Source: an uncultured Acidobacteriota bacterium
GTDB lineage: Bacteria > Acidobacteriota > Thermoanaerobaculia > Multivoradales > UBA5704
Reading direction: 5' to 3'
Assembly: GCA_963700145.1 (NCBI GenBank)
Contig: OY969474.1
Span: forward strand, 1,760,001 to 1,824,000
DNA length: 64,000 bases
Part shown: piece after piece, positions 1 through 64,000 of the stretch
Layout of the letters: the number at the start of each line of letters is the position of its first letter
How positions within the stretch are numbered: position 1 is the first letter of the stretch
The notes under the pieces: model-generated
The model's database searches: none
What the model saw: the letters and a program-made list of their open reading frames with translations, nothing else
Told to the model about the DNA's origin: nothing
Position numbers and translations under genes: made by a program

Positions 1-1957
1 TGAAGGCGGCCTCGGGGCGGATGAAGTAGTTGTCGCCGCCCAGGAAGCCCCCGGCGTACTCGACACCCAGGTTGAAGCGGCGGCCGCGGGTCGGCTCGAA
101 CGGGTTGTCGCGGCTGTCGTAGCTGTAGGCCGGACGCAGCGAGGAGTTGTCGATGGTGACGAAGCGCAGGGCCTGCGGGTCCGGGATCGGGTTGCCGACG
201 TCGTCGAAGAGGCGCTGGGTCTCGTCCTCGAGGACCGACCGCAGGTAGGTGACGCCCGCCTGCTGGAAAAGACCGAGCTGGCGGCCGTAGGTCACCGAGC
301 CGCCGCGGCTGCTGCGCCGGAACTGCTGGTCGCTGGCGACCCGGAAGTCGAGGTCCTGGTCGAAGGCGCGCACGCCGATCGACTGCGGCCGGTCGAGGAA
401 CCAGGGCACGTAGTAGGAGAGGTCGAAGTAGTCGCGGAAGCGGCCGGTCTGGAAGGCCAACCCCACCTGCTCGCCGCGCCCCAGGAAGTTCTTGGTGTTG
501 ATCGCGAACTGGCCGAAGAAGCCGTCGAGCTCGCTCCAGCCGCCGCCGAACTGCAGCTCCGTGCGCTCCTTCTCGGCGCCCTTGAACAGCAGGTGGACCT
601 GCTTGGCCTCGGTGTTCTGGTCGAAGGTGACCGGCTCCTCCTTGTCGAGCTCGAAGTAGCCGAGCTGGTTGATCTTGAAGATCGAGTTGCGCACCGCGCC
701 GATGTTGACGACGCCGCCCTCGTGCAGCCGCAGCTCGCGGCGCAGCACCTTGTCCATGGTGCGGTCGTTGCCCTCGAACTCGATGCGCCCGACCTTGAAC
801 TGCTCGCCCTCGCTGATCCGCACCACCAGGTCGGCGACGTTGCCCGGCTTCTCCACCAGCTCGCCGTCGACGCGGGCGAAGATGTAGCCGGTGTTGTGGT
901 AGGTCTCGGTGATCGCCTTGGTGCCGTCGTCGATCGCCTTCTGGCGCAGCCAGCTCCCCGAGCGGTGCTCGAAGGCGCGCAGCAGCGCCTGGTCGGTGTA
1001 GATCTCGTTGCCCTCGATCGACACCTCGCCGAACTTCCAGCGCTCGCCCTCCTCTATGGGGATGGTGATGAACATGCGGCGTTTTTCGCGAGGCGGCTTA
1101 CCGCCGCCGGGCCGGTCCTCGGGGGCGTTGGGGTTGCTGGCGCGGACGTCGATCTTGGGCTCGCCGATGACCACGTTCTTGTAGCCGGCGCCGCGGTAGA
1201 GGTCCCGCACCTTGTCGAGGTCCTCCTGCAGGCTGGCCGGGTTGTAGATGTCCTTCTTGGTGATGCGCGAGAGGATGCCGCTCTCGTTGGTCTTGCGCAT
1301 CAGGACGCGGAGGCGCGGGCCGGAGAAGACGGAGTTGCCCTCGAAGCCGATGTCGGCGATCCGCACCCGGTCGCCCTCGTCGACCTTGAAGACGACGCGC
1401 TTCTCGGTCGGGGTCAGCTCCTCGATCGTGTAGTCGGCGGTGGCGAAGCGGAAGCCCTTGTCGGCGTAGGCCTCCTCGATCATCTCCTTGACGCGGTACA
1501 GCTCGCCGAGGTTCAGCGGATCGCCTTCCTTCAGGCGGATGCCCTTGGCGGAGATGTCGTCGAGCAGGTCGTTGCGCGAGATGCGCTTCATCCCCTGGTA
1601 GTCCACCGACCGGATGGTCGGCCGCTCGACGACCGTGATCGTCAGGCGCACCCCCCCTTCCGGGGTGGGCTGGGCGTCCACCTGGATGTCGTCGATCAGG
1701 TTGCGGTCCCAGAGCGCCTTGACGTTCTGGTCCAGGCGCACCGGGTCGAGCGCCTGGAGGCGCTCGAGACCCAGGTAGTAGAGGAGGGTCTCCTCGGAGA
1801 GGGCACGCAGCCCCTGGAACTCGATCGCGTCGATCCGCTTGCCGGCCAGCGGCTCCTGGGCGAGGAGGCCCGGGGCGGGGAGCAGAAGGGCGGCGGAGAG
1901 TCCCCAGACCGCGAGGCGACGAACAAGGGACCAGCTCGGGAGTACGCGGGTCGTCAC
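1..1957 (-). CDS. bamA: Outer membrane protein assembly factor BamA (3' end runs off the window)
   Basis: Manual minus-strand translation from GTG 1957 (SD-like GAGGTG upstream) gives a signal peptide, POTRA-like repeats (IDAIEFQGLRALSEETLLYYL) and the barrel start GGGWSELDGFFGQFAINTKNFLGRGE. Missing from the ORF track because it has no stop in the window. Confidence 0.93.
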   Translation of the reverse strand, partial: MTTRVLPSWSLVRRLAVWGLSAALLLPAPGLLAQEPLAGKRIDAIEFQGLRALSEETLLYYLGLERLQALDPVRLDQNVKALWDRNLIDDIQVDAQPTPEGGVRLTITVVERPTIRSVDYQGMKRISRNDLLDDISAKGIRLKEGDPLNLGELYRVKEMIEEAYADKGFRFATADYTIEELTPTEKRVVFKVDEGDRVRIADIGFEGNSVFSGPRLRVLMRKTNESGILSRITKKDIYNPASLQEDLDKVRDLYRGAGYKNVVIGEPKIDVRASNPNAPEDRPGGGKPPREKRRMFITIPIEEGERWKFGEVSIEGNEIYTDQALLRAFEHRSGSWLRQKAIDDGTKAITETYHNTGYIFARVDGELVEKPGNVADLVVRISEGEQFKVGRIEFEGNDRTMDKVLRRELRLHEGGVVNIGAVRNSIFKINQLGYFELDKEEPVTFDQNTEAKQVHLLFKGAEKERTELQFGGGWSELDGFFGQFAINTKNFLGRGEQVGLAFQTGRFRDYFDLSYYVPWFLDRPQSIGVRAFDQDLDFRVASDQQFRRSSRGGSVTYGRQLGLFQQAGVTYLRSVLEDETQRLFDDVGNPIPDPQALRFVTIDNSSLRPAYSYDSRDNPFEPTRGRRFNLGVEYAGGFLGGDNYFIRPEAAF

Positions 1958-2114
1958 GGCTTTCACCTCATGGAGTCGGTTTTGCCCCCGGCCAGACCCG
2001 GCCGCCGGGGGCTCCTGGAATGTCGGGGGGAAGCTTAGCAGGGTTGGGTGCTCGGGGCGTCGTTCGCCCTATACTGGAAATCACTAAGAAACCATCCTGG
2101 CCCGGCTGCGAGAC

Positions 2115-2732
2115 ATGGACGTCGAGAACACCACGGGTTTGGTGCGAGAGGCCCTCGCCGGCGATCCGGCCGCCTTGAACCGGCTGGTGGCCTGCCTGAC
2201 ACCCGTCGTCCAGGCCCGCGTGGCGAGGACCCTGCTCCGCCAGTCGCACCTCGGCGGCGGCCGCAACGTTCGCCAGGAGGTCGAAGACCTGACCCAGGAG
2301 ATCTTCCTTTCGCTCTTCGCCAACGGCGGGCGCGTGCTGCGCCGCTGGCAGCGCGAGCGCGGTCTGTCGCTGCACAACTTCGTCGGGCTGGTGAGCGAGC
2401 GTCTGGTGGCGTCGGCCCTGCGCAGCGGCAAGCGGAACCCGTGGAAAGAGGAGCCCACGCCGACGGAGAACCTCGACGCGGCGGCGCTCGACAACGGACC
2501 GGAAGAGGTCACGGCGAGCCGCGAGGAGCTGCGCCTCCTGCTCGACGGGCTGCGGGAGCAGTTGAGCCCGCTGGGCCGCCAGCTCTTCGAGCTCCTCTTC
2601 GTCCAGGAGCTGTCGGTGCCGGAGACGATGGCCGCCAGCGGCTTGTCCGCCGACGCGATCTACGCCTGGCGGAGCCGTCTGCGCCGCCTCGCTCGCGAGC
2701 TGCTGGCCGAGCTGTCAGGAAAGAGTACGTAG
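2115..2732 (+). CDS. ECF-type RNA polymerase sigma factor
   Basis: 205 aa. Region 2 VEDLTQEIFLSLF and region 4 LSVPETMAASGLSADAIYAWRSRLRR; N-terminal ALAGDPAALNRLV is typical of ECF sigmas. Confidence 0.9.
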   Translation: MDVENTTGLVREALAGDPAALNRLVACLTPVVQARVARTLLRQSHLGGGRNVRQEVEDLTQEIFLSLFANGGRVLRRWQRERGLSLHNFVGLVSERLVASALRSGKRNPWKEEPTPTENLDAAALDNGPEEVTASREELRLLLDGLREQLSPLGRQLFELLFVQELSVPETMAASGLSADAIYAWRSRLRRLARELLAELSGKST

Positions 2733-2742
2733 GCGCGAAAGA
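2713..2742 (+). promoter_or_regulatory. Putative ECF promoter copy 1 (TGTCAG-N17-CGAAAGA), overlapping the sigma stop codon
   Basis: TGTCAGGAAAGAGTACGTAGGCGCGAAAGACC, 19 nt upstream of ATG 2762; same spacing as copies at 6125 and 7853. Confidence 0.7.
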
Positions 2743-2761
2743 CCAGGAAGGATGGAGCAGG

Positions 2762-3538
2762 ATGAGCGAGGACCGGCTATTGCGCGATCTAGGGCACCTG
2801 GCGCGGGAGGAGAGCGAGGCCGAGCAGAGACGCCTCGACGAGCGCTGGGATCGGCTGGCCGCCGGGACGCTGAGCGCGGAGGAAGAGGCGGAGCTGCGCG
2901 CCCTCGCCGAAGCTTCACCCGAAGCCCGCCGGGCGTTTGAAGCCTTCCGGCCGCTCGGCGCCGACTTCCAGGCGCGCGTGGTGGAGGCGATCCGCGCGCA
3001 GGAGCAGGCCGGTAAGTCGGCGAAGCTCTTGCCCTGGCGACAGCACGCTCCCCGTGTCGCCGCCTGGGGCACCGCGGCGGCCGCGGCCGCCGCCTCTCTG
3101 ATGATGCTCCTGCGCCCGCTGGCGCCGCTGCCCGGCTATGCGCTGGCCGAGATCAGCGGCGGCTCCCGCGCGCTGCGGGGGGAGGCGATGGAGGTGCAGG
3201 AGTTCGCGCCGGGCGACGACTTCCAGGTGGTCCTCCGCCCGGAGACCCAGGTCGCGCGGGCGAGGTCCCTGACGACGCAGGCCTTCCTGCTCCGCGGCGC
3301 GGAGCTGCGCGACCTGACGGTGCGGAGCCACGTCGAGCCCAGCGGCGCGGTCAAGCTGGAAGGCTCGCTCGACGACGATCTCCCACCCGGGACCTGGACC
3401 CTCTGGGCGGTCGTCGGCCGGCGGGGCGAGCTGCCGGACCCCGAGGCGCTGCGGTCCCTGGCCGCGCGATCGACGGTCCGGGAACGAGACTGGGTGGCGG
3501 TCCGGACGACCGTCCGGGTCCGTCCCCGGGCACCCTAG
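2762..3538 (+). CDS. Putative membrane-anchored anti-sigma factor
   Basis: ATG 2762 with GGAG SD, inside track ORF 2048..3538. Helical acidic N-terminus (WDRLAAGTLSAEEEAEL), one hydrophobic segment (VAAWGTAAAAAAASLMMLL) and a beta-rich C-terminal domain; directly downstream of the ECF sigma. Confidence 0.7.
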   Translation: MSEDRLLRDLGHLAREESEAEQRRLDERWDRLAAGTLSAEEEAELRALAEASPEARRAFEAFRPLGADFQARVVEAIRAQEQAGKSAKLLPWRQHAPRVAAWGTAAAAAAASLMMLLRPLAPLPGYALAEISGGSRALRGEAMEVQEFAPGDDFQVVLRPETQVARARSLTTQAFLLRGAELRDLTVRSHVEPSGAVKLEGSLDDDLPPGTWTLWAVVGRRGELPDPEALRSLAARSTVRERDWVAVRTTVRVRPRAP

Positions 3539-3540
3539 CC

Positions 3541-6096
3541 GTGCCGCCGCTTCGCTGCCGCAGCGTCTTCTTCCTCCTCTTCGCGCTCGGCACGGCCTGT
3601 GCCTCCCCGCCAAGCTCGCCTCCGCCGGAGGTGGAGTACGCGGGCTGCGCAGCCGTGCTCGTGCCGGGGCCGGTCTGCGTCCTGGGACCGGAACGGGAGC
3701 TCCGGCTCTGGGTCGGCGCTCCGCCGGAGGCGCGGATCGAGCTCCGAGCCGACGGCGGGCCGCTCGACGCCGCGGCAGAGGCCGTTCAGGAGGGGCAGCG
3801 GTTCGCCCTCACCCTGCCCTCCGGGGTGAAGAGCCTGGAAGTGATCGTCGCGGCCGAGGAGGGGCGGACGACGTGGTCCCTGCCCCTCGTGGAGAGGAAG
3901 GGCGAGGGGCCCGGAGGGCCGCCGGCGGGGCAAGGCACGTCCCGCGACCTGCGGCGCCAGGTCGCAGAGACGCTGATGCGCGTGCACGGCGAGGTCCAGG
4001 ACCGCAAGCTCGCCGCCGCCCGCGAGCTGCTGCACGCCATTCGCCTCCCGCCCAAGGCGCCGGCGGAATCCCGCTATCAAGTGGCCTACTACCGCGGGCT
4101 GCTCGCGGCCAAGAACGGGGACTACCGCGCGGCGCTAGCCGAAGTGCAAGACGCCGTGGTCATCGCCAAGCGGGTAAAGCTGGAGCGCGAGCATCGCCTG
4201 GCGGAAGAAGAGCTGGCCCTGCTCCTGCTCGGAGTAGGCCGGTCGCGCGAGGCCGCCGAGCTCCTCGACCGCCTGCGCCGGACGCCGCATTCCGCGAACC
4301 CTTGCGAGGAAGCCAACCTCCTCAGCAACCAGGCCTGGGCGACGCTGCTGGCTCGCGAGGCCGGCGAGGGCCTGGACGATCCCACGCTTCTCTTCGAGCG
4401 CGCGCTGGCGACGTACGCGACCTGCGAGAGCGCCACGCCCGCGCACGGGGCCAACGTCCTGCTCAATTTGGCGCTGGCTCACCTGCAGGAAGACCGCGTG
4501 GCGCAAGCCAAGGAAGCCCTGGCCCGGGCGCACCGGCTCGAGCCTCATCCGTCCGTCCCTCTCAGGCTCTGGCGGCTCGATCTGGAGGCGCGGATCGCCT
4601 TGCGCGAGGGGCGGCCCGCCGCGGCGCTGGCTCGGTTCGACGAGCTGGCGGAGCTCGCTCTCGAGACCAGCTCCGCCGACGGCCGGCTGCGGGCCGCGTT
4701 CGGGCAGGCGCAGTCGCACGAGGCCCTCGGGGATCGCGCCGCGGCCCTGGAGACGCTCGGCCGGGCCGAGGCCCTGCTGGACGAGCAGAGCCTCCAGATC
4801 CCCGTGCAGGAAGGGCGGGAGACCTTCCTGGCGACGCGCCAGGCTCTGGTGAGCCTGCACGTCGCGATCCTCCTCGACCAGGGCCGCCAGGCCCGGGCCC
4901 TGGACCTGGCGCGCCACGCCCGGTCGCGGGTGCTGCGGCAGCTGGAGCGCGGCGACCGGCTGGCGAGCCTGACGCCGGACCGGCGGGCCCGCTGGGAGCG
5001 GCTTCTTCTGAGCTACAAGGAGAGGCGCACGGCCCTGGAGGAGCGAGCGAGAGACGACTGGAAGCTGCCCGGCGACCAGCTCCGCCGGGAGCAGGCCGCG
5101 AGAAAGGCGGGGGCGGAGACCGCGAAGAGGGATCTGGACCAAGCCTTCCTGATGCTCGAAGACCCGGGAGCGCCACTGGAAGGGAGACCGCCGCTGCCGC
5201 GACCCGGAGAGCTGGTCCTCGCCTATCAATCGCTGCCTGACGGCTGGGTCGGCTTCGCGGCCAATGGAGAGACCGTCGCGGCGCACCGCTTCGAGCTGCC
5301 GCCGGAGGTCCTGTCCCGGCCCGAGGAGCTTTCCCGGCGGCTGCTCCTGCCGTTCAGCGGTTCGATCCGGCAGGCCCGGCGGATCCGCATCCTGCCCAGC
5401 GGCCCGCTGCGGGGCGTCGATTTCCATGCGCTGCCGTTCGACGGGGACGTCCTCCTGGCGAGCGCTCCCGTCGTCTATGGGCTGGACCTTCCCGTGTCCG
5501 CGGGCCCCGCGGAGCCTTCCGGGCGGCGCGCCCTCCTGGTGGCCGACCCCCGGGGCGACCTGGCGGGCGCGCTCGCGGAGGCGCGAGCGGTCCGCAAGGT
5601 CCTGGCATCCGGCTCACAGCCCTGGACCACCACGGAGCTGGAGCACGCGGCGGCTTCGGCGGACGCCGTGCGCGGCCGCCTGGCCGCCGCCGATCTCCTC
5701 CACTACGCCGGCCACGGCACCTTCTCGGGGTTCGGCGGCTGGGAGAGCGGCCTGCTCCTGGCCGAGGAGACCCAGTTGACCCTCGGCGACCTCCTGGCGC
5801 TCCAGCGGGTGCCGGCCTGGGTCGTCCTTTCCGCCTGTGACACCGGCCGGTCGTCCGCCGAGACCCCCGTCGAGAGCCTCGGCCTGGCCCACGCCTTCCT
5901 CCTCGCCGGCTCGCGGGCCGTCGTCGCCTCCACCCGGCCTGCCGACGACCGCACGGTGCCGGCGTTCTTCACCGACCTGTACCGGCAGTGGAGGCTGGAG
6001 CCGGACCTCGCCGTGGCGCTGCAGCGCGCCCAGCTCGCCTGGCGGCAGCGGAGTCACGGAGCGGACTGGGCGGGCTTCCGCCTGTTCGAGCCCTGA
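3541..6096 (+). CDS. TPR-CHAT (caspase-like) protease with lipoprotein signal
   Basis: 851 aa. Catalytic dyad motifs LHYAGHG and VLSACDTG, CHAT C-terminus DWAGFRL, Ala/Leu-rich TPR-like helices and N-terminal FFLLFALGTA-C lipobox. Confidence 0.9.
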   Translation: MPPLRCRSVFFLLFALGTACASPPSSPPPEVEYAGCAAVLVPGPVCVLGPERELRLWVGAPPEARIELRADGGPLDAAAEAVQEGQRFALTLPSGVKSLEVIVAAEEGRTTWSLPLVERKGEGPGGPPAGQGTSRDLRRQVAETLMRVHGEVQDRKLAAARELLHAIRLPPKAPAESRYQVAYYRGLLAAKNGDYRAALAEVQDAVVIAKRVKLEREHRLAEEELALLLLGVGRSREAAELLDRLRRTPHSANPCEEANLLSNQAWATLLAREAGEGLDDPTLLFERALATYATCESATPAHGANVLLNLALAHLQEDRVAQAKEALARAHRLEPHPSVPLRLWRLDLEARIALREGRPAAALARFDELAELALETSSADGRLRAAFGQAQSHEALGDRAAALETLGRAEALLDEQSLQIPVQEGRETFLATRQALVSLHVAILLDQGRQARALDLARHARSRVLRQLERGDRLASLTPDRRARWERLLLSYKERRTALEERARDDWKLPGDQLRREQAARKAGAETAKRDLDQAFLMLEDPGAPLEGRPPLPRPGELVLAYQSLPDGWVGFAANGETVAAHRFELPPEVLSRPEELSRRLLLPFSGSIRQARRIRILPSGPLRGVDFHALPFDGDVLLASAPVVYGLDLPVSAGPAEPSGRRALLVADPRGDLAGALAEARAVRKVLASGSQPWTTTELEHAAASADAVRGRLAAADLLHYAGHGTFSGFGGWESGLLLAEETQLTLGDLLALQRVPAWVVLSACDTGRSSAETPVESLGLAHAFLLAGSRAVVASTRPADDRTVPAFFTDLYRQWRLEPDLAVALQRAQLAWRQRSHGADWAGFRLFEP

Positions 6097-6124
6097 GCGC
6101 CCGGCCCGCCACGCCGCCTGCCTC

Positions 6125-6154
6125 TGTCAGAAACCGCGCCCCGGCGGCGAAGGA
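6125..6154 (+). promoter_or_regulatory. Putative ECF promoter copy 2 (TGTCAG-N17-CGAAGGA)
   Basis: TGTCAGAAACCGCGCCCCGGCGGCGAAGGATC in the intergenic gap upstream of the S8 peptidase. Confidence 0.72.
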
Positions 6155-6191
6155 TCATTGCGTCTGCGTCAAAAACCAAGGAGATCGGACC

Positions 6192-7763
6192 ATGAGGACC
6201 AAGCAACTGTTCTGGATCGCTCCCCTGTTCGCGATCGCGATGAGCTCCTGCACGACGCTGCGGCCACAGCCGATGGACACCGCCCAGGCCTGCGCCAGCT
6301 GGCGGTGGATCGGGATCAGCCGGCCCGAAGCCAAGTGCCCGGAGGTCCCGGGCTGGACCGTGCAACCACTGTTTACCTCGATTCGGGAGAAGCCGGCGGA
6401 CGACTGCGGGAAGAAAGACGACAAGGACGACAAGAAGGTGCTCGCCTTCGCCCCCGCCCCCGGGCTGATCCGGGAGCTCAATCGTTTTTGCGTGTACGAG
6501 GCCTCGCCGCAGTCGCTTGGGGGCGCTCCGCTCCCGCCGCCCGCGAGCGCCGAGCTGGTGCGGATCGATCGGGACTGCGCGGCCCTGTCGGCCTCCGGCG
6601 AGAACCATATGAGGTGGCCCTGGGGCAACTTCTACCGGCGCCTCCTCAACCAGGCCGGCATCCCGGGGGAAACCTTCACGATCGACAACCCGTTCGGCGT
6701 GCGGCTGGCCTTTCTGGACACCGAGCCGACGCGCGAAGAGATCCCCCGGCGACAGGGCCGCTCGCCGCACGGCTACGCGCTCGCCCACATCGCCCGCCAC
6801 CTGGTGTGCCCGAGAGGGAGCTGTGCGGCGCGGATCACCACCCAGCTCGCGCTCCCGATCGTCGAGTTCGACCCGCAGAGCCGGGAGCTCACCAAGGTCG
6901 ACACCGAGCGTGGGGGCTTTATCGGCATGCAGAGCACTCTCGCCCAGGCCATCTGGAGCGAAGTGGACGCCTGGCAGAGGGACCGGCGGCAGGAGCATCT
7001 CGTTCTCAACCTGTCGCTGGCCTGGGACGGCGAGCTCTTCAGCGGCCTCGACGAGCAGCAGGTCGAGGAGATGAAGGCGGGAACGCAGGCCGTTTATCGT
7101 GCCCTGCAGTACGCGTCGGACTTCGACGTCCTCGTGGTTGCCGCCGCGGGCAATATCAAGGGCGAGCCCTGCGCCAACTTCGGGCCTCTCTTGCCGGCTG
7201 CCTGGGAAGGGCGATGTGAGAAGGGAGCGCCACGCCTCTACGCCGTAGGCGGGGTGGATGCGAAGGGTCATCCCCTGGTCAACGCCCGCCCGGGCGGCAT
7301 GCCGCGGCGGGTCGCGTACGCCGACGACGCCGTGGCGGCATGCCCCAGCCGCAGGGGACGCACGGCAAGGCTCACCGGCAGCTCGGTCGCGGCGGCCGTC
7401 GTCGCGTCGATCGCTTCCGTCGTGTGGGCCGCCTACCCCGATCGCAGCTCCGGCGAGATCATGGACATGCTCGATGCGAGCGGCGAGGAGCTGCCCATGG
7501 CGGCGGACTTCTGGCGCAGGAGCGCCTCCGCATCTCCTGCCCATCCCAGGGTCCACAAGCTGTCGCTCTGCAACGCGCTCGCGACGGCCTGCGACGAATA
7601 CGGGTGCGCGTCCAAGCCCTCGTGCGCCACGCATGCGCCCGAGCCTCCCGATCCCTGGCGCCCTCTCTACACCAGGACCTGGCGGCGCGGCTCCTGTCAG
7701 CCGTGGCTCTACCCCCAGCCCGAGGTCGATCCTTGTCCGGTCTGCCCGCCGTGGAAGCCTTGA
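6192..7763 (+). CDS. S8 (subtilisin-like) serine peptidase, Cys-rich lipoprotein
   Basis: ATG 6192 with AAGGAG SD; lipobox AMSS-C; triad-like motifs LAFLDT (Asp), PHGYALA (His), VAAAGN (oxyanion Asn) and TGSSVAAAVVA (Ser). Confidence 0.8.
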   Translation: MRTKQLFWIAPLFAIAMSSCTTLRPQPMDTAQACASWRWIGISRPEAKCPEVPGWTVQPLFTSIREKPADDCGKKDDKDDKKVLAFAPAPGLIRELNRFCVYEASPQSLGGAPLPPPASAELVRIDRDCAALSASGENHMRWPWGNFYRRLLNQAGIPGETFTIDNPFGVRLAFLDTEPTREEIPRRQGRSPHGYALAHIARHLVCPRGSCAARITTQLALPIVEFDPQSRELTKVDTERGGFIGMQSTLAQAIWSEVDAWQRDRRQEHLVLNLSLAWDGELFSGLDEQQVEEMKAGTQAVYRALQYASDFDVLVVAAAGNIKGEPCANFGPLLPAAWEGRCEKGAPRLYAVGGVDAKGHPLVNARPGGMPRRVAYADDAVAACPSRRGRTARLTGSSVAAAVVASIASVVWAAYPDRSSGEIMDMLDASGEELPMAADFWRRSASASPAHPRVHKLSLCNALATACDEYGCASKPSCATHAPEPPDPWRPLYTRTWRRGSCQPWLYPQPEVDPCPVCPPWKP

Positions 7764-7852
7764 CCACGGCACCGACGAGCCTCCTTCTCTAACACTGCGC
7801 CGGCTGTGCGTCTCCCGCCAGCCGGCGCGTTTCCTCTTCCGACTGCCTCGGT

Positions 7853-7882
7853 TGTCAGAAATCCGCCGCCGGCCGCGAAGGA
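7853..7882 (+). promoter_or_regulatory. Putative ECF promoter copy 3 (TGTCAG-N17-CGAAGGA)
   Basis: TGTCAGAAATCCGCCGCCGGCCGCGAAGGACC, followed by SD GGGAGG and ATG 7907. Confidence 0.72.
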
Positions 7883-7906
7883 CCTCCACAAAGGGAGGAT
7901 TTCGCC

Positions 7907-10153
7907 ATGGCCATCACGATGCAGGGCAATTGGACCGTCTCCGTGAAGAGCAAGAGCGCCGCGTTTCCGCAGCGCTTCGTCATCGCGGGGGCAAGCTCCG
8001 GCAACGGGACGTACGCCGGGGACACTTCGACGCCGCCGGTCACGGTCGTCGGCGCCAACTGGACGATCCGCGTCGAGCACAACCCGGGCTCCGGGTTCAT
8101 CGATTCGGCGGAGCAGATCAAGTTTCCGACCACCACGCTGACCGAGTACCGCTTCGACATCCAGTCGAACGACAGTGGCGCCGACCAGGACTTCAACGAC
8201 CTGATCCTGACCTGCAGGACGCCGCGCACCGACACCGACTTCGTCCTCTTCGGCAACGTGAGCTGGTACAAGGGCTGCTCCTGGAACCCCTGTTTCCCGC
8301 GCTGGCTAGTCTTCGACACGTTGCCGGCGGTCCGCGAGGCGCTCAAGAACCCGCTCTTCCGCGAACCGCTCGAGAAGCTCTATCCGGACCGGCTGTACGA
8401 GGTGCCGCCGCGCATCGGGCCCATTCCCGATCCGCCTCCGTTCCGGCCGCTGGTGGTGCCGCTCGAGGGCCTCACGGCCCTGCCGCCCAAGCAGGCGCAG
8501 CTCATCAAGCTGCGGGCCCTGGACCTCGAAGGGCCCGAGCTCAAGACCGCCGCGAAGCGGAACGTCCAGGCGGCCGCGGACCGGCCCGCCGACGACGAGC
8601 TCGAAGAGAGGTCGATCCTCTCGGCGCGGGCGGTCGAGGTGTCCCGGCCGGCGCCGATCGCCGACTTCAAGCTCGAGCGCATCGAGATCGGCCGCCTACA
8701 GGATCAGTTCCGCTTGCTCTGCCAGACCGGGCCTCTCGCCGGCACGGTGCTGCGGTTTCTCGAGTACGACCGCACGGCGGCCGAGCTGGCGGGCGGACCG
8801 TATACCGGCACCGGCACGCGGGAAACGCTCGGGATCTGCGTCACCGACCGCAACGGCAACTACGTCTTCCGCTTCCGTCGCCCGACCGCGAGCTTCCTCA
8901 ACGAGGCCAACGTGGACGTGGCGGCCGGCGAGGACGAGGTGGTGCAGAGCATGCCGGACGTCATCGTCCAGGTCGTCGACACCGTCCACCCCTCCGGCTT
9001 CTCCTACGAGAGCGCCCCCTACTGGAACGTGCCGCTCTTCAAGCGGATCAACATCTGCGCGCCGCTCGTCGGCCGTCTCCCGACGGCGTGTCAGGGGCAC
9101 AACGCCATCCAGGCGATCGGCAACATCTTCATCGGCGCTCCGACCGCTCCCCCGCCGCCGGGACAGCCGCCCGGCTACGGCCCGCGGGTCGGCTTCAGCA
9201 ACTTCCTCGGCGGCACCGGCAGGATCACCGCCAAGAACACCCTCCCGAACGTGCCGCCGGCGCGCTGCGCCGCCTGGGCCGGCCGGCTCGACCTCTTCGC
9301 CTGCTTCATCGACCAGCCGGCGGTGAAGCACTACACGATCCGCTACCGGCGGCACGGCACCGCCGCCTGGAGCAGCTTCTTCCAGGAGAAGTACACCCAT
9401 CCCAAGATCGCCAACATCAGCCTGCCCGGCTACTCGGGCGACCCCGTGGGGCCCTTCGACGTGCCGCTCCACGTCGACGGCGGCCCGGCTTCACCGACCA
9501 AGGCCTACCTCAACATCGAGAGCGACAACGCCTGGGTCCTCACCCACCGCGACCGCAAGGCGGTGATCTCGTCGTGGCTCTATGCCGCGACGCCCGGCTC
9601 GGTCGACTTCCGCATCGAAGGGTACGACTCGGCGGGCAACAAGGTGTCCGGCGCGGACGACATGGTGACTCTCTACATCGACAACACCGGCCCCGACTTC
9701 ACGATCTCCGAGGTGACGATGGCCAGCACCCCGGGCGGCGACTGCGCGCTGTTCACCGTGCCCGCCGCGGCGCCCGCGACCCCGCTGACGGTGAAGTTCA
9801 AGGCGAACCAGCTGCAGGGATTCATGCACGACTACGGCTTGAGCGTGCGGAAGGGGAACATCGGCGGCTTCGGCATCACCGGGAGCCCCGCCGGGCTCAT
9901 CAGCGGCAGCTACACGCACGGCGACGATCTCGCCTGCAGCCAGTTCGTCGGGACGTTGGATACCGGCGGCACACTGGGCCTGGTAACCGTGGACCTGGCG
10001 CCGGCGAGCGGCCGCTGGCTGGAGCCCGGGCAGCCCTTCTGCACCTTCGCGGTCAACCTCGGGTGCAGCACGCGGGTCACCAACGGCTACAACTCGGCGG
10101 TGGCCGGTTACGGACCCGTCCAGTACTTCCTGGGGATCCAGGCCGGTTCGTGA
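7907..10153 (+). CDS. Hypothetical beta-rich multidomain protein with N-terminal PA-IIL/LecB-like Ca-binding motif
   Basis: 748 aa, strong SD, coding-like codon use. SNDSGADQDFNDLIL resembles LecB SEDGTDNDYNDAVV; no signal peptide seen. Confidence 0.75.
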   Translation: MAITMQGNWTVSVKSKSAAFPQRFVIAGASSGNGTYAGDTSTPPVTVVGANWTIRVEHNPGSGFIDSAEQIKFPTTTLTEYRFDIQSNDSGADQDFNDLILTCRTPRTDTDFVLFGNVSWYKGCSWNPCFPRWLVFDTLPAVREALKNPLFREPLEKLYPDRLYEVPPRIGPIPDPPPFRPLVVPLEGLTALPPKQAQLIKLRALDLEGPELKTAAKRNVQAAADRPADDELEERSILSARAVEVSRPAPIADFKLERIEIGRLQDQFRLLCQTGPLAGTVLRFLEYDRTAAELAGGPYTGTGTRETLGICVTDRNGNYVFRFRRPTASFLNEANVDVAAGEDEVVQSMPDVIVQVVDTVHPSGFSYESAPYWNVPLFKRINICAPLVGRLPTACQGHNAIQAIGNIFIGAPTAPPPPGQPPGYGPRVGFSNFLGGTGRITAKNTLPNVPPARCAAWAGRLDLFACFIDQPAVKHYTIRYRRHGTAAWSSFFQEKYTHPKIANISLPGYSGDPVGPFDVPLHVDGGPASPTKAYLNIESDNAWVLTHRDRKAVISSWLYAATPGSVDFRIEGYDSAGNKVSGADDMVTLYIDNTGPDFTISEVTMASTPGGDCALFTVPAAAPATPLTVKFKANQLQGFMHDYGLSVRKGNIGGFGITGSPAGLISGSYTHGDDLACSQFVGTLDTGGTLGLVTVDLAPASGRWLEPGQPFCTFAVNLGCSTRVTNGYNSAVAGYGPVQYFLGIQAGS

Positions 10154-10554
10154 GCGTGTACGTGCTGCTGGCGGGGGCTCTGGGGGTCTGGCGCCTGACC
10201 CACTTGCTGTGGGGCGAGGACGGTCCGTGGGACCTCCTCGCCCGCCTCCGCCGGCGGGCGGGAGACGGGTTCTGGGGCAACCTGCTCGACTGCTTCTTCT
10301 GCTGCAGCGTGTGGGTTGCCCTGCCGTTCGCCCTGCTTCTCGGGAGCCGCTGGCAGGACCGGCTGCTCCTCTGGCCGGCGCTCTCGGCGGGAGCCATCCT
10401 GCTTCAGGGGCTGGCGTTCCCGCGGACGCTCGAGACTCGCGCCAGCGCGCCGGCACTCCCGCCGGCGCCCTTTACCGAAGACGAGGAACCCGACGATGTC
10501 CTGCTGCGGCGACAAGAGACACCAGTTCCAGGTCTTCCACACGCTTCGACCTGA
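10150..10554 (+). CDS. DUF1360-like small membrane protein with CxxC
   Basis: GTG overlaps the upstream TGA (GTGA); WRLTHLLWGEDGPW and LLDCFFCCSVWVA with hydrophobic helices. This is the C-terminal part of track ORF 7258..10554. Confidence 0.72.
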   Translation: MSVYVLLAGALGVWRLTHLLWGEDGPWDLLARLRRRAGDGFWGNLLDCFFCCSVWVALPFALLLGSRWQDRLLLWPALSAGAILLQGLAFPRTLETRASAPALPPAPFTEDEEPDDVLLRRQETPVPGLPHAST

Positions 10555-10750
10555 CCCCGAGCCGCCGGCCCCGACGGCCGTTCCGCCGGTCTCGCGGGTG
10601 CTCTTCGAATATGTGGGGAGGACCGGGCTCACGGCCACCGGCCCGCTCACCGGCCAGCACTACCGCTTCGAGGGGCCCGGCATGCGCGTCGAGGTGGACG
10701 GCCGCGACGCGCCCTCGCTCGCGGCGGTCCCCAACCTGCGGCGGGTCTGA
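10496..10750 (+). CDS. Small hypothetical protein with N-terminal MSCCG motif (84 aa)
   Basis: ATG 10496 with GAGGA SD; MSCCGDKR...FEYVGRTGLTATGPLTGQHYRF...VDGRDAPSLAAVPNLRRV. Confidence 0.7.
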   Translation: MSCCGDKRHQFQVFHTLRPDPEPPAPTAVPPVSRVLFEYVGRTGLTATGPLTGQHYRFEGPGMRVEVDGRDAPSLAAVPNLRRV

Positions 10751-10761
10751 GGGAGACGGAC

Positions 10762-13206
<2,445 letters not shown>

Positions 13207-13253
13207 TCTCTAGGTCCCGGCTGCCCGTGAGTCTAGCATCCTGAATAGAGAAC

Positions 13254-13297
13254 GCGGGCGGGGCGAGGGTCCATTTCACCCCCTCGCTCCCGCCCGC
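13254..13297. terminator. GC-rich hairpin between the tyrosinase end and clpC start
   Basis: Imperfect inverted repeat GCGGGCGGGGCGAGGG ... CCCTCGCTCCCGCCCGC just downstream of the tyrosinase stop; weak U-tract. Confidence 0.45.
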
Positions 13298-13315
13298 ACG
13301 GCGCTGCCGGGACCG

Positions 13316-14932
13316 CTACCGCTCCTGGATCGACACCTTCTTGACGCTGACGAACGGCCCGCTGCCGGCCGTTGCCGTCAGCGCCTGCTCGCCGTGGCCC
13401 GGGACGAAGGTCACGTCGAGCTCGCCCGTCCACTGCCCGGCCGCCTTCAGCGCCGCCACCTCGTCGGTGACGTCGAAGCTGCGGCTCGTCTCCGCCGCGT
13501 GCTCGGGGTGGTCGAAGAGCGCCACGGTGCCGACGAAGTTCTTCATCTTGGGATTCGGCGTCGCGCCCGCCGGGAGGTTCAAGTAGACCTCGTAGTGCGC
13601 GCCGTGGCGGAGGAGCTTCACCCCTTCGAGCACCAGCCGCACGCGGCCGGGGTCGGGCCCGGCGAGGGTGAGGATGCGCTGGCTGGCCGCCTGCGGCAGC
13701 GCCACCTTGACCGACGTCCGCCGCGCCCCGAGCTTGGTGTCCGCGGCCGCGCCCGAGACCAGCGTCTTGGGCGCCGCCGGCGGCGGGCCTCCCGCCTCGC
13801 CGGTGAGCGGGCCCTCGTCGCAGAGGACGACGTTGTTCACCGGCAGCCCTTCGTACTGGTAGTCGAGCTGGGTGGCCATGTTGAGGATCTGGCAGCCGGT
13901 GAGGGTGACCGCCGTCTTGGTCTCGTCGAAGAAAGTGAACTTCTGGTTCCGCCATTCGTCGTTGGTGGTGTTGGCCCGCCCGGCTCCGAGGTTGAGCCAC
14001 ACCTGCCACAGGCGGTCGATGTTGGCGTGGTGGAGCCAGAAGATCGGATCGCGCGCCGCGCACGCCGGGTCGCTCATCCAGCCGCTGCCGCCGACGGCGA
14101 CGTGCACCGCGTTGTGGGGCTGGAACTCCAGCTCGCCGGTGCCGTTGCCGAAGTGCACCGGCTGCGCCGTGAAGTTGCCGCCGAAGGTCTCGTCGGAGAA
14201 CGTGTTGGCGACGCACCCGGCGGCGCAGGTCGCCGTGCGACAGCCGCAGAAGTTCTTGTGCTGATCGTCCATCGCGTCGTCGTCCGAGGCGTCGCCGTCC
14301 GAGATGCACGGGTTGCCGGCGACGACGTTGTTGCAGTTCGACGCCCGCGCCGAGACGAAGAGCGGGTTCGAGGCGTCGGCCGGGCTGCGGAACGGCTCCG
14401 GCAGGTCGCGGTTGGCGGTGTTCTCGTAGTCCCAGTAGGGCAGCGCGAAGTCGGCCGTGGGATCGCCGCTCGCCTCGCGCACCGCGGCGCGCAGGATGCG
14501 CTCGAAGTAGTAGACGTACATGCGGTGCCAGGAGAGGAAGAAGAAGCTCGCGTGCTGGCAGGTGCCCCAGGCCTCCGGCGGGTTCGGCCCGGAGAAGGGC
14601 GTGGCGGGGCAGGTGGTGTCGCCCGGCCGCGGGTAGTCGTGCATGTTGGCCTGGTAGAGCCAGCTCGTCACTTCGGTGGCGGCCCGCGACTGCATCAGCG
14701 CCACCCCGGCCTTGTAGCGGCTGAGCTCGTCCGCCGAGAGGGTGTTGATCTCGCGCCGGGTGAAGACGGTCGGCGGCGGCGGCTCGGTCGTCGAAGGCTC
14801 GGTGGTGGCGGTGGTGTCGGCGGTGTCGGTGTCGTCGCCGCCGCCGTCGCCGCCGTTGCAGCCGACGAGCAGCAGGACCGTGAAGGGCACGGCCGCCCAC
14901 AGCCAGCTCCGTCGGGCACGTCGCTTGCGCAT
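13316..14932 (-). CDS. Tyrosinase / polyphenol oxidase-like type-3 copper lipoprotein with C-terminal domain
   Basis: ATG 14932 with GGAGGAG SD; RRARRSWL plus LLLVG-C (possible Tat lipoprotein); CuA H...CQHASFFFLSWHR; CuB PHNAVH...DPIFWLHHANIDRLW; YQY motif; C-terminal EVYLNLP domain. Confidence 0.92.
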   Translation of the reverse strand: MRKRRARRSWLWAAVPFTVLLLVGCNGGDGGGDDTDTADTTATTEPSTTEPPPPTVFTRREINTLSADELSRYKAGVALMQSRAATEVTSWLYQANMHDYPRPGDTTCPATPFSGPNPPEAWGTCQHASFFFLSWHRMYVYYFERILRAAVREASGDPTADFALPYWDYENTANRDLPEPFRSPADASNPLFVSARASNCNNVVAGNPCISDGDASDDDAMDDQHKNFCGCRTATCAAGCVANTFSDETFGGNFTAQPVHFGNGTGELEFQPHNAVHVAVGGSGWMSDPACAARDPIFWLHHANIDRLWQVWLNLGAGRANTTNDEWRNQKFTFFDETKTAVTLTGCQILNMATQLDYQYEGLPVNNVVLCDEGPLTGEAGGPPPAAPKTLVSGAAADTKLGARRTSVKVALPQAASQRILTLAGPDPGRVRLVLEGVKLLRHGAHYEVYLNLPAGATPNPKMKNFVGTVALFDHPEHAAETSRSFDVTDEVAALKAAGQWTGELDVTFVPGHGEQALTATAGSGPFVSVKKVSIQER

Positions 14933-15014
14933 GGCAGCTCCTCCTCCCTGAAAGGGATGTTCCAGCAAAGAATGAACCACTCGGGCGGGCTTGGCTAGTC
15001 CCCCCCGGGGACGG

Positions 15015-15548
15015 CTAGCGCGCGTGCAGGGCGAGGCGCCGGAAGCGGAGAGCGGGCCCGGCGGCCGCGGCCGCCTCGCCGGCCGGCACGAAGGTCACCC
15101 GCAGCTCCCCCGTCCACCGGCCCAGCTCGCGCAGGGCCCGGGCGGCGGGGGCGAGGTCGAAGGTGCGCATCGCCTCGGGGGCCCGACCCGGAGGGGCGTA
15201 GAGCGCCACGAGACCGAGGAAGTGGGGGCCCTTGGGGTCCGGCTTCGCTCCTTCGGGGAGGTTCAGGTAGACCTCGTAGGCGACGCCGGGGCGCAGCAGC
15301 TCGAGGCCCTCGATCGCCAGCCGCAGGCGGCCGGGCTCGGCCACCTCGAGCAGGCGCTCCTTGGCCTCCGCCGGCAGCGGCACTTCAACCGTCACCGGCT
15401 CGGCGCCCAGCTCGACCTGCGTCGTTTCGCTCGCGGCCAGCACCTTGGTCTCGTTCACCTCGCCGCCCGGTGCCGCGGCGCCGCCCGCCGCGGGCGGCTG
15501 GCAGCCGGCGAGCGCCAGGAGGAGGAGGTAGGGCGCCAAGCTGCGCAC
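15015..15548 (-). CDS. Lipoprotein consisting of a tyrosinase C-terminal-like domain only
   Basis: Lipobox LALAG-C. The sequence aligns by eye with the tyrosinase tail (YEVYLNLP, WTGELxVTFVP shared). Confidence 0.82.
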   Translation of the reverse strand: MRSLAPYLLLLALAGCQPPAAGGAAAPGGEVNETKVLAASETTQVELGAEPVTVEVPLPAEAKERLLEVAEPGRLRLAIEGLELLRPGVAYEVYLNLPEGAKPDPKGPHFLGLVALYAPPGRAPEAMRTFDLAPAARALRELGRWTGELRVTFVPAGEAAAAAGPALRFRRLALHAR

Positions 15549-15569
15549 AACACCGCCATCTTACGCCCC

Positions 15570-16247
15570 TCAGCCCGGTTGCAGCACGCCCCCCTCCAGC
15601 CGCAGCACCCGGCCGCAGCGGGCGGCGATCTCGGGGTTGTGGGTGACCAGGACGCCGGTCGTCGCGTGGCGGGCCTGGAGCTCCAGGAAGAGGTCGAAGA
15701 CCTGCGCGCCGCTCTCGGGGTCGAGGTTGCCGGTCGGCTCGTCGGCGAGGATGAGCGGCGGCTCGAGGGCGAGGGCGCGGCAGATCGCCACCCGCTGCCG
15801 CTCGCCGCCCGAGAGCTGGCTCGGGAAGTGGTCGAGCCGGTCGGCGAGCCCGACCTCCTCGAGGAGCGCCCGCGCCCGCGCCAGCACCTGCTCCGGGTCC
15901 TGGCCGGCGATGCGGCCGGGGAGCATGACGTTCTCGAGGGCGTCGAAGTCGGCGAGGAGCTGGTGGAACTGGAAGACGAAGCCGATCGTGCGGTTGCGGA
16001 AGCGGGCGAGGCGGCGGGGCGAGAGGTCGGTGAGCGCGGTGCCGCCGATCCAGATGGCGCCGGCGTCGGGGCGGTCGAGGGCGCCGAGCAGGTGGAGCAG
16101 GGTCGACTTCCCCGAGCCCGAAGGGCCGACCACGGCGACCAGCTCTCCGGGCGCGACCTCCAGGTCCGCGCCGCGCAGCACCTCGACCCGGCGCACGCCG
16201 TCGACGTAGGCCTTGTGCACGTCGCGGGCGACGACGAGGACACTCAC
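15570..16247 (-). CDS. lolD: Lipoprotein-releasing ABC transporter ATP-binding subunit
   Basis: GPSGSGKST, LSGGERQR, ILADEPTGNLD, GFVFQFHQL; overlaps the lolC/E-type permease. Confidence 0.9.
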   Translation of the reverse strand: MSVLVVARDVHKAYVDGVRRVEVLRGADLEVAPGELVAVVGPSGSGKSTLLHLLGALDRPDAGAIWIGGTALTDLSPRRLARFRNRTIGFVFQFHQLLADFDALENVMLPGRIAGQDPEQVLARARALLEEVGLADRLDHFPSQLSGGERQRVAICRALALEPPLILADEPTGNLDPESGAQVFDLFLELQARHATTGVLVTHNPEIAARCGRVLRLEGGVLQPG

Positions 16248-17434
16248 CGGCGCATCGCCTCGATCGGGTCCATCGCCGCCGCGCGGCGGGCGGTGTAATA
16301 GGAGGAGACGAGGGCCAGGAAGAGCGTCAGCGCCAGCACCACCAGAAGGTCCTGCCAGCGCACCAGGAACGGCACGTAGTCGAGGAAGTAGACCTGCCCC
16401 GGCACCGGCAGCAGCTCGTAGCGGTCGAGGGCCCAGGCGCCGGCGACGCCGAGGACGGCGCCGGCGAGGGTCCCCAGCCCGCCGACCAGCGCGCCCAGCC
16501 AGAGGAAGGCGCGGCGCAGCTCGCCGGGCGTCGCCCCCATGGCGCCGAGCATGCCGATCTCCGGCCGCTTGCTCGAGGTGACGAGGGCGAGGTCGGCGAC
16601 CAGCGCCAGCGCCGCCACCAGGACGATCAGGAAGACCGCGACGAAGAGCACCACCTTCTCCAGGCGCAGCGCGAAGAGGAGCGGGCGGTTCAAGTCGCGC
16701 CAGGTGCGCACCTCGGCGCCGGGCGGCAGCGCCGCCGGCAGGCGGTCGGCCACACGGAGCGCCTCGTCGAGGTCGGCGGCGGTGACCTCCAGGAGATGCC
16801 GCGAGGCGCCGACCAGGCTCTCGGCGGCGCGCAGCGGCAGCGCCACGCGCTCCCGCTCCTGCTGCGTGCGCCCGCTCTCGTAAAAGCCCGTGAGCGGCAG
16901 GCTGCGCACCCGCGGCTGCGGGCCGAACGGCGTCAGGGTGGGGCGCGGCGACGCGATGCGGAGCGGCTGCCCGCGGTGGAGCGCCCAGCGCTCGCCGAGC
17001 GCGCGCGGCACGTAGAGCCCCTCGGGGCGGCCGGCGGCGCCGGGAAAGGAGCGCGGCACCGCGCCCTCGATCCCCACCAGCTCGACCGGCTGCACCTTCC
17101 CCTCGGCGACGATCCAGCCGCCGCCGCGCACCTGGAGCTGCGCGGCGCGGACGCCGGGAACGGCGAGCACCGCCTTCCGCGCCGCCGCCGCGTCGGCGCC
17201 CGGCGGCAGCTCCACCTCGATCTGCGGCGTGCGCCCCAGGATCTCGGAGCGGAGGGCGTCCTGGAAGCCGGAGATGACGGCGAGCGAGAGGATGAGCGCC
17301 GCGACGCCCAGGGCGATCCCCCCCGCCGCCACCGCCGAGAGGAAGCTGGCGAAGGCGTCCTTGCGGGTGCTCTTGAGGTAGCGGAGGGCGAGGACGGCGG
17401 GGAACGGGAGGGGCGAGAGAAGGAGACGCGGCAT
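16244..17434 (-). CDS. Lipoprotein-releasing ABC transporter permease (LolC/E family)
   Basis: LALRYL N-terminus, GIALGVAALI, KRPEIGMLGAMGA and AAAMDPIEAMR C-terminus; four TM segments. Confidence 0.9.
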   Translation of the reverse strand: MPRLLLSPLPFPAVLALRYLKSTRKDAFASFLSAVAAGGIALGVAALILSLAVISGFQDALRSEILGRTPQIEVELPPGADAAAARKAVLAVPGVRAAQLQVRGGGWIVAEGKVQPVELVGIEGAVPRSFPGAAGRPEGLYVPRALGERWALHRGQPLRIASPRPTLTPFGPQPRVRSLPLTGFYESGRTQQERERVALPLRAAESLVGASRHLLEVTAADLDEALRVADRLPAALPPGAEVRTWRDLNRPLLFALRLEKVVLFVAVFLIVLVAALALVADLALVTSSKRPEIGMLGAMGATPGELRRAFLWLGALVGGLGTLAGAVLGVAGAWALDRYELLPVPGQVYFLDYVPFLVRWQDLLVVLALTLFLALVSSYYTARRAAAMDPIEAMRR

Positions 17435-17444
17435 GAGGGAACGT

Positions 17445-17469
17445 AAACGCCCGGCACGTAGGCCGGGCG

Positions 17470-17473
<4 letters not shown>
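17445..17473 (-). repeat. GTAG-tagged REP-like palindrome, copy 1
   Basis: GTAGCGCCCGGCCTACGTGCCGGGCGTTT, identical to 56280-56308; its TAG is the lysS stop codon. Confidence 0.85.
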
Positions 17474-18969
<1,496 letters not shown>

Positions 18970-19013
18970 GGAGCGGCGATTCTAGATGAACGCGCCTGCT
19001 ACGATCCGCGCTC

Positions 19014-19868
19014 GTGACCGCGCGCGATCCCGACGATCACCTGGCCGACGCGCTCGACGACAGCGTGCGGCAGTGGGACCGGATGGGCTGGCCGCGGCCG
19101 GCGGCGATGCTGGTCTCCGGCTCCGGCCTCGCCGTCGATCTCGACGCCGTGCGCGGGCCGGTGGCGCTGCAGGACCTGTTGCCCTTCGAGGTCCACCCGA
19201 TCGCCGGCCATCCGCACGAGCTCGAGCTCCTCGAGCCGCTCCCCGACCGACCGGTCCTCTACCAGCGCGGGCGCCTCCACCCTTACCAGGGCTACACGCC
19301 GCACGAGACGGTCTTCCCGATCCGGCTCGGCGCTCTCCTCGGCGCCAAGGTCCTGCTGATGACCAACGCCGCCGGCGGCCTGCGCCCCGACCTCGACCCC
19401 GGCGACCTGGTGCTGATCCGCGACCAGATCAACCTCTCCGGCATGAACCCGCTCCGCGGCCAGCTCCCCGAGAGCTGGGGCTCGCGCTTCCCCGACATGA
19501 CGACCACCTACGACGCGGCATTGCGCGCGCTCGCCCACCGCCATGCGGCGGCGCTGGGGATCGCGGTGACGGAAGGGACTTACGCCGGGGTGGCCGGGCC
19601 CAGCTACGAGACGCCGGCCGAGGTGCGCATGGTGCGCACCCTGGGCGGCGACGTGACCGGGATGTCGACGGTGCTCGAGGTGATCGCGGCCCGCCAGATC
19701 GGGATGCGCGTCCTGGTGCTGTCGCTGGTCAGCAACCCCGCGGCCGGCGTCCAGGAGACCCCCCTCGTCCACGAGGAGGTCCTCGCCGCCGCCGCGGCAG
19801 CGCACGACGACATCCGCCGCCTCCTCACCGCCCTGCTGCGCGATCCCGAACTGGTGTCGGCTGACTGA
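19014..19868 (+). CDS. Purine nucleoside phosphorylase (trimeric PNP/XapA family)
   Basis: GSGL, GRLHPYQG, TNAAGGL, GPSYETPAE, GMSTVLE motifs. Confidence 0.93.
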   Translation: MTARDPDDHLADALDDSVRQWDRMGWPRPAAMLVSGSGLAVDLDAVRGPVALQDLLPFEVHPIAGHPHELELLEPLPDRPVLYQRGRLHPYQGYTPHETVFPIRLGALLGAKVLLMTNAAGGLRPDLDPGDLVLIRDQINLSGMNPLRGQLPESWGSRFPDMTTTYDAALRALAHRHAAALGIAVTEGTYAGVAGPSYETPAEVRMVRTLGGDVTGMSTVLEVIAARQIGMRVLVLSLVSNPAAGVQETPLVHEEVLAAAAAAHDDIRRLLTALLRDPELVSAD

Positions 19869-19907
19869 GCGAGCTTTCGGAATGCAGAGGCTTCAGCGGG
19901 GATCAAT

Positions 19908-20070
19908 TCATCCAAACTCTGCGTCGGCAAAACGAGCCCTGACCTCCAACGGCGTCAGCTCACCGAAATAGCGGCCGGGATTGCCGCACATCCAGCATGA
20001 GCAGCGTCTCGGCGAGCATGCCCCGGACCTTGAACTGGCGCTGGCGGTCCGGCTGGCAGTCGATCAGCTC
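19908..20070 (-). pseudogene. Remnant of a small CSCWMCGNP-motif protein
   Basis: Minus strand reads KVRGMLAET, shifts frame, then CSCWMCGNPGRYFGELTPLEVRARFADAEFG-stop; no intact start seen. Confidence 0.45.
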
Positions 20071-20075
20071 ACCTT

Positions 20076-23000
20076 CTAGACATCCAGACAGATTGCAGGC
20101 ACTGGCGTGAGCGGCGATGTGCGAAGAACTCGGACTTGTCCGAGGTCTTTGCCCAACGGATCCATGAAGGGTGATTCAGGTTCGGGAAGTAGCTCGACGG
20201 CGAGCACGCTGAGAGGTGAGTTGAGCGGCAGCCCGAAGGCTTCGAGCCACGCCTCGACCTGGTCCTGATCCCAGTAGCCGAACCCGTGCGGCTCGAAGCC
20301 GGAGCGGCCGCGGAAGGCGAGGTCGGGAAACGCCGCGCGAGTGCGGCCGATCAGAATATTGCGCCAGTCGCTCGCGTCGGCGAGGCGTACTTGCACATAG
20401 AGCAGGACCCACAGGTCGGAGGTGGGCGGCTCGGCCCGCAGGATCTGTCCGCCGGCAACGGGAGTGGCATACGGCGCGCTCACCCGAATGTGCTCAGCGG
20501 TGCGGGAGACGCTGCACGTCAGGACCGGAGCCGGGTGATGCACTCCGGTGACGCGCTGGGGCCGACCGAAGCGCGCCTGGGCGGTGGACCACCCTTCGGC
20601 ATGGCCCACACGAAGCTCGTAGACGAAAAATCCGAAGAGCTCGGGCGAGGCTTCCGACAGCGCCGGCGGCAGCGGGAGAAGAAAATGCCGGATCGGTCCC
20701 TCGCCTTCGGCAGGTATAAGGCGCTGCATGGCTTCCAGCCCCGATGAATCCTCCGGCTGGCCGGGGATAATCGAGCGGATGGGCTCGGGATCGACGTTGA
20801 GCGGTGGCTCGAGCGGGCCGGGCGGCGGCGCGGGCTCTCCCCGGATCAGCATGGGGTCGGCGGAGTGCATCGCCACGCGAGCGAAGTACGCATCGCGCGG
20901 ATCGGCCACCGGGTCGGCGAATTCGATCCACAGCATCCGACGCCGCGGCTCGGTCCTGGAGTAGTTCTCGTCACGCTCGTAGGGAGAGAGCGCGATCCCG
21001 GCGGACACGATCCGCGGTACCTGGACAGGTGGGGCCGCCATGGGCAGACGGACCGTAGCGGCCCACTCGGGTGCAGGCAGTCGCGGCGGCTCGCGGAACT
21101 GCGGGACGACCATGTAGGTCACCTCGAGCTCACCGGGAAACTCGCCCGGGACGGGCTTGGGGTCGATCGCGTCGAAGAAGACGAGGTCGGTGTGGGATCG
21201 GTCGAGCGCGACTCCCCGGCGCACCGCCGTCTCGCTGAGCGCCTTGCGCGGCGAGATGATGCCGACCCGCTCGCCGGCTCCGCCGCCGATGCTGCGGAAG
21301 ACTTGCAGGCCCTCGTCGGTGAGCGCGTCCCAGGTCCAGTCGCGGGTGAGCCGCAGGGGGACCGCCATCAGCCACTGGGACGTGATCTCCGTTTCGCTGG
21401 CGAACGTGATGGTGGAGTGGTCTGGGGAGAGGATGTGTGCCACGGCTGCCGACGCCCCGAAGACCACTCGCCGGCCGGCTTCCGCGCTCAGGGTCAGCGC
21501 GCGGCTCTCCAGGCGAAGCCGGCGCGCGAGCCGCTGGATGGAGCTCTCGGGGGCCTGGTCGCGGGTACCTGCGACGGCGTTCTTGTCGTGGAGGTGGGCG
21601 TCGTGTGCCGGGCTGGGCTGGAGGAAGATCCCCTGAAACGGCGCGCCCGGCACTTCCTGAAAGAGCCCGCTCTCATCCGCCGATGCACGCCGCTGCGGGA
21701 CGGTGCTGCGCGTGCCCACGCGCGCGGCGTGCTTACCGAAGTAGACGAGCTTCGGATCGTTCCGATCGAGAGCGACGGGGTCGATGGTCGCGGCTGCCGC
21801 GGGATCGGCGAGGGCGGGCGCCATCCCGGGATCCCGGCGCGCCACCGGGGTGAAGGTCAGATCGAGGGTGCGAGCCGTCGGGACTTTGAGGGGGCCGGCG
21901 GCCGCGGGAGCCAGGAAGGCGGCGAGGTCGTTTACGTCCTCGAACTCGAGCGTGAGCTCCAGGGGTTGCTCGGGGTCGTCGTCGAACTCGCGGAACGTGG
22001 AAAAAAGCTGGTGCCGCGGCTCGGGTCCCGGATCGTTCCCCGGATCGAACTCGAGGCTTGCGACCGACACGTCGATGCGCACGCGGGTGACGTCGGGGTC
22101 GGGGAAGCCCGCCGGACGGCCTTCCGCGGCGGCCGCGGCGGCGTCGGCGAGCACGCGTGCCTCGGCGTTCGGGAGCGGTGTGTAGACCAGCGCCGGATAT
22201 CCGAGCCTCGGCCGTCCAACGGACAGGGTCAGTGTTCCATCCGGGTTCTCGACGGGCTCGGTCACTCTCGCCGAACCGGGCGGGACGAAGCGGCGAAAGC
22301 GGCCCGTCGCGATTGCCGAAGGCGGTTCGTTCTCCGCGTCGGGCCCCGGGCCGCCGCCGGTGATGTCCGTCAGCCGAACCCTGAACTGGTACGACCCGCC
22401 GTAGCGCAGCGGAACGGAGCGCTCGCCCACGGGGTTCAGGACCCGTGGGGGCGCGGCGACGTTCGCGACCTTGAAGGCGGACGCGTCGGCTGCGATCAGC
22501 GACGAGCCGGTCCACTGCGTAAAGTACGGCGGTAGCCAGTACTCGCCGTCGCGCCTCCCCTGCAGCTGCGACGGCGCCAGCTCGATGGCCATCTCGCCGT
22601 CGAACCTGCCGAGGTCGAGGTCGCCGAGCTGGAGGGGCCCCTGCATGCGCACGAGGGAGGCCCAGAGTCCCGGACCCTCGGCCTCCCGGACGTCGACACG
22701 GAACCCTCGCACTCCGAGAGGTGTGTCGCGCGCGGCGGGGGAGCCGTTGCGGGGGTCGTCGGTCAGCTGGCGGTTCAGCCAGATGACGATCTGCTCGTCG
22801 TCCCAGCCGAGCTTCAGACCGACCTCCTCGTAGGGACGCGGCCGGCGCTCCTGCTGCCGCGACAGGTTCAGGTAGTCGGCGCGGTCGGGCTGGAAAGTAT
22901 GCACGAGGCGGGCGAAGCCGTCCGAATAAAGGTCGGCTTCGCGCAGCAACTCGTCGAACGAGCCCGCGGACGGCACGGACGCGACAGGGAACAGGACGGG

Positions 23001-23723
23001 AGCGAAGACGGGTGCCGGAACAGCTTGCCACAAGCCCGGGATGCGGGCGGCATAGAGCTTCAGGAAGTCGGGCGCCGCGGCGGTCGTGGAGTAGTCGCTG
23101 GTGTCGTCCAACGTCACGTACACCCAGCCGCCGTCCTCGTAGAATCCGTCGTCCGGCTTCACGGACGCGACGTAGACGAGGCCGAGCTGCTCAGCGAGCA
23201 CGGGCTGGCGGATCGCCGCCGCGAGGGCGGCATCCCATTTCGGCGGTACCGGGGCCCTGGGCGGACGCTTGTCCGGACGCGGCCCGTCGACCAGCGCGCA
23301 GACGTACCGGTTGTCGGTGACGGCGAACTCCGTGCGCGGGCGGGCGAAGCCGGACGCCTCGAGATAGCTGGGCATCAGCATCTTGAGGAACCGGGTCTTC
23401 GTGGGCGGGACGTACGCGGAAGGCGCTGCGGAGTCCACGCCGAGTTGGGCCGCGAGCTCGGTGTAGGCCTCCCCGATGCGCGGCGGAGTGCCGGCGTCCA
23501 GAAGGATGCGGGCCGTGACGTCGTCGGGGCGGGGAAGCCGGTCGAGGCCGGGGATCAGGCGGGCGGAGAGTGCGAGCCGCGCCTGCGCGAACGGCTTCAG
23601 CCCGGCATCGAGGGGCTGCAGCGGATTCCCGAACGGCGCTACCAAGATGCGGAGCAGGATCTCAGTTCCGTCCCAGCCCTGGGGAAAGACGCAGATGCGG
23701 AGCCGGGTGTCAGTGATTGCCAT
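20076..23723 (-). CDS. Large hypothetical protein (1215 aa)
   Basis: Long ORF with SD GGAG, 14 nt downstream of the upstream giant gene; Pro-rich beta-sandwich-like segments; no recognised catalytic motif. Confidence 0.85.
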   Translation of the reverse strand: MAITDTRLRICVFPQGWDGTEILLRILVAPFGNPLQPLDAGLKPFAQARLALSARLIPGLDRLPRPDDVTARILLDAGTPPRIGEAYTELAAQLGVDSAAPSAYVPPTKTRFLKMLMPSYLEASGFARPRTEFAVTDNRYVCALVDGPRPDKRPPRAPVPPKWDAALAAAIRQPVLAEQLGLVYVASVKPDDGFYEDGGWVYVTLDDTSDYSTTAAAPDFLKLYAARIPGLWQAVPAPVFAPVLFPVASVPSAGSFDELLREADLYSDGFARLVHTFQPDRADYLNLSRQQERRPRPYEEVGLKLGWDDEQIVIWLNRQLTDDPRNGSPAARDTPLGVRGFRVDVREAEGPGLWASLVRMQGPLQLGDLDLGRFDGEMAIELAPSQLQGRRDGEYWLPPYFTQWTGSSLIAADASAFKVANVAAPPRVLNPVGERSVPLRYGGSYQFRVRLTDITGGGPGPDAENEPPSAIATGRFRRFVPPGSARVTEPVENPDGTLTLSVGRPRLGYPALVYTPLPNAEARVLADAAAAAAEGRPAGFPDPDVTRVRIDVSVASLEFDPGNDPGPEPRHQLFSTFREFDDDPEQPLELTLEFEDVNDLAAFLAPAAAGPLKVPTARTLDLTFTPVARRDPGMAPALADPAAAATIDPVALDRNDPKLVYFGKHAARVGTRSTVPQRRASADESGLFQEVPGAPFQGIFLQPSPAHDAHLHDKNAVAGTRDQAPESSIQRLARRLRLESRALTLSAEAGRRVVFGASAAVAHILSPDHSTITFASETEITSQWLMAVPLRLTRDWTWDALTDEGLQVFRSIGGGAGERVGIISPRKALSETAVRRGVALDRSHTDLVFFDAIDPKPVPGEFPGELEVTYMVVPQFREPPRLPAPEWAATVRLPMAAPPVQVPRIVSAGIALSPYERDENYSRTEPRRRMLWIEFADPVADPRDAYFARVAMHSADPMLIRGEPAPPPGPLEPPLNVDPEPIRSIIPGQPEDSSGLEAMQRLIPAEGEGPIRHFLLPLPPALSEASPELFGFFVYELRVGHAEGWSTAQARFGRPQRVTGVHHPAPVLTCSVSRTAEHIRVSAPYATPVAGGQILRAEPPTSDLWVLLYVQVRLADASDWRNILIGRTRAAFPDLAFRGRSGFEPHGFGYWDQDQVEAWLEAFGLPLNSPLSVLAVELLPEPESPFMDPLGKDLGQVRVLRTSPLTPVPAICLDV

Positions 23724-23737
23724 GGGAGGCTCCGGGT

Positions 23738-26700
23738 CTACGGCAGCATGGTAGTCGCGACGAAGGCCGCGATGGCGATCCGCTCGTCCACGTCGAACTC
23801 GAATTCGAAGGTCTTGCTAAGAACCCAGCCGAGGGTGACGTCGATCGCCAGAGTGCCCTCGCCCTTGCAATGATATTCCTCGTGCGTCTCAATGAGCGCG
23901 ATCAGTTCGAAGGAGACCGCGATGGCGGCGAGGCCCTTCACCAGCTCGCCTTCGACCTCCCACTCGCTGGCCCCGCCCAGCTCCACCTTTTTCGTGCCGA
24001 GGAGATGCCGAAACCCCAGGGCATACGACCGGCGGCCGGTCAGGGTGATCACCCCGAGCTCGATCTCGATGGCGCCCGCCACCCCCACGAAGGTGGAGAG
24101 CTTGGTCGCTCCTTCCTCTTCCCCGCCGACCTCGAACTTGAGCACGCCTCCGGCGAACGCCTTTACCGCCTTCGTGATCTCCGCCACCTCCACCATGATT
24201 TTCGCGTCGGCTTCGAAGACGAAGTGCCAGCCGCGCAGCGCCGCCTTGCTGGTTCCCTTCGTGCTGACCAGGGAGTGCTCGGAGATTACCTTTCCGATCT
24301 CCTTCGCGTTCGAGCTTTCCCTCCCCCAGCGGCCGAGTAGTTCCAGATCCAGCATCACTCCGAAGCCGTTCTTGAGGGTCTCTTCAACGGCATCGAAGCC
24401 GTATTTCGGAAAAACGTACTTCCAGCCGCTCTTGAAGCCGTACGTTTCATTCGTCACCGCGATGTCGAGCGGGAACGGAACTCCAAACGCGGTAAGCATT
24501 TGTACGATGCTCTGCACGGGGCCAAGCGGCCCGCCGAAGACCATCTGCGGATCGACCAGTCGCGGGGCTTCCTCCGAGCTGCTCGACACGTCCCCGACGA
24601 CGCGGACGAGGTCGTCGAGATCATCGATGTCGGCGATCGTGGAAACGGGACCGTACGTACACGACCAGTCCGGACGCTGCTCGGAATCAATGATGAGCCG
24701 GATCGTGGAACCGGGAAGGAAGCCCGAGCGCACGCGCAACGCAGCGCCCTGGTGGAGCGTGCGGTCGAGGGGCCCCACCTTGAACGAGGCGGGGGCCAGT
24801 CCGGACTGAGCGGGGATTTGGAGCCGCACCTTTCGGTGTCCCGTGATCCGCAGGACGGACCCCGCGGGGAGGGGGTGGCACTGTTCGGGCCGGGGGAAGA
24901 AGGCGACGCCGCCGGCGAGCGCGTACATGTCCGCGAAGAGGAGCGTCGATCCACCGTGGATGGTGGCATCGCCCCATCGGATCTGTGGCTGCGGGATGAG
25001 CATTCGCTGGGCGCCAGCAGAGAACAGGAGTCCGTATTCCGAGTGCGGGTTGGCCGTACGATACAGCTCGTTCGGATCGGCAAAGCGATACGGGGGAACC
25101 ACGCCCCCAACCGGGTTGGCCCGGATGAGCGGAATGGGACGATTCGCGTCCAAGCGGTGCGGCTCCGGCTCGGACGGACCGCGGTGGGTGAACGTCCACT
25201 GCCCGGCGCCGGCCAGCTCGGCACTGCCGCGTGCCGCGGCAACGAACTGCGGGTTGCCCGCGAGGGTGGCCGTGCGGTCTACCTCTACGCGGGAAAGGCG
25301 CATGTGCAGCCCCGACTGCGCGACGTTCAGCGCGCAGTCGATGGGCCCGCCGACCGGTCCCGTCGTGGCCAGCAGGTCGTCGAGTCGTTCGGCGCTCAGC
25401 GGCGTGATGTTCCCCTTCGTATCGACGGGCAGGACCTGCACGTATCCGACGATGTCGCCGGCGGGAACCAGGCGCTCGTCGTTTGCGCCCAGCGTGACGC
25501 CTTCGACTTCGACGTCGGCATCGAACACGACCTGAACCAGCCTGACCGTTTCGGTAGGCGAGTAGACGCGCTCATAAACGTTGGTGGTGTCGCGGATGCG
25601 GCGGATGTTGGTCAGCCGCGGCACGACACCGGCGTGGACGACGACGCCGGGTCCCAGCCTGTAGTCGCCGTCGCTCGCAGGCTGCCAGCCGCTGTCGCGG
25701 CGGAACACGCCGCCGCTCCCGGTACGCTCCATGGTGATGGTGCGCACCACGATCACGCCCCAAGGGTACAGCCTGGAGCGAACCTGCACGACCTCGCGGG
25801 CGGTGCGGCCGACGAGGGCCTCGAACTTCACCTGTACGACCCCGGTTGCCTTGTCGTCGGTACGCCGCCAGTCGCTGAAAGTGGAAGCCCCGTAGCCGGT
25901 GAAGTCGATGCGCTGCACCGGGACCATCTTCATCTTGTCGGCGAAGGTTTCGTTGAAGGTCACGTCGACCTCCCCGCCCTCCAGCACGTTGCGCCCGGTG
26001 GTGCCGTTGTTCGTCTGGACCGTGGCGCCGGGAAGGCCGGGCGGAGGCCCTCCGAGCGTCTTGAAGACGTGCGTCTGCGCGTGCAGCGCGAGCTGCTGCC
26101 CTCCGCTCAGTCCGGAGGCCGGGAAGTCGGGGCGCACGCTCTCGAAGTGCGGCGAGACTAGGACCGGCAGGTTGGGGTCGAACGCACGCCGGCGCAGCTC
26201 CGCGACGGCCACCATCCCGAAGGGCAGGGTGAAGCGGGCCGCCAGCGTCAGGTCGGTCCGGCGGTCGTACTCCGCGAGCAGTGTATCGATGACGGGAAGC
26301 GGCGCAACCGGCACCAGTGTGGCCGCGGGCATCGCGAAGCGGGCCGGGCCCCCATCCGTGGGTGAGACCAGCTTGGCCGGGAAAGGCAGAGTGCCTTCGG
26401 CGGGGAGGTCGTAGACGGGCTCCCACTGGAAGGCGGGGAGCGTGAAAGCGGAAACGTTGCGGGTGGGCGCGGTGAGCTCCATTCCGCGCAGTTGCAGCGC
26501 CTCTCCAGACACCGGCTCCACGCCCCGCACCCCGGGACTGTAGCCGACGCCGAAGAGGTCGGCCCGGGAAGAGACATCCAGTAGACGGAAGAGCTCCGGC
26601 CCCTGACCCGTCGCGCGAGGGAAGCGGGCTTCCACCTCGGGCAGCGGACGGGGCAGCGTTACAACCTTGAAGGTGGACGCCTGTTCGCGCTCGATGGGGT

Positions 26701-28568
26701 CCTCGTCGATTCGCAGGAAGCTTGGCGGGAGCGCCGCGCCGGCGCCCAGCTCGAACGAGAGCTCCGGGTTCGCGGGCGTGGTCCACCGCACGCGCCCGGC
26801 AAGTTCATGGGTCGGCTGGAAGAACGCGGGATTGAACTCGCGGCGGGGTGGCTGTCGCGTCGTGTTGGCCGCGTATGGGTCGGGCAGCGAGGGAAGCAGG
26901 AAGCCCAGAGCGAAGCGGAGCGCCAGGGTGCCGCGGTCGACCTGGTGCTGCGTGTCGAGCACGCCGTTCAGCCGCAGTGCCAAGGCGGCGGACGTGCGTA
27001 CGAACGCGTTCGACAGCGCGAAGGAGACGCCCGGCTGCGGCCTGTGCGCGCCGGTGACCGGGTCCCGCGGCGGATCCGCCGGAGCAGCGAGGGAAATGCG
27101 CGTGACGTCGGCGAGCCGCTGCAGGTCGAGAGTAGCGCGCCGCGAGGAGAAGGGTACCCGTTCGCCCGCGGCAGTCACCGGCCGATCAAGCTGGGTGCTG
27201 CATTCCAGCGTCGAGAGGGTAAGCGCCTCGGCTCCTCCGCCAGCCGTCGTCGCATCGAAGCGGAGCAGCAGCGGATCGCTGGCCTGAAGCTCGATCTGCG
27301 ACCGGCCGCGGGTGCCGTTGTCCCACAGGTCGAGCATCCGGCGATAGCGCGCCGGGGCGGAGCTCGCGAGCACGGACAGGTGGCCGGGCTCGGCGAGCAG
27401 GAACGCGGAATCGAGCCGGAGGGGCTTGCTGGACTCCGCCGCCGGCTCCAGGATCACGCGGAGTCCTTTTGCCAGGGATAGGCCCAGGGCGCCGGCACCT
27501 GCGGCTTCGCCAAGGTTGAACGGGTCTCCGCTCGTGGGGACGGCGACGGGCAGTGCCCAGGCAGCCTCCTGGATCGCCGCTTCACCAGAAGGGCGAAAGA
27601 GCTTGGAGCTCGCCTCGTCGATGGAGATAGCGTCCCGGTTCGCCGACATGGGGCACCAGAGATGGGCGAGACGGCTGTCGTAGCGAAGAGCCGCGCCGTC
27701 CAGGTTCCGCAGGCGCATCCGGTTGCCATAGATCTCGAGCGTGGCGCGGGCGAGCTGGACGAGCCGTCCGCCGGTGCCGACGCTGAGCGTGAACGTCGCC
27801 TGCTCGGGAAGGTCGGCGCTCACCTTGAGCGCGTCGCCGCTATGGCGTGAGCGCGAGGGCCGGTCAGGCCGGTCGAGCTGCAGCTGCAGGGTCGCCACGA
27901 TGCCGGGAGCTACCCGGATTGTGTTCCCGTGAATGAAGACCGAGTGGCTGAGCGTAAGCGTTCCCCCGCGGACACGAAGGCCGGCAAACGATCCAGCGGG
28001 CGAGGCCGAGTCGAAGAGCGCTGCCGCAAGCCAGACGCTGCCAGCGGGAATGCTCAGGACGGTCGCACCGGGATCGGCCGGACCGGCAGGGAGCGTGGCT
28101 CGCGGGAAGCTGATCAGCGGGCGCTCGGTCTGGGCGTCGATCAGGAGCACGGGCGCTGCGGTACGGCGAACGTCGAACCAGACGAGACCGCCATCTGCAG
28201 ATTCGAACGGTCCGAGGGACGACTCCGGGGACCAGCCACAGGCCCACGCGGGCACCGACTGTCGGACATGAGCGGCTAGAAGCCGGCCAGGCGCGCCGGA
28301 AGATGCGAAGGGAAGGGTCGCGCTGTGCTGGGATGGCATCGTGGGCGATGCGGCGGAGGTCGTGGACGATTTGTGGCGGAAGGGTCTCGATGATTGTGGG
28401 CACAGAGGTTGGGCTGGACGGATCCTCCATGGGTTCGGATTGGCTATTGAGCAGTGCTTCCGCGAGTAGACGGCGAGCTTGATCGAGTGCCGCGGGCGGA
28501 GTGCCTTCGGCGGGGGAAAGAAACCCGGTCAGTTCGGCCAGCCGCGAGACAAGACGTGTCTCATCCAT
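23738..28568 (-). CDS. Giant hypothetical protein (~1610 aa) with a single frameshift near 28283
   Basis: Strong SD GGAGGAGGT before ATG 28568. Frame 1 reads ...LRIFRRAWP; one extra G then gives LLAAHVRQSVPAW in the frame of the 1533-aa ORF. C-terminus has alternating amphipathic beta strands. Confidence 0.75.
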
Positions 28569-28599
28569 GGCCTACCTCCTCCACAATGTGCGAATTGGC

Positions 28600-30189
28600 T
28601 CACGGCATGGTCGACGGCCGCCGCGGCATCAGGGGCTTGTAGGCCAGGAGCCACAGCCCGGCGTAGTCGCGCATCAGGCGCATCTGGAGGAGCTGGAGCT
28701 CGCGGCCGTCTTCGATGGCGGCGCTGGTCAGGGCCTCGGCGAGGAGGTGGTGGAAGCGCCACATGAACTCGTTGGCGGCGCTGGCGGCCTGGCGGGCGCG
28801 GTCGAAGATCGGCGCGTCGCCCGTCACCGAGGTCTCGTCGAGGATGTCGGTGATCTCCTGCGCCTCCTCGTTGAGCAGGATGCGCAGCGCCGCGGCCTCG
28901 CAGAGGAAGAGCTCGAGGTCGCGGTCGCACAGCTCCTTGCTGTGCAGGCGCCGGCAGGCCACCACCTCGCGGGGCTCGATACGCAGCGGGAAGATCGACG
29001 GCTTCAAGACCAGGACCTCCGGCCGCTGCTCGGGGTCCTCGTCGAGCAGCACCGCGACCAGCCGCTGGAACGGCTCGGCCAGCAGCTCCTGGTAGCGGCT
29101 GGGCCGCGCCGCCATCATCACCTCGCCGGTGTCGACCTCGGCGCGGCGGATGGCGCCGGTCAGGGTCAGGGTCTTCGCCGCCTCCTCCTCGGCGCCGCGC
29201 CCCGAATCCATCGCCGCCGTCAGGCGCGGCACGAGGGACCGCACCCACTGGCGGATCTGCGCCAGGTGGTCGAGCCGCACGTCGTCGCGCTGCAGCTCCT
29301 GCTCGAAGCGCTCGACGTCCTGGCGGAACTGCATCAGCTCCTGGTCGAGCTGCACGTCCACCGGCACCTCGCGCTCCAGCTCGAAGACCCGCTGGTACTC
29401 GTCGACGATGCGCTGCTCTTCCTGCTTGTAGAGCTTCTGCACCCGCCCCTTGAAGACGAGGTTGGTCTCCAGCACCGCCACCAGCAGCTCGGGCTCGAAG
29501 AAGAGGACGCCGAGCCCGTGCTTGATGTCGCGGTAGCGGCGGATCAGGCCGCGGTCGTTGAGCTGGTCGAGGTCCTCGACCGCCAGCGCCTCCTGGCGCA
29601 CCGCCTCGATCGCCTCGTGGCGCTGCCGCACCTCCTCGACCGAGTGCGAGCCGGCGCCGGCCAGGGCCCAGAGGCCGCGGTAGATCTCGCCCAGGTGCTT
29701 GCGGTCGCGCAGAGCCAGCCGCCCGCTGCGCTCGTCCTCCTCGCCGGAGAGGCGGGTCAAGAGGAAGTCGACCTTGTCGAGCCGGTCGGGGGGCCAGTCG
29801 GCGGGGTGGGCGTAGAGGTAGAACTTGACGAGCTGGGTGAGGATCTTCTCGTCGTACTGCTTGACCCGCTGGAAGAACTGCCGCAGGGCCTGGGGAGGGA
29901 GTCTGTTATCCTCCGCGGCCAGCGCCGCGACGAGGGTGCCGAGGCGCGACTCGATGGCGTCGAGGCGGGTGCGCACGCGCTCGCTCTCGGCGGCGGAGAG
30001 CTTCTCCGAGACCTCCTTCAGCTCGCTGTACAGGCTCTGGAAGTCGGCCGCGAGGTCGGTGGCCGTGCCGTAGATGGCGCTCTTGGCGAGGCTCTGCAGG
30101 AACTGGTGGAAGGTCCAGGCCGAGCGGAAGAGGTGGGAGAGGTCGGCGTAGCGGCGGTGGAGTGCCGAGAGCTCCTGGACAGTGCTCAT
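28600..30189 (-). CDS. Hypothetical all-helical / coiled-coil protein (529 aa)
   Basis: ORF with host-like codon use and GGAGGA SD; Leu/Glu/Arg-rich helical composition. Confidence 0.85.
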   Translation of the reverse strand: MSTVQELSALHRRYADLSHLFRSAWTFHQFLQSLAKSAIYGTATDLAADFQSLYSELKEVSEKLSAAESERVRTRLDAIESRLGTLVAALAAEDNRLPPQALRQFFQRVKQYDEKILTQLVKFYLYAHPADWPPDRLDKVDFLLTRLSGEEDERSGRLALRDRKHLGEIYRGLWALAGAGSHSVEEVRQRHEAIEAVRQEALAVEDLDQLNDRGLIRRYRDIKHGLGVLFFEPELLVAVLETNLVFKGRVQKLYKQEEQRIVDEYQRVFELEREVPVDVQLDQELMQFRQDVERFEQELQRDDVRLDHLAQIRQWVRSLVPRLTAAMDSGRGAEEEAAKTLTLTGAIRRAEVDTGEVMMAARPSRYQELLAEPFQRLVAVLLDEDPEQRPEVLVLKPSIFPLRIEPREVVACRRLHSKELCDRDLELFLCEAAALRILLNEEAQEITDILDETSVTGDAPIFDRARQAASAANEFMWRFHHLLAEALTSAAIEDGRELQLLQMRLMRDYAGLWLLAYKPLMPRRPSTMP

Positions 30190-30253
30190 CGCGACGGGTC
30201 CTCCGGGACCTGCCAGAGAGACAAAGCGAATGATCTACGCGAGAGTCTAGCCG

Positions 30254-30844
30254 ATGGCGAGCGGCAAGGGCAGAGGACGGGTGCGGGAGCTGGTGAGCCA
30301 GGAGGCGATCGAGCGGCGCGTGGCGGAGATCGCGGCGCAGCTCGACGCCGACTACGGGCCGCTGGTCTCCGAGGCCGAGCCGCTGGTGGCGATCGGCGTG
30401 CTCAAGGGGTCGGTCTTCTTCCTCGTCGATCTCTTGAAGCGGGTCAAGGTGCCGGTCTCGTTCGACTTCTTCCAGACCTCCAGCTATGGCAGCCGCATGG
30501 TGCGCGGCGAGGTGCACATCCGCAAGGACGTGGACCTCTCGATCCGCGGCCGCCACGTGCTGCTGGTCGAGGACATCGTCGACACCGGCTACACGCTGCG
30601 CACGATCGTCGACCTGCTGCGCTTCCGCGGCGCCGCCAGCGTCAAGCTCTGCGCCCTGCTCGACAAGCAGGCGGCGCGCGAGATCGAGGTCCAGATCGAC
30701 TACCGTGGCTTCGAGATCGACCCCCTCTTCGTCGTCGGCTACGGGCTCGACTTCGACGAGCGCTTCCGCAACCTGCCCTACATCGGCGTCTGGGAGCCGG
30801 CCGCAGGCCGGCAAGACGAGGCGCCGGCGCCGGAAGGAGCCTGA
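30254..30844 (+). CDS. hpt: Hypoxanthine phosphoribosyltransferase
   Basis: GVLKGSVFF, VLLVEDIVDTGYTL (PRPP loop), FVVGYGLD, RNLPYIG. Confidence 0.95.
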   Translation: MASGKGRGRVRELVSQEAIERRVAEIAAQLDADYGPLVSEAEPLVAIGVLKGSVFFLVDLLKRVKVPVSFDFFQTSSYGSRMVRGEVHIRKDVDLSIRGRHVLLVEDIVDTGYTLRTIVDLLRFRGAASVKLCALLDKQAAREIEVQIDYRGFEIDPLFVVGYGLDFDERFRNLPYIGVWEPAAGRQDEAPAPEGA

Positions 30845-30848
30845 GGCG

Positions 30849-31229
30849 ATGGACTTCCACCACAGCGACGGCGCGCCCAAGGCGATCGGCCCCTACTCGC
30901 AGGCCGTGTCGGCCGACGGCTGGCTCTTCACCTCCGGGCAGATCGCCCTCGACCCGATGAGCGGCGAGATCGTCGCGGGAGGCTTCGAGGCGCAGGCGCG
31001 GCGCGTGCTCGAGAACCTGCGCGCCGTGCTCGCGAGCGCCGGCTGCGGCTTCGGCGACGTGGTGCGGGCGACGGTCTACGTCGTCGACCTCGCCGACTTC
31101 CCCAAGCTCAACGCCCTCTACGGTGAGGCGATGGGCGACCACCGCCCGGCGCGCTCGACCGTGCAGGTCGCGGCGCTGCCCAAGGGGGCGCTGGTCGAGA
31201 TCGACTTCGTGGCGCGCATCCCCGGCTAG
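30849..31229 (+). CDS. ridA: RidA/YjgF family imine deaminase
   Basis: [38 protein letters not shown]. Confidence 0.92.
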
Positions 31230-32260
31230 GCCGCCGCGGCGGCGGCCACCTCGCGCACCCGCTCCAGCGCCTGCTCGACGTCGGCCCGCGAGACGTCGCG
31301 GTGGGTGACGAAGCGGACGGCGTGGGGGCCGACCGGCACGCCGAGGACGCCGCGCTCGCGCAGGCCGGCGAGGAGCGCGGCGGCGGGGCCCGCGACGCGG
31401 AAGATCACGATGTTGGTGCGCACGGCGGCCGGGTCGAGGTCGATCCCCGGCAGCTCGGCGAGACCGCGGGCGAGGAACGCGGCGTTCTCGTGGTCCACGC
31501 CGAGCCGGGCCGGCCCCTTGCGCAGCGCCACGAGGCCCGCCGCCGCCAGCACCCCGACCTGCCGCATCCCGCCGCCGAACATCTTCCGCACCCGCCGCGC
31601 CTCGGCGACGAAGTCGCGCCCGCCGCAGACGAGCGACCCGACCGGCGCCCCCAGCCCCTTCGAGAGGCAGAACATCACCGAGTCGCAACCGGCGGCAAGC
31701 GCCGCGGCGGTCGTGCCGAGCGCGGCGGCGGCGTTGAAGATGCGGGCGCCGTCGAGGTGGACGGGGAGGCGGTGGCGGCGCGCCAGGTCGAGGAGGGCCT
31801 CGACGCGCGGCCGCTCGTAGAGCGTGCCGCCGGCCATGTTGTGGCTGTTCTCGATGGCCACGAGCCCGGTGCGGGCACGGTAGGAGACGTCCGGCGCGAT
31901 CGCCGCCTCGACCGCCGCCGGCTCGAGCAGCCCGTCCGGCGAGGGGAGCATGCGCGGCAGGAGCCCCGAAAGCGCCGCCATCGCCGCCATCTCGTAGGTC
32001 ACGATGTGGCACGCCGCGTCGCAGATCACCTCGCTGCCGGGCGGAGCGTGGAGGTGGAGGGAGATCTGGTTGCCCATCGTGCCGGAGGGGACGAAGAGCG
32101 CGGCCTCGGTCCCCACTGCGGCGGCGGCCTCTTCCTCGAGGACGGCGACAGTCGGGTCCTCGCCGAAGACGTCGTCCCCCACCTCGGCCTCCGCCATCGC
32201 CCGGCGCATCTCGGCGTCGGGGCGGGTGACGGTGTCGGAGCGGAGGTCGATCGGGGGCAC
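31226..32260 (-). CDS. ltaE: Low-specificity L-threonine aldolase
   Basis: [39 protein letters not shown] (PLP Lys); start placed at GTG 32260. Confidence 0.93.
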
Positions 32261-32301
32261 GACGAGCGATCCTAACGTTGCCAGGGGCGGAGACACCCTC
32301 C

Positions 32302-32360
32302 GGCTGTCATCCCGAGCCCCTGGCTGTCATCCCGAGCGTAGCGAGGGATCTGGGCGGGGG
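32302..32360 (+). repeat. TGTCATCCCGAGC-type REP-like element (partial duplicate plus full copy)
   Basis: GGCTGTCATCCCGAGC occurs twice 20 nt apart; full copy TGTCATCCCGAGCGTAGCGAGGGATCTGGG is nearly identical to the copy at 37363-37399. Confidence 0.8.
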
Positions 32361-33334
32361 GCATTCAGGTACTCCGCCTTCAGGTCGCCGAGCGCCATCC
32401 CTTCCCCGCCCGCCAGCGCCTCCTCCACCACCTGCCGCCCGAGCGCGTCGAGCCACGGCAGCACACCCAGGTTCCCCTCGCGCGCCAGCGCCTCGGCGTC
32501 GCGCTCGCTGCGGTCGAGGTGGCGCGCCGCCGTGTAAAGCGCTTCCCCCTGCCGCTCCGCCCGCCCGAGGCGGAGCCAGAGCTCCGCCGCCAGCGCCAGG
32601 GCGGCGGCGGCGCGGCGGTTGGCGCGCAGGCCGCGCGGCCCGGGCGGCAGCGGCCGCGGCGGGAACGGGTCGAGCCCGTGGCGGGCGGCCACGCGGTCGA
32701 AGGCGCGCTCGGCCGGCGCGGCGCGGTGGAAGAGCGCCTCGTAGACCGCGGCGTCGCGCCCTTCGGCGAGCGCGCGCCGGTCCTGTGGCGCCAGGCGCAC
32801 CGACACCGCCTGCGCGTGGCGCACGCCGGCGGCGGCGAGACGGGCGCAGCCGTCGTCCCAGAGGCGCGGCTCGTCGGTCAGGCCGGGGAGGAGCGGCCAG
32901 ACGGCCACGGCCTGCGGCGGCACGCGGGCGAGCGGCTCGAGGTCGCCGGCGAGGAGCGGTGCCAGGAGATCGGCGGCGAGGAGCACTGCCCCCGCGCCGC
33001 CGAGGTCGGGCGCCGGCTCGCCCGCGACGACCTGCACGAGCAGCGGCGTCCCCTCCGCGGCGCAGCGCCGCGCGAGCCGATCGCGGGCGGCGGCGAAGGC
33101 CGGCGCGGCGGGCGGCAGGTAGAGGAGGTCGTCGAGCCCGCCGCCGTCGAGCGCCAGCTCCGGCGCACTCGACTGCATCGGCGCGAGGTCGCGCCGCGAC
33201 TCCCCGAGCGTGCCGCGCGCGAGGTCGAGCCAAGCGCCGTCCGGCCCCGGCCAGGCGCGCGGCGCGTGGCGGATCCAGAGGCGGCCGGGGTCGGGGAGGC
33301 GCTCCTCCAGCCGCACCCGGAAGGGCGGGATCAC
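32327..33334 (-). CDS. Hypothetical protein: degenerate radical-SAM-like core plus PolX-type helix-hairpin-helix C-terminal domain
   Basis: PLLPGLTDEP...AAAGVR resembles SPL/Rv2578c-like radical SAM proteins but has no CxxxCxxC; NRRAAAAL...AARHL...EGNLGVLPWL resembles HHH_8. Confidence 0.55.
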   Translation of the reverse strand: MIPPFRVRLEERLPDPGRLWIRHAPRAWPGPDGAWLDLARGTLGESRRDLAPMQSSAPELALDGGGLDDLLYLPPAAPAFAAARDRLARRCAAEGTPLLVQVVAGEPAPDLGGAGAVLLAADLLAPLLAGDLEPLARVPPQAVAVWPLLPGLTDEPRLWDDGCARLAAAGVRHAQAVSVRLAPQDRRALAEGRDAAVYEALFHRAAPAERAFDRVAARHGLDPFPPRPLPPGPRGLRANRRAAAALALAAELWLRLGRAERQGEALYTAARHLDRSERDAEALAREGNLGVLPWLDALGRQVVEEALAGGEGMALGDLKAEYLNAPRPDPSLRSG

Positions 33335-33942
33335 GCCGGCAGCCCGCGCGCCGCGAGCGCCTGGTGAACGTACTTGGCGAGCACGTCCACCTCCAGGTTC
33401 ACCCGGTCGCCGGCGCGGAGGCGGTGGAGGGTCGTGACTTCCAGGGTGTGCGGGATGAGCGCCACCTCGAAGCGGTCCGCGGCGAGGACGGAGATCGTCA
33501 GGCTCACCCCGTCGAGCGTCACCGAGCCCTTCTCGACGAGGTATATCGCCAGCGCCGCCGGCAGCTCGAACGCCACGACCGCGTGGTCGCCGAGGTCGCG
33601 CCGCTCGACGACCGCGACGGTGCCGTCCACGTGCCCCTGCACCCAGTGCCCCCCGAGCGGGTCGCCGGCCCGCAGCGCCGGCTCGAGGTTCACCTCGTCA
33701 CCGCGGCGGAGGCTGCCGAGGGTCGTGCGCGCCAGGGTCTCGGGTGAAAGCTCGACCTCGGTGCGCCCAGGTGCGGCAGCGACGACGGTGAGGCAGACGC
33801 CGGAGACGGCGAGGCTGGCGCCGAGGGTCAGCCGCTCGGAGAGCGCGGCACCGTGGCCGATCGCCAAGCGCACGCCTCCTTGCGCCGACGGCAGCGGCTC
33901 CTCCAGCAACCGCCCGCGCTCGACGACCAACCCCGTGAACAT
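33331..33942 (-). CDS. ribE: Riboflavin synthase alpha chain
   Basis: MFTGLV start, GVCLTV, VNLEPAL, GGHWVQGHVD, KGSVTLDGVSLT, VNLEVD. Confidence 0.95.
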   Translation of the reverse strand: MFTGLVVERGRLLEEPLPSAQGGVRLAIGHGAALSERLTLGASLAVSGVCLTVVAAAPGRTEVELSPETLARTTLGSLRRGDEVNLEPALRAGDPLGGHWVQGHVDGTVAVVERRDLGDHAVVAFELPAALAIYLVEKGSVTLDGVSLTISVLAADRFEVALIPHTLEVTTLHRLRAGDRVNLEVDVLAKYVHQALAARGLPA

Positions 33943-33996
33943 GGCCGGCGAGGCTACAGGAAATCCGCTCCGCGCCCTGCTGCTCCTCGGGCTGTC

Positions 33997-34233
33997 CTAT
34001 CCGCGTGCAGGCCGCGTCGAACGCTTGGTCGGGCGCGGAGCCGTCGTCCCCATCCGCTCCGCGACCGCCTCTTGGGTCAGGCCCGCTCGCGAGCGAGCGC
34101 CGAGCAATTCACGCGCGAGGGCGTACTCGTCCTCGAGCTTCTCGTGGGCCTCCTGAAAGCCCTTGCGCTTCCGTGCCTTCTCGAGGAAGGCCTCCTGATC
34201 ATGGGGGACCGGTCGATACTTCAGCTCAGCCAT
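33997..34233 (-). pseudogene. Truncated XRE/HigA-like HTH antitoxin
   Basis: ARSRAGLTQEAVAERMGTT is followed by unrelated sequence where the recognition helix should continue. Confidence 0.7.
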
Positions 34234-34345
34234 CTCGCACCTCTTTCATTCTCTTCCGGGCGATTCGCAGATCACTCTCTGGGGTCGTCCGTGCCTTCTT
34301 CATGAAGGCGTGCAGGATCACCATGCGTTGACCAGATGTGAGAAC
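34226..34345 (-). pseudogene. 3' fragment of a RelE/HigB (Gp49-like) toxin
   Basis: Manual translation VILHAFMKKARTTPESDLRIARKRMKEVRDG-stop overlapping the antitoxin ATG; the N-terminal half is missing. Confidence 0.75.
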
Positions 34346-34371
34346 CAAGGTCAACCAGCAGCGCCAGCCGT

Positions 34372-35058
34372 GTTAGCCGGCCCGCCGCGTGCGGTACGAG
34401 AGCCACCAGTAGTACTGGAGCTCGGTGATTTCAAGATCAGTTCCAGAGGCTGCCGCGGCACTCCTCAGCTCAGCGGCGCTGGGAAAGTTCTTCAGAATCT
34501 CGACCTCGGTCCCGTCAGAGAGCGCGCGAACCTGATACGTGTTGCCTACGGAATCGGTGCGCGAGATGGGAGTACTGCTGCCAGGCACCAAGCGATTATC
34601 GACGAAGACCACCTTCACACCGAGTCCAACTGTGTCGGAGATCGCGGCAAGGAACTCTGGCAACCGCTCATGCGGGACGTGCGACCACCAGAAGCCGGCA
34701 AAGATGGCCGTGAAGCGACCCGCGGCCACGGGCAGGCTGAACGCGTCGGCTACCGCGAAACTCACGGTGCTCGACGGGAAGCTCCTGCCGCGTGCCGCGT
34801 TAGCCATGGAGATGGCGGCGTCGGTCGCGAGAACCGAGTGGGCGACCTTCGCGATCAGTTGGGTCCAGTATGCGGTCCCGCAGGCCAGTTCGAGAACCCG
34901 ATCGCCCACGAAGGCGCTGGCTACGGCTGAGCGGAGCTGCTCGAGGTCCGCCTGCCTCTCAGGCTTGGCGTAGATCGCGTCGTACTCGGGAAGTCGACGG
35001 GCGTAGTAGTCAGGTAAGCTGGGCTGTGGCATTCACGGACGATGCCGCGACGGCTAAC
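34372..35058 (-). mobile_element. Integron-type gene cassette remnant carrying the methyltransferase
   Basis: On the minus strand it begins GTTAGCCG (core-like) and ends CGGCTAAC (inverse-core-like, containing the TAA stop); the two ends are exact reverse complements. Confidence 0.6.
34373..35032 (-). CDS. Class I SAM-dependent methyltransferase
   Basis: VLELACGTAYWT motif I, VADAFSLP, FAGFWWSHVP; more AT-rich codon use than the host genes. Confidence 0.88.
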   Translation of the reverse strand: MPQPSLPDYYARRLPEYDAIYAKPERQADLEQLRSAVASAFVGDRVLELACGTAYWTQLIAKVAHSVLATDAAISMANAARGRSFPSSTVSFAVADAFSLPVAAGRFTAIFAGFWWSHVPHERLPEFLAAISDTVGLGVKVVFVDNRLVPGSSTPISRTDSVGNTYQVRALSDGTEVEILKNFPSAAELRSAAAASGTDLEITELQYYWWLSYRTRRAG

Positions 35059-35091
35059 GGCGTATGAGTTCAGCGGCAACGAGGGTTGGGC
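35052..35091 (-). mobile_element. Degenerate (internally shortened) attC-like site
   Basis: GCCCAAC-CCTCGTTGCCGCTGAACTCATACGCC-GTTAGCC: RYYYAAC left end and GTT core-like right end; at 40 nt it is shorter than functional attC sites. Confidence 0.55.
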
Positions 35092-35130
35092 GTTTGCTCG
35101 CTGCGCTCGGGCTTCATAGTCTTGTCGATC

Positions 35131-36020
35131 TCAAAGCTCTCGGAATGGTACCGACGATTGCCGGACAGCGACATTCCTGTACGCGTGTCTATCGAGGAGG
35201 AGAGTGGCTGCCTTAATGGCTAGTGACTCCATCCGGGAACTTCCGACAATGACCTCCGTTATCGGCAAGACGGGAGGGTCTGTGGTAGCAGCGAGCATGT
35301 CGATGAACGGCAATAGCAGGCCGCCCGCGGCCCGGAAATGGAGCGAGGCAGCGTTGGGCGCGAAGTGAACGATTCGGAACTCGTCTTCTTGCTCGAAGGC
35401 CGAGTCCTTGAAGAAGCAAAGGTCTTGAAGGAGCTTGCGGAGAAGTGTGGCCTCGACCGCAGAGCGGAACGGCTCGTGGTCGGCGCGCCCTTGGAGGAGA
35501 ACTGTGCATGCTCTGTCGATGGCATCCGCGACTCTGCTCCGCTGCCGATCGCGATCGTAGTGAACTGGCCCGTTTGCTGAGGGGTGCGCTATGCGAGCTG
35601 CATTAACCAAAGAGCCGCGGTCAAACCAATGCAGTATCTACCGGATTGCCCTCCGTACCCACGCCATTGACTAAGCCGATCGGGCGTTTGGCAGAAGCAG
35701 GTGAGGTAGAAGTCCGTGGCCTCAAGAGGTGTGGACGCGAGCCTGTCATAGATCCTATTTAGGAATGAACTCTCTTCAGCCTCAACCCTCTCATGAACCA
35801 CCTCGTGAACCAGCTCCCGTCCGTAGGTGATTTCAGAGGTATCGTTGAGGTAACTGTAGTTCGACCCCCAGAGTGTGCCGGATGAGACGATTCCGTAGAG
35901 TCCGCTCGCAGACGTGTAGTGATAGACAGTTTCGGGGAGAAAGTCATCAGGATTGAGAGAGCCGAGACGGAAGAATCCGGCTTCCAGGCTATCGAGCAGG
36001 TTCTGTTCGGCTTCATTCAT
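35131..36020 (-). pseudogene. DUF2971 family protein, frameshifted near 35624
   Basis: N-half has YHYTS, YLNDTSEI, CFC..DRLSQWRGYG; C-half has KDSAFEQEDEFRI. Adding one T (GGTTTGAC to GGTTTTGAC) joins them as CIGFDRG. Confidence 0.8.
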
Positions 36021-36112
36021 GCGAGCCGCTTCCGGTCCCTTGTCCTTGTCGAGGCTGACACCGCGAGTCTCCCCGCCTTGGACCCGGTACCCGTCGCGTA
36101 CAAGCCGTGGGC

Positions 36113-36364
36113 TCATCCCGCGCGCAGTTCCTCGCGAATGACCCTCCTCAGGGTGTCCTCCAAGGGCTCTCGCCTTCGGTCGATGTACTCCCTCAAGGCG
36201 GTGTTGATGAGGCTCTGGTAGTTGCCGCCTCCGGCGGCATGGACCTGGTGCTTGAACCACTCCAGGATGTCGTCGTCGAGGCGGATCGTGATCCGCGTCT
36301 TTCCCTGCGGCACAGGGACCACAGGGCCCCGTTCGGCTTGGCTGAAGTCGTACTCTTTTCTCAT
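36113..36364 (-). CDS. BrnA family antitoxin (intact, 83 aa)
   Basis: MRKEYDFSQAERG...KTRITIRLDDDILEWFK...GGNYQSLINTALREY. Confidence 0.88.
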   Translation of the reverse strand: MRKEYDFSQAERGPVVPVPQGKTRITIRLDDDILEWFKHQVHAAGGGNYQSLINTALREYIDRRREPLEDTLRRVIREELRAG

Positions 36365-36366
36365 CT

Positions 36367-36634
36367 CTACCTCTCGTAGCGGCGCCGTTCCTTGCCGGTT
36401 GCCTTGCGGGCCGAGATCGGGCGGATGCGCTCTCCCCGCCAGGTGTAGATCACGACGAGCAGCCGGCCGTAGGGATCGTTCCCCATCGTGATGAACCGCT
36501 CCTCGGGTCCGGAGCCCGGATCGCGCATCGTCAGGGCAAAGTTCGTCTTCGAACACCTGGACGGCGTCGGCGAAGTCGACGCCGTGCTTGCGGAGATTGG
36601 CGACCGCCTTCTCGCCGTCCCACTCGAACTCCAC
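36367..36634 (-). pseudogene. BrnT family toxin, frameshifted near 36540
   Basis: MEFEWDGEKAVANLRKHGVDFADAVQVFED continues in another frame as ALTMRD...EERFITMG...ISARKATGKERRRYE; one extra T in CTTT. Confidence 0.82.
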
Positions 36635-36699
36635 GCGCTATATCGTATGCACACGCGTGCAGCGCCGTCAACCTGACGAAGTGTCGCCGCCATCGGAAA

Positions 36700-37350
36700 T
36701 TGACCCCGCACGCTGGGAAATTCTCCCCACGACCTGGGGAATCCTCCTCGCGACCTGGGGGATGCTCCCCACGACCCGGGGGATGCTCCCCACGAGCCGG
36801 GGAGCACTCCCCACGAGGCGGGGTGCGCTCCCCATCAGCCGGGGAGTACACCCCGCGAGCCGGGGTGCGTTCCCCACCGGCCGGGGAGCACTCCCCCACG
36901 GCCGGGGAATGCGTCCCATCGGCCGGGGTGCGTTCCCCGTCGTCGGGGGAGCGTTCCCTGCGACGCGGGATGCACTCCCCACGCGGTGGGACGGCTTTCC
37001 CGCGTCTCGGCGAGAGCGCCCGGAGAGCCGGTGCGAACGCCCTGTCACCTCGGGGGGTCGTTTTCGGTGTCTGGATCTCTTCCCCAGGCGCGCCGGAGCT
37101 CGTACGGGGCGTCCGTACTTTCACCCCGCGCATGAGTTCCGACTCCCCGCGTCTCCGGGAGGCTGTACGAGACGCCGGGGAGCCTGTACCGGGTGATCGG
37201 GAGCTTGTACGGACGGCCGGGGAGACTTCCCCGAGCGGCCGGACGGCTGTACTGGGCCTTTCGGAGCTTTTGCAGAGAGACGAGGAGTTTTCCCAGAGCG
37301 GCGGGAATCTCGTACCGAGCAACGGGGAGCTTGTACTGGCGCTCGCCCCT
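36700..37350. repeat. Degenerate 21-bp tandem repeat array (~31 units) with internal CCCC-N7-GGGG palindrome
   Basis: Units such as TGCTCCCCACGACCCGGGGGA, TGCTCCCCACGAGCCGGGGAG and CACTCCCCACGAGGCGGGGTG; the 21-nt register is kept through the diverged second half (CTTGTAC...GGGGAG variants). Confidence 0.88.
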
Positions 37351-37362
37351 CGTCCTGAGGCT

Positions 37363-37399
37363 CCCCCACCCAGATCCCTCGGCTGCGCTCGGGATGACA
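37363..37399 (-). repeat. TGTCATCCCGAGC-type REP-like element, second full copy
   Basis: TGTCATCCCGAGCGCAGCCGAGGGATCTGGGTGGGGG, near-identical to 32325-32360. Confidence 0.8.
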
Positions 37400-37489
37400 T
37401 GGCCCGAGGTTGGCGAGCTGTGCCAGCAGATCGCCGCCGGCGGTTCGCTATGATCGTCTCTAAGGAACAACGATAAGGGACCCCCCCCA

Positions 37490-38584
37490 CTGAGCTTCGT
37501 CGGCACGCTCGAAGAGATCGGCTTTCCGGACCTGCTGCAGGCCCTGGGGTCGGGGCACAAGAGCGGGCGGCTGACGCTCTCCGGGCGGCAGGGGTACGGG
37601 GTCGTCGTGCTGCGCGGCGGGCGGATCGTCTACGCGGCCAGCAACTCGGCGCGGGAGACGCTCGGGAAGCTGCTGGTCGGGCGGCACCTGATCACCGAGG
37701 AGGTGCTCCAGGAGGCGCTCGAGATCCAGCACCGCTTCAAGGAGAAGCGGCGGCTGGGGCAGATCCTCCTAGCGCAGGGCTTCGTCCGCGAGGAGGACCT
37801 GGCCGACGTGCTGCGCCAGCAGGTCGAGGCGGTGCTCTCGGAGCTGCTGGGCTGGAAGGAGGGCTTTTTCAAGTTCGAGCCGCTGGACGTGCCGGCGCAC
37901 ACCGCGGGGGAGCCGGAGGTCGACATCACGGACTTCCTACTGCACGAGGGGGCGTCGGCCGACGCGCTGATGCTGGAGGCGGCGCGGCTCCTCGACGAGG
38001 CGTCCCGCCCCGCGCGCCGCGCCAGCCCGGCGGCCCACCAGCTCGCCACCCTCAAGGCGATCCTCGCCGGCCTGCGCGCGCCGGCGGTCACCAACGAGGT
38101 GAGCCAGCAGCTGCTGGCGCTGGCGCGCGGCGTCTTCGGCCGCGCGGTGCTCTTCGCCGTCCGCGCCGACGGCTTCCGCGGGCTCGGGCAGACCGGCCTG
38201 GCGACGACGCACGACGGCGACCCGGACGACGCGGTCCGCTTCCTGCTGCTGCCCTGGGAGCAGTCCGTCCTCACCCAGGTCGCCGAGCGCCAGGAGACGT
38301 TCCGCGGCCGGCTGGAGCGCAACGCCGGCAACCAGGCGCTCCTCGCCGCGCTCGGCGGCGGCGAGCCGGGGGAGGCGGTGGCGCTGCCGCTCCTCGTCGG
38401 CGGCTCGACGGCCCTCCTCGTCTACGGCGACGACCTGCCGCACCGGCGGCCGATCGGCGACCTGGACGGCCTCGAGCTGCTGGCGTTGCAGGTGGGGCTG
38501 GCGCTCGAGAAGAACCTGCTGGAGCTGAAGCTGCGGGCGCTGGAGGCGAAGCTCGACCTGCCAGCCGCGGCGGGCGAGCTCTAG
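37490..38584 (+). CDS. DUF4388 (PatA-N-like) protein with MshEN-like segment and C-terminal GAF-like domain
   Basis: The frame extends upstream of the track start as (CTG)SFVGTLEEIGFPDLLQAL...KSGRLTL; RLGQILLAQGFV; LLGWKEGFFKF; VALPLLVGG..ALLVYGD. Confidence 0.8.
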   Translation: MSFVGTLEEIGFPDLLQALGSGHKSGRLTLSGRQGYGVVVLRGGRIVYAASNSARETLGKLLVGRHLITEEVLQEALEIQHRFKEKRRLGQILLAQGFVREEDLADVLRQQVEAVLSELLGWKEGFFKFEPLDVPAHTAGEPEVDITDFLLHEGASADALMLEAARLLDEASRPARRASPAAHQLATLKAILAGLRAPAVTNEVSQQLLALARGVFGRAVLFAVRADGFRGLGQTGLATTHDGDPDDAVRFLLLPWEQSVLTQVAERQETFRGRLERNAGNQALLAALGGGEPGEAVALPLLVGGSTALLVYGDDLPHRRPIGDLDGLELLALQVGLALEKNLLELKLRALEAKLDLPAAAGEL

Positions 38585-38620
38585 ATCCGCACCCACGCTG
38601 TGTGATTTAATCTTACAGCC

Positions 38621-38839
38621 ATGCGAGAGACACTGACCGTCAGTCTGCCGGGTAAGACGAAGCAGCTCATCGAGCGGGCGGCGAGCGAGAGCGGGTTGAC
38701 CACCAGTGAGTACGTGCGCCTGGCCATCTTCCGCAAGCTGTGGCAGGACGCCACCGCGGAATCGCGTCGTAACGCCGTGCCGAACGCCCGCCGCAAAGGA
38801 GTCTTCACGGACGAGGACGTCTTCCGTCTCATTTCGTGA
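38621..38839 (+). CDS. CopG/ribbon-helix-helix antitoxin
   Basis: ETLTVSLP...SEYVRLAI; GTGA overlap with the PIN gene. Confidence 0.82.
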   Translation: MRETLTVSLPGKTKQLIERAASESGLTTSEYVRLAIFRKLWQDATAESRRNAVPNARRKGVFTDEDVFRLIS

Positions 38840-39228
38840 GGGTCGTCTTCGACACCAACGTGGTCGTGGCGGGTCTCGTCGCCGAGGGGCTTTGCCGGGA
38901 GATCGTCGAAATCCACCTGCCGCAGCACACCGCGCTCCTGTCGCCCTGGCTCTGGGAGGAGCTGGTGACGAAGCTGCGCGAGAAGTTCGACCTCGGGCTC
39001 GACGAGCTGCCACTGCTCCACATCTATCGACGACACGCCCTCTGGATCGAAGCGGCAGCGCTCGAACAACCTGCCTGCCGAGACCCCGACGACGATTGGG
39101 TCATCGCCACCGCCGTTGCCGGCGAGGCGGAGGTCATCGTCACGGGCGACGGGGACCTGCTCGACCTGCGCAGCTACCGAGGGATCGCCATCCTCACCCC
39201 GCGGGCCTTCCTCGAACGCCTCTCGTGA
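38836..39228 (+). CDS. PIN-domain toxin (PIN_3 type)
   Basis: MRVVFDTNV, CRDPDDDWVIATA, IVTGDGDLL. Confidence 0.9.
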   Translation: MRVVFDTNVVVAGLVAEGLCREIVEIHLPQHTALLSPWLWEELVTKLREKFDLGLDELPLLHIYRRHALWIEAAALEQPACRDPDDDWVIATAVAGEAEVIVTGDGDLLDLRSYRGIAILTPRAFLERLS

Positions 39229-39241
39229 GTAGCCGACCCCT

Positions 39242-40360
39242 TCAGCTTCGCTCGAGGCGCGCCAAAAGCTCGTCGAGCGCGCCCTTCCGGAAACCTGAAA
39301 GGACCACGTCCTCGCCGCGGCGGCGGATGGCGAGGTCCTCCAGTCGCGGCGCCGCGGCGAGTGGGCCGGTGCCGGTGCCGGCGATTGGCCCCGACGCTTC
39401 CCTCCCGCCGATCAGCAGCGGGGCGTAGGCCGCTTCCACCCGGTCCCAGAGGCCGCTGACGACGAAGGCGGCGTGGGCCTCGGCGCCGCCCTCGACGAGG
39501 ACGCTCTGGACGCCGCGCGCGTGGAGCGCCGCGAGGACCGCCGTCGGCTCGACGCTCTCCAACCGTTCCACCCGCGCTCCCCGCTCTTCGAGGGCCGCCC
39601 GCCGCTTCTCGTCGCCCGACTCCGTGAAGATCAGCACGTCCCCCTCCTCACCCAGCATCTTCGCCGCCGCCGGCAGCCGCAGCCGCCGGTCGAGCACGAC
39701 CCTCAGGATCGGTCCATCCGCCAGCCCTAACCGCCGGGTCAGCAGCGGGTCGTCGGCGAGCGCCGTGCCGCTTCCCACCAGGATCGCGTCGTGCTCCTCG
39801 CGTAGCTCGAGCGCCCACTTCCGCCCTGCCTCCGAGGAGATCCAGCGGCTCTCGCCGCCGGCGGTGGCGATCTTGCCGTCGAGGCTCATCGCCCACTTGA
39901 GCGTCACCGCCGGGCGGCCGAGCGTCTGCGCGGTCAGGAACGGCAGGTTGAGCGCCGCCGCGTCGCGGGCGAGCGCGCCGACCTCGACCTCCACCCCCGC
40001 CTCGCGCAGCCGCGCGAAGCCGCCGCCGCCGACGCGCGGGTCGGGGTCGCGGTGGCTCGCCACCACCCGCGTCACGCCGGCGGCGAGGAGGGCGTCTGTG
40101 CACGGCGGCGTGCGGCCGTGGTGGCAGCAGGGCTCGAGGTTCGTGTAGAGCGTGGCGCCGCGGGCGCGCTCGCCGGCGGCGGTGAGGGCTTCGCCCTCGG
40201 CGTGCGGCCCGCCGACCCGACGGTGCCACCCCTCCCCCACCACCGCGCCGTCGCGCACCAGGACGGCGCCGACGCGCGGGTTGGGAGCGGTGCGGTAGCG
40301 CCCGCGGGCGGCCAGGCGCAGGGCCCGCCGCAGGTGGGCTTCGTCGGCGGTTCTAGCCAA
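39242..40360 (-). CDS. ribD: Bifunctional riboflavin deaminase/reductase
   Basis: PNPRVGAV, HAE, LEPCCHHGRTPPC, KWAMSLDGKIA, VLVEGG. Confidence 0.95.
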   Translation of the reverse strand: MARTADEAHLRRALRLAARGRYRTAPNPRVGAVLVRDGAVVGEGWHRRVGGPHAEGEALTAAGERARGATLYTNLEPCCHHGRTPPCTDALLAAGVTRVVASHRDPDPRVGGGGFARLREAGVEVEVGALARDAAALNLPFLTAQTLGRPAVTLKWAMSLDGKIATAGGESRWISSEAGRKWALELREEHDAILVGSGTALADDPLLTRRLGLADGPILRVVLDRRLRLPAAAKMLGEEGDVLIFTESGDEKRRAALEERGARVERLESVEPTAVLAALHARGVQSVLVEGGAEAHAAFVVSGLWDRVEAAYAPLLIGGREASGPIAGTGTGPLAAAPRLEDLAIRRRGEDVVLSGFRKGALDELLARLERS

Positions 40361-41345
40361 GGAGCGCTGAGGCGAATTCTTGGGGCTGGAAGTCCACCAG
40401 GTCGTCGGCCGACTCGCCGACCCCGAGGTAGAGGACGGGGAGCTTGAGCTCGCGCGCCACCGCCACCGCCATCCCGCCCTTCGCCGTGCCGTCGAGCTTG
40501 GCCAGGAGGATGCCGTCCACCTGCGCGACCTGGGTGAAGGTGCGGGCCTGGGCGATGGCGTTCTGGCCGGTCGTGGCGTCGAGCACCAGGAGCGTGCGCC
40601 GCTCCCAGTCGGCTGCCTCGCGCTCGATGACCCGGCGGATCTTCGAGAGCTCGGCCATCAGGTGGTCCTTGGTGTGGAGGCGGCCGGCGGTGTCGACGAG
40701 GAGGTGCGTGGCGCCGCGGGCGCGGGCGGCGTGGAGGGCGTCGTAGACCAGGGCCGCGGGGTCGGTGCCCGGCTGCGCCCGCACCACCTCGACCCCGAGG
40801 CGGTCGCCCCAGACGGCGAGCTGCTCGATGGCGGCGGCGCGGAAGGTGTCGGCGGCGGCGATCAGCACCCGCTCCCCCTGCCGCTGGAGGCGGCGGGCGA
40901 GCTTGGCGATCGAGGTCGTCTTGCCGACGCCGTTGATGCCGACGACGAGCGTCACCGTCGGCCTGCCGCTCGCCGCCGGCGGCCGCGGCGCCTCGGCGAG
41001 GAGGCGGCCCATCTCCTCGACCAGCTTGCCGCGCAGGATCGCGAAGTCGGCCGGCTCGTCGCGCCGCACCCCCTTGCGCAGCCGCTCCACCAGCTCGAGC
41101 GACGTCTCGACCCCGAGGTCGGCGGCGATCAGCGCCTCCTCGACCTGCTCGAGCGTCGCCTCGTCGAGCACGCGCTTGCCCTGTGCCGCGGCCGAGATCC
41201 GCTCGATGATCTCCGTGTGCGTCATGAAGAGCGCGCGGTTGAGCTTCGTCAGGAAGCCCGCGCGCGGCGCTTCGGCGGGCGCCTCCAGCTTCACCTCGTC
41301 GGCGAGCTCCAGGTACTCGCGCGCCGGCGTGCGCTCCTCGGCCAT
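40353..41345 (-). CDS. ftsY: Signal recognition particle receptor
   Basis: GINGVGKTT, DTFRAAA, DTAGR, KLDGTAKGG. Confidence 0.96.
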   Translation of the reverse strand: MAEERTPAREYLELADEVKLEAPAEAPRAGFLTKLNRALFMTHTEIIERISAAAQGKRVLDEATLEQVEEALIAADLGVETSLELVERLRKGVRRDEPADFAILRGKLVEEMGRLLAEAPRPPAASGRPTVTLVVGINGVGKTTSIAKLARRLQRQGERVLIAAADTFRAAAIEQLAVWGDRLGVEVVRAQPGTDPAALVYDALHAARARGATHLLVDTAGRLHTKDHLMAELSKIRRVIEREAADWERRTLLVLDATTGQNAIAQARTFTQVAQVDGILLAKLDGTAKGGMAVAVARELKLPVLYLGVGESADDLVDFQPQEFASALLG

Positions 41346-41375
41346 GGGGCGATGATAGCGGCTCGTCGAGCCGCC

Positions 41376-41738
41376 TCAGAAGATCTCTTGGCGGAGCTGC
41401 TCGGCGGCGTCCAGGAGACTGGCGCGGGCCTGGGCGACGAGGCCGGGCTGGTGCTGCACGAGGGCGAGGCAGTAGCCGTCGGGGAGGGGGATGGCGTAGA
41501 TGTGCGCCGCCTGCTGCGCGATGTGGATGAGGCGCGGCTCGCCGAGCTCGTAGCCGGCGAAGAGGCGGTCGAGCTGGCGCAGGTAGATGCCCAGGTAGGC
41601 GCCGAGGACGCGCAGCTCGTAGGGGGTGATGGCGGCGCAGGCATAGCCGACGGTCTCGCCGCCGGCGTCGAGGAAGAGCGCGCCGGCGGCGCGGTCGTTG
41701 CGGGCGAGGAGATCGTGGAGGACGGCGTCGAAGGGCAT
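41376..41738 (-). CDS. Roadblock/LC7 (MglB-like) domain protein
   Basis: 120 aa; GALFLDAGGETV pattern and terminal helix are typical of roadblock proteins. Confidence 0.65.
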   Translation of the reverse strand: MPFDAVLHDLLARNDRAAGALFLDAGGETVGYACAAITPYELRVLGAYLGIYLRQLDRLFAGYELGEPRLIHIAQQAAHIYAIPLPDGYCLALVQHQPGLVAQARASLLDAAEQLRQEIF

Positions 41739-41780
41739 CGGGGTGGGCCGCGGCGGGGCGTCGCGGCGCGGGCGGGAAGT

Positions 41781-43535
41781 CTAGCTCGCCTTGGCCTCGA
41801 GGGGCTGCGGCGCGGCGGCCGGGCGCGGCGCCGCCATCCGCACCTCGCCGGCCTCGAAGGCGCGCAGGAAGGCGGTCACCACCTTGGCGTCGAAGCGGCT
41901 GCCGGTGAGCTTGGTGATCGTCTCGACCGCGAACTTCAGGCTGTAGGCCTGCTGGTAGGGGCGGTTGGTGGTGATGGCGTCGAAGCAGTCGGCCACCGCC
42001 ACGACGCGCGCGATGAGCGGGATCTGCTCCCCCTTGAGGCCGTCCGGGTAGCCGCGCCCGTTCCACGCCTCGTGGTGCCAGCGCACCGCCGGGATCACCT
42101 CGCGGAGCTGCTCGATGGGCGAGAGGATCTCCGCCCCCTTGAGGGTGTGCAGCTTCATCTGCTCGTACTCGTCGGGGCTGAGCACGCCGGCCTTGGTCAG
42201 GATGCGGTCCTCGACGCCGATCTTGCCGACGTCGTGGAGGAGAGCGCCGATCCACACCTTGTGCTGCAGCTCCTCGGCGAGGCCGAGGTGGCGGGCGATG
42301 GTGCGCGCCAGAGTCGCCACGCGCTCGGAGTGGCCGCGGGTGTAGGGGTCCTTGGCGTCGATCGCGGCGGCGAAGGCGCGCAGCGAGCCGATGAAGAGGT
42401 CGCGGTTGGCCTGCGCCGCGTCGCGGAGCTGCTGCACCTGGCTCGCCACCTGGCCGCTCATGCGGTTGAAGTTGGCGGCGAGGTCGGAGAGCTCGAAGGC
42501 GAGGCCGTGGCTCTCGACCCGGCCGCCGAAGCTGCCGGCGGCGATCTGGGAGCTGGTGTCGGCGAGGCGCTGGATCGGCTCCCCCACCCGGCGGGCGACC
42601 CAGTAGGCGAAGAGCAGCGCCAGGGCGACGAGCGGGACCGCGGCGACCGCGGCGTTGCCGAACATGCGGTCCACCAGCTCGAAGGCCTCGGAGACCGGCT
42701 TCTGCGCCACCACTCCCCAGCCGCTCGCCTCGACCGGGCTGACCTGCGCCAGCATCTCGGTGCGCTCGCCGCTGCGCTCGCCGCCGTACTGCGTCGTCAG
42801 GCTGAGCGGCATGGCGACGAAGGAGCGCACGACCTGCGAGGCGAGGAGCGCCCGCTCGGCCTCCCTGTCCGCGCCCTGCGACCAGAGCAGGCGGCCGTCG
42901 CGGTCGAGGAGGAAGACCTCGACGCCGCCGCTGGCCTCGCTGGCGACGAGCCCGTGGATCGGCCGCAGGGCGTAGACCGCTTCGGCCACCAGCCGCGGCC
43001 GGCCGTCGGCCCCGACCGCCGGCACCGCCAGCACGGCCGCCGGGCCCTCCGGCAGCTCGACGAAGCGGTAGACCGGAGCGGTGCCGCTGCGCGCCGTGGC
43101 GAAGGCGGCGTCGAGCGCGGCGAGGGCGGCGGGGCCGGCGTCCTGCGCGCTCGAGCGCGGCCCGGCGCCGTCGAGGTCGAGGAGGCGCAGGTCGAGCACC
43201 CCCGGCGTGTCGGCGACGAAGCGCTCGAGGCTCTCCCGCACCCAGGGCGCGCGCAGGCGCGCCGCGACGGGGCCGCCCGCGGACGGTGCGAGGACGCCGC
43301 CGCCGAGCTGCGCCAGCTGCCGCCGCAGGGCCTGGAGCTCGCCGTCGAGCTCGCGCGACAGGGCGAGCGCGGAGGTGACGAGCTGCTCGCGCTGCTCGTC
43401 GCGCAGGATCTGCCGGTTCTGCCGCACCAGGAGCCAGCTGCTGACCGCCAGCGGCAGGGTCCCGGCGAGCAGCAGGACCGCGAAGAGGACGTGGCGCAGC
43501 CGGGCGCGTGCGAGGAGATTCCGGGCGCTCAGCAT
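41781..43535 (-). CDS. Membrane HD-GYP phosphodiesterase with periplasmic sensor and HAMP domain
   Basis: Two TM segments, HAMP region, KDPYTRGHSERV, LHDVGK, HHEAWNGRGYPDGL. Confidence 0.92.
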   Translation of the reverse strand: MLSARNLLARARLRHVLFAVLLLAGTLPLAVSSWLLVRQNRQILRDEQREQLVTSALALSRELDGELQALRRQLAQLGGGVLAPSAGGPVAARLRAPWVRESLERFVADTPGVLDLRLLDLDGAGPRSSAQDAGPAALAALDAAFATARSGTAPVYRFVELPEGPAAVLAVPAVGADGRPRLVAEAVYALRPIHGLVASEASGGVEVFLLDRDGRLLWSQGADREAERALLASQVVRSFVAMPLSLTTQYGGERSGERTEMLAQVSPVEASGWGVVAQKPVSEAFELVDRMFGNAAVAAVPLVALALLFAYWVARRVGEPIQRLADTSSQIAAGSFGGRVESHGLAFELSDLAANFNRMSGQVASQVQQLRDAAQANRDLFIGSLRAFAAAIDAKDPYTRGHSERVATLARTIARHLGLAEELQHKVWIGALLHDVGKIGVEDRILTKAGVLSPDEYEQMKLHTLKGAEILSPIEQLREVIPAVRWHHEAWNGRGYPDGLKGEQIPLIARVVAVADCFDAITTNRPYQQAYSLKFAVETITKLTGSRFDAKVVTAFLRAFEAGEVRMAAPRPAAAPQPLEAKAS

Positions 43536-43617
43536 CGGCTACGGCGGGGTGAGGGCACTGCGTGGGCTCGCTGTAAGTCTTTCCACCATTATATCTGATC
43601 GCTCCCGATGAAACGTT

Positions 43618-44760
43618 TCACAACGGGGCGAAGGGATCGGCGAGGAACGGAACGAGGGCGTCCCGGACCTCCTCCGGCGGCACCCCGGCGACGACCCGCC
43701 CGCTCCCGAGGGCGGCCGGCAGCACCCACGCGAGGCCGTCCTCGCGCGCCTTCTTGTCGCGGGCCAGGAGCGGCAGGAGGACGTCGGGGTCGAGCGGCGG
43801 CAGCGGCGGCAGGTCGAGGCGGGCGAGGAGGGCGCGGGTGCGGGCGGCGGCCTCGGCGGAGAGCGGCGGGACGCCCGCGGCGCCGTCAAGACGCTCGGCC
43901 AACCGCAGGGCGAAGAGGATGCCGTAGGCGACGGCCTCGCCGTGCCGCAGCCCGGTGTAGCCGAGCGCGGCCTCGATCGCATGGCCGAGGGTGTGGCCGT
44001 AGTTGAGGAGGCGGCGCTCGTCGCGCTCCGCCGGGTCGCGCTCGACAACGCCGATCTTGGCCGCCGCGGCCCGCGCCACGACCGGCGCCAGCGCCGCGGG
44101 GTCGCCGGCGAGGAGGCGGTCGAGGTCGGCCTCGACGGCGGCGAAGAGGCCGGCGTCGAGGAGCGCCCCCATCTTGACGACTTCGACCAGCCCGGAGCGC
44201 AGCTCGCCGCGCGGCAGGGTGGCGAGGACGTCGGTGTCGGCCAGGACGAAATCGGGGTGGTGGAAGAGGCCAACCGTGTTCTTGCCGTCGGGGAGGTCGA
44301 CGCCGGTCTTGCCGCCGAGCGCGGCGTCCACCTGGGCGAGGAGGGTGGTGGGGAGCTGCGCGTAGGCGATGCCGCGCAGGAAGCACCCCGCGACGAAGCC
44401 GCCGAGGTCGCCGGCGCTGCCGCCGCCGAAGGCGAGCAGCCGGCTGTCCCGCTTGCCGCCGGCGGCGAGCATCTCGCCCCACAGCCGTTCTGCCGCGGCG
44501 GCGGTCTTGGCGGCCTCGCCCTCCTCGGCGGTGAGCACGACCCAGCGGCCGGCGGCGCGCTGGAGCGGCTCGAGCCGCTCGCCATGGAGGTCGAGGACGC
44601 GGGGCGTCGAGAGGAGGAAGACGGTACGGCCGGTGAGCCAGGGAGTAAGCTCCGCCGCCCCCTCTTCCAGCGCCCCGGACCCCACCAGGACCGGCGTCTC
44701 CCCCGCCGGATGGCGGAGCGTCAGGCGATGGAAGGGACTCTCGGCGGCGGGAAGGTGCAC
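43618..44760 (-). CDS. aroB: 3-dehydroquinate synthase
   Basis: GGGSAGDLGGF, PTTLLAQVDA, GGKTGV, LNYGHTLGHAIE, HGEAV, RDKK. Confidence 0.95.
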   Translation of the reverse strand: MHLPAAESPFHRLTLRHPAGETPVLVGSGALEEGAAELTPWLTGRTVFLLSTPRVLDLHGERLEPLQRAAGRWVVLTAEEGEAAKTAAAAERLWGEMLAAGGKRDSRLLAFGGGSAGDLGGFVAGCFLRGIAYAQLPTTLLAQVDAALGGKTGVDLPDGKNTVGLFHHPDFVLADTDVLATLPRGELRSGLVEVVKMGALLDAGLFAAVEADLDRLLAGDPAALAPVVARAAAAKIGVVERDPAERDERRLLNYGHTLGHAIEAALGYTGLRHGEAVAYGILFALRLAERLDGAAGVPPLSAEAAARTRALLARLDLPPLPPLDPDVLLPLLARDKKAREDGLAWVLPAALGSGRVVAGVPPEEVRDALVPFLADPFAPL

Positions 44761-44773
44761 GTGGGAGAGCAGT

Positions 44774-46207
44774 CTACTCCCGCGTTCCGGTGGGCTCGGA
44801 GAGGTCGAGGGCTTGCGCGGCGAAGGCGCGCCAGCGGGTGCGGAGGGAAGCGGCGCGATCGGCGGGCCAGGCGGGGTCGCGGCGGAGGCGGGCGGGCGGC
44901 GCGGCAGCTAGGTCGATGTCGATCCCGGAGGCGGCCGCCGCGAGGCGGGCGGCGCCGAGGAGGCCCGTCTCCTCCTGCTCCGCCACCTCGACCGCGACCT
45001 GCCCGGCGTCCGCCAGCAGGCCCACCAGCCCCGCGAGCCGCGCCAGCTTCCCCGAGACCCGCAGCACCGCCGGCGCGAGCCCCGCCTCGCGCAGCGCCTC
45101 GACGCAGTCGAGGACACGCATCGCGACGCCGGCGAGCACGCCGCCCACCAGCTCCTCCCCGGTCGTCGCGAGCCCCAGACCGGCCGCCACTCCGGAGGCT
45201 TCGGCCCGCCACCAGGGCGCGCCGGCGCCCGCCAGCGCCGGCAGCACCCACGGCAGCCGCTCCGGCTCCAGCTCGCGCTCGGCCCAGGCGGCGAGCGGCA
45301 CGCCGGCGAGACGGCAGGCCCAGTCCACCGCGCTGCCGGCGCTGTTGACCGTGCCTTCGAGCTGGAAGCGGCGCCCGTTGGCCGTGGACGCCAGCACCGC
45401 CGAGAGCAGCGCCGGGTGCCGCCGCACGGCGCCGCCGGTGGACGCCAGCACGAACGCCCCCGTCCCGAAGTGCGCTGCGGCCACGCCCTCCGCCCAGCCG
45501 CCGTGCCCCAGGAGCGCCGCCTGCTGGTCGCCGAGCACGGCGCGGAGCGGCACGCCGTCCGCCTCGCCCCAGTCGCCGGCGCTCGGCCGCAGCGCCGGCA
45601 GCGCCGCCTCCGGCACGCCCCAGAGGGCGCACAGCTCCGGCGACCAGCGGTCGGCTTCCAGGTCGTAGAGGAGGGTGCGCCCGGCGTGCCCAGGCTCGGT
45701 GGCCGCCGTCCCGGTCAGCCGCCCGACCAGCCAGGCGTCGAGCGTGCCGGCCATGAGCTCGCCGGGGCGCGCCCGCTCCATCCCGTCCGGCAGCGCCGCC
45801 AGCAGCCCGGCGAGCTTGGGCGCGGCGTAGTGCGGCGAGAGCCGCAGCCCGGTGCGGCGCGCGATCTCCTCCGCGTGCACCGCCATCCCGCGCACCCGCT
45901 CGGCCTCCCGCCGGTCCTGCCACGACACCGCCGGGGTGAGCGGCCGCCCGCTCGCCCGCTCCCAGACCAGGCAGGTCGAGCGCTGGCAGGCGAGCCCGAG
46001 CGCCGCCGGCTCCCCGTGCCGCCGGAGCTCACCCAGCAGCTCGCGCACGCTCGCCAGGAGCGCCTCGGGGTCGTGCTCGACCCGGGCCCCCTTGACGCGC
46101 CGCGCGACCGCCACCGCGGCCGTCGTCAGTTCCCGCCCGTCCGACGCGAAGAGCGCCCCTTTGGTGGCGGTCGAGCCCTGGTCGATGGCGGCGACGAAAG
46201 CGGTCAC
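44774..46207 (-). CDS. FGGY family carbohydrate kinase (glycerol kinase-like)
   Basis: IDQGSTATK, SWQDRR, GDQQAALLG, GTGAF. Confidence 0.88.
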   Translation of the reverse strand: MTAFVAAIDQGSTATKGALFASDGRELTTAAVAVARRVKGARVEHDPEALLASVRELLGELRRHGEPAALGLACQRSTCLVWERASGRPLTPAVSWQDRREAERVRGMAVHAEEIARRTGLRLSPHYAAPKLAGLLAALPDGMERARPGELMAGTLDAWLVGRLTGTAATEPGHAGRTLLYDLEADRWSPELCALWGVPEAALPALRPSAGDWGEADGVPLRAVLGDQQAALLGHGGWAEGVAAAHFGTGAFVLASTGGAVRRHPALLSAVLASTANGRRFQLEGTVNSAGSAVDWACRLAGVPLAAWAERELEPERLPWVLPALAGAGAPWWRAEASGVAAGLGLATTGEELVGGVLAGVAMRVLDCVEALREAGLAPAVLRVSGKLARLAGLVGLLADAGQVAVEVAEQEETGLLGAARLAAAASGIDIDLAAAPPARLRRDPAWPADRAASLRTRWRAFAAQALDLSEPTGTRE

Positions 46208-46328
46208 GGTGAGGCCGCGATCCTATGTGCCGCGGCCCCCGCAAGCGGGTTCACGCTAGAATCCGTCGGTTTCGGCCTCATCGCCCGCTCGCCGGGCGTC
46301 CCTCTTCCCGTCCACGGAGAACCCGCTT

Positions 46329-48257
46329 TTGGCCCGCAAGATGCTGATCAACGCGCAGCGCCCCGAGGAGCTGCGCGTCGCCATCGTTTCCGGCTCCCAC
46401 CTCGAGAGCTACCAGGTCGAGGTCGCCACGTCGGGGCTCACCCGCGGCAACATCTACCGCGGCCTCATCGCCAACGTCCAGCCTTCCTTGAACGCCGCCT
46501 TCATCGACTACGGCGGCGACCGCCACGGCTTCCTGGCCATCCAGGACGTCGTCCCAGAGGCCTACTACCACTCGCCGCGCGGCGGCGGCAAAGCGCGCAT
46601 CGAGGAGGTGCTCGAGAAAGGCAAGCCGATCGTCGTCCAGGTGACGCGCGAGGCCGAGGGGGGGAAGGGCGGGGCGCTCACCACCAACCTCTCCCTCGCC
46701 GGCCGCTACCTCGTCCTCACCCCCTTCGACGACACCCGCGGCGTCTCGCGCAAGGTCGAGGACGAGGACGCCCGGCGCCAGCTCAAGGAGCTGGCCGGGA
46801 AGCTCGACCTCCCCGCCGGCTGCGGCGTGATCCTGCGCACCAACGCCCTCGCCCAGACCAAGGCGACGCTCGGGCGCGACCTCGCCGCCCTGCTGCGCAT
46901 CTGGAAGCGGGTGCAGGCCGAGGCGCGAGAAGGCAAGGGAACGCGCCTCCTCTACAGCGACCAGGGGCTGATCCTGCAGGCGCTGCGCGATCACCTCGAC
47001 AGCTCGATCGACGAGGTGCTGGTGGACGACGACGACGCCCACGAGGAGGCGCTCGCCTACCTGCAAGGGTTCGCGCCGCGCACCCGCACCCGCCTCCAGC
47101 GCTACACCGAGCGGGTGCCGCTCTTCTCGCGCTACGGCGTCGAGCCGCAGATCGACCGCATCTACGACCGCACGGTGCAGCTCCCGGGCGGCGGCTCGAT
47201 CGTCATCGACCGCACCGAGGCGCTGACCGCGATCGACGTCAACTCCGGCCGCGGCTCGCGCGGCGCCACGCAGGAGGACACGGCCCTCCAGACCAACCTG
47301 GAGGCCGCCCGAGAGGTGGCGCGCCAGCTCCGGCTGCGCGACCTCGGCGGCCTGATCGTCGTCGACTTCATCGACATGCGCAGCGCCAAGTACCAGCGCA
47401 GCGTCGAGAAGGAGCTCAAGGAGGCGATGAAGGCCGACCGGGCGCGCTCGACGGTCGGCCGGCTGAGCCCCAACGGCCTGCTCGAGATCAACCGCCAGCG
47501 CGTCCAGCAGGCGCTGCAGATGCGCACCCACCGCCCCTGCCCCACCTGCGCCGGCACCGGCCGGATCGCCAGCCCGGAGATGGTGGGGCTCAACCTGCTG
47601 CGCCGGGTCGAGGAGCGGGCGGCGGCCGGCGCGGTCGGCGGCGTGCGGATTTCTCTCCACCCCGAGCTCGCCGACGCCTTCCAGAACAGCCGCCGGCGCG
47701 AGATCGCCGAGCTCGAGGAGGAGTTCGGGATCCACGTCGAGGTGATCGCCTCGCCGCGCCTCCACCGGCCCCAGGAAGAGATCGAGTGGCTGCCGCGCGA
47801 CGCCTCGGCGCCGCCGCCGAAGCCGCGGGCGCTGCGCCCGGCGGTGACGGCGGCGGAGCTGGCCGAGCCGGAGCCGGAGGCGGCCGTTGGGCCGGCGGCG
47901 GACGAAACGGGCGAAGGGGAGAACGGCGAGACCGCGGCAGAGCGCGAGAAACGCGGGCGGAAGCGCCGGCGCGGCGGGCGGGGGCGGAAGAAGAAAGAGC
48001 AGGTGGAGGAAACCAGAGAGACGGCCGCCGCGCCGCAAGCCGACGCGGAGGCCGCGGCGGCCGAGCCCGGCGGCGACGAGGCGCCCGAAACGGCCGAGCC
48101 CGGCCGTCCGAAGCGCCGCCGCGGCCGCCGCGGCGGCCGGGGACGCCGGAAGGGGAACGGCGCGCAGCCGGCGCAGGAGGGGGACGAGGCGCCGGCCGCT
48201 CCTGCCGAAGAGGCCCTTCTACCGGTTCATGTTCATTCCGAGCAGAGCGAGGACTGA
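46329..48257 (+). CDS. rne: Ribonuclease E/G family
   Basis: GNIYRG S1 domain, IDVNSG, DFIDM, CPTC Zn-link, Arg-rich/acidic disordered tail. Confidence 0.93.
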   Translation: MARKMLINAQRPEELRVAIVSGSHLESYQVEVATSGLTRGNIYRGLIANVQPSLNAAFIDYGGDRHGFLAIQDVVPEAYYHSPRGGGKARIEEVLEKGKPIVVQVTREAEGGKGGALTTNLSLAGRYLVLTPFDDTRGVSRKVEDEDARRQLKELAGKLDLPAGCGVILRTNALAQTKATLGRDLAALLRIWKRVQAEAREGKGTRLLYSDQGLILQALRDHLDSSIDEVLVDDDDAHEEALAYLQGFAPRTRTRLQRYTERVPLFSRYGVEPQIDRIYDRTVQLPGGGSIVIDRTEALTAIDVNSGRGSRGATQEDTALQTNLEAAREVARQLRLRDLGGLIVVDFIDMRSAKYQRSVEKELKEAMKADRARSTVGRLSPNGLLEINRQRVQQALQMRTHRPCPTCAGTGRIASPEMVGLNLLRRVEERAAAGAVGGVRISLHPELADAFQNSRRREIAELEEEFGIHVEVIASPRLHRPQEEIEWLPRDASAPPPKPRALRPAVTAAELAEPEPEAAVGPAADETGEGENGETAAEREKRGRKRRRGGRGRKKKEQVEETRETAAAPQADAEAAAAEPGGDEAPETAEPGRPKRRRGRRGGRGRRKGNGAQPAQEGDEAPAAPAEEALLPVHVHSEQSED

Positions 48258-48260
48258 GCC

Positions 48261-48797
48261 ATGCCCCACCGCTTCCCGCAGGAGGCCTTTCTGCGCGACG
48301 GCCGCCGCCTGCTGATCCGCCCCTTCGGCGCCAACGACGTCGACGCCCTCTACGACCTCTTCCAGCGCCTGCCGCTCGAGGTGCGCCGCTTCGCCTGGGA
48401 CAAGCTCGACCACCGCGCGCTGGTCGAGGAGTGGGGCCGCGAGCTCGACTACGCGAGGGTCTTCCCGCTGCTGGCCCTGGACGGCGCCAAGGTGGTGGCC
48501 GACGCCACGCTCCACCGCCGCGACGGCAGCCCGCTGCGTCTGGTCGGCCGGATCAAGTGGCTGATCGACCCCGCCTACCGCGGCGCCGGCCTCGGCACCG
48601 TGCTGGTCAACAACTTCATCTCGATGGCGCGCGACAACGGCCTGCGCCACCTCACCTGCATGCTGGTCTCCGACTTCGAGGCCGACGCCGTCGAGACCCT
48701 CCGCGGCCTCGGCTTCACCGGCCACACCATCCCCGGGTACGGCACCGACCCCGACGGCAACCAGCACGACATGATCAAGATGGTGCTCAAGCTGTAG
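48261..48797 (+). CDS. GNAT family N-acetyltransferase
   Basis: LRDGRRLLIRP, PAYRGAGLGT acetyl-CoA motif. Confidence 0.85.
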   Translation: MPHRFPQEAFLRDGRRLLIRPFGANDVDALYDLFQRLPLEVRRFAWDKLDHRALVEEWGRELDYARVFPLLALDGAKVVADATLHRRDGSPLRLVGRIKWLIDPAYRGAGLGTVLVNNFISMARDNGLRHLTCMLVSDFEADAVETLRGLGFTGHTIPGYGTDPDGNQHDMIKMVLKL

Positions 48798-48806
48798 CGG
48801 GACCCT

Positions 48807-50879
48807 TCAACGCGGCAGCCGCGGCACCTCGGTGCCGTAGACGTAGCGCTCGAACCAGGGTTGCCAGTCGCCGCCGGTGAGCTCGTCGAGAGTGGCGACC
48901 AGGCCGGCCGTCGTGCCCCAGCCGAGGTGGTTGCGCTTGAGGAAGGTGCGCAGCAGAGCGATGAAGTGGCGGTCGCCCTCGGCGGCGCTCCCCTTCTGGC
49001 GCTGCAGCTCCAGCCGCAGCGCGTGGACGACCAGCGGCCCCTTGGCGTAGTGGAGGCGCAGGAGGTCGTCGAAGCTGCGCTCATCGTCCATGGACAACCG
49101 CGAGGAGAGGTAAAGGCTGGCGCCCGGGCCGAGCTCGGCCGCGGCCTGCACCCACTGCCTGACGATCCCCTCGAAGGCCTGGCCGCCGCCGCGCTCCTCG
49201 CCGCGCAGCCGCCAGAGCGCCAGCGCCGCCGTGTAGTCCGAGAAGGCCTCGATCAGCCAGGCCTCCTCGAAGGCGTCCATCTTGACCACGTGCCCCCACC
49301 AGCCGTGGGCGATCTCGTGGAGGAACCGCTCCTCGAGCCCCTGGAAGAAGACGCGCGTCCGCCGCTCGACCGGCGCGGTGTAGAACTCGCGGGTCAGGAA
49401 GAGGATCCCCGGAGGCGCCTGGCCGAAGCCCCAGGAGTTGATCTCGACGATCGAGAAGTTGCGGAAGGGGTAGGGGACGTCGAAGAGCTCCTCGAAGAGA
49501 CGGCGGGCGGGGAAGAACTGCGCGATCAGCTCGCGCGCCGCCTTCTCCTTGAGCAGGGCGTAGGTCGCGGCGCGGCAGGTGACGTCGTCCTGCGTCTCCT
49601 CGATCACCTTGTACTTCCCGGCGGTGACGACCGCGAACTGCATCGGTTGCTCCAGGCGGGTGACCAGCCGGCGGCGGCCTCCGGCCGTCGTGCGCGAGAC
49701 CTCCGCGCCCGAGGCGAACGGCGTCAGCGCCTCGGGAACGTCCACCTCGATCTCCATCGTCGCCCGCTCCCCCGCCAGCTCCTGGCGCGGGTACCAGGGC
49801 CAGGTGCCGAGGAGCCAGTAGGAGTGTCCGGACGGCCGCTGCGCGAGCTGGCCTTCGAGGGCGACCTCCACCTCGACCGCGTCGCCGAGGGCGAGCGTGC
49901 GGCCGAGCGCCACCACCAGCTCGCCGTCGTCGTGGAGGAACTCGGCGGCGCGGCCGTCGACCTGGACGCCGCGCACCGTCACCGGCCGCTGCCGGCCGAG
50001 CGGGTCGTCGAAGGCGCGATCGACGAGCTGCGCCTGCCAGACCGCGACGCCGGCGTGGTTGGCCCGCAGGCGCGAGCGGCTGGCGACGCGGATCTGCTCG
50101 CCGGCGGGGTTCTCGACCCGCAGCGCTTCGTGCTCCGCCGTCAGCTCGGCGGGCGGCCGCACCCACCAGGGGCGGCCGATCGGTTGCGCGGCGAGGGGAG
50201 CGGCCCGCACGCCTTCGCGAAAGGTCGTGCCGGGGTCCGTGACGCGCGCCAGCCGGTAGAGGTTCTCCTCGCCCGCGGCGGGATCGACGTGCAGCAAGAG
50301 ATTCTCCCGCCGGCCGAAGAGGAGCGCGTAGCGGAGGTCGGCGTTGCCGTTCGCCTCGGCGGCCAGGAGGTCGTGCGAGGGCGGGGTGAAGCGGCGCGCG
50401 GCGAGGAGCTTCGCCGCCCACGCGGGCAGGGCGCCGGGCGCCCCGGGCGCCGGCATCGCAGCGGCCTCGCCGGGCGGGGCCAAGCCCCATCCCCAGACCA
50501 CCGCCCCGGTCAGCTCCTCGTTGACCTCGAGTCCGGCTTCCGACCGCGCCGGGGCGAGGGCCGAGACCCGCTTCAAGTTGCGCTCCGCCACCGGCACCGA
50601 GAAGCGGTCCTCGACGCGGTAGCGGAACCGGGCGGGGCCGTCGACGAGCAGGCCGCAGGGAACCCCTTGCGCGAAGAGCGGATGGACGCGGGCCCCCGGC
50701 GCGACGGCGATCTCGCCGCGGCCGACGGCGAGGGGAGCGGCGAGCGCGATCGGGGCGCCGACCCGCGGCCCGTCGATCGCCGCCGCGCGGTCGGCGAGCG
50801 GGCCGCCGCGGCCGGGCGCCGCCCCGGCGAGCGCCAGGGCCCCGCCGAGCACGGCACGTTTCCACGGCGCGGCCCTCAC
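48807..50879 (-). CDS. Secreted M1 family (gluzincin) metallopeptidase
   Basis: GTG 50879 with SD and signal peptide; HEIAHGWWG...WLIEAFSDY and YAKGPLV motifs. Confidence 0.85.
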   Translation of the reverse strand: MRAAPWKRAVLGGALALAGAAPGRGGPLADRAAAIDGPRVGAPIALAAPLAVGRGEIAVAPGARVHPLFAQGVPCGLLVDGPARFRYRVEDRFSVPVAERNLKRVSALAPARSEAGLEVNEELTGAVVWGWGLAPPGEAAAMPAPGAPGALPAWAAKLLAARRFTPPSHDLLAAEANGNADLRYALLFGRRENLLLHVDPAAGEENLYRLARVTDPGTTFREGVRAAPLAAQPIGRPWWVRPPAELTAEHEALRVENPAGEQIRVASRSRLRANHAGVAVWQAQLVDRAFDDPLGRQRPVTVRGVQVDGRAAEFLHDDGELVVALGRTLALGDAVEVEVALEGQLAQRPSGHSYWLLGTWPWYPRQELAGERATMEIEVDVPEALTPFASGAEVSRTTAGGRRRLVTRLEQPMQFAVVTAGKYKVIEETQDDVTCRAATYALLKEKAARELIAQFFPARRLFEELFDVPYPFRNFSIVEINSWGFGQAPPGILFLTREFYTAPVERRTRVFFQGLEERFLHEIAHGWWGHVVKMDAFEEAWLIEAFSDYTAALALWRLRGEERGGGQAFEGIVRQWVQAAAELGPGASLYLSSRLSMDDERSFDDLLRLHYAKGPLVVHALRLELQRQKGSAAEGDRHFIALLRTFLKRNHLGWGTTAGLVATLDELTGGDWQPWFERYVYGTEVPRLPR

Positions 50880-50886
50880 CCTCCGA

Positions 50887-52992
<2,106 letters not shown>

Positions 52993-53055
52993 CGGCCGAG
53001 CGTATCGCGGGGCGCGGTTTCGGCTGCGGGGGGCGGCTGTGTCTATAGTGGTGCG

Positions 53056-53976
53056 ATGAGCCGAGCCCTCGCCGTCCTTTCCCTCCTCCTCCTGCTGGCC
53101 TGCGCCGCCTGCGCCAAGCGGGCGGCGGAGGAGGCAGCGGAGGAGGCGGTCGGCGACCAAGCGGCTTCGGGCGTCGCCAACGCTCCCGAGCCCCCTCCGC
53201 CCCCCGCTCCCGAGCGCGCCTTCGACAAACAGGCGGGCGCGGACGCGGCGCAGCAGGCCGCGCCCCTCGCCCCCCTCTCGCGCAAGCTGATCAAGACCGT
53301 CGACATCCAGATGCTGGTCGCCGACACCGCCAAGGCGGCGCGCGAGGCCCAGCTCCTTGCCGTGAGCCTGGGCGGCTACGTCGCCAACATGACGGCGCAG
53401 CGCCAGAACGGCCTCCTCCATTACTCGATCACCCTGCGCGTGCCGGTCGAACGGCTGGACGCCGCGCTCGAGCGCATCCGCCGGCTCGGCGAGCAGATCG
53501 AGCGCGAGAGCGTGCGCAGCGAGGACGTGACCGAGCAGTTCGTCGACCTGGGGGCGCGGCTGACGACGCTGCGCGCCACCGAGCGGGAGCTCCTAGAGCT
53601 TCTCTCCGAGGCGCGCGAGCGCGGCCAGAAGCTCGAGGACGTGATGGCGGTGTACCGCCAGCTGACCGAGATCCGCACCTCGATCGAGCAGATCCAGGGG
53701 CAGCTCAAGGTGCTGACCACGCTCACCACGCTCTCGACGATCAACCTCGAGCTGCTGCCGGCCGAGGCCGGGAAGCCGCTGGTCGAGGAGTGGCGCCCGG
53801 CCGAGACGCTGCGCGCCAGCGCCCGGGCGCTGGTCAAGCTCCTCCAGGCGCTCGTCGACCTGGCGATCTGGCTGCTCGTGACGGTGCTGCCGGTCGTCGC
53901 GCTCCTGGCGCTCCTGATCTGGGCGCTCCTGCGCCTCCGCCGGCGCTTCCGGCGGCCCCCCGCGACGCCTTCCTAG
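53056..53976 (+). CDS. DUF4349 domain lipoprotein
   Basis: ATG 53056; signal peptide with Cys; RKLIKT, ITLRVP, EDVTEQFVDL and a C-terminal TM helix. Confidence 0.85.
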   Translation: MSRALAVLSLLLLLACAACAKRAAEEAAEEAVGDQAASGVANAPEPPPPPAPERAFDKQAGADAAQQAAPLAPLSRKLIKTVDIQMLVADTAKAAREAQLLAVSLGGYVANMTAQRQNGLLHYSITLRVPVERLDAALERIRRLGEQIERESVRSEDVTEQFVDLGARLTTLRATERELLELLSEARERGQKLEDVMAVYRQLTEIRTSIEQIQGQLKVLTTLTTLSTINLELLPAEAGKPLVEEWRPAETLRASARALVKLLQALVDLAIWLLVTVLPVVALLALLIWALLRLRRRFRRPPATPS

Positions 53977-53982
53977 CGCGGC

Positions 53983-55848
53983 GTGCCTCGCACCTCGCGC
54001 TGGGTCGCCGCCTTCGCCGTCCTCGCTCTCGCCGACCTCCTCTGGGTGGCGCCGCGGCTCCTCGTCCCCGACCTCAACCTCGACTACCCGTTCACCGACG
54101 GCGACTCCTGGGACTGGATCGCCAACGGCCTCGCCTTCGCCGGCCACTCGGTGCGCGACCCCGGCCGCTCGCCGCTCCTGCCGCTCCTGCTGGCGGCGCT
54201 GGCGCGGCTCGGCGCGCTGGAGCTCTGGCCGCTCCTCCAGCAGGCCCTCGTGCACGCCACCGCGGTGGGGTTCGTGGCGCTCGCCGCGCGCCTCTACGGG
54301 CCGCGCGCCGCCGTCGCGACCGGCGCGGCGCTCCTCTTCAACCACTCCTACCAGGGGCTGTCGGTCGATCTGATGGCCGACGTCCTCGGCTCCTGCCTGC
54401 TCTTCGCCGCCGCGGCGGCCTTCCTGGTCGCCGCCGAGCGCCCGCGCGCCTACCTCGCGGCCGGCCTCGCCGGCGGGCTCGCGGCGCTGGCGCAGCAGGC
54501 GGCCCTCCTCGCGGCGCTGCCGGCCGCGGCCGCGGTCCTCTTGGCGCGCCGGCGCCACCTCCGCGCGCCGGCACTCTGGGCGGGCGCCGCGGTCTTCCTC
54601 GCGCTCCAAGTCGCCTGGCTCCTCCTCAAGCAGGCCCGCTACGGCACCTTCGGCGACGTGCTGACGCGCTACTCGACGCTGCTGCGCCTCCATGACGGCG
54701 GCTCCCTCGGCGCCTACCTCTGGTCGCTCGCCTCGCTGCTAGGCCTGCCCGGCGCGCTCCTCCTCACCGCGGGCGTGGGGCTCGCTCTGCTCGGCTTCCG
54801 GGCGAGCAACCCCGCGGCCGCCGGCCGGCTGTTCCTCGGGGGCACGGTCCTGGCCCTCTTCCTCTTCTTCGCCTGCGCCTACGACTTCCACGCGAAACGC
54901 TTCCTCGTCCTCGCCTACTGGCTGGGAGGCCTCTTGATCGCGGAGGTCCTCGCCCGACTCCGCCACCCGGCCCTCTTCTGGGGGGCCGCGGGCCTCTTCG
55001 TCGGCGCCTCGCTCCTGTCGCTGCCGGCGCCCGGCCGCGACCCGTCGTACGTCGCGCTCTGGCCCGTGCCGCCGGTCTACGCCCGCGCCGAGCCGGCCTT
55101 CGCTCCGACCGGCGCCGTAATGCCGAACCTCGCGCGCGTCGAGGTCGTCCGCCCGCCGCTGCGGGAAGTTCTCGCGGCGGAGCACCACGCGCGCCTGCGC
55201 GACGCCGCCCGGCGCCTCCGGCCGGCGCCGCGCCTCGACCCGGCGCTCCTTGCCGCCGATCGAGGCGCGCTCTATCTCTATGGGCCGGGGGAGGCCGGCG
55301 CCCGCTACCGCACCGTGACGCGGCTCGGCAACGCGTTGCGCAAACCGCTCAAGTTCGTGCCGGCGGCCTGGCTCGAGCCGTACTTCGGGCTGCTCGACGT
55401 GGAGTCGCTCGGGAGCGTCGGCGAGGCGGAGGTCTTCCGCGCCCGGGTGCGCGGCCTCGCCGGCACCTGGCTCCTGGCCGCGGCGGCTGACGGCCCGGCG
55501 CGGGCGCACCTCGCCGCGGCGGCCGCCGCCCCGCCGGCTCCCGGGGCGGTCCCTGGCGGGCGGGTCGAGCGCGGGCGCCGGCGCGCCCACGCCGTCGCCG
55601 CCTGGCTGGCCGAGAGCGACGCCTACGTCGCCCTCCTCCCGGGGCCGGAGCAGGACCTGGCCCGCCTCTACCTGCCCTTCCTCCTCGAGACGACCGAGCT
55701 GTACGTGATCGAGCCGGAGCAGGAGGCCGGGGCCCGCGGCATGCTGGCCGCCGCGCCGCTCTACGCCGAGCGCCGCTTCGGCCCGCTTCGGGCCCGGCGG
55801 ATCGAGCTCTTCGGCCGTCCCTCGGCGGTGATTGGGAACGGAGGCTGA
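53983..55848 (+). CDS. Polytopic membrane protein, GT-C (ArnT/PMT-like) glycosyltransferase
   Basis: Acidic first loop DGDSWDW, RSPLLPLLLA, many TM helices, KRFL motif. Confidence 0.65.
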   Translation: MPRTSRWVAAFAVLALADLLWVAPRLLVPDLNLDYPFTDGDSWDWIANGLAFAGHSVRDPGRSPLLPLLLAALARLGALELWPLLQQALVHATAVGFVALAARLYGPRAAVATGAALLFNHSYQGLSVDLMADVLGSCLLFAAAAAFLVAAERPRAYLAAGLAGGLAALAQQAALLAALPAAAAVLLARRRHLRAPALWAGAAVFLALQVAWLLLKQARYGTFGDVLTRYSTLLRLHDGGSLGAYLWSLASLLGLPGALLLTAGVGLALLGFRASNPAAAGRLFLGGTVLALFLFFACAYDFHAKRFLVLAYWLGGLLIAEVLARLRHPALFWGAAGLFVGASLLSLPAPGRDPSYVALWPVPPVYARAEPAFAPTGAVMPNLARVEVVRPPLREVLAAEHHARLRDAARRLRPAPRLDPALLAADRGALYLYGPGEAGARYRTVTRLGNALRKPLKFVPAAWLEPYFGLLDVESLGSVGEAEVFRARVRGLAGTWLLAAAADGPARAHLAAAAAAPPAPGAVPGGRVERGRRRAHAVAAWLAESDAYVALLPGPEQDLARLYLPFLLETTELYVIEPEQEAGARGMLAAAPLYAERRFGPLRARRIELFGRPSAVIGNGG

Positions 55849-55866
55849 GCCCCGTCACAGCCGGCG

Positions 55867-55881
55867 TGGCACACGCCTTGC
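55867..55881 (+). promoter_or_regulatory. Sigma-54 (-24/-12) promoter
   Basis: TGGCACACGCCTTGC has exact GG-N10-GC spacing and lies in the intergenic gap before ATG 55930. Confidence 0.72.
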
Positions 55882-55929
55882 GGCGCTTCCCTCCCGTCGG
55901 GCCGCCGTTCGACCCCGGAGGAGACTGCG

Positions 55930-56283
55930 ATGGAGATCAATCTCTCGAAGGTGGAGCGCCTGGGGTCGCTGATCGCCGGCGGCGCGCTCCTCGCCTGGGC
56001 GGTCGCGCGACGACGGTCGCCCCTGAGGCTGCTGACCGCTCTGGGCGGGGCCGGCCTCGCCGCGCGCGGCGCCAGCGGCCACTGCCCGGTCTACGGCGCG
56101 CTGGGGTGGAACACCGCCGACGACGAGCCGGGCCTGGCCCGCGCCGAGACGCCCCCGCCGCCGCCGCGCCCCTGGGCGCAGCCGCGCCGCTGGCGCGAGG
56201 AGCTGGACGTCGTCGACGAGGCCTCGGTGGAGTCCTTCCCGGCCAGCGACCCGCCGTCGTTCACACCGGAGAAGATCGGGTAG
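55930..56283 (+). CDS. DUF2892/YgaP-like membrane protein with C-terminal ESFPASDPP motif
   Basis: NLSKVERLGSL, GHCPVYGALG, DVVDEASVESFPASDPPSFT; GGAGGAG SD. Confidence 0.85.
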   Translation: MEINLSKVERLGSLIAGGALLAWAVARRRSPLRLLTALGGAGLAARGASGHCPVYGALGWNTADDEPGLARAETPPPPPRPWAQPRRWREELDVVDEASVESFPASDPPSFTPEKIG

Positions 56284-56308
56284 CGCCCGGCCTACGTGCC
56301 GGGCGTTT
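56280..56308 (+). repeat. GTAG-tagged REP-like palindrome, copy 2
   Basis: Identical 29-mer to 17445-17473; supplies the TAG stop of the DUF2892 gene and sits between convergent genes. Confidence 0.85.
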
Positions 56309-56320
56309 TCGGAAGAATCC

Positions 56321-57181
56321 TCAGCTCGCGGCCGTCTGCGGCGGCGGACCGGACGGCGCGACCGGCCCGCCCACGACCTGGATCCCCTGCGCCTCCCACC
56401 CCTTCTCGCCGCGCTTCAAGAGGAACTGCAGGATGACCTCCCGGTTGGGCAGGCGGTCGAAGACCGTCTCGTCCTCGAGCTCGGTGACGTGGAAGAAGCA
56501 GTTGGCGAAAGGCGAGCCGGGGCGGCGGGAGTCGTAGAGCCAGAGGTTCTCGTTGATCCGCTGCAGGAAGCGCAGGAATCCGTACCCCTTGTCGCGGTCC
56601 ACCCAGTAGCAGGCGCCGCGCACCCGCGAGCCCTCCTCGCCCCAGGGCTTCTTCTCCGCCGTCTCGGGGGTGGAGAGAAGGTTGGGGATGACGTAGCCGG
56701 AGAGGAAGAGGTCGGCCTGGTTGCGCAGGTCGGAGGAGACGTTGTCGAAGGCCACGACCTCGATCCTGAGGCCGCGGTTCTGGAGCGCCTCGACGACCTT
56801 GGTGAAGTCGCCGTCGCCGGTCGCCAGCACCACCCGGTCCAGCCGCTCCGACTGCAGGAGGAGGTCGACCGCCATGTCGAGGTCGGCGTTGGCCTTGCCG
56901 TAGCGCTCCTTGGTCTGGGTGTCGACGAGCCAGCGGATCGGCTTCTCGACGACCTTGAAGCCGATGTCGCGCAGCCGCGAGTGGAACTCCAGCACCGTGG
57001 CGTAGCCGGGATCGCGCCGCCGCGCCCGCTCCTCGTCGAAGCGGACGTAGGCGTTCATGCGCAGCGCCTCCGAGCCGTCGCGGCAGGCGAACTCCCGCAG
57101 CACGTCGTAGCGCATGCCGTAGCCGCCGTTGCGGGTGATGTTCTCGACGTCGACGTAGATCCCGACCTTGGATGCCATCAC
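56321..57181 (-). CDS. NYN (LabA/DUF88) domain protein with C-terminal cold-shock-like domain
   Basis: YVDVEN, KANADLDMAVD, TGDGDF acidic motifs; KGYGFLRF and FFHVTEL RNP-like motifs. Confidence 0.85.
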   Translation of the reverse strand: MMASKVGIYVDVENITRNGGYGMRYDVLREFACRDGSEALRMNAYVRFDEERARRRDPGYATVLEFHSRLRDIGFKVVEKPIRWLVDTQTKERYGKANADLDMAVDLLLQSERLDRVVLATGDGDFTKVVEALQNRGLRIEVVAFDNVSSDLRNQADLFLSGYVIPNLLSTPETAEKKPWGEEGSRVRGACYWVDRDKGYGFLRFLQRINENLWLYDSRRPGSPFANCFFHVTELEDETVFDRLPNREVILQFLLKRGEKGWEAQGIQVVGGPVAPSGPPPQTAAS

Positions 57182-57277
57182 ACCCCCCCAACCCCTCCCA
57201 GGGGTCGCGGGATTGTAGCCCGAGGCCGACGGCCGGGCGGAGAGCCCGGCCGTCGGTACGTTCGCGAAGAGACGCGT

Positions 57278-59839
57278 CTACTGGTACGTCACCGTCAGCT
57301 GCGGCCGGTTTGCCGCCGTCGCGGTCTCACCGGGGTAGAAGCCGATGTAGTCGAAGGCCAGGTCGTCGTTGTCGCCGAGCGTGCAGTAGGGGCGGAGCTG
57401 CGTCGTGCCGGTCTTGTTGATGGCGCTCAACCCGGCCGCGTTCAGGCTGCCCGTCGAGGCCGCGCCGTTGACGGTGGGGTTCGACAGGGTGACTACTGCG
57501 TTGGCCGTCGCCGCCGCCTGCCAGTCGGAGAAGGCGAAGGCCGTCGAGCCGCCGAAGCCGCCGGTCACGATGTCGGCGACGCACGGGCCGTGGGTGGTGT
57601 AAGGGTTGGTGCCGGAGATGGCGCCGCGCACCAGGCGCAGGCTCGCCGAGAGGATCGTCGCCCCGTCCGGGATCGACGCCGTGTTGAAGGAGACGATGTT
57701 CTTGTACTGCTCGTCGGCGTTGGTGTCGCCGACGCGCAGGGCGATGGTCGAGTTCTCGGTCGCGTTGCCGCCGCCGCCGACGTTGCCGTTCTCTCCCGAC
57801 TCCCAGATGCGGCCGTCCTGGGAAGCCACCGAGTCGAAGGTCAGCGTGGTCGAGCCGCTGGTCACGGTCAGGGTGATCTGCGCCGAGCCGGGGAGGCCGC
57901 CGCTGTCGGTCACCGAAGCGGTGATGGTGTGGTTCCCCGCCGAGAGCGACGAGGTGCTGAACGAGGCCCCGCTGCCGATGGTGCCGTTGATGCTCGAGGT
58001 CCAGGTGAGGCTTGTCGAGATGTTGCCGTCTTCGGCGTCGTTGGCGGTGCCGGTGAAGGTGATCGAGGCGCCCTGGGCGAAGGAGCTGCCGTTGGCCGGC
58101 GCGGTGATGGTCACCACCGGCGCCGTGTTGCCCGGCCCGCCGCCGATCTGGAACCCGGCGGCGTAGACGTCGACCGAGTCGGTGCCGCCGCCACTCTCGT
58201 TGCGGTTGTCGGTGAAGATCGTGATGAGCTGGTTGCCGACGACGTCGAGGCCGTTGTAGTCGCCCCACTCGAAGCCGGTGTCGATCTGCGGCGAGAGCAC
58301 GCTGGTCAGGCGCACCGGCGTCGGCCAGGTGTCGCCGCCGTCGGAGGAGACCGAGTAGAAGATGTCCACGCCGACGCGCGTCGGGCTGCGGCGGGTGTCG
58401 TAGAAGGCCACGTAGACCTTGCCGTCCGGCCCGACCCCGAGCCAGGGGTGGAAGCGGTCGACGCTCGCGGCGTCGGCCGTCTCGTGCGGCGTGCGCACCG
58501 TCCAGGTGGCGCCGCCGTCGCGGGAGTAGGCGACGCGGATGCGGCCGTGGTTGTTGGCCGGCGGCGAGGTCTCGGGGGCGGTGGTGTCGGTCCAGGCGAC
58601 GTAGATCGAGTTGGCGAAGGCGCCGCTCGACAGGTCGGCGTCGGCGGAGGCGTAGATGAAGGCGCGGCGCGTCTCCATCGCCGGGATCGCGAAGTCGTAG
58701 CCGTCCTGCGTGGTGGCCACGGTGACCACCGCGGCGAAGCTCGTGCCGCCGTTGGTCGACTTGCGCGACAGGATGGTCTTGCCGTTGGTGGCCGGCCAGA
58801 AGTAGTAGACGTTGCCGCTCTTGTCGGTCGTCAGGTCGCAGCCGATGCCCGACTGGCTGGAGCCGCTCGACATCGTCAGCGGCGCGCTCCAGGTGTGGGC
58901 GAAGTCGGTCGAGCGGGAGTGCTTCAAGGTGTTGTTGTCGTGCCAGCACTGGTAGATGTTGTCGCGGAAGGGGGAGGTCGCGAACTTGTCGACGTGGATG
59001 TACTGCTTGTCGCTGGTGTTCGCCGACGTCACCTCGCGCCGGGGGTCGCCGGGGGTGATGGTCGCCAGGTCGCTCCAGGTGGCGCCGCCGTCCGACGAGC
59101 GGTAGACCCAGACGTTGCACACGGCGCCGCAGCCGCCGAGGGTCGAGGTGTAGGCGTACTGGCCGTTCGAGGACCAGTCCACGGTGGGGTCGCAGCAGGT
59201 GCCGCCCAGCGGCAGGGCGGCGGCCTGGGTCCAGGAGGAGCCGCCGTTGGTCGAGTACCACATGATCTGCCCGGACCCCGGGCCGTTCGAGCCGGCGACT
59301 ACCTTGTTGACGTCGGTCGGATGGATCTTGATCGCCGACTCGGCGGCGCCGGTGGGCGAGGTGACGCGCACGTCGGAGGTCAGGGCCTGCTCCTCGAACT
59401 CCTCCTCGGTGATCCCGTCCTCCTCGACGACGATGAAACGGCCGTCCTGGAAGATCGCGCCGCGGTAGAGCTTGCCGTTGACCAGGTAGCCGCCGTACTT
59501 GAGCTCGAAGACCTGCAGCGCGCTGCGCGGGTACTGGGCCGGACCCGTGCGCGCCATGCCGGGGTTGGCCTTGCGCAGCTCGATGCGGAAGAAGACCGGG
59601 ATGGGGTCCTTCAGCTCGTGCTCGTTGGGGGCGAGGACGGCGAGGTCCTGGAGCCTGACCTGGTAGTTGCGGTCGTCCCACGGGCCCAGCTGGGTGAAGG
59701 ACCCATAATCGACCCGGTGGTCCACGCCCCTGCCCTGCTCCACCGGCTGCGCCGCAGCCACCGTGGTGAACGCGGCGGCCGCCAACACGCCGGCCGCCCA
59801 TAAGGTCCGCCAGCGGCGGACTGCTCCAATGCCTGTCAT
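57278..59839 (-). CDS. Secreted BNR/Asp-box beta-propeller protein with Ig-like and DNRLRE-like C-terminal domains
   Basis: Signal peptide; five Asp-boxes (STNGGSSW, SSDGGATW, STNGGTSF, SRDGGATW, SSDGGDTW); NTAPVVTITAP Ig domain; IPDGATILSASLRL...RPQLTVTY. Confidence 0.85.
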   Translation of the reverse strand: MTGIGAVRRWRTLWAAGVLAAAAFTTVAAAQPVEQGRGVDHRVDYGSFTQLGPWDDRNYQVRLQDLAVLAPNEHELKDPIPVFFRIELRKANPGMARTGPAQYPRSALQVFELKYGGYLVNGKLYRGAIFQDGRFIVVEEDGITEEEFEEQALTSDVRVTSPTGAAESAIKIHPTDVNKVVAGSNGPGSGQIMWYSTNGGSSWTQAAALPLGGTCCDPTVDWSSNGQYAYTSTLGGCGAVCNVWVYRSSDGGATWSDLATITPGDPRREVTSANTSDKQYIHVDKFATSPFRDNIYQCWHDNNTLKHSRSTDFAHTWSAPLTMSSGSSQSGIGCDLTTDKSGNVYYFWPATNGKTILSRKSTNGGTSFAAVVTVATTQDGYDFAIPAMETRRAFIYASADADLSSGAFANSIYVAWTDTTAPETSPPANNHGRIRVAYSRDGGATWTVRTPHETADAASVDRFHPWLGVGPDGKVYVAFYDTRRSPTRVGVDIFYSVSSDGGDTWPTPVRLTSVLSPQIDTGFEWGDYNGLDVVGNQLITIFTDNRNESGGGTDSVDVYAAGFQIGGGPGNTAPVVTITAPANGSSFAQGASITFTGTANDAEDGNISTSLTWTSSINGTIGSGASFSTSSLSAGNHTITASVTDSGGLPGSAQITLTVTSGSTTLTFDSVASQDGRIWESGENGNVGGGGNATENSTIALRVGDTNADEQYKNIVSFNTASIPDGATILSASLRLVRGAISGTNPYTTHGPCVADIVTGGFGGSTAFAFSDWQAAATANAVVTLSNPTVNGAASTGSLNAAGLSAINKTGTTQLRPYCTLGDNDDLAFDYIGFYPGETATAANRPQLTVTYQ

Positions 59840-59950
59840 GAACGGTCTCCCAAGGAAGGTGCCTCGCGGCTCTTTTGCCGCGCGACGGAGAGATGCCTTG
59901 CTAAAAGAAGAGGGTGCGCGCCGAGGGTGAGAGCGCGCCTGGGCTACTGC

Positions 59951-60481
59951 TCAGGCCGCGTCGAACTCGGGGGCGTAGCGGGCGAGGCCGGCGGCGCCGG
60001 CGAGGGCGCCGGGGCGGAGCTCCTGGGCCATGAAGACCTCGTCGGGCACGTCGTAGGTCGAGCGGACGCCGAAACGGCTCGCGGGGACGTAGCCGAAGCG
60101 CGGGTAGTACTCGGGATGGCCGAGGACGATCGAGGCGCCGTAGCCGGCCGCGCGGCAGCGCGCCAGCCCCGCCTCGACGAGACGCGAGCCGATGCCCCGG
60201 CGTTGCAGCTCGGGGAGGACGGCCATCGGCGCGAGCCCCGCGGCGGTCGCGGCGGCGCCGCCGGCGTCAGGCTCGATCCGCACCTCGCTGAACAGGATGT
60301 GCCCGACGACCCGCCCGCCGGCGACGGCGACGAGCGCGACGACCGCCTTCCCCGCGGCGCGCAGCGCGTCCACGAGGTCGGCCTCGACCGGCTGCCCGAA
60401 CGCCAGCTCGTTGACCGCGCGGACCGCGGCGGCGTCCGCCGGCTCCTCCGCGCGGATGACTGTCCCGGTGTCTTCCGCCAT
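59951..60481 (-). CDS. GNAT acetyltransferase (YhbS-like)
   Basis: VVGHILFS, LAPMAVLPELQRRGIG, VLGHPEYYPRFG. Confidence 0.9.
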   Translation of the reverse strand: MAEDTGTVIRAEEPADAAAVRAVNELAFGQPVEADLVDALRAAGKAVVALVAVAGGRVVGHILFSEVRIEPDAGGAAATAAGLAPMAVLPELQRRGIGSRLVEAGLARCRAAGYGASIVLGHPEYYPRFGYVPASRFGVRSTYDVPDEVFMAQELRPGALAGAAGLARYAPEFDAA

Positions 60482-60500
60482 TTTCGGATGCTACGCCGCC

Positions 60501-60529
60501 TTGATTTACGCCCGAGTTGCGCCTAGTCT
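60501..60529 (+). promoter_or_regulatory. Sigma-70-like promoter of dnaE2 (probably leaderless)
   Basis: TTGATT-17 nt-TAGTCT, ending 6 nt before GTG 60536. Confidence 0.55.
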
Positions 60530-60535
60530 CCCACT

Positions 60536-63500
60536 GTGAGGGATCGCAAGGCCGAGACGCTGCCGGGGGACCGGCCGGGCGAGGCGCCGGTGCCGCTGCC
60601 GCCGCGTCCGCCTCCCCCGCCGCCCCGCCGCGCGCGCGGCGCCAAGGCCCCGCCCTACGCCGAGCTGCGCGCCGCTTCCGCCTTCTCCTTCCTCGACGGC
60701 GCCTCGCTCCCCGAGGACCTGGTCGAGCAGGCCGCCGCCCTGGAGCTGCCGGCGGTGGCGCTGGTGGACGCGCAAGGGGTCTACGGCGCGCCGCGCTTCT
60801 ACCAGGCGGCGCGCCAGGCCGGCATCAGGGCGCTGGTCGGGGCGGAGGTGGCGATCGACCCGGCGCGGCCCGGGCGCCGCTCGGGGCCGCTGGGGCTGGT
60901 GGCGCCGCCGGAGACCGCCGCCGCGCCGCGCCCGGAGTCGCGCGCCGTGCCGCCGCCGGTGCCGCCGGGCGAGCGGCTCACCCTGCTCGTCGAGAGCCGC
61001 GCCGGCTACAAGAACCTCTGCCGCCTCCTCTCCGCCGCGGCGCGCGGCCGGCCCAAGGGGGAGGCGCGGGCCACCTGGGAGCTGGTCGCCGAGCATGCGG
61101 CCGGGCTGCGCTGCCTGACCGGCGGCCCCGACGGCCCGCTCGCCGCCGCCCTGCGCCAGGGCGGCGCGGAGCGCGGCCGCCGCCTGCTCGAGCGGCTCGG
61201 CCGCCTCTTCCCCGGCCGCCTCCACGTCGAGCTGCAGCGCCACCGCCGGCCCGAGGAGGAGCACGCCAACCGCGCCGCCGTCGAGCTGGCGCGCGCGCTC
61301 GGCCTGCCGCTCGTCGCCACCAACGGCGCCCGCTACGCGCGGCCGGAGGACAAGGCCCTCCACGACGTCCTCACCTGCATCCGCCACCACACGACCCTCG
61401 ACGCCGCCGGCACCCTCCTCGCCGCCCACCGCGAGCGGCACTTGAAGCCCGCCGCCGAGATGGCCCGCCGCTTCGCCGACCTCCCCGAGGCGGTCGCCGG
61501 CGCCGCCGAGCTCGCCGCGCGGCTCGACTTCACCTTGGCCGACCTGGGCTACCGCTTCCCCGACTACCCGCTGCCGCCCGGCGAGACGCCGGCCTCCTAC
61601 CTCCGCCACGTCACCTGGAACGGCGCCCGCGCCCGCTTCCGGCCGCTCACCGCGCGCGCCCAGGCGCAGCTCGAAAAGGAGCTGGCGCTGATCGAGAAGC
61701 TCGACCTCGCCGGGTACTTCCTGATCGTCTGGGACATGGTCCAGTTCTGCCAGCGCGAGTCGATCCTGGTGCAGGGGCGCGGCTCGGCGGCCAACAGCGC
61801 GGTCTGCTTCGCGCTCTCCATCACCGCCGTCGATCCGGTCAAGATGGACCTCCTCTTCGAGCGCTTCCTCTCCGAGGAGCGCGGCGAGTGGCCGGACATC
61901 GACCTCGACCTCCCCTCCGGCGACCAGCGCGAGAAGGTCATCCAGTACGTCTACCGCCGCTACGGCGAGCACGGCGCGGCGATGACCGCCAACGTCATCA
62001 CCTACCGCGACCGCTCGGCGACACGCGAGGTGGCGAAGGCCTTCGGCTACTCGGCCGAGCAGATCGACCGCCTCGCCGACCAGCTCGGCAGCTTCACCTA
62101 CGACCTGGCGCGCGGCGACCCCAAGTCCTTCGCCGCCGAGCTCGCCGCCGGCGGGCTCGACCCGCAGGAGGGGCGGGTGCGCCGCTTCGCCGACCTCTGG
62201 ACGCGCATCCACAACCTGCCGCGCCACCTGGGGCAGCACTCGGGGGGGATGGTGATCGCCGCCGGGCGGCTCGACGAGGTGGTGCCGCTCGAGCCGGCCG
62301 CGATGCCCGGGCGCGTCGTCGTGCAGTGGGACAAGGACGACTGCGCCGACCTGGGAATCGTCAAGGTGGACCTCCTGGGCCTCGGCATGCTCGCCGCCTT
62401 CGAGGAGATGGTGCCGGTGGTGCGCCGGCACGAGGGCACGCACCTCGACCTGGCCCAGCTCCCGGCCGACGACCCGGCGGTCTTCGCCATGCTCCGCCGC
62501 GCCGACACCGTGGGGGTCTTCCAGGTCGAGAGCCGCGCCCAGATGGCGTCGCTGCCGCGCAACGACCCCAAGCGCTTCTACGACATCGTGATCCAGGTCG
62601 CCATCATCCGCCCCGGCCCGATCGTCGGCAAGATGGCCCACCCCTACTTCGAGCGGCGGCAGGGGCGCGAGGCGGTGACCTACCCGCACCCGAGCCTGAA
62701 GCCGATCCTGGAGCGCACCCTCGGCGTGCCGCTCTTCCAGGAGCAGCTCCTGCGCATCGCCATGGTGGCCGCCGGCTTCACCGGCGGCGAGGCCGAGGAG
62801 CTGCGGCGGGCGATGGGGTTCAAGCGGTCGGTCGAGCGGATGCGCGCGATCGAGCGGCGGCTGCGCGACGGCATGACGGCGCGCGGCATCGCCGGCAAGA
62901 CGCAGGAGGAGATCGTCCACGCCATCACCGCCTTCGCCCTCTACGGCTTCCCCGAGTCGCACGCCGCGAGCTTCGCGCTCATCGCCTACGCCAGCGCCTA
63001 TCTCAAGGTCCACCACCCGACCGCCTTCTACCTCGGGCTGCTGAACGCCTGGCCGATGGGCTTCTACCACCCGGCGACCCTGGTCAAGGACGCCGAGCGG
63101 CACGGCGTCGAGGTGCGGCCGGTGGACGTCCAGCGCTCGGAGTGGAAGTGCGCCTGGGAGGAGCGGGAGGGCGGCGCGACCGGGCCGGCCGGGGCGTTGC
63201 GCGTGGGCTTCCGCTTCGTGCGCGGCCTGCGCGCCGCGGCGGGCCAGCGGATCGGCGCGGAGCGGGCGCGCGGCGGCGCCTTCCGCGACGCCGAGGACCT
63301 GGCCCGCCGCTGCGGGCTGCGCGAGGACGAGCTCGAGACGCTGGCCGCGATCGGCGCGCTCGGCGCCTTCGGCCTCAGCCGCCGCGCCGCGCTCTGGCAG
63401 GTGGCGCGGATCGCCCGCCCGGCCGGCCCGCTGCTCGACGCCCTGAAGGACACCGAGCCCTCGCCGCTCCCCGAGATGACCCCGGCCGAGGAGACCCTGG

Positions 63501-63892
63501 AAGACTTCGGCGGCACCCAGCTCACCCTCGGCCCGCACCCGGTCGCCTACCTGCGCGAAGCGCTGCGGCGGAAGGGCGTGGTAGCGGCAATCGACCTGCC
63601 GCGCTACCGCAACGGCGACCGCGTGCGGATTGCCGGCTCGGTCATCGTCCGCCAGCGCCCCGGCACCGCCAAGGGCCTCCTCTTCATCACCCTCGAGGAC
63701 GAGACCGGGATGTCGCAAGCCATCGTCCAGCCCGAGCTCCTCCAGAAGCACCGCCGCCTGGTCGTCGGCTCGTCGGGCCTGGTCGTCGAAGGGGTGCTCC
63801 AGAACCGCGACGGCTCGATCTCCGTCCGCGGCGAGCGCTTCTGGGGGCTACAAGAGCTGGCGGCGGCGACGCCGAGCTATGACTTCCACTGA
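60536..63892 (+). CDS. dnaE2: Error-prone DNA polymerase (DnaE2/ImuC)
   Basis: YAELRAASAFSFLDGAS PHP start, GRGSAANS, PDIDLD, VRQRPGTAKG OB fold, terminal SYDFH motif typical of DnaE2. Confidence 0.95.
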   Translation: MRDRKAETLPGDRPGEAPVPLPPRPPPPPPRRARGAKAPPYAELRAASAFSFLDGASLPEDLVEQAAALELPAVALVDAQGVYGAPRFYQAARQAGIRALVGAEVAIDPARPGRRSGPLGLVAPPETAAAPRPESRAVPPPVPPGERLTLLVESRAGYKNLCRLLSAAARGRPKGEARATWELVAEHAAGLRCLTGGPDGPLAAALRQGGAERGRRLLERLGRLFPGRLHVELQRHRRPEEEHANRAAVELARALGLPLVATNGARYARPEDKALHDVLTCIRHHTTLDAAGTLLAAHRERHLKPAAEMARRFADLPEAVAGAAELAARLDFTLADLGYRFPDYPLPPGETPASYLRHVTWNGARARFRPLTARAQAQLEKELALIEKLDLAGYFLIVWDMVQFCQRESILVQGRGSAANSAVCFALSITAVDPVKMDLLFERFLSEERGEWPDIDLDLPSGDQREKVIQYVYRRYGEHGAAMTANVITYRDRSATREVAKAFGYSAEQIDRLADQLGSFTYDLARGDPKSFAAELAAGGLDPQEGRVRRFADLWTRIHNLPRHLGQHSGGMVIAAGRLDEVVPLEPAAMPGRVVVQWDKDDCADLGIVKVDLLGLGMLAAFEEMVPVVRRHEGTHLDLAQLPADDPAVFAMLRRADTVGVFQVESRAQMASLPRNDPKRFYDIVIQVAIIRPGPIVGKMAHPYFERRQGREAVTYPHPSLKPILERTLGVPLFQEQLLRIAMVAAGFTGGEAEELRRAMGFKRSVERMRAIERRLRDGMTARGIAGKTQEEIVHAITAFALYGFPESHAASFALIAYASAYLKVHHPTAFYLGLLNAWPMGFYHPATLVKDAERHGVEVRPVDVQRSEWKCAWEEREGGATGPAGALRVGFRFVRGLRAAAGQRIGAERARGGAFRDAEDLARRCGLREDELETLAAIGALGAFGLSRRAALWQVARIARPAGPLLDALKDTEPSPLPEMTPAEETLEDFGGTQLTLGPHPVAYLREALRRKGVVAAIDLPRYRNGDRVRIAGSVIVRQRPGTAKGLLFITLEDETGMSQAIVQPELLQKHRRLVVGSSGLVVEGVLQNRDGSISVRGERFWGLQELAAATPSYDFH

Positions 63893-63900
63893 AACGCGGG

Positions 63901-64000
63901 CTACGGCTTGGGCGGCGGATCGGGAGCGGAGGCGAAATCCCGCACTCGAGGGCTTGGGGCAGGACCCGGGCAGCGCCGAGCAGGATGAGCTTGTGAAGCG
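63901..64000 (-). CDS. Possible 3' end of an unidentified gene entering from the right edge
   Basis: Open minus frame ending ...DFASAPDPPPKP-TAG at 63901; too short to assign. Confidence 0.3.
   Translation of the reverse strand, partial: ASQAHPARRCPGPAPSPRVRDFASAPDPPPKP

Follow-up and report, generated by a model that had tools for sequence, protein, structure and literature searches.

A gene cassette of an uncultured member of Acidobacteriota probably encodes a protease-controlled trans-membrane gene switch, made of a sigma factor, its inhibitor in the membrane, and two exported proteases, one caspase-like and one subtilisin-like. Among known systems, DdvS/DdvA of Myxococcus xanthus comes closest. 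On balance, the cassette appears to be a two-protein ("split") relative of this trans-envelope switch, extended by a subtilase.

Gene cassette and its conservation

The features of the cassette are listed in Table 1, with positions counted in the window (the whole stretch of 64,000 nucleotides analysed). An ORF check finds all seven + strand genes (G1 to G7), co-oriented, and this agrees with the initial annotation, which had described them as inserted against the backbone. The genes sit between BamA and ClpC, on the strand opposite to both. That annotation had also expected sigma, CHAT, and S8 genes to co-occur. All 44 loci fetched, which come from 41 related genomes, contain the genes of the sigma factor, the anti-sigma-like protein, the TPR-CHAT protein, and the S8 protein together, and the order G1-G2-G3-G4 is identical in every one. 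G2 homologues are found in 59 of the 92 genomes of the family. G1-G4 is a conserved module.

Table 1. Features of the cassette and its flanks, with positions in the window.
Feature	Position	Strand	Basis or remark
BamA	2-1966	-	flank of cassette
TATACT box, housekeeping-type -10 element	2070..2075	+	39 nt before G1 start codon
G1, divergent ECF-type sigma factor, 205 aa	2115..2732	+	sub-threshold ECF matches and orthologue profile
Motif copy 1 (2 mismatches)	2713..2742	+	overlaps G1 stop codon, 20 nt before G2; candidate G2-G3 promoter
G2, single-pass membrane anti-sigma-like protein, 258 aa	2762..3538	+	structure model
G3, exported (predicted) TPR-CHAT lipoprotein, 851 aa	3541..6096	+	CHAT match, model, and lipobox
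Motif copy 2 (exact)	6125..6154	+	38 nt before G4
G4, divergent S8 subtilase-like lipoprotein, 523 aa	6192..7763	+	Pfam S8 and lipobox
Motif copy 3 (exact)	7853..7882	+	25 nt before G5
G5, 748-aa protein, widespread uncharacterised family	7907..10153	+	variable cargo
G6, small membrane protein	10150..10554	+	start overlaps G5 stop
G7, 84-aa protein	10496..10750	+	overlaps G6 end
ClpC-like gene	10762-13206	-	other flank of cassette

Sigma factor and its promoter

All Pfam and NCBIfam matches of G1 to ECF models lie below the cut-offs of these models (e.g., TIGR02937 at 34.6 bits, cut-off 42.9, and Sigma70_r2 at E 0.026). The profile of its orthologues (n=26) matches the solved ECF sigma 9isn_F with an E value of 4.5e-7 over residues 8-195, nearly the full length, and orthologues of G1 exist in 44 of the 44 related loci. 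The housekeeping-type box in front of G1 is also shared by relatives: in 32 of 44 loci, TATA[AC]T occurs within the 80 nt that precede the sigma gene, the background rate being 0.003 per 80 nt. A simple sigma-70 scan reports no full promoter upstream of G1.

Repeated bipartite motif

The initial annotation had noted one repeated bipartite motif ahead of the genes downstream of the sigma gene. This observation holds and can be extended, as there are three copies and the same three kinds of position are conserved in relatives. The motif, TGTCAGAAA-N14-CGAAGGA, is found twice exactly and once with 2 mismatches. These 3 matches compare with 0.02 expected, and 3 were reached in 0 of 100 shuffles. 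The two exact copies are the only ones in the 5.46-Mb genome.

Across the related loci the conserved form is GTCAGRA-N14-GCGAA. A count of the strict motif over 770,698 nt of these loci gives 101 copies on the module strand and 3 on the opposite one, and reversed-sequence controls contain none. The motif stands ahead of G2 in 30 of the 44 loci (34 with the loose form), mostly ending 22 nt before the start codon, and in the G3-G4 gap in 34 (38 loose). At least one copy is found downstream of G4 in 23 loci (28 loose), with up to 4 copies per locus, and none before G1 in any of the 44. In 30 loci the motif lies wholly inside the sigma ORF, where its Ser codon is TCA in all 30. TCA accounts for 4.6% of the 5658 Ser codons of these genes, and the residues next to the motif Ser in the sigma tail vary. 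Judged by this codon usage, the motif in the sigma tail is under constraint at the DNA level.

Anti-sigma-like protein

The structure model of G2 (pLDDT 84.5) consists of four N-terminal helices, a membrane helix (103-116) and an outer beta-sandwich (126-253). The predicted topology places the helical N-domain in the cytoplasm and the Ig-like sandwich outside. The N-domain is the best conserved part of the protein; the first outer loop has an invariant Arg139 and an almost invariant Gly140. G2 matches no family in Pfam and NCBIfam, including anti-sigma families, and Foldseek searches with the model return generic Ig-like folds only. Zinc ligands are absent from the N-domain, which contains no Cys and shows no conserved Cys or His column in the orthologue alignment.

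TPR-CHAT protein and its fusion to the anti-sigma-like protein

G3 was initially described as a TPR-CHAT protein with an intact dyad and a lipobox, and all of these are found. It consists of a beta-sandwich (30-118), a TPR region (137-537), and a CHAT domain (557-851) with a match of 120.9 bits. His725 and Cys766 are both present in G3 and are kept in 42 and 43 of 45 orthologues, respectively. The N-terminal signal ends in ...LGTAC, a lipoprotein signal that predicts export. The model of G3 (pLDDT 92.6, pTM 0.90) has DdvA among its top structural matches; the comparison with DdvA gives a Foldseek TM of 0.50 (rmsd 7.7) and a VIA Z of 26.5 (rmsd 6.2, 595 aligned), that with Csx29 a Z of 30.7 (rmsd 11.6, 572 aligned), and that with separase a Z of 26.6. 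The best PDB match of the sequence profile is DdvA (8rot_B, E 1.8e-10); the match to Csx29 is weaker, with an E value of about 0.02. PADLOC gives a weak BovA match on the CHAT domain and otherwise nothing.

G2 and G3 are closely linked. Their stop and start codons are 2 nt apart, and the two genes overlap in most relatives. In a sister family a single 1196-aa ORF encodes a G2-like N-domain, a membrane helix, and a sandwich, followed directly by a G3-like protein, and this fused ORF stands between a sigma gene and an S8 gene. Two further fused proteins have a CHAT domain. Among the 150 best cluster representatives, 14 align from the N-domain to the end of CHAT and 6 more do so partly. One of these, P0222, has HxxxCxxC, the zinc anti-sigma signature, at the N-terminal position where other fused forms have the G2-type domain. 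Since the G2-like and TPR-CHAT proteins are one polypeptide in these relatives, they are functionally tied.

These fusions bear on the question of whether the proteases control the switch. Because G3 and G4 both lie behind the putative sigma-dependent motif, they could be outputs and not controllers, i.e., exported proteases produced as needed for feeding, predation, or cargo maturation, with the Ig-like domain of G2 as the sole sensor. The cargo of relatives holds more hydrolases (S8, papain C1, trypsin-like, and class 3 lipase), and it is stated in an ECF survey that regulators and targets are indistinguishable from context alone (PMC7826278). However, at least 14 cluster representatives combine the anti-sigma and the TPR-CHAT protein in a single chain, the genes of G2 and G3 are adjacent or overlapping as described above, and DdvA is itself an anti-sigma that carries this TPR-CHAT domain. 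That G3 and G4 are outputs only is thus unlikely.

Subtilase-like lipoprotein

The Pfam model Peptidase_S8 matches G4 with 29.6 bits (cut-off 21.8), covering only the second half of the profile (positions 106-265), which has the Asn and Ser. A mycosin model gives an E value of 1.8e-17, below its cut-off. The N-terminal signal ends in ...AMSSC. Asn321 and Ser398 are kept in 44 of 45 orthologues; the putative Asp176 and His193, assigned from motifs and not from structure and only 17 residues apart, are kept in all 45.

G4 might itself be the site-1 protease that cuts G2, or the activator of G3, leaving the TPR-CHAT protein mainly as a sensor or shield. As G4 would itself be sigma-dependent, this would make a positive-feedback, all-or-none switch. 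G4 is present in 44 of 44 loci with its putative triad kept and has its own copy of the motif. It is predicted to be an exported lipoprotein in the same compartment as the outer domain of G2, and the fused relative, too, has the S8 gene after the fusion. It is also reported that the CHAT site of DdvA looks incomplete and resting (PMC11506125, section 8). On the other hand, DdvS/DdvA is not reported to need a subtilase, a word absent from PMC11506125, no fusion between G4 and G2 is seen among relatives, and nothing ties G4 physically to G2. The CHAT dyad, moreover, is as strictly conserved as the S8 triad. A site-1 role of G4 seems somewhat less likely even than the outputs-only alternative.

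Variable cargo

The three-gene operon G5-G7 had been taken for the effector part of the system. It does not belong to it: G5 is found in 0 of the 44 related module loci, and elsewhere it travels with G6 and G7 without a sigma, CHAT, or S8 gene. The cargo behind the motif varies between genomes; that of a same-genus relative includes a CarboxypepD_reg Pfam domain. G5-G7 are variable cargo and not module members. For the label "lectin-like" given to this operon, only weak matches are found. G5 has no match in Pfam, PADLOC, PHROGs, or PDB. Among 8000 sequences scored, 685 are its relatives at E<=0.001; they come from several phyla and none has a name. G6 matches DUF1360 (PF07098) weakly (E 6e-4, below the cut-off). 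Of 14 loci with G5 homologues in other phyla, 3 have G6 after the G5 gene. G6 and/or G7 are found in 14 of the 44 related loci.

Proposed switch

Because a TATAAT-like box is conserved before G1, the sigma gene would be read from a housekeeping-type promoter and the sigma factor made constantly. The helical N-domain of G2 would hold it at the inner membrane, as gene order, topology, and the helical make-up of this domain indirectly suggest. Outside, the Ig-like domain of G2 would work with exported G3; the two genes appear to be co-transcribed and translationally coupled, and their products are a single polypeptide in relatives. On a signal from the envelope or from outside the cell, perceived by the TPR-CHAT protein, the outer part of G2 would be removed or cut, with the CHAT His-Cys dyad as the site-1 protease. 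A site-2 protease would then release the sigma factor; the genome has an RseP-like M50 gene (218.6 bits) that may serve in this step. Free sigma would read GTCAGRA-N14-GCGAA, and its outputs would be G2-G3 (a negative feedback), the S8 lipoprotein G4, and lineage-specific cargo, here G5-G6-G7.

Comparison with known systems

In DdvS/DdvA, as in this cassette, a sigma gene is followed by the gene of a single-pass anti-sigma. DdvA is an anti-sigma that spans the membrane and has its TPR-CHAT domain in the periplasm (PDB 8ROT; PMC11506125). Both systems have a separase/craspase-type TPR-CHAT with a His-Cys dyad, periplasmic by prediction in the case of G3, and some relatives of G2 and G3 are single, DdvA-like chains. 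In both, the sigma factor drives several promoters over an adjoining gene island, putatively so here. The proposed mechanism is also the same, CHAT acting as the site-1 protease followed by RseP. Note that self-cleavage by CHAT is a proposal for DdvA too, and that mutation of the DdvA dyad is described there with no reported effect in unstimulated cells (PMC11506125).

There are several differences. DdvA is one polypeptide, whereas the cassette encodes its anti-sigma-like protein separately from the TPR-CHAT protein, which is a lipoprotein. The N-domain of DdvA binds zinc (CHCC), while that of G2 has no zinc site and G2 has an extra Ig-like outer domain. The cassette further has a conserved S8 lipoprotein, and its cargo is neither CBASS nor CRISPR. 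The two sigma factors are not close: the G1 profile does not match the 8ROT sigma chain even at E 10. The DdvS promoter is GTAA-n16-CGT and ddvS-ddvA is autoregulated (PMC6061681), in contrast to the motif found here and to a sigma gene that is not behind its own motif.

The initial annotation had taken type III-E CRISPR as the precedent. These Craspase systems comprise Csx29 (TPR-CHAT), Csx30, and CASP-sigma (PMC10028731). They share with the cassette the TPR-CHAT fold and the general scheme in which proteolysis sets a sigma factor free. Craspase, however, is described as cytoplasmic, RNA-activated, and bound to Cas7-11, whereas the cassette has no cas genes, its protease is predicted to be exported, and inhibition of the sigma factor is assigned to a membrane protein. 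The envelope-located DdvS/DdvA (PMC11506125) is closer, and the CRISPR link amounts to a shared fold. The idea of a CRISPR-free, envelope-located TPR-CHAT/anti-sigma system is therefore not new in kind, because cleavage by CHAT at site 1 has already been proposed (PMC11506125).

Another similar case is ECF54, with an ECF sigma near a +1 beta-sandwich protein, a subtilase, and a CHAT protein with TPRs. Its genomic context is said to appear in Huang et al. 2015. ECF54 has been catalogued with its sigma/subtilase/CHAT neighbourhood (Casas-Pastor et al. 2021, PMC7826278 supplement), the neighbours being carboxypeptidase-regulatory-like, subtilase, and CHAT/TPR genes (PMC8999054; PMC7826278 supplement). 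In the entry of that supplement it is 100% actinobacterial and described without any anti-sigma, and its promoter has GTATCAG at -35 and CTCC at -10. The -35 element has TCAG in common with GTCAG here; the gene order and the -10 element (GCGAA here) are different. The +1 protein of the cassette, G2, has a beta-sandwich by model only and has no CarboxypepD_reg match. Direct proteolysis of the sigma factor, proposed for ECF54 in a review (PMC8999054), is very improbable here despite the similar gene content, since an anti-sigma-like membrane protein is present and conserved and both proteases have lipoprotein signal peptides, which puts them outside the cytoplasm while the sigma factor is inside.

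Implications

G3 is a lipoprotein with Ala at +2, so its anchor may be in the outer membrane and not near G2. In a bolder and rather improbable reading, the splitting of a DdvA-type anti-sigma made the TPR-CHAT protein a free lipoprotein whose location is the signal. Sorting would normally keep it apart from the inner membrane. Damage to the biogenesis of lipoproteins or of the outer membrane, or contact with an invader, would bring it to the Ig-like domain of G2. A cut at the invariant Arg139-Gly140 loop of G2 would free the sigma factor, which would turn on a fast-changing island of large uncharacterised proteins. If this is true, the G5 family and at least 8 other cargo families would be effectors of a new class, serving envelope defence or competition.

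For the split relative of DdvS/DdvA as preferred here, the natural two-protein version is a cleaner test, as protease and substrate can be expressed separately, mutated, and mixed, with the fused relatives as controls. The cassette also suggests that ECF54-type neighbourhoods thought to have no anti-sigma may possess one after all, concealed in their +1 beta-sandwich protein. Finally, the clear promoter motif is a ready reporter and marks the regulon in each genome. The regulons marked in this way have the same switch and very different cargo, mostly uncharacterised proteins.

Gene content of the locus

The locus contains seven genes: a gene for a divergent ECF-like sigma factor (G1), a gene for a single-pass anti-sigma-like protein (G2), genes for a TPR-CHAT lipoprotein (G3) and an S8-like lipoprotein (G4), and three further genes (G5, G6, and G7). 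Since the G+C content of the window is ~70%, ORF lists are full of false frames, and gene limits were settled by inspecting the junctions between ORFs. What the initial annotation reported of the genes and the motif copies is correct throughout: all seven genes are found, and the window has three matches to the motif vs. 0.02 expected.

Coordinates of the locus, its flanking genes, and the G5-G6-G7 cassette in the window and in other loci
Feature	Sequence	Position	Strand	Remark
BamA	window	2-1966	-	flanks locus
TATAAT/TATACT-type box	window	2070-2075		ahead of G1, the sigma gene
G1	window	2115-2732	+	junction reading
G2	window	2762-3538	+	junction reading
G3	window	3541-6096	+	junction reading
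G4	window	6192-7763	+	junction reading
G5	window	7907-10153	+	junction reading
G6	window	10150-10554	+	junction reading
G7	window	10496-10750	+	junction reading
ClpC-like gene	window	10762-13206	-	flanks locus
G5-G6-G7 cassette	window	7907-10750
G5-G6-G7 cassette	L006	10001-12802
G5-G6-G7 cassette	L007	823-3551
G5-G6-G7 cassette	L008	10001-12738

In Pfam, G3 has a CHAT match of 120.9 bits and weak TPR matches, G4 matches Peptidase_S8 (29.6 bits, cut-off 21.8) over profile positions 106-265 only, and G6 weakly matches DUF1360. ECF matches of G1 are all below threshold (TIGR02937, 34.6 bits vs. 42.9; ShbA model, E 6e-13). No family was found for G2, G5, or G7 in Pfam and NCBIfam searches. Lipoprotein-type signal peptides are present in G3 (ending ...LGTAC) and G4 (ending ...AMSSC). 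PDB searches with the single sequences of G1, G2, and G3 gave no meaningful match. PADLOC left 15 of 16 proteins without a match and assigned the CHAT domain weakly to BovA. PHROGs placed G4 with proteases and G6, weakly, in a family of unknown function, and offered no further lead.

A conserved four-gene module

Within the same family, 59 of 92 genomes have G2 homologues; in a thin sample of the phylum, 4 of 401 do. Among the places with a G2 homologue, 44 loci from 41 genomes were picked by score and contig size for the comparison of synteny. G1-G2-G3-G4 exist in one order in all 44, with G4 interrupted by the contig end in one locus and G3 broken across frames in three (L067, L075, and L091). 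This synteny rules out that the four genes are neighbours by chance, and the co-occurrence of the sigma factor with CHAT and S8 proteins, proposed as a check, is seen in every locus. G5 is found in none of the 44 loci, and G6 and/or G7 in 14. The conserved unit is the four genes G1-G4, not seven, and the three-gene operon that had been counted as part of the system falls outside it.

The sigma and anti-sigma frames are merged in L075 (2719-4176) and L077 (2870-4384), where the frame shifts close to residue 160 of the sigma factor, giving ORFs of 485-504 aa (P0122 and P0123); these may be assembly errors or decayed copies. L087 (2115-2426) and L094 (15792-15472, minus strand) have an extra ORF just 5' of the sigma gene, resembling only the outer sandwich of G2 (residues 150-256, ~31% identity).

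The predicted G3 and G4 proteases

The G3 model (pLDDT 92.6, pTM 0.90) runs from a beta-sandwich (30-118) through a TPR superhelix (137-537) to a CHAT domain (557-851). In Foldseek, the top TM-score belongs to DdvA (8rot_A, TM 0.50, rmsd 7.7) and the top E-value to Csx29. DdvA is the transmembrane TPR-CHAT anti-sigma factor of Myxococcus xanthus, and 8ROT is its structure with the ECF sigma factor DdvS (PMC11506125). VIA-align gives Z 30.7 for Csx29 (rmsd 11.6, 572 aligned), 26.6 for separase, and 26.5 for DdvA (rmsd 6.2, 595 aligned). With the G3 sequence profile, the best PDB match is DdvA (8rot_B, E 1.8e-10 vs. ~0.02 for Csx29).

The catalytic residues are well conserved in the orthologues. 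In G3, His725 is conserved in 42/45 and Cys766 in 43/45, the misses coming from loci with broken G3 ORFs. In G4, Asp176 and His193 are conserved in 45/45, and Asn321 and Ser398 in 44/45. Note that Asp and His of G4 were assigned from motifs alone, because Pfam covers just the second half of the domain.

The window's own genome has at least 15 CHAT-domain ORFs over the Pfam cut-off, mostly in open frames of 1000-1400 aa; one example (G000:C1:1746555-1747361) exists ~13 kb ahead of the window. The CHAT family is thus strongly expanded in this genome, and some of these ORFs may represent additional anti-sigma/CHAT systems.

G2 and its natural fusions to G3

G2 is modelled (pLDDT 84.5) as four helices (3-86) followed by a membrane helix (103-116) and then a confidently predicted beta-sandwich (126-253). 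Because Lys and Arg precede the membrane helix, the N-domain is predicted to be in the cytoplasm. It is the best-conserved part of the protein. Arg139 (invariant) and Gly140 (almost invariant) are part of the first outer loop, for which model confidence is lower. The only match of the G2 profile was to low-complexity sequence in an unrelated protein. Foldseek with the model found generic Ig-like folds only, and the helical N-domain was not matched to known anti-sigma domains. Searched against Pfam, 25 orthologues gave no match to an anti-sigma family, and one of them matched DUF4880 at E 0.04.

A sister-family genome has a single ORF of 1196 aa between a sigma gene and an S8 gene, in which a G2-like N-domain, membrane helix, and sandwich are followed by a G3-like protein without a lipoprotein signal. 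Two additional fused CHAT proteins were found by searching for longer G2 relatives. When the fused protein was used in a full scan, 1021 proteins were found at E<=1e-30. Among the best 150 of these, alignment extends from the N-domain to the end in 14 and does so partly in another 6, and ~130 are split forms beginning at the G3 start. Fused proteins retain [FYW]-E-A-F-R-P-L, the N-domain signature of G2. In one of them, P0222, HxxxCxxC, which we take to be the zinc anti-sigma signature, stands where the others have this signature. Of all the evidence, these fusions argue most strongly for joint action of G2 and G3, and for the G2 N-domain occupying the place of an anti-sigma domain.

A bipartite motif ahead of G2, G4, and the cargo

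TGTCAGAAA-N14-CGAAGGA is found exactly at 6125, ahead of G4, and at 7853, ahead of G5, and nowhere else in the 5.46-Mb genome. A copy with two mismatches, at 2713, spans the end of G1 and is 20 nt ahead of G2. Over the 44 loci (770,698 nt), the strict form GTCAG[AG]A-N14-GCGAA has 101 matches on the module strand vs. 3 on the opposite strand, and none in their reversed-sequence controls. It is found 5' of G2 in 30 loci, typically ending 22 nt from the start codon, within the G3-G4 gap in 34, and 3' of G4 in 23 (up to 4 copies each). It was found ahead of G1 in none. With a looser pattern these counts become 34, 38, and 28 for G2, the G3-G4 gap, and the region after G4, respectively. Both blocks and their spacing are constant, and the sequence of the spacer and the distance to the start codon are variable.

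In 30 loci the motif is wholly inside the sigma ORF, and its invariant Ser is encoded by TCA in 30/30, a codon used for 4.6% of the 5658 Ser residues of these genes. The residues that follow vary by locus (GK, ES, GN, EN, EP, and others), and therefore the constraint acts on DNA rather than protein. Overall, the motif looks like a putative dedicated promoter. The sigma gene carries a different predicted promoter signal of its own: a TATAAT or TATACT box is ahead of it in 32 of 44 loci, vs. a background of 0.003 per 80 nt. By this layout the sigma factor would be made constitutively, and would itself control the anti-sigma/CHAT pair and the subtilase as well as the cargo (genes behind motif copies downstream of G4). 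A simple sigma-70 scan gave 0 promoters, and a simple scan gave 4 terminator-like sites vs. 3.1 expected.

Elsewhere in the genome, the strict motif has 5 further matches vs. 2 in a backwards control; these may be chance matches and are not counted as regulon members. Two good ones are at G000:C1:3181889-3181914 (-) and 1702081-1702106 (-); one is ~68 nt ahead of a gene for a 589-aa vWA-domain protein (L123 3590-5359, minus strand) and the other is 60 nt ahead of a short ORF with a signal peptide. In L090, L091, and L096, a copy exists on the opposite strand 5' of the sigma gene and faces divergent upstream genes, so that the regulon can extend both ways.

Comparison with known systems

In DdvA, a zinc anti-sigma domain is joined through one membrane helix to a periplasmic TPR-CHAT region of ~900 residues; without its TPR-CHAT domain DdvA becomes a substrate of RseP, and signal-induced self-cleavage by CHAT is the authors' proposal for the site-1 step (PMC11506125). 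The words "split", "lipoprotein", and "subtilisin" are absent from the text of that paper. For DdvS, GTAA-n16-CGT is reported as the promoter, together with autoregulation of ddvS-ddvA (PMC6061681). G1 has no close similarity to DdvS. Members of another group, ECF54, adjoin carboxypeptidase-like, subtilase, and CHAT proteins, and proteolytic control without an anti-sigma factor is suggested as possible for them (PMC8999054). ECF54 is described as actinobacterial, with a carboxypeptidase-regulatory-like protein at +1, subtilase and CHAT/TPR proteins nearby, and the promoter GTATCAG/CTCC (PMC7826278 supplement). Among the papers found on ECF/CHAT/anti-sigma and on TPR-CHAT/sigma factor/periplasm, none describes a split system.

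On balance, we lean towards reading G1-G4 as a split DdvS/DdvA-like switch. G2 would bind the sigma factor, and the motif would be read in a sigma-dependent manner. Cleavage of G2 by the CHAT protease G3 is a more tentative part, and an RseP step would follow, for which an M50 gene in the genome (218.6 bits) is a candidate.

Cargo and the G5-G6-G7 cassette

G5 has matches in 3 of 61 genomes of relatives, the window's own genome included, and the other two are weak and partial. At E<=0.001, its large family takes in 685 of the 8000 proteins scored, none of them named; identity is ~50-75%, and the members come from Acidobacteriota, Gemmatimonadota, Chloroflexota, Armatimonadota, and others. In 14 G5-family loci from named MAGs, G6 and G7 follow G5 in three. 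With tblastn, no sigma, CHAT, or S8 gene was found in any of the 14, and the neighbouring genes that were scanned have unrelated housekeeping functions. The motif was not found 5' of G5 in these loci. Across several phyla, G5-G6-G7 forms a mobile cassette of three genes, whose products are a protein of 720-770 aa, a DUF1360-like membrane protein, and a protein of ~80 aa. The operon had been called lectin-like. This label is only a lead, since the G5 family has no PDB relative and no Pfam match at E 0.01, the nearest being Y_Y_Y (4/38) and DUF4114 (2/38) at E ~0.03-0.04. An alignment of 38 family members, which lack a signal peptide, name, or Pfam match, has 78 invariant columns including 11 Cys, and DxDFNDL near the N-terminus.

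A second cargo family of ~770 aa (N-terminal ...ERANFKALVL.NPN...) is found in L064 (6960-9263, minus strand) and seven other loci. It also precedes DUF1360-like and small genes, and is widespread and without a name in a protein atlas (Acidobacteriota, Bacteroidota, and archaea). A large unknown protein followed by a DUF1360-like one and a small one may represent a general kind of cassette.

Behind the motif copies 3' of G4, the relatives have at least nine unrelated cargo families as well as singletons, and G5 shares no sequence similarity with the rest of the cargo. Many cargo proteins are 600-780 aa long, without a signal peptide or Pfam match. Other cargo proteins are enzymes of the S8, papain C1, trypsin-like, and class 3 lipase types, and there are also DUF6345, transthyretin-like, and carboxypeptidase-regulatory-like proteins. 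L060, from the same genus, has the module at the identical BamA/ClpC site. When L060 7277-13161 is compared with window 6192-10762, L060 has genes for a carboxypeptidase-regulatory-like protein of 153 aa and an unknown protein of 695 aa, each preceded by a motif copy, in place of G5 and most of G6; it retains G7 and the final 29 codons of G6 at 87-90% identity. As cargo differs among relatives even at the same site, the output of this putative switch turns over quickly.
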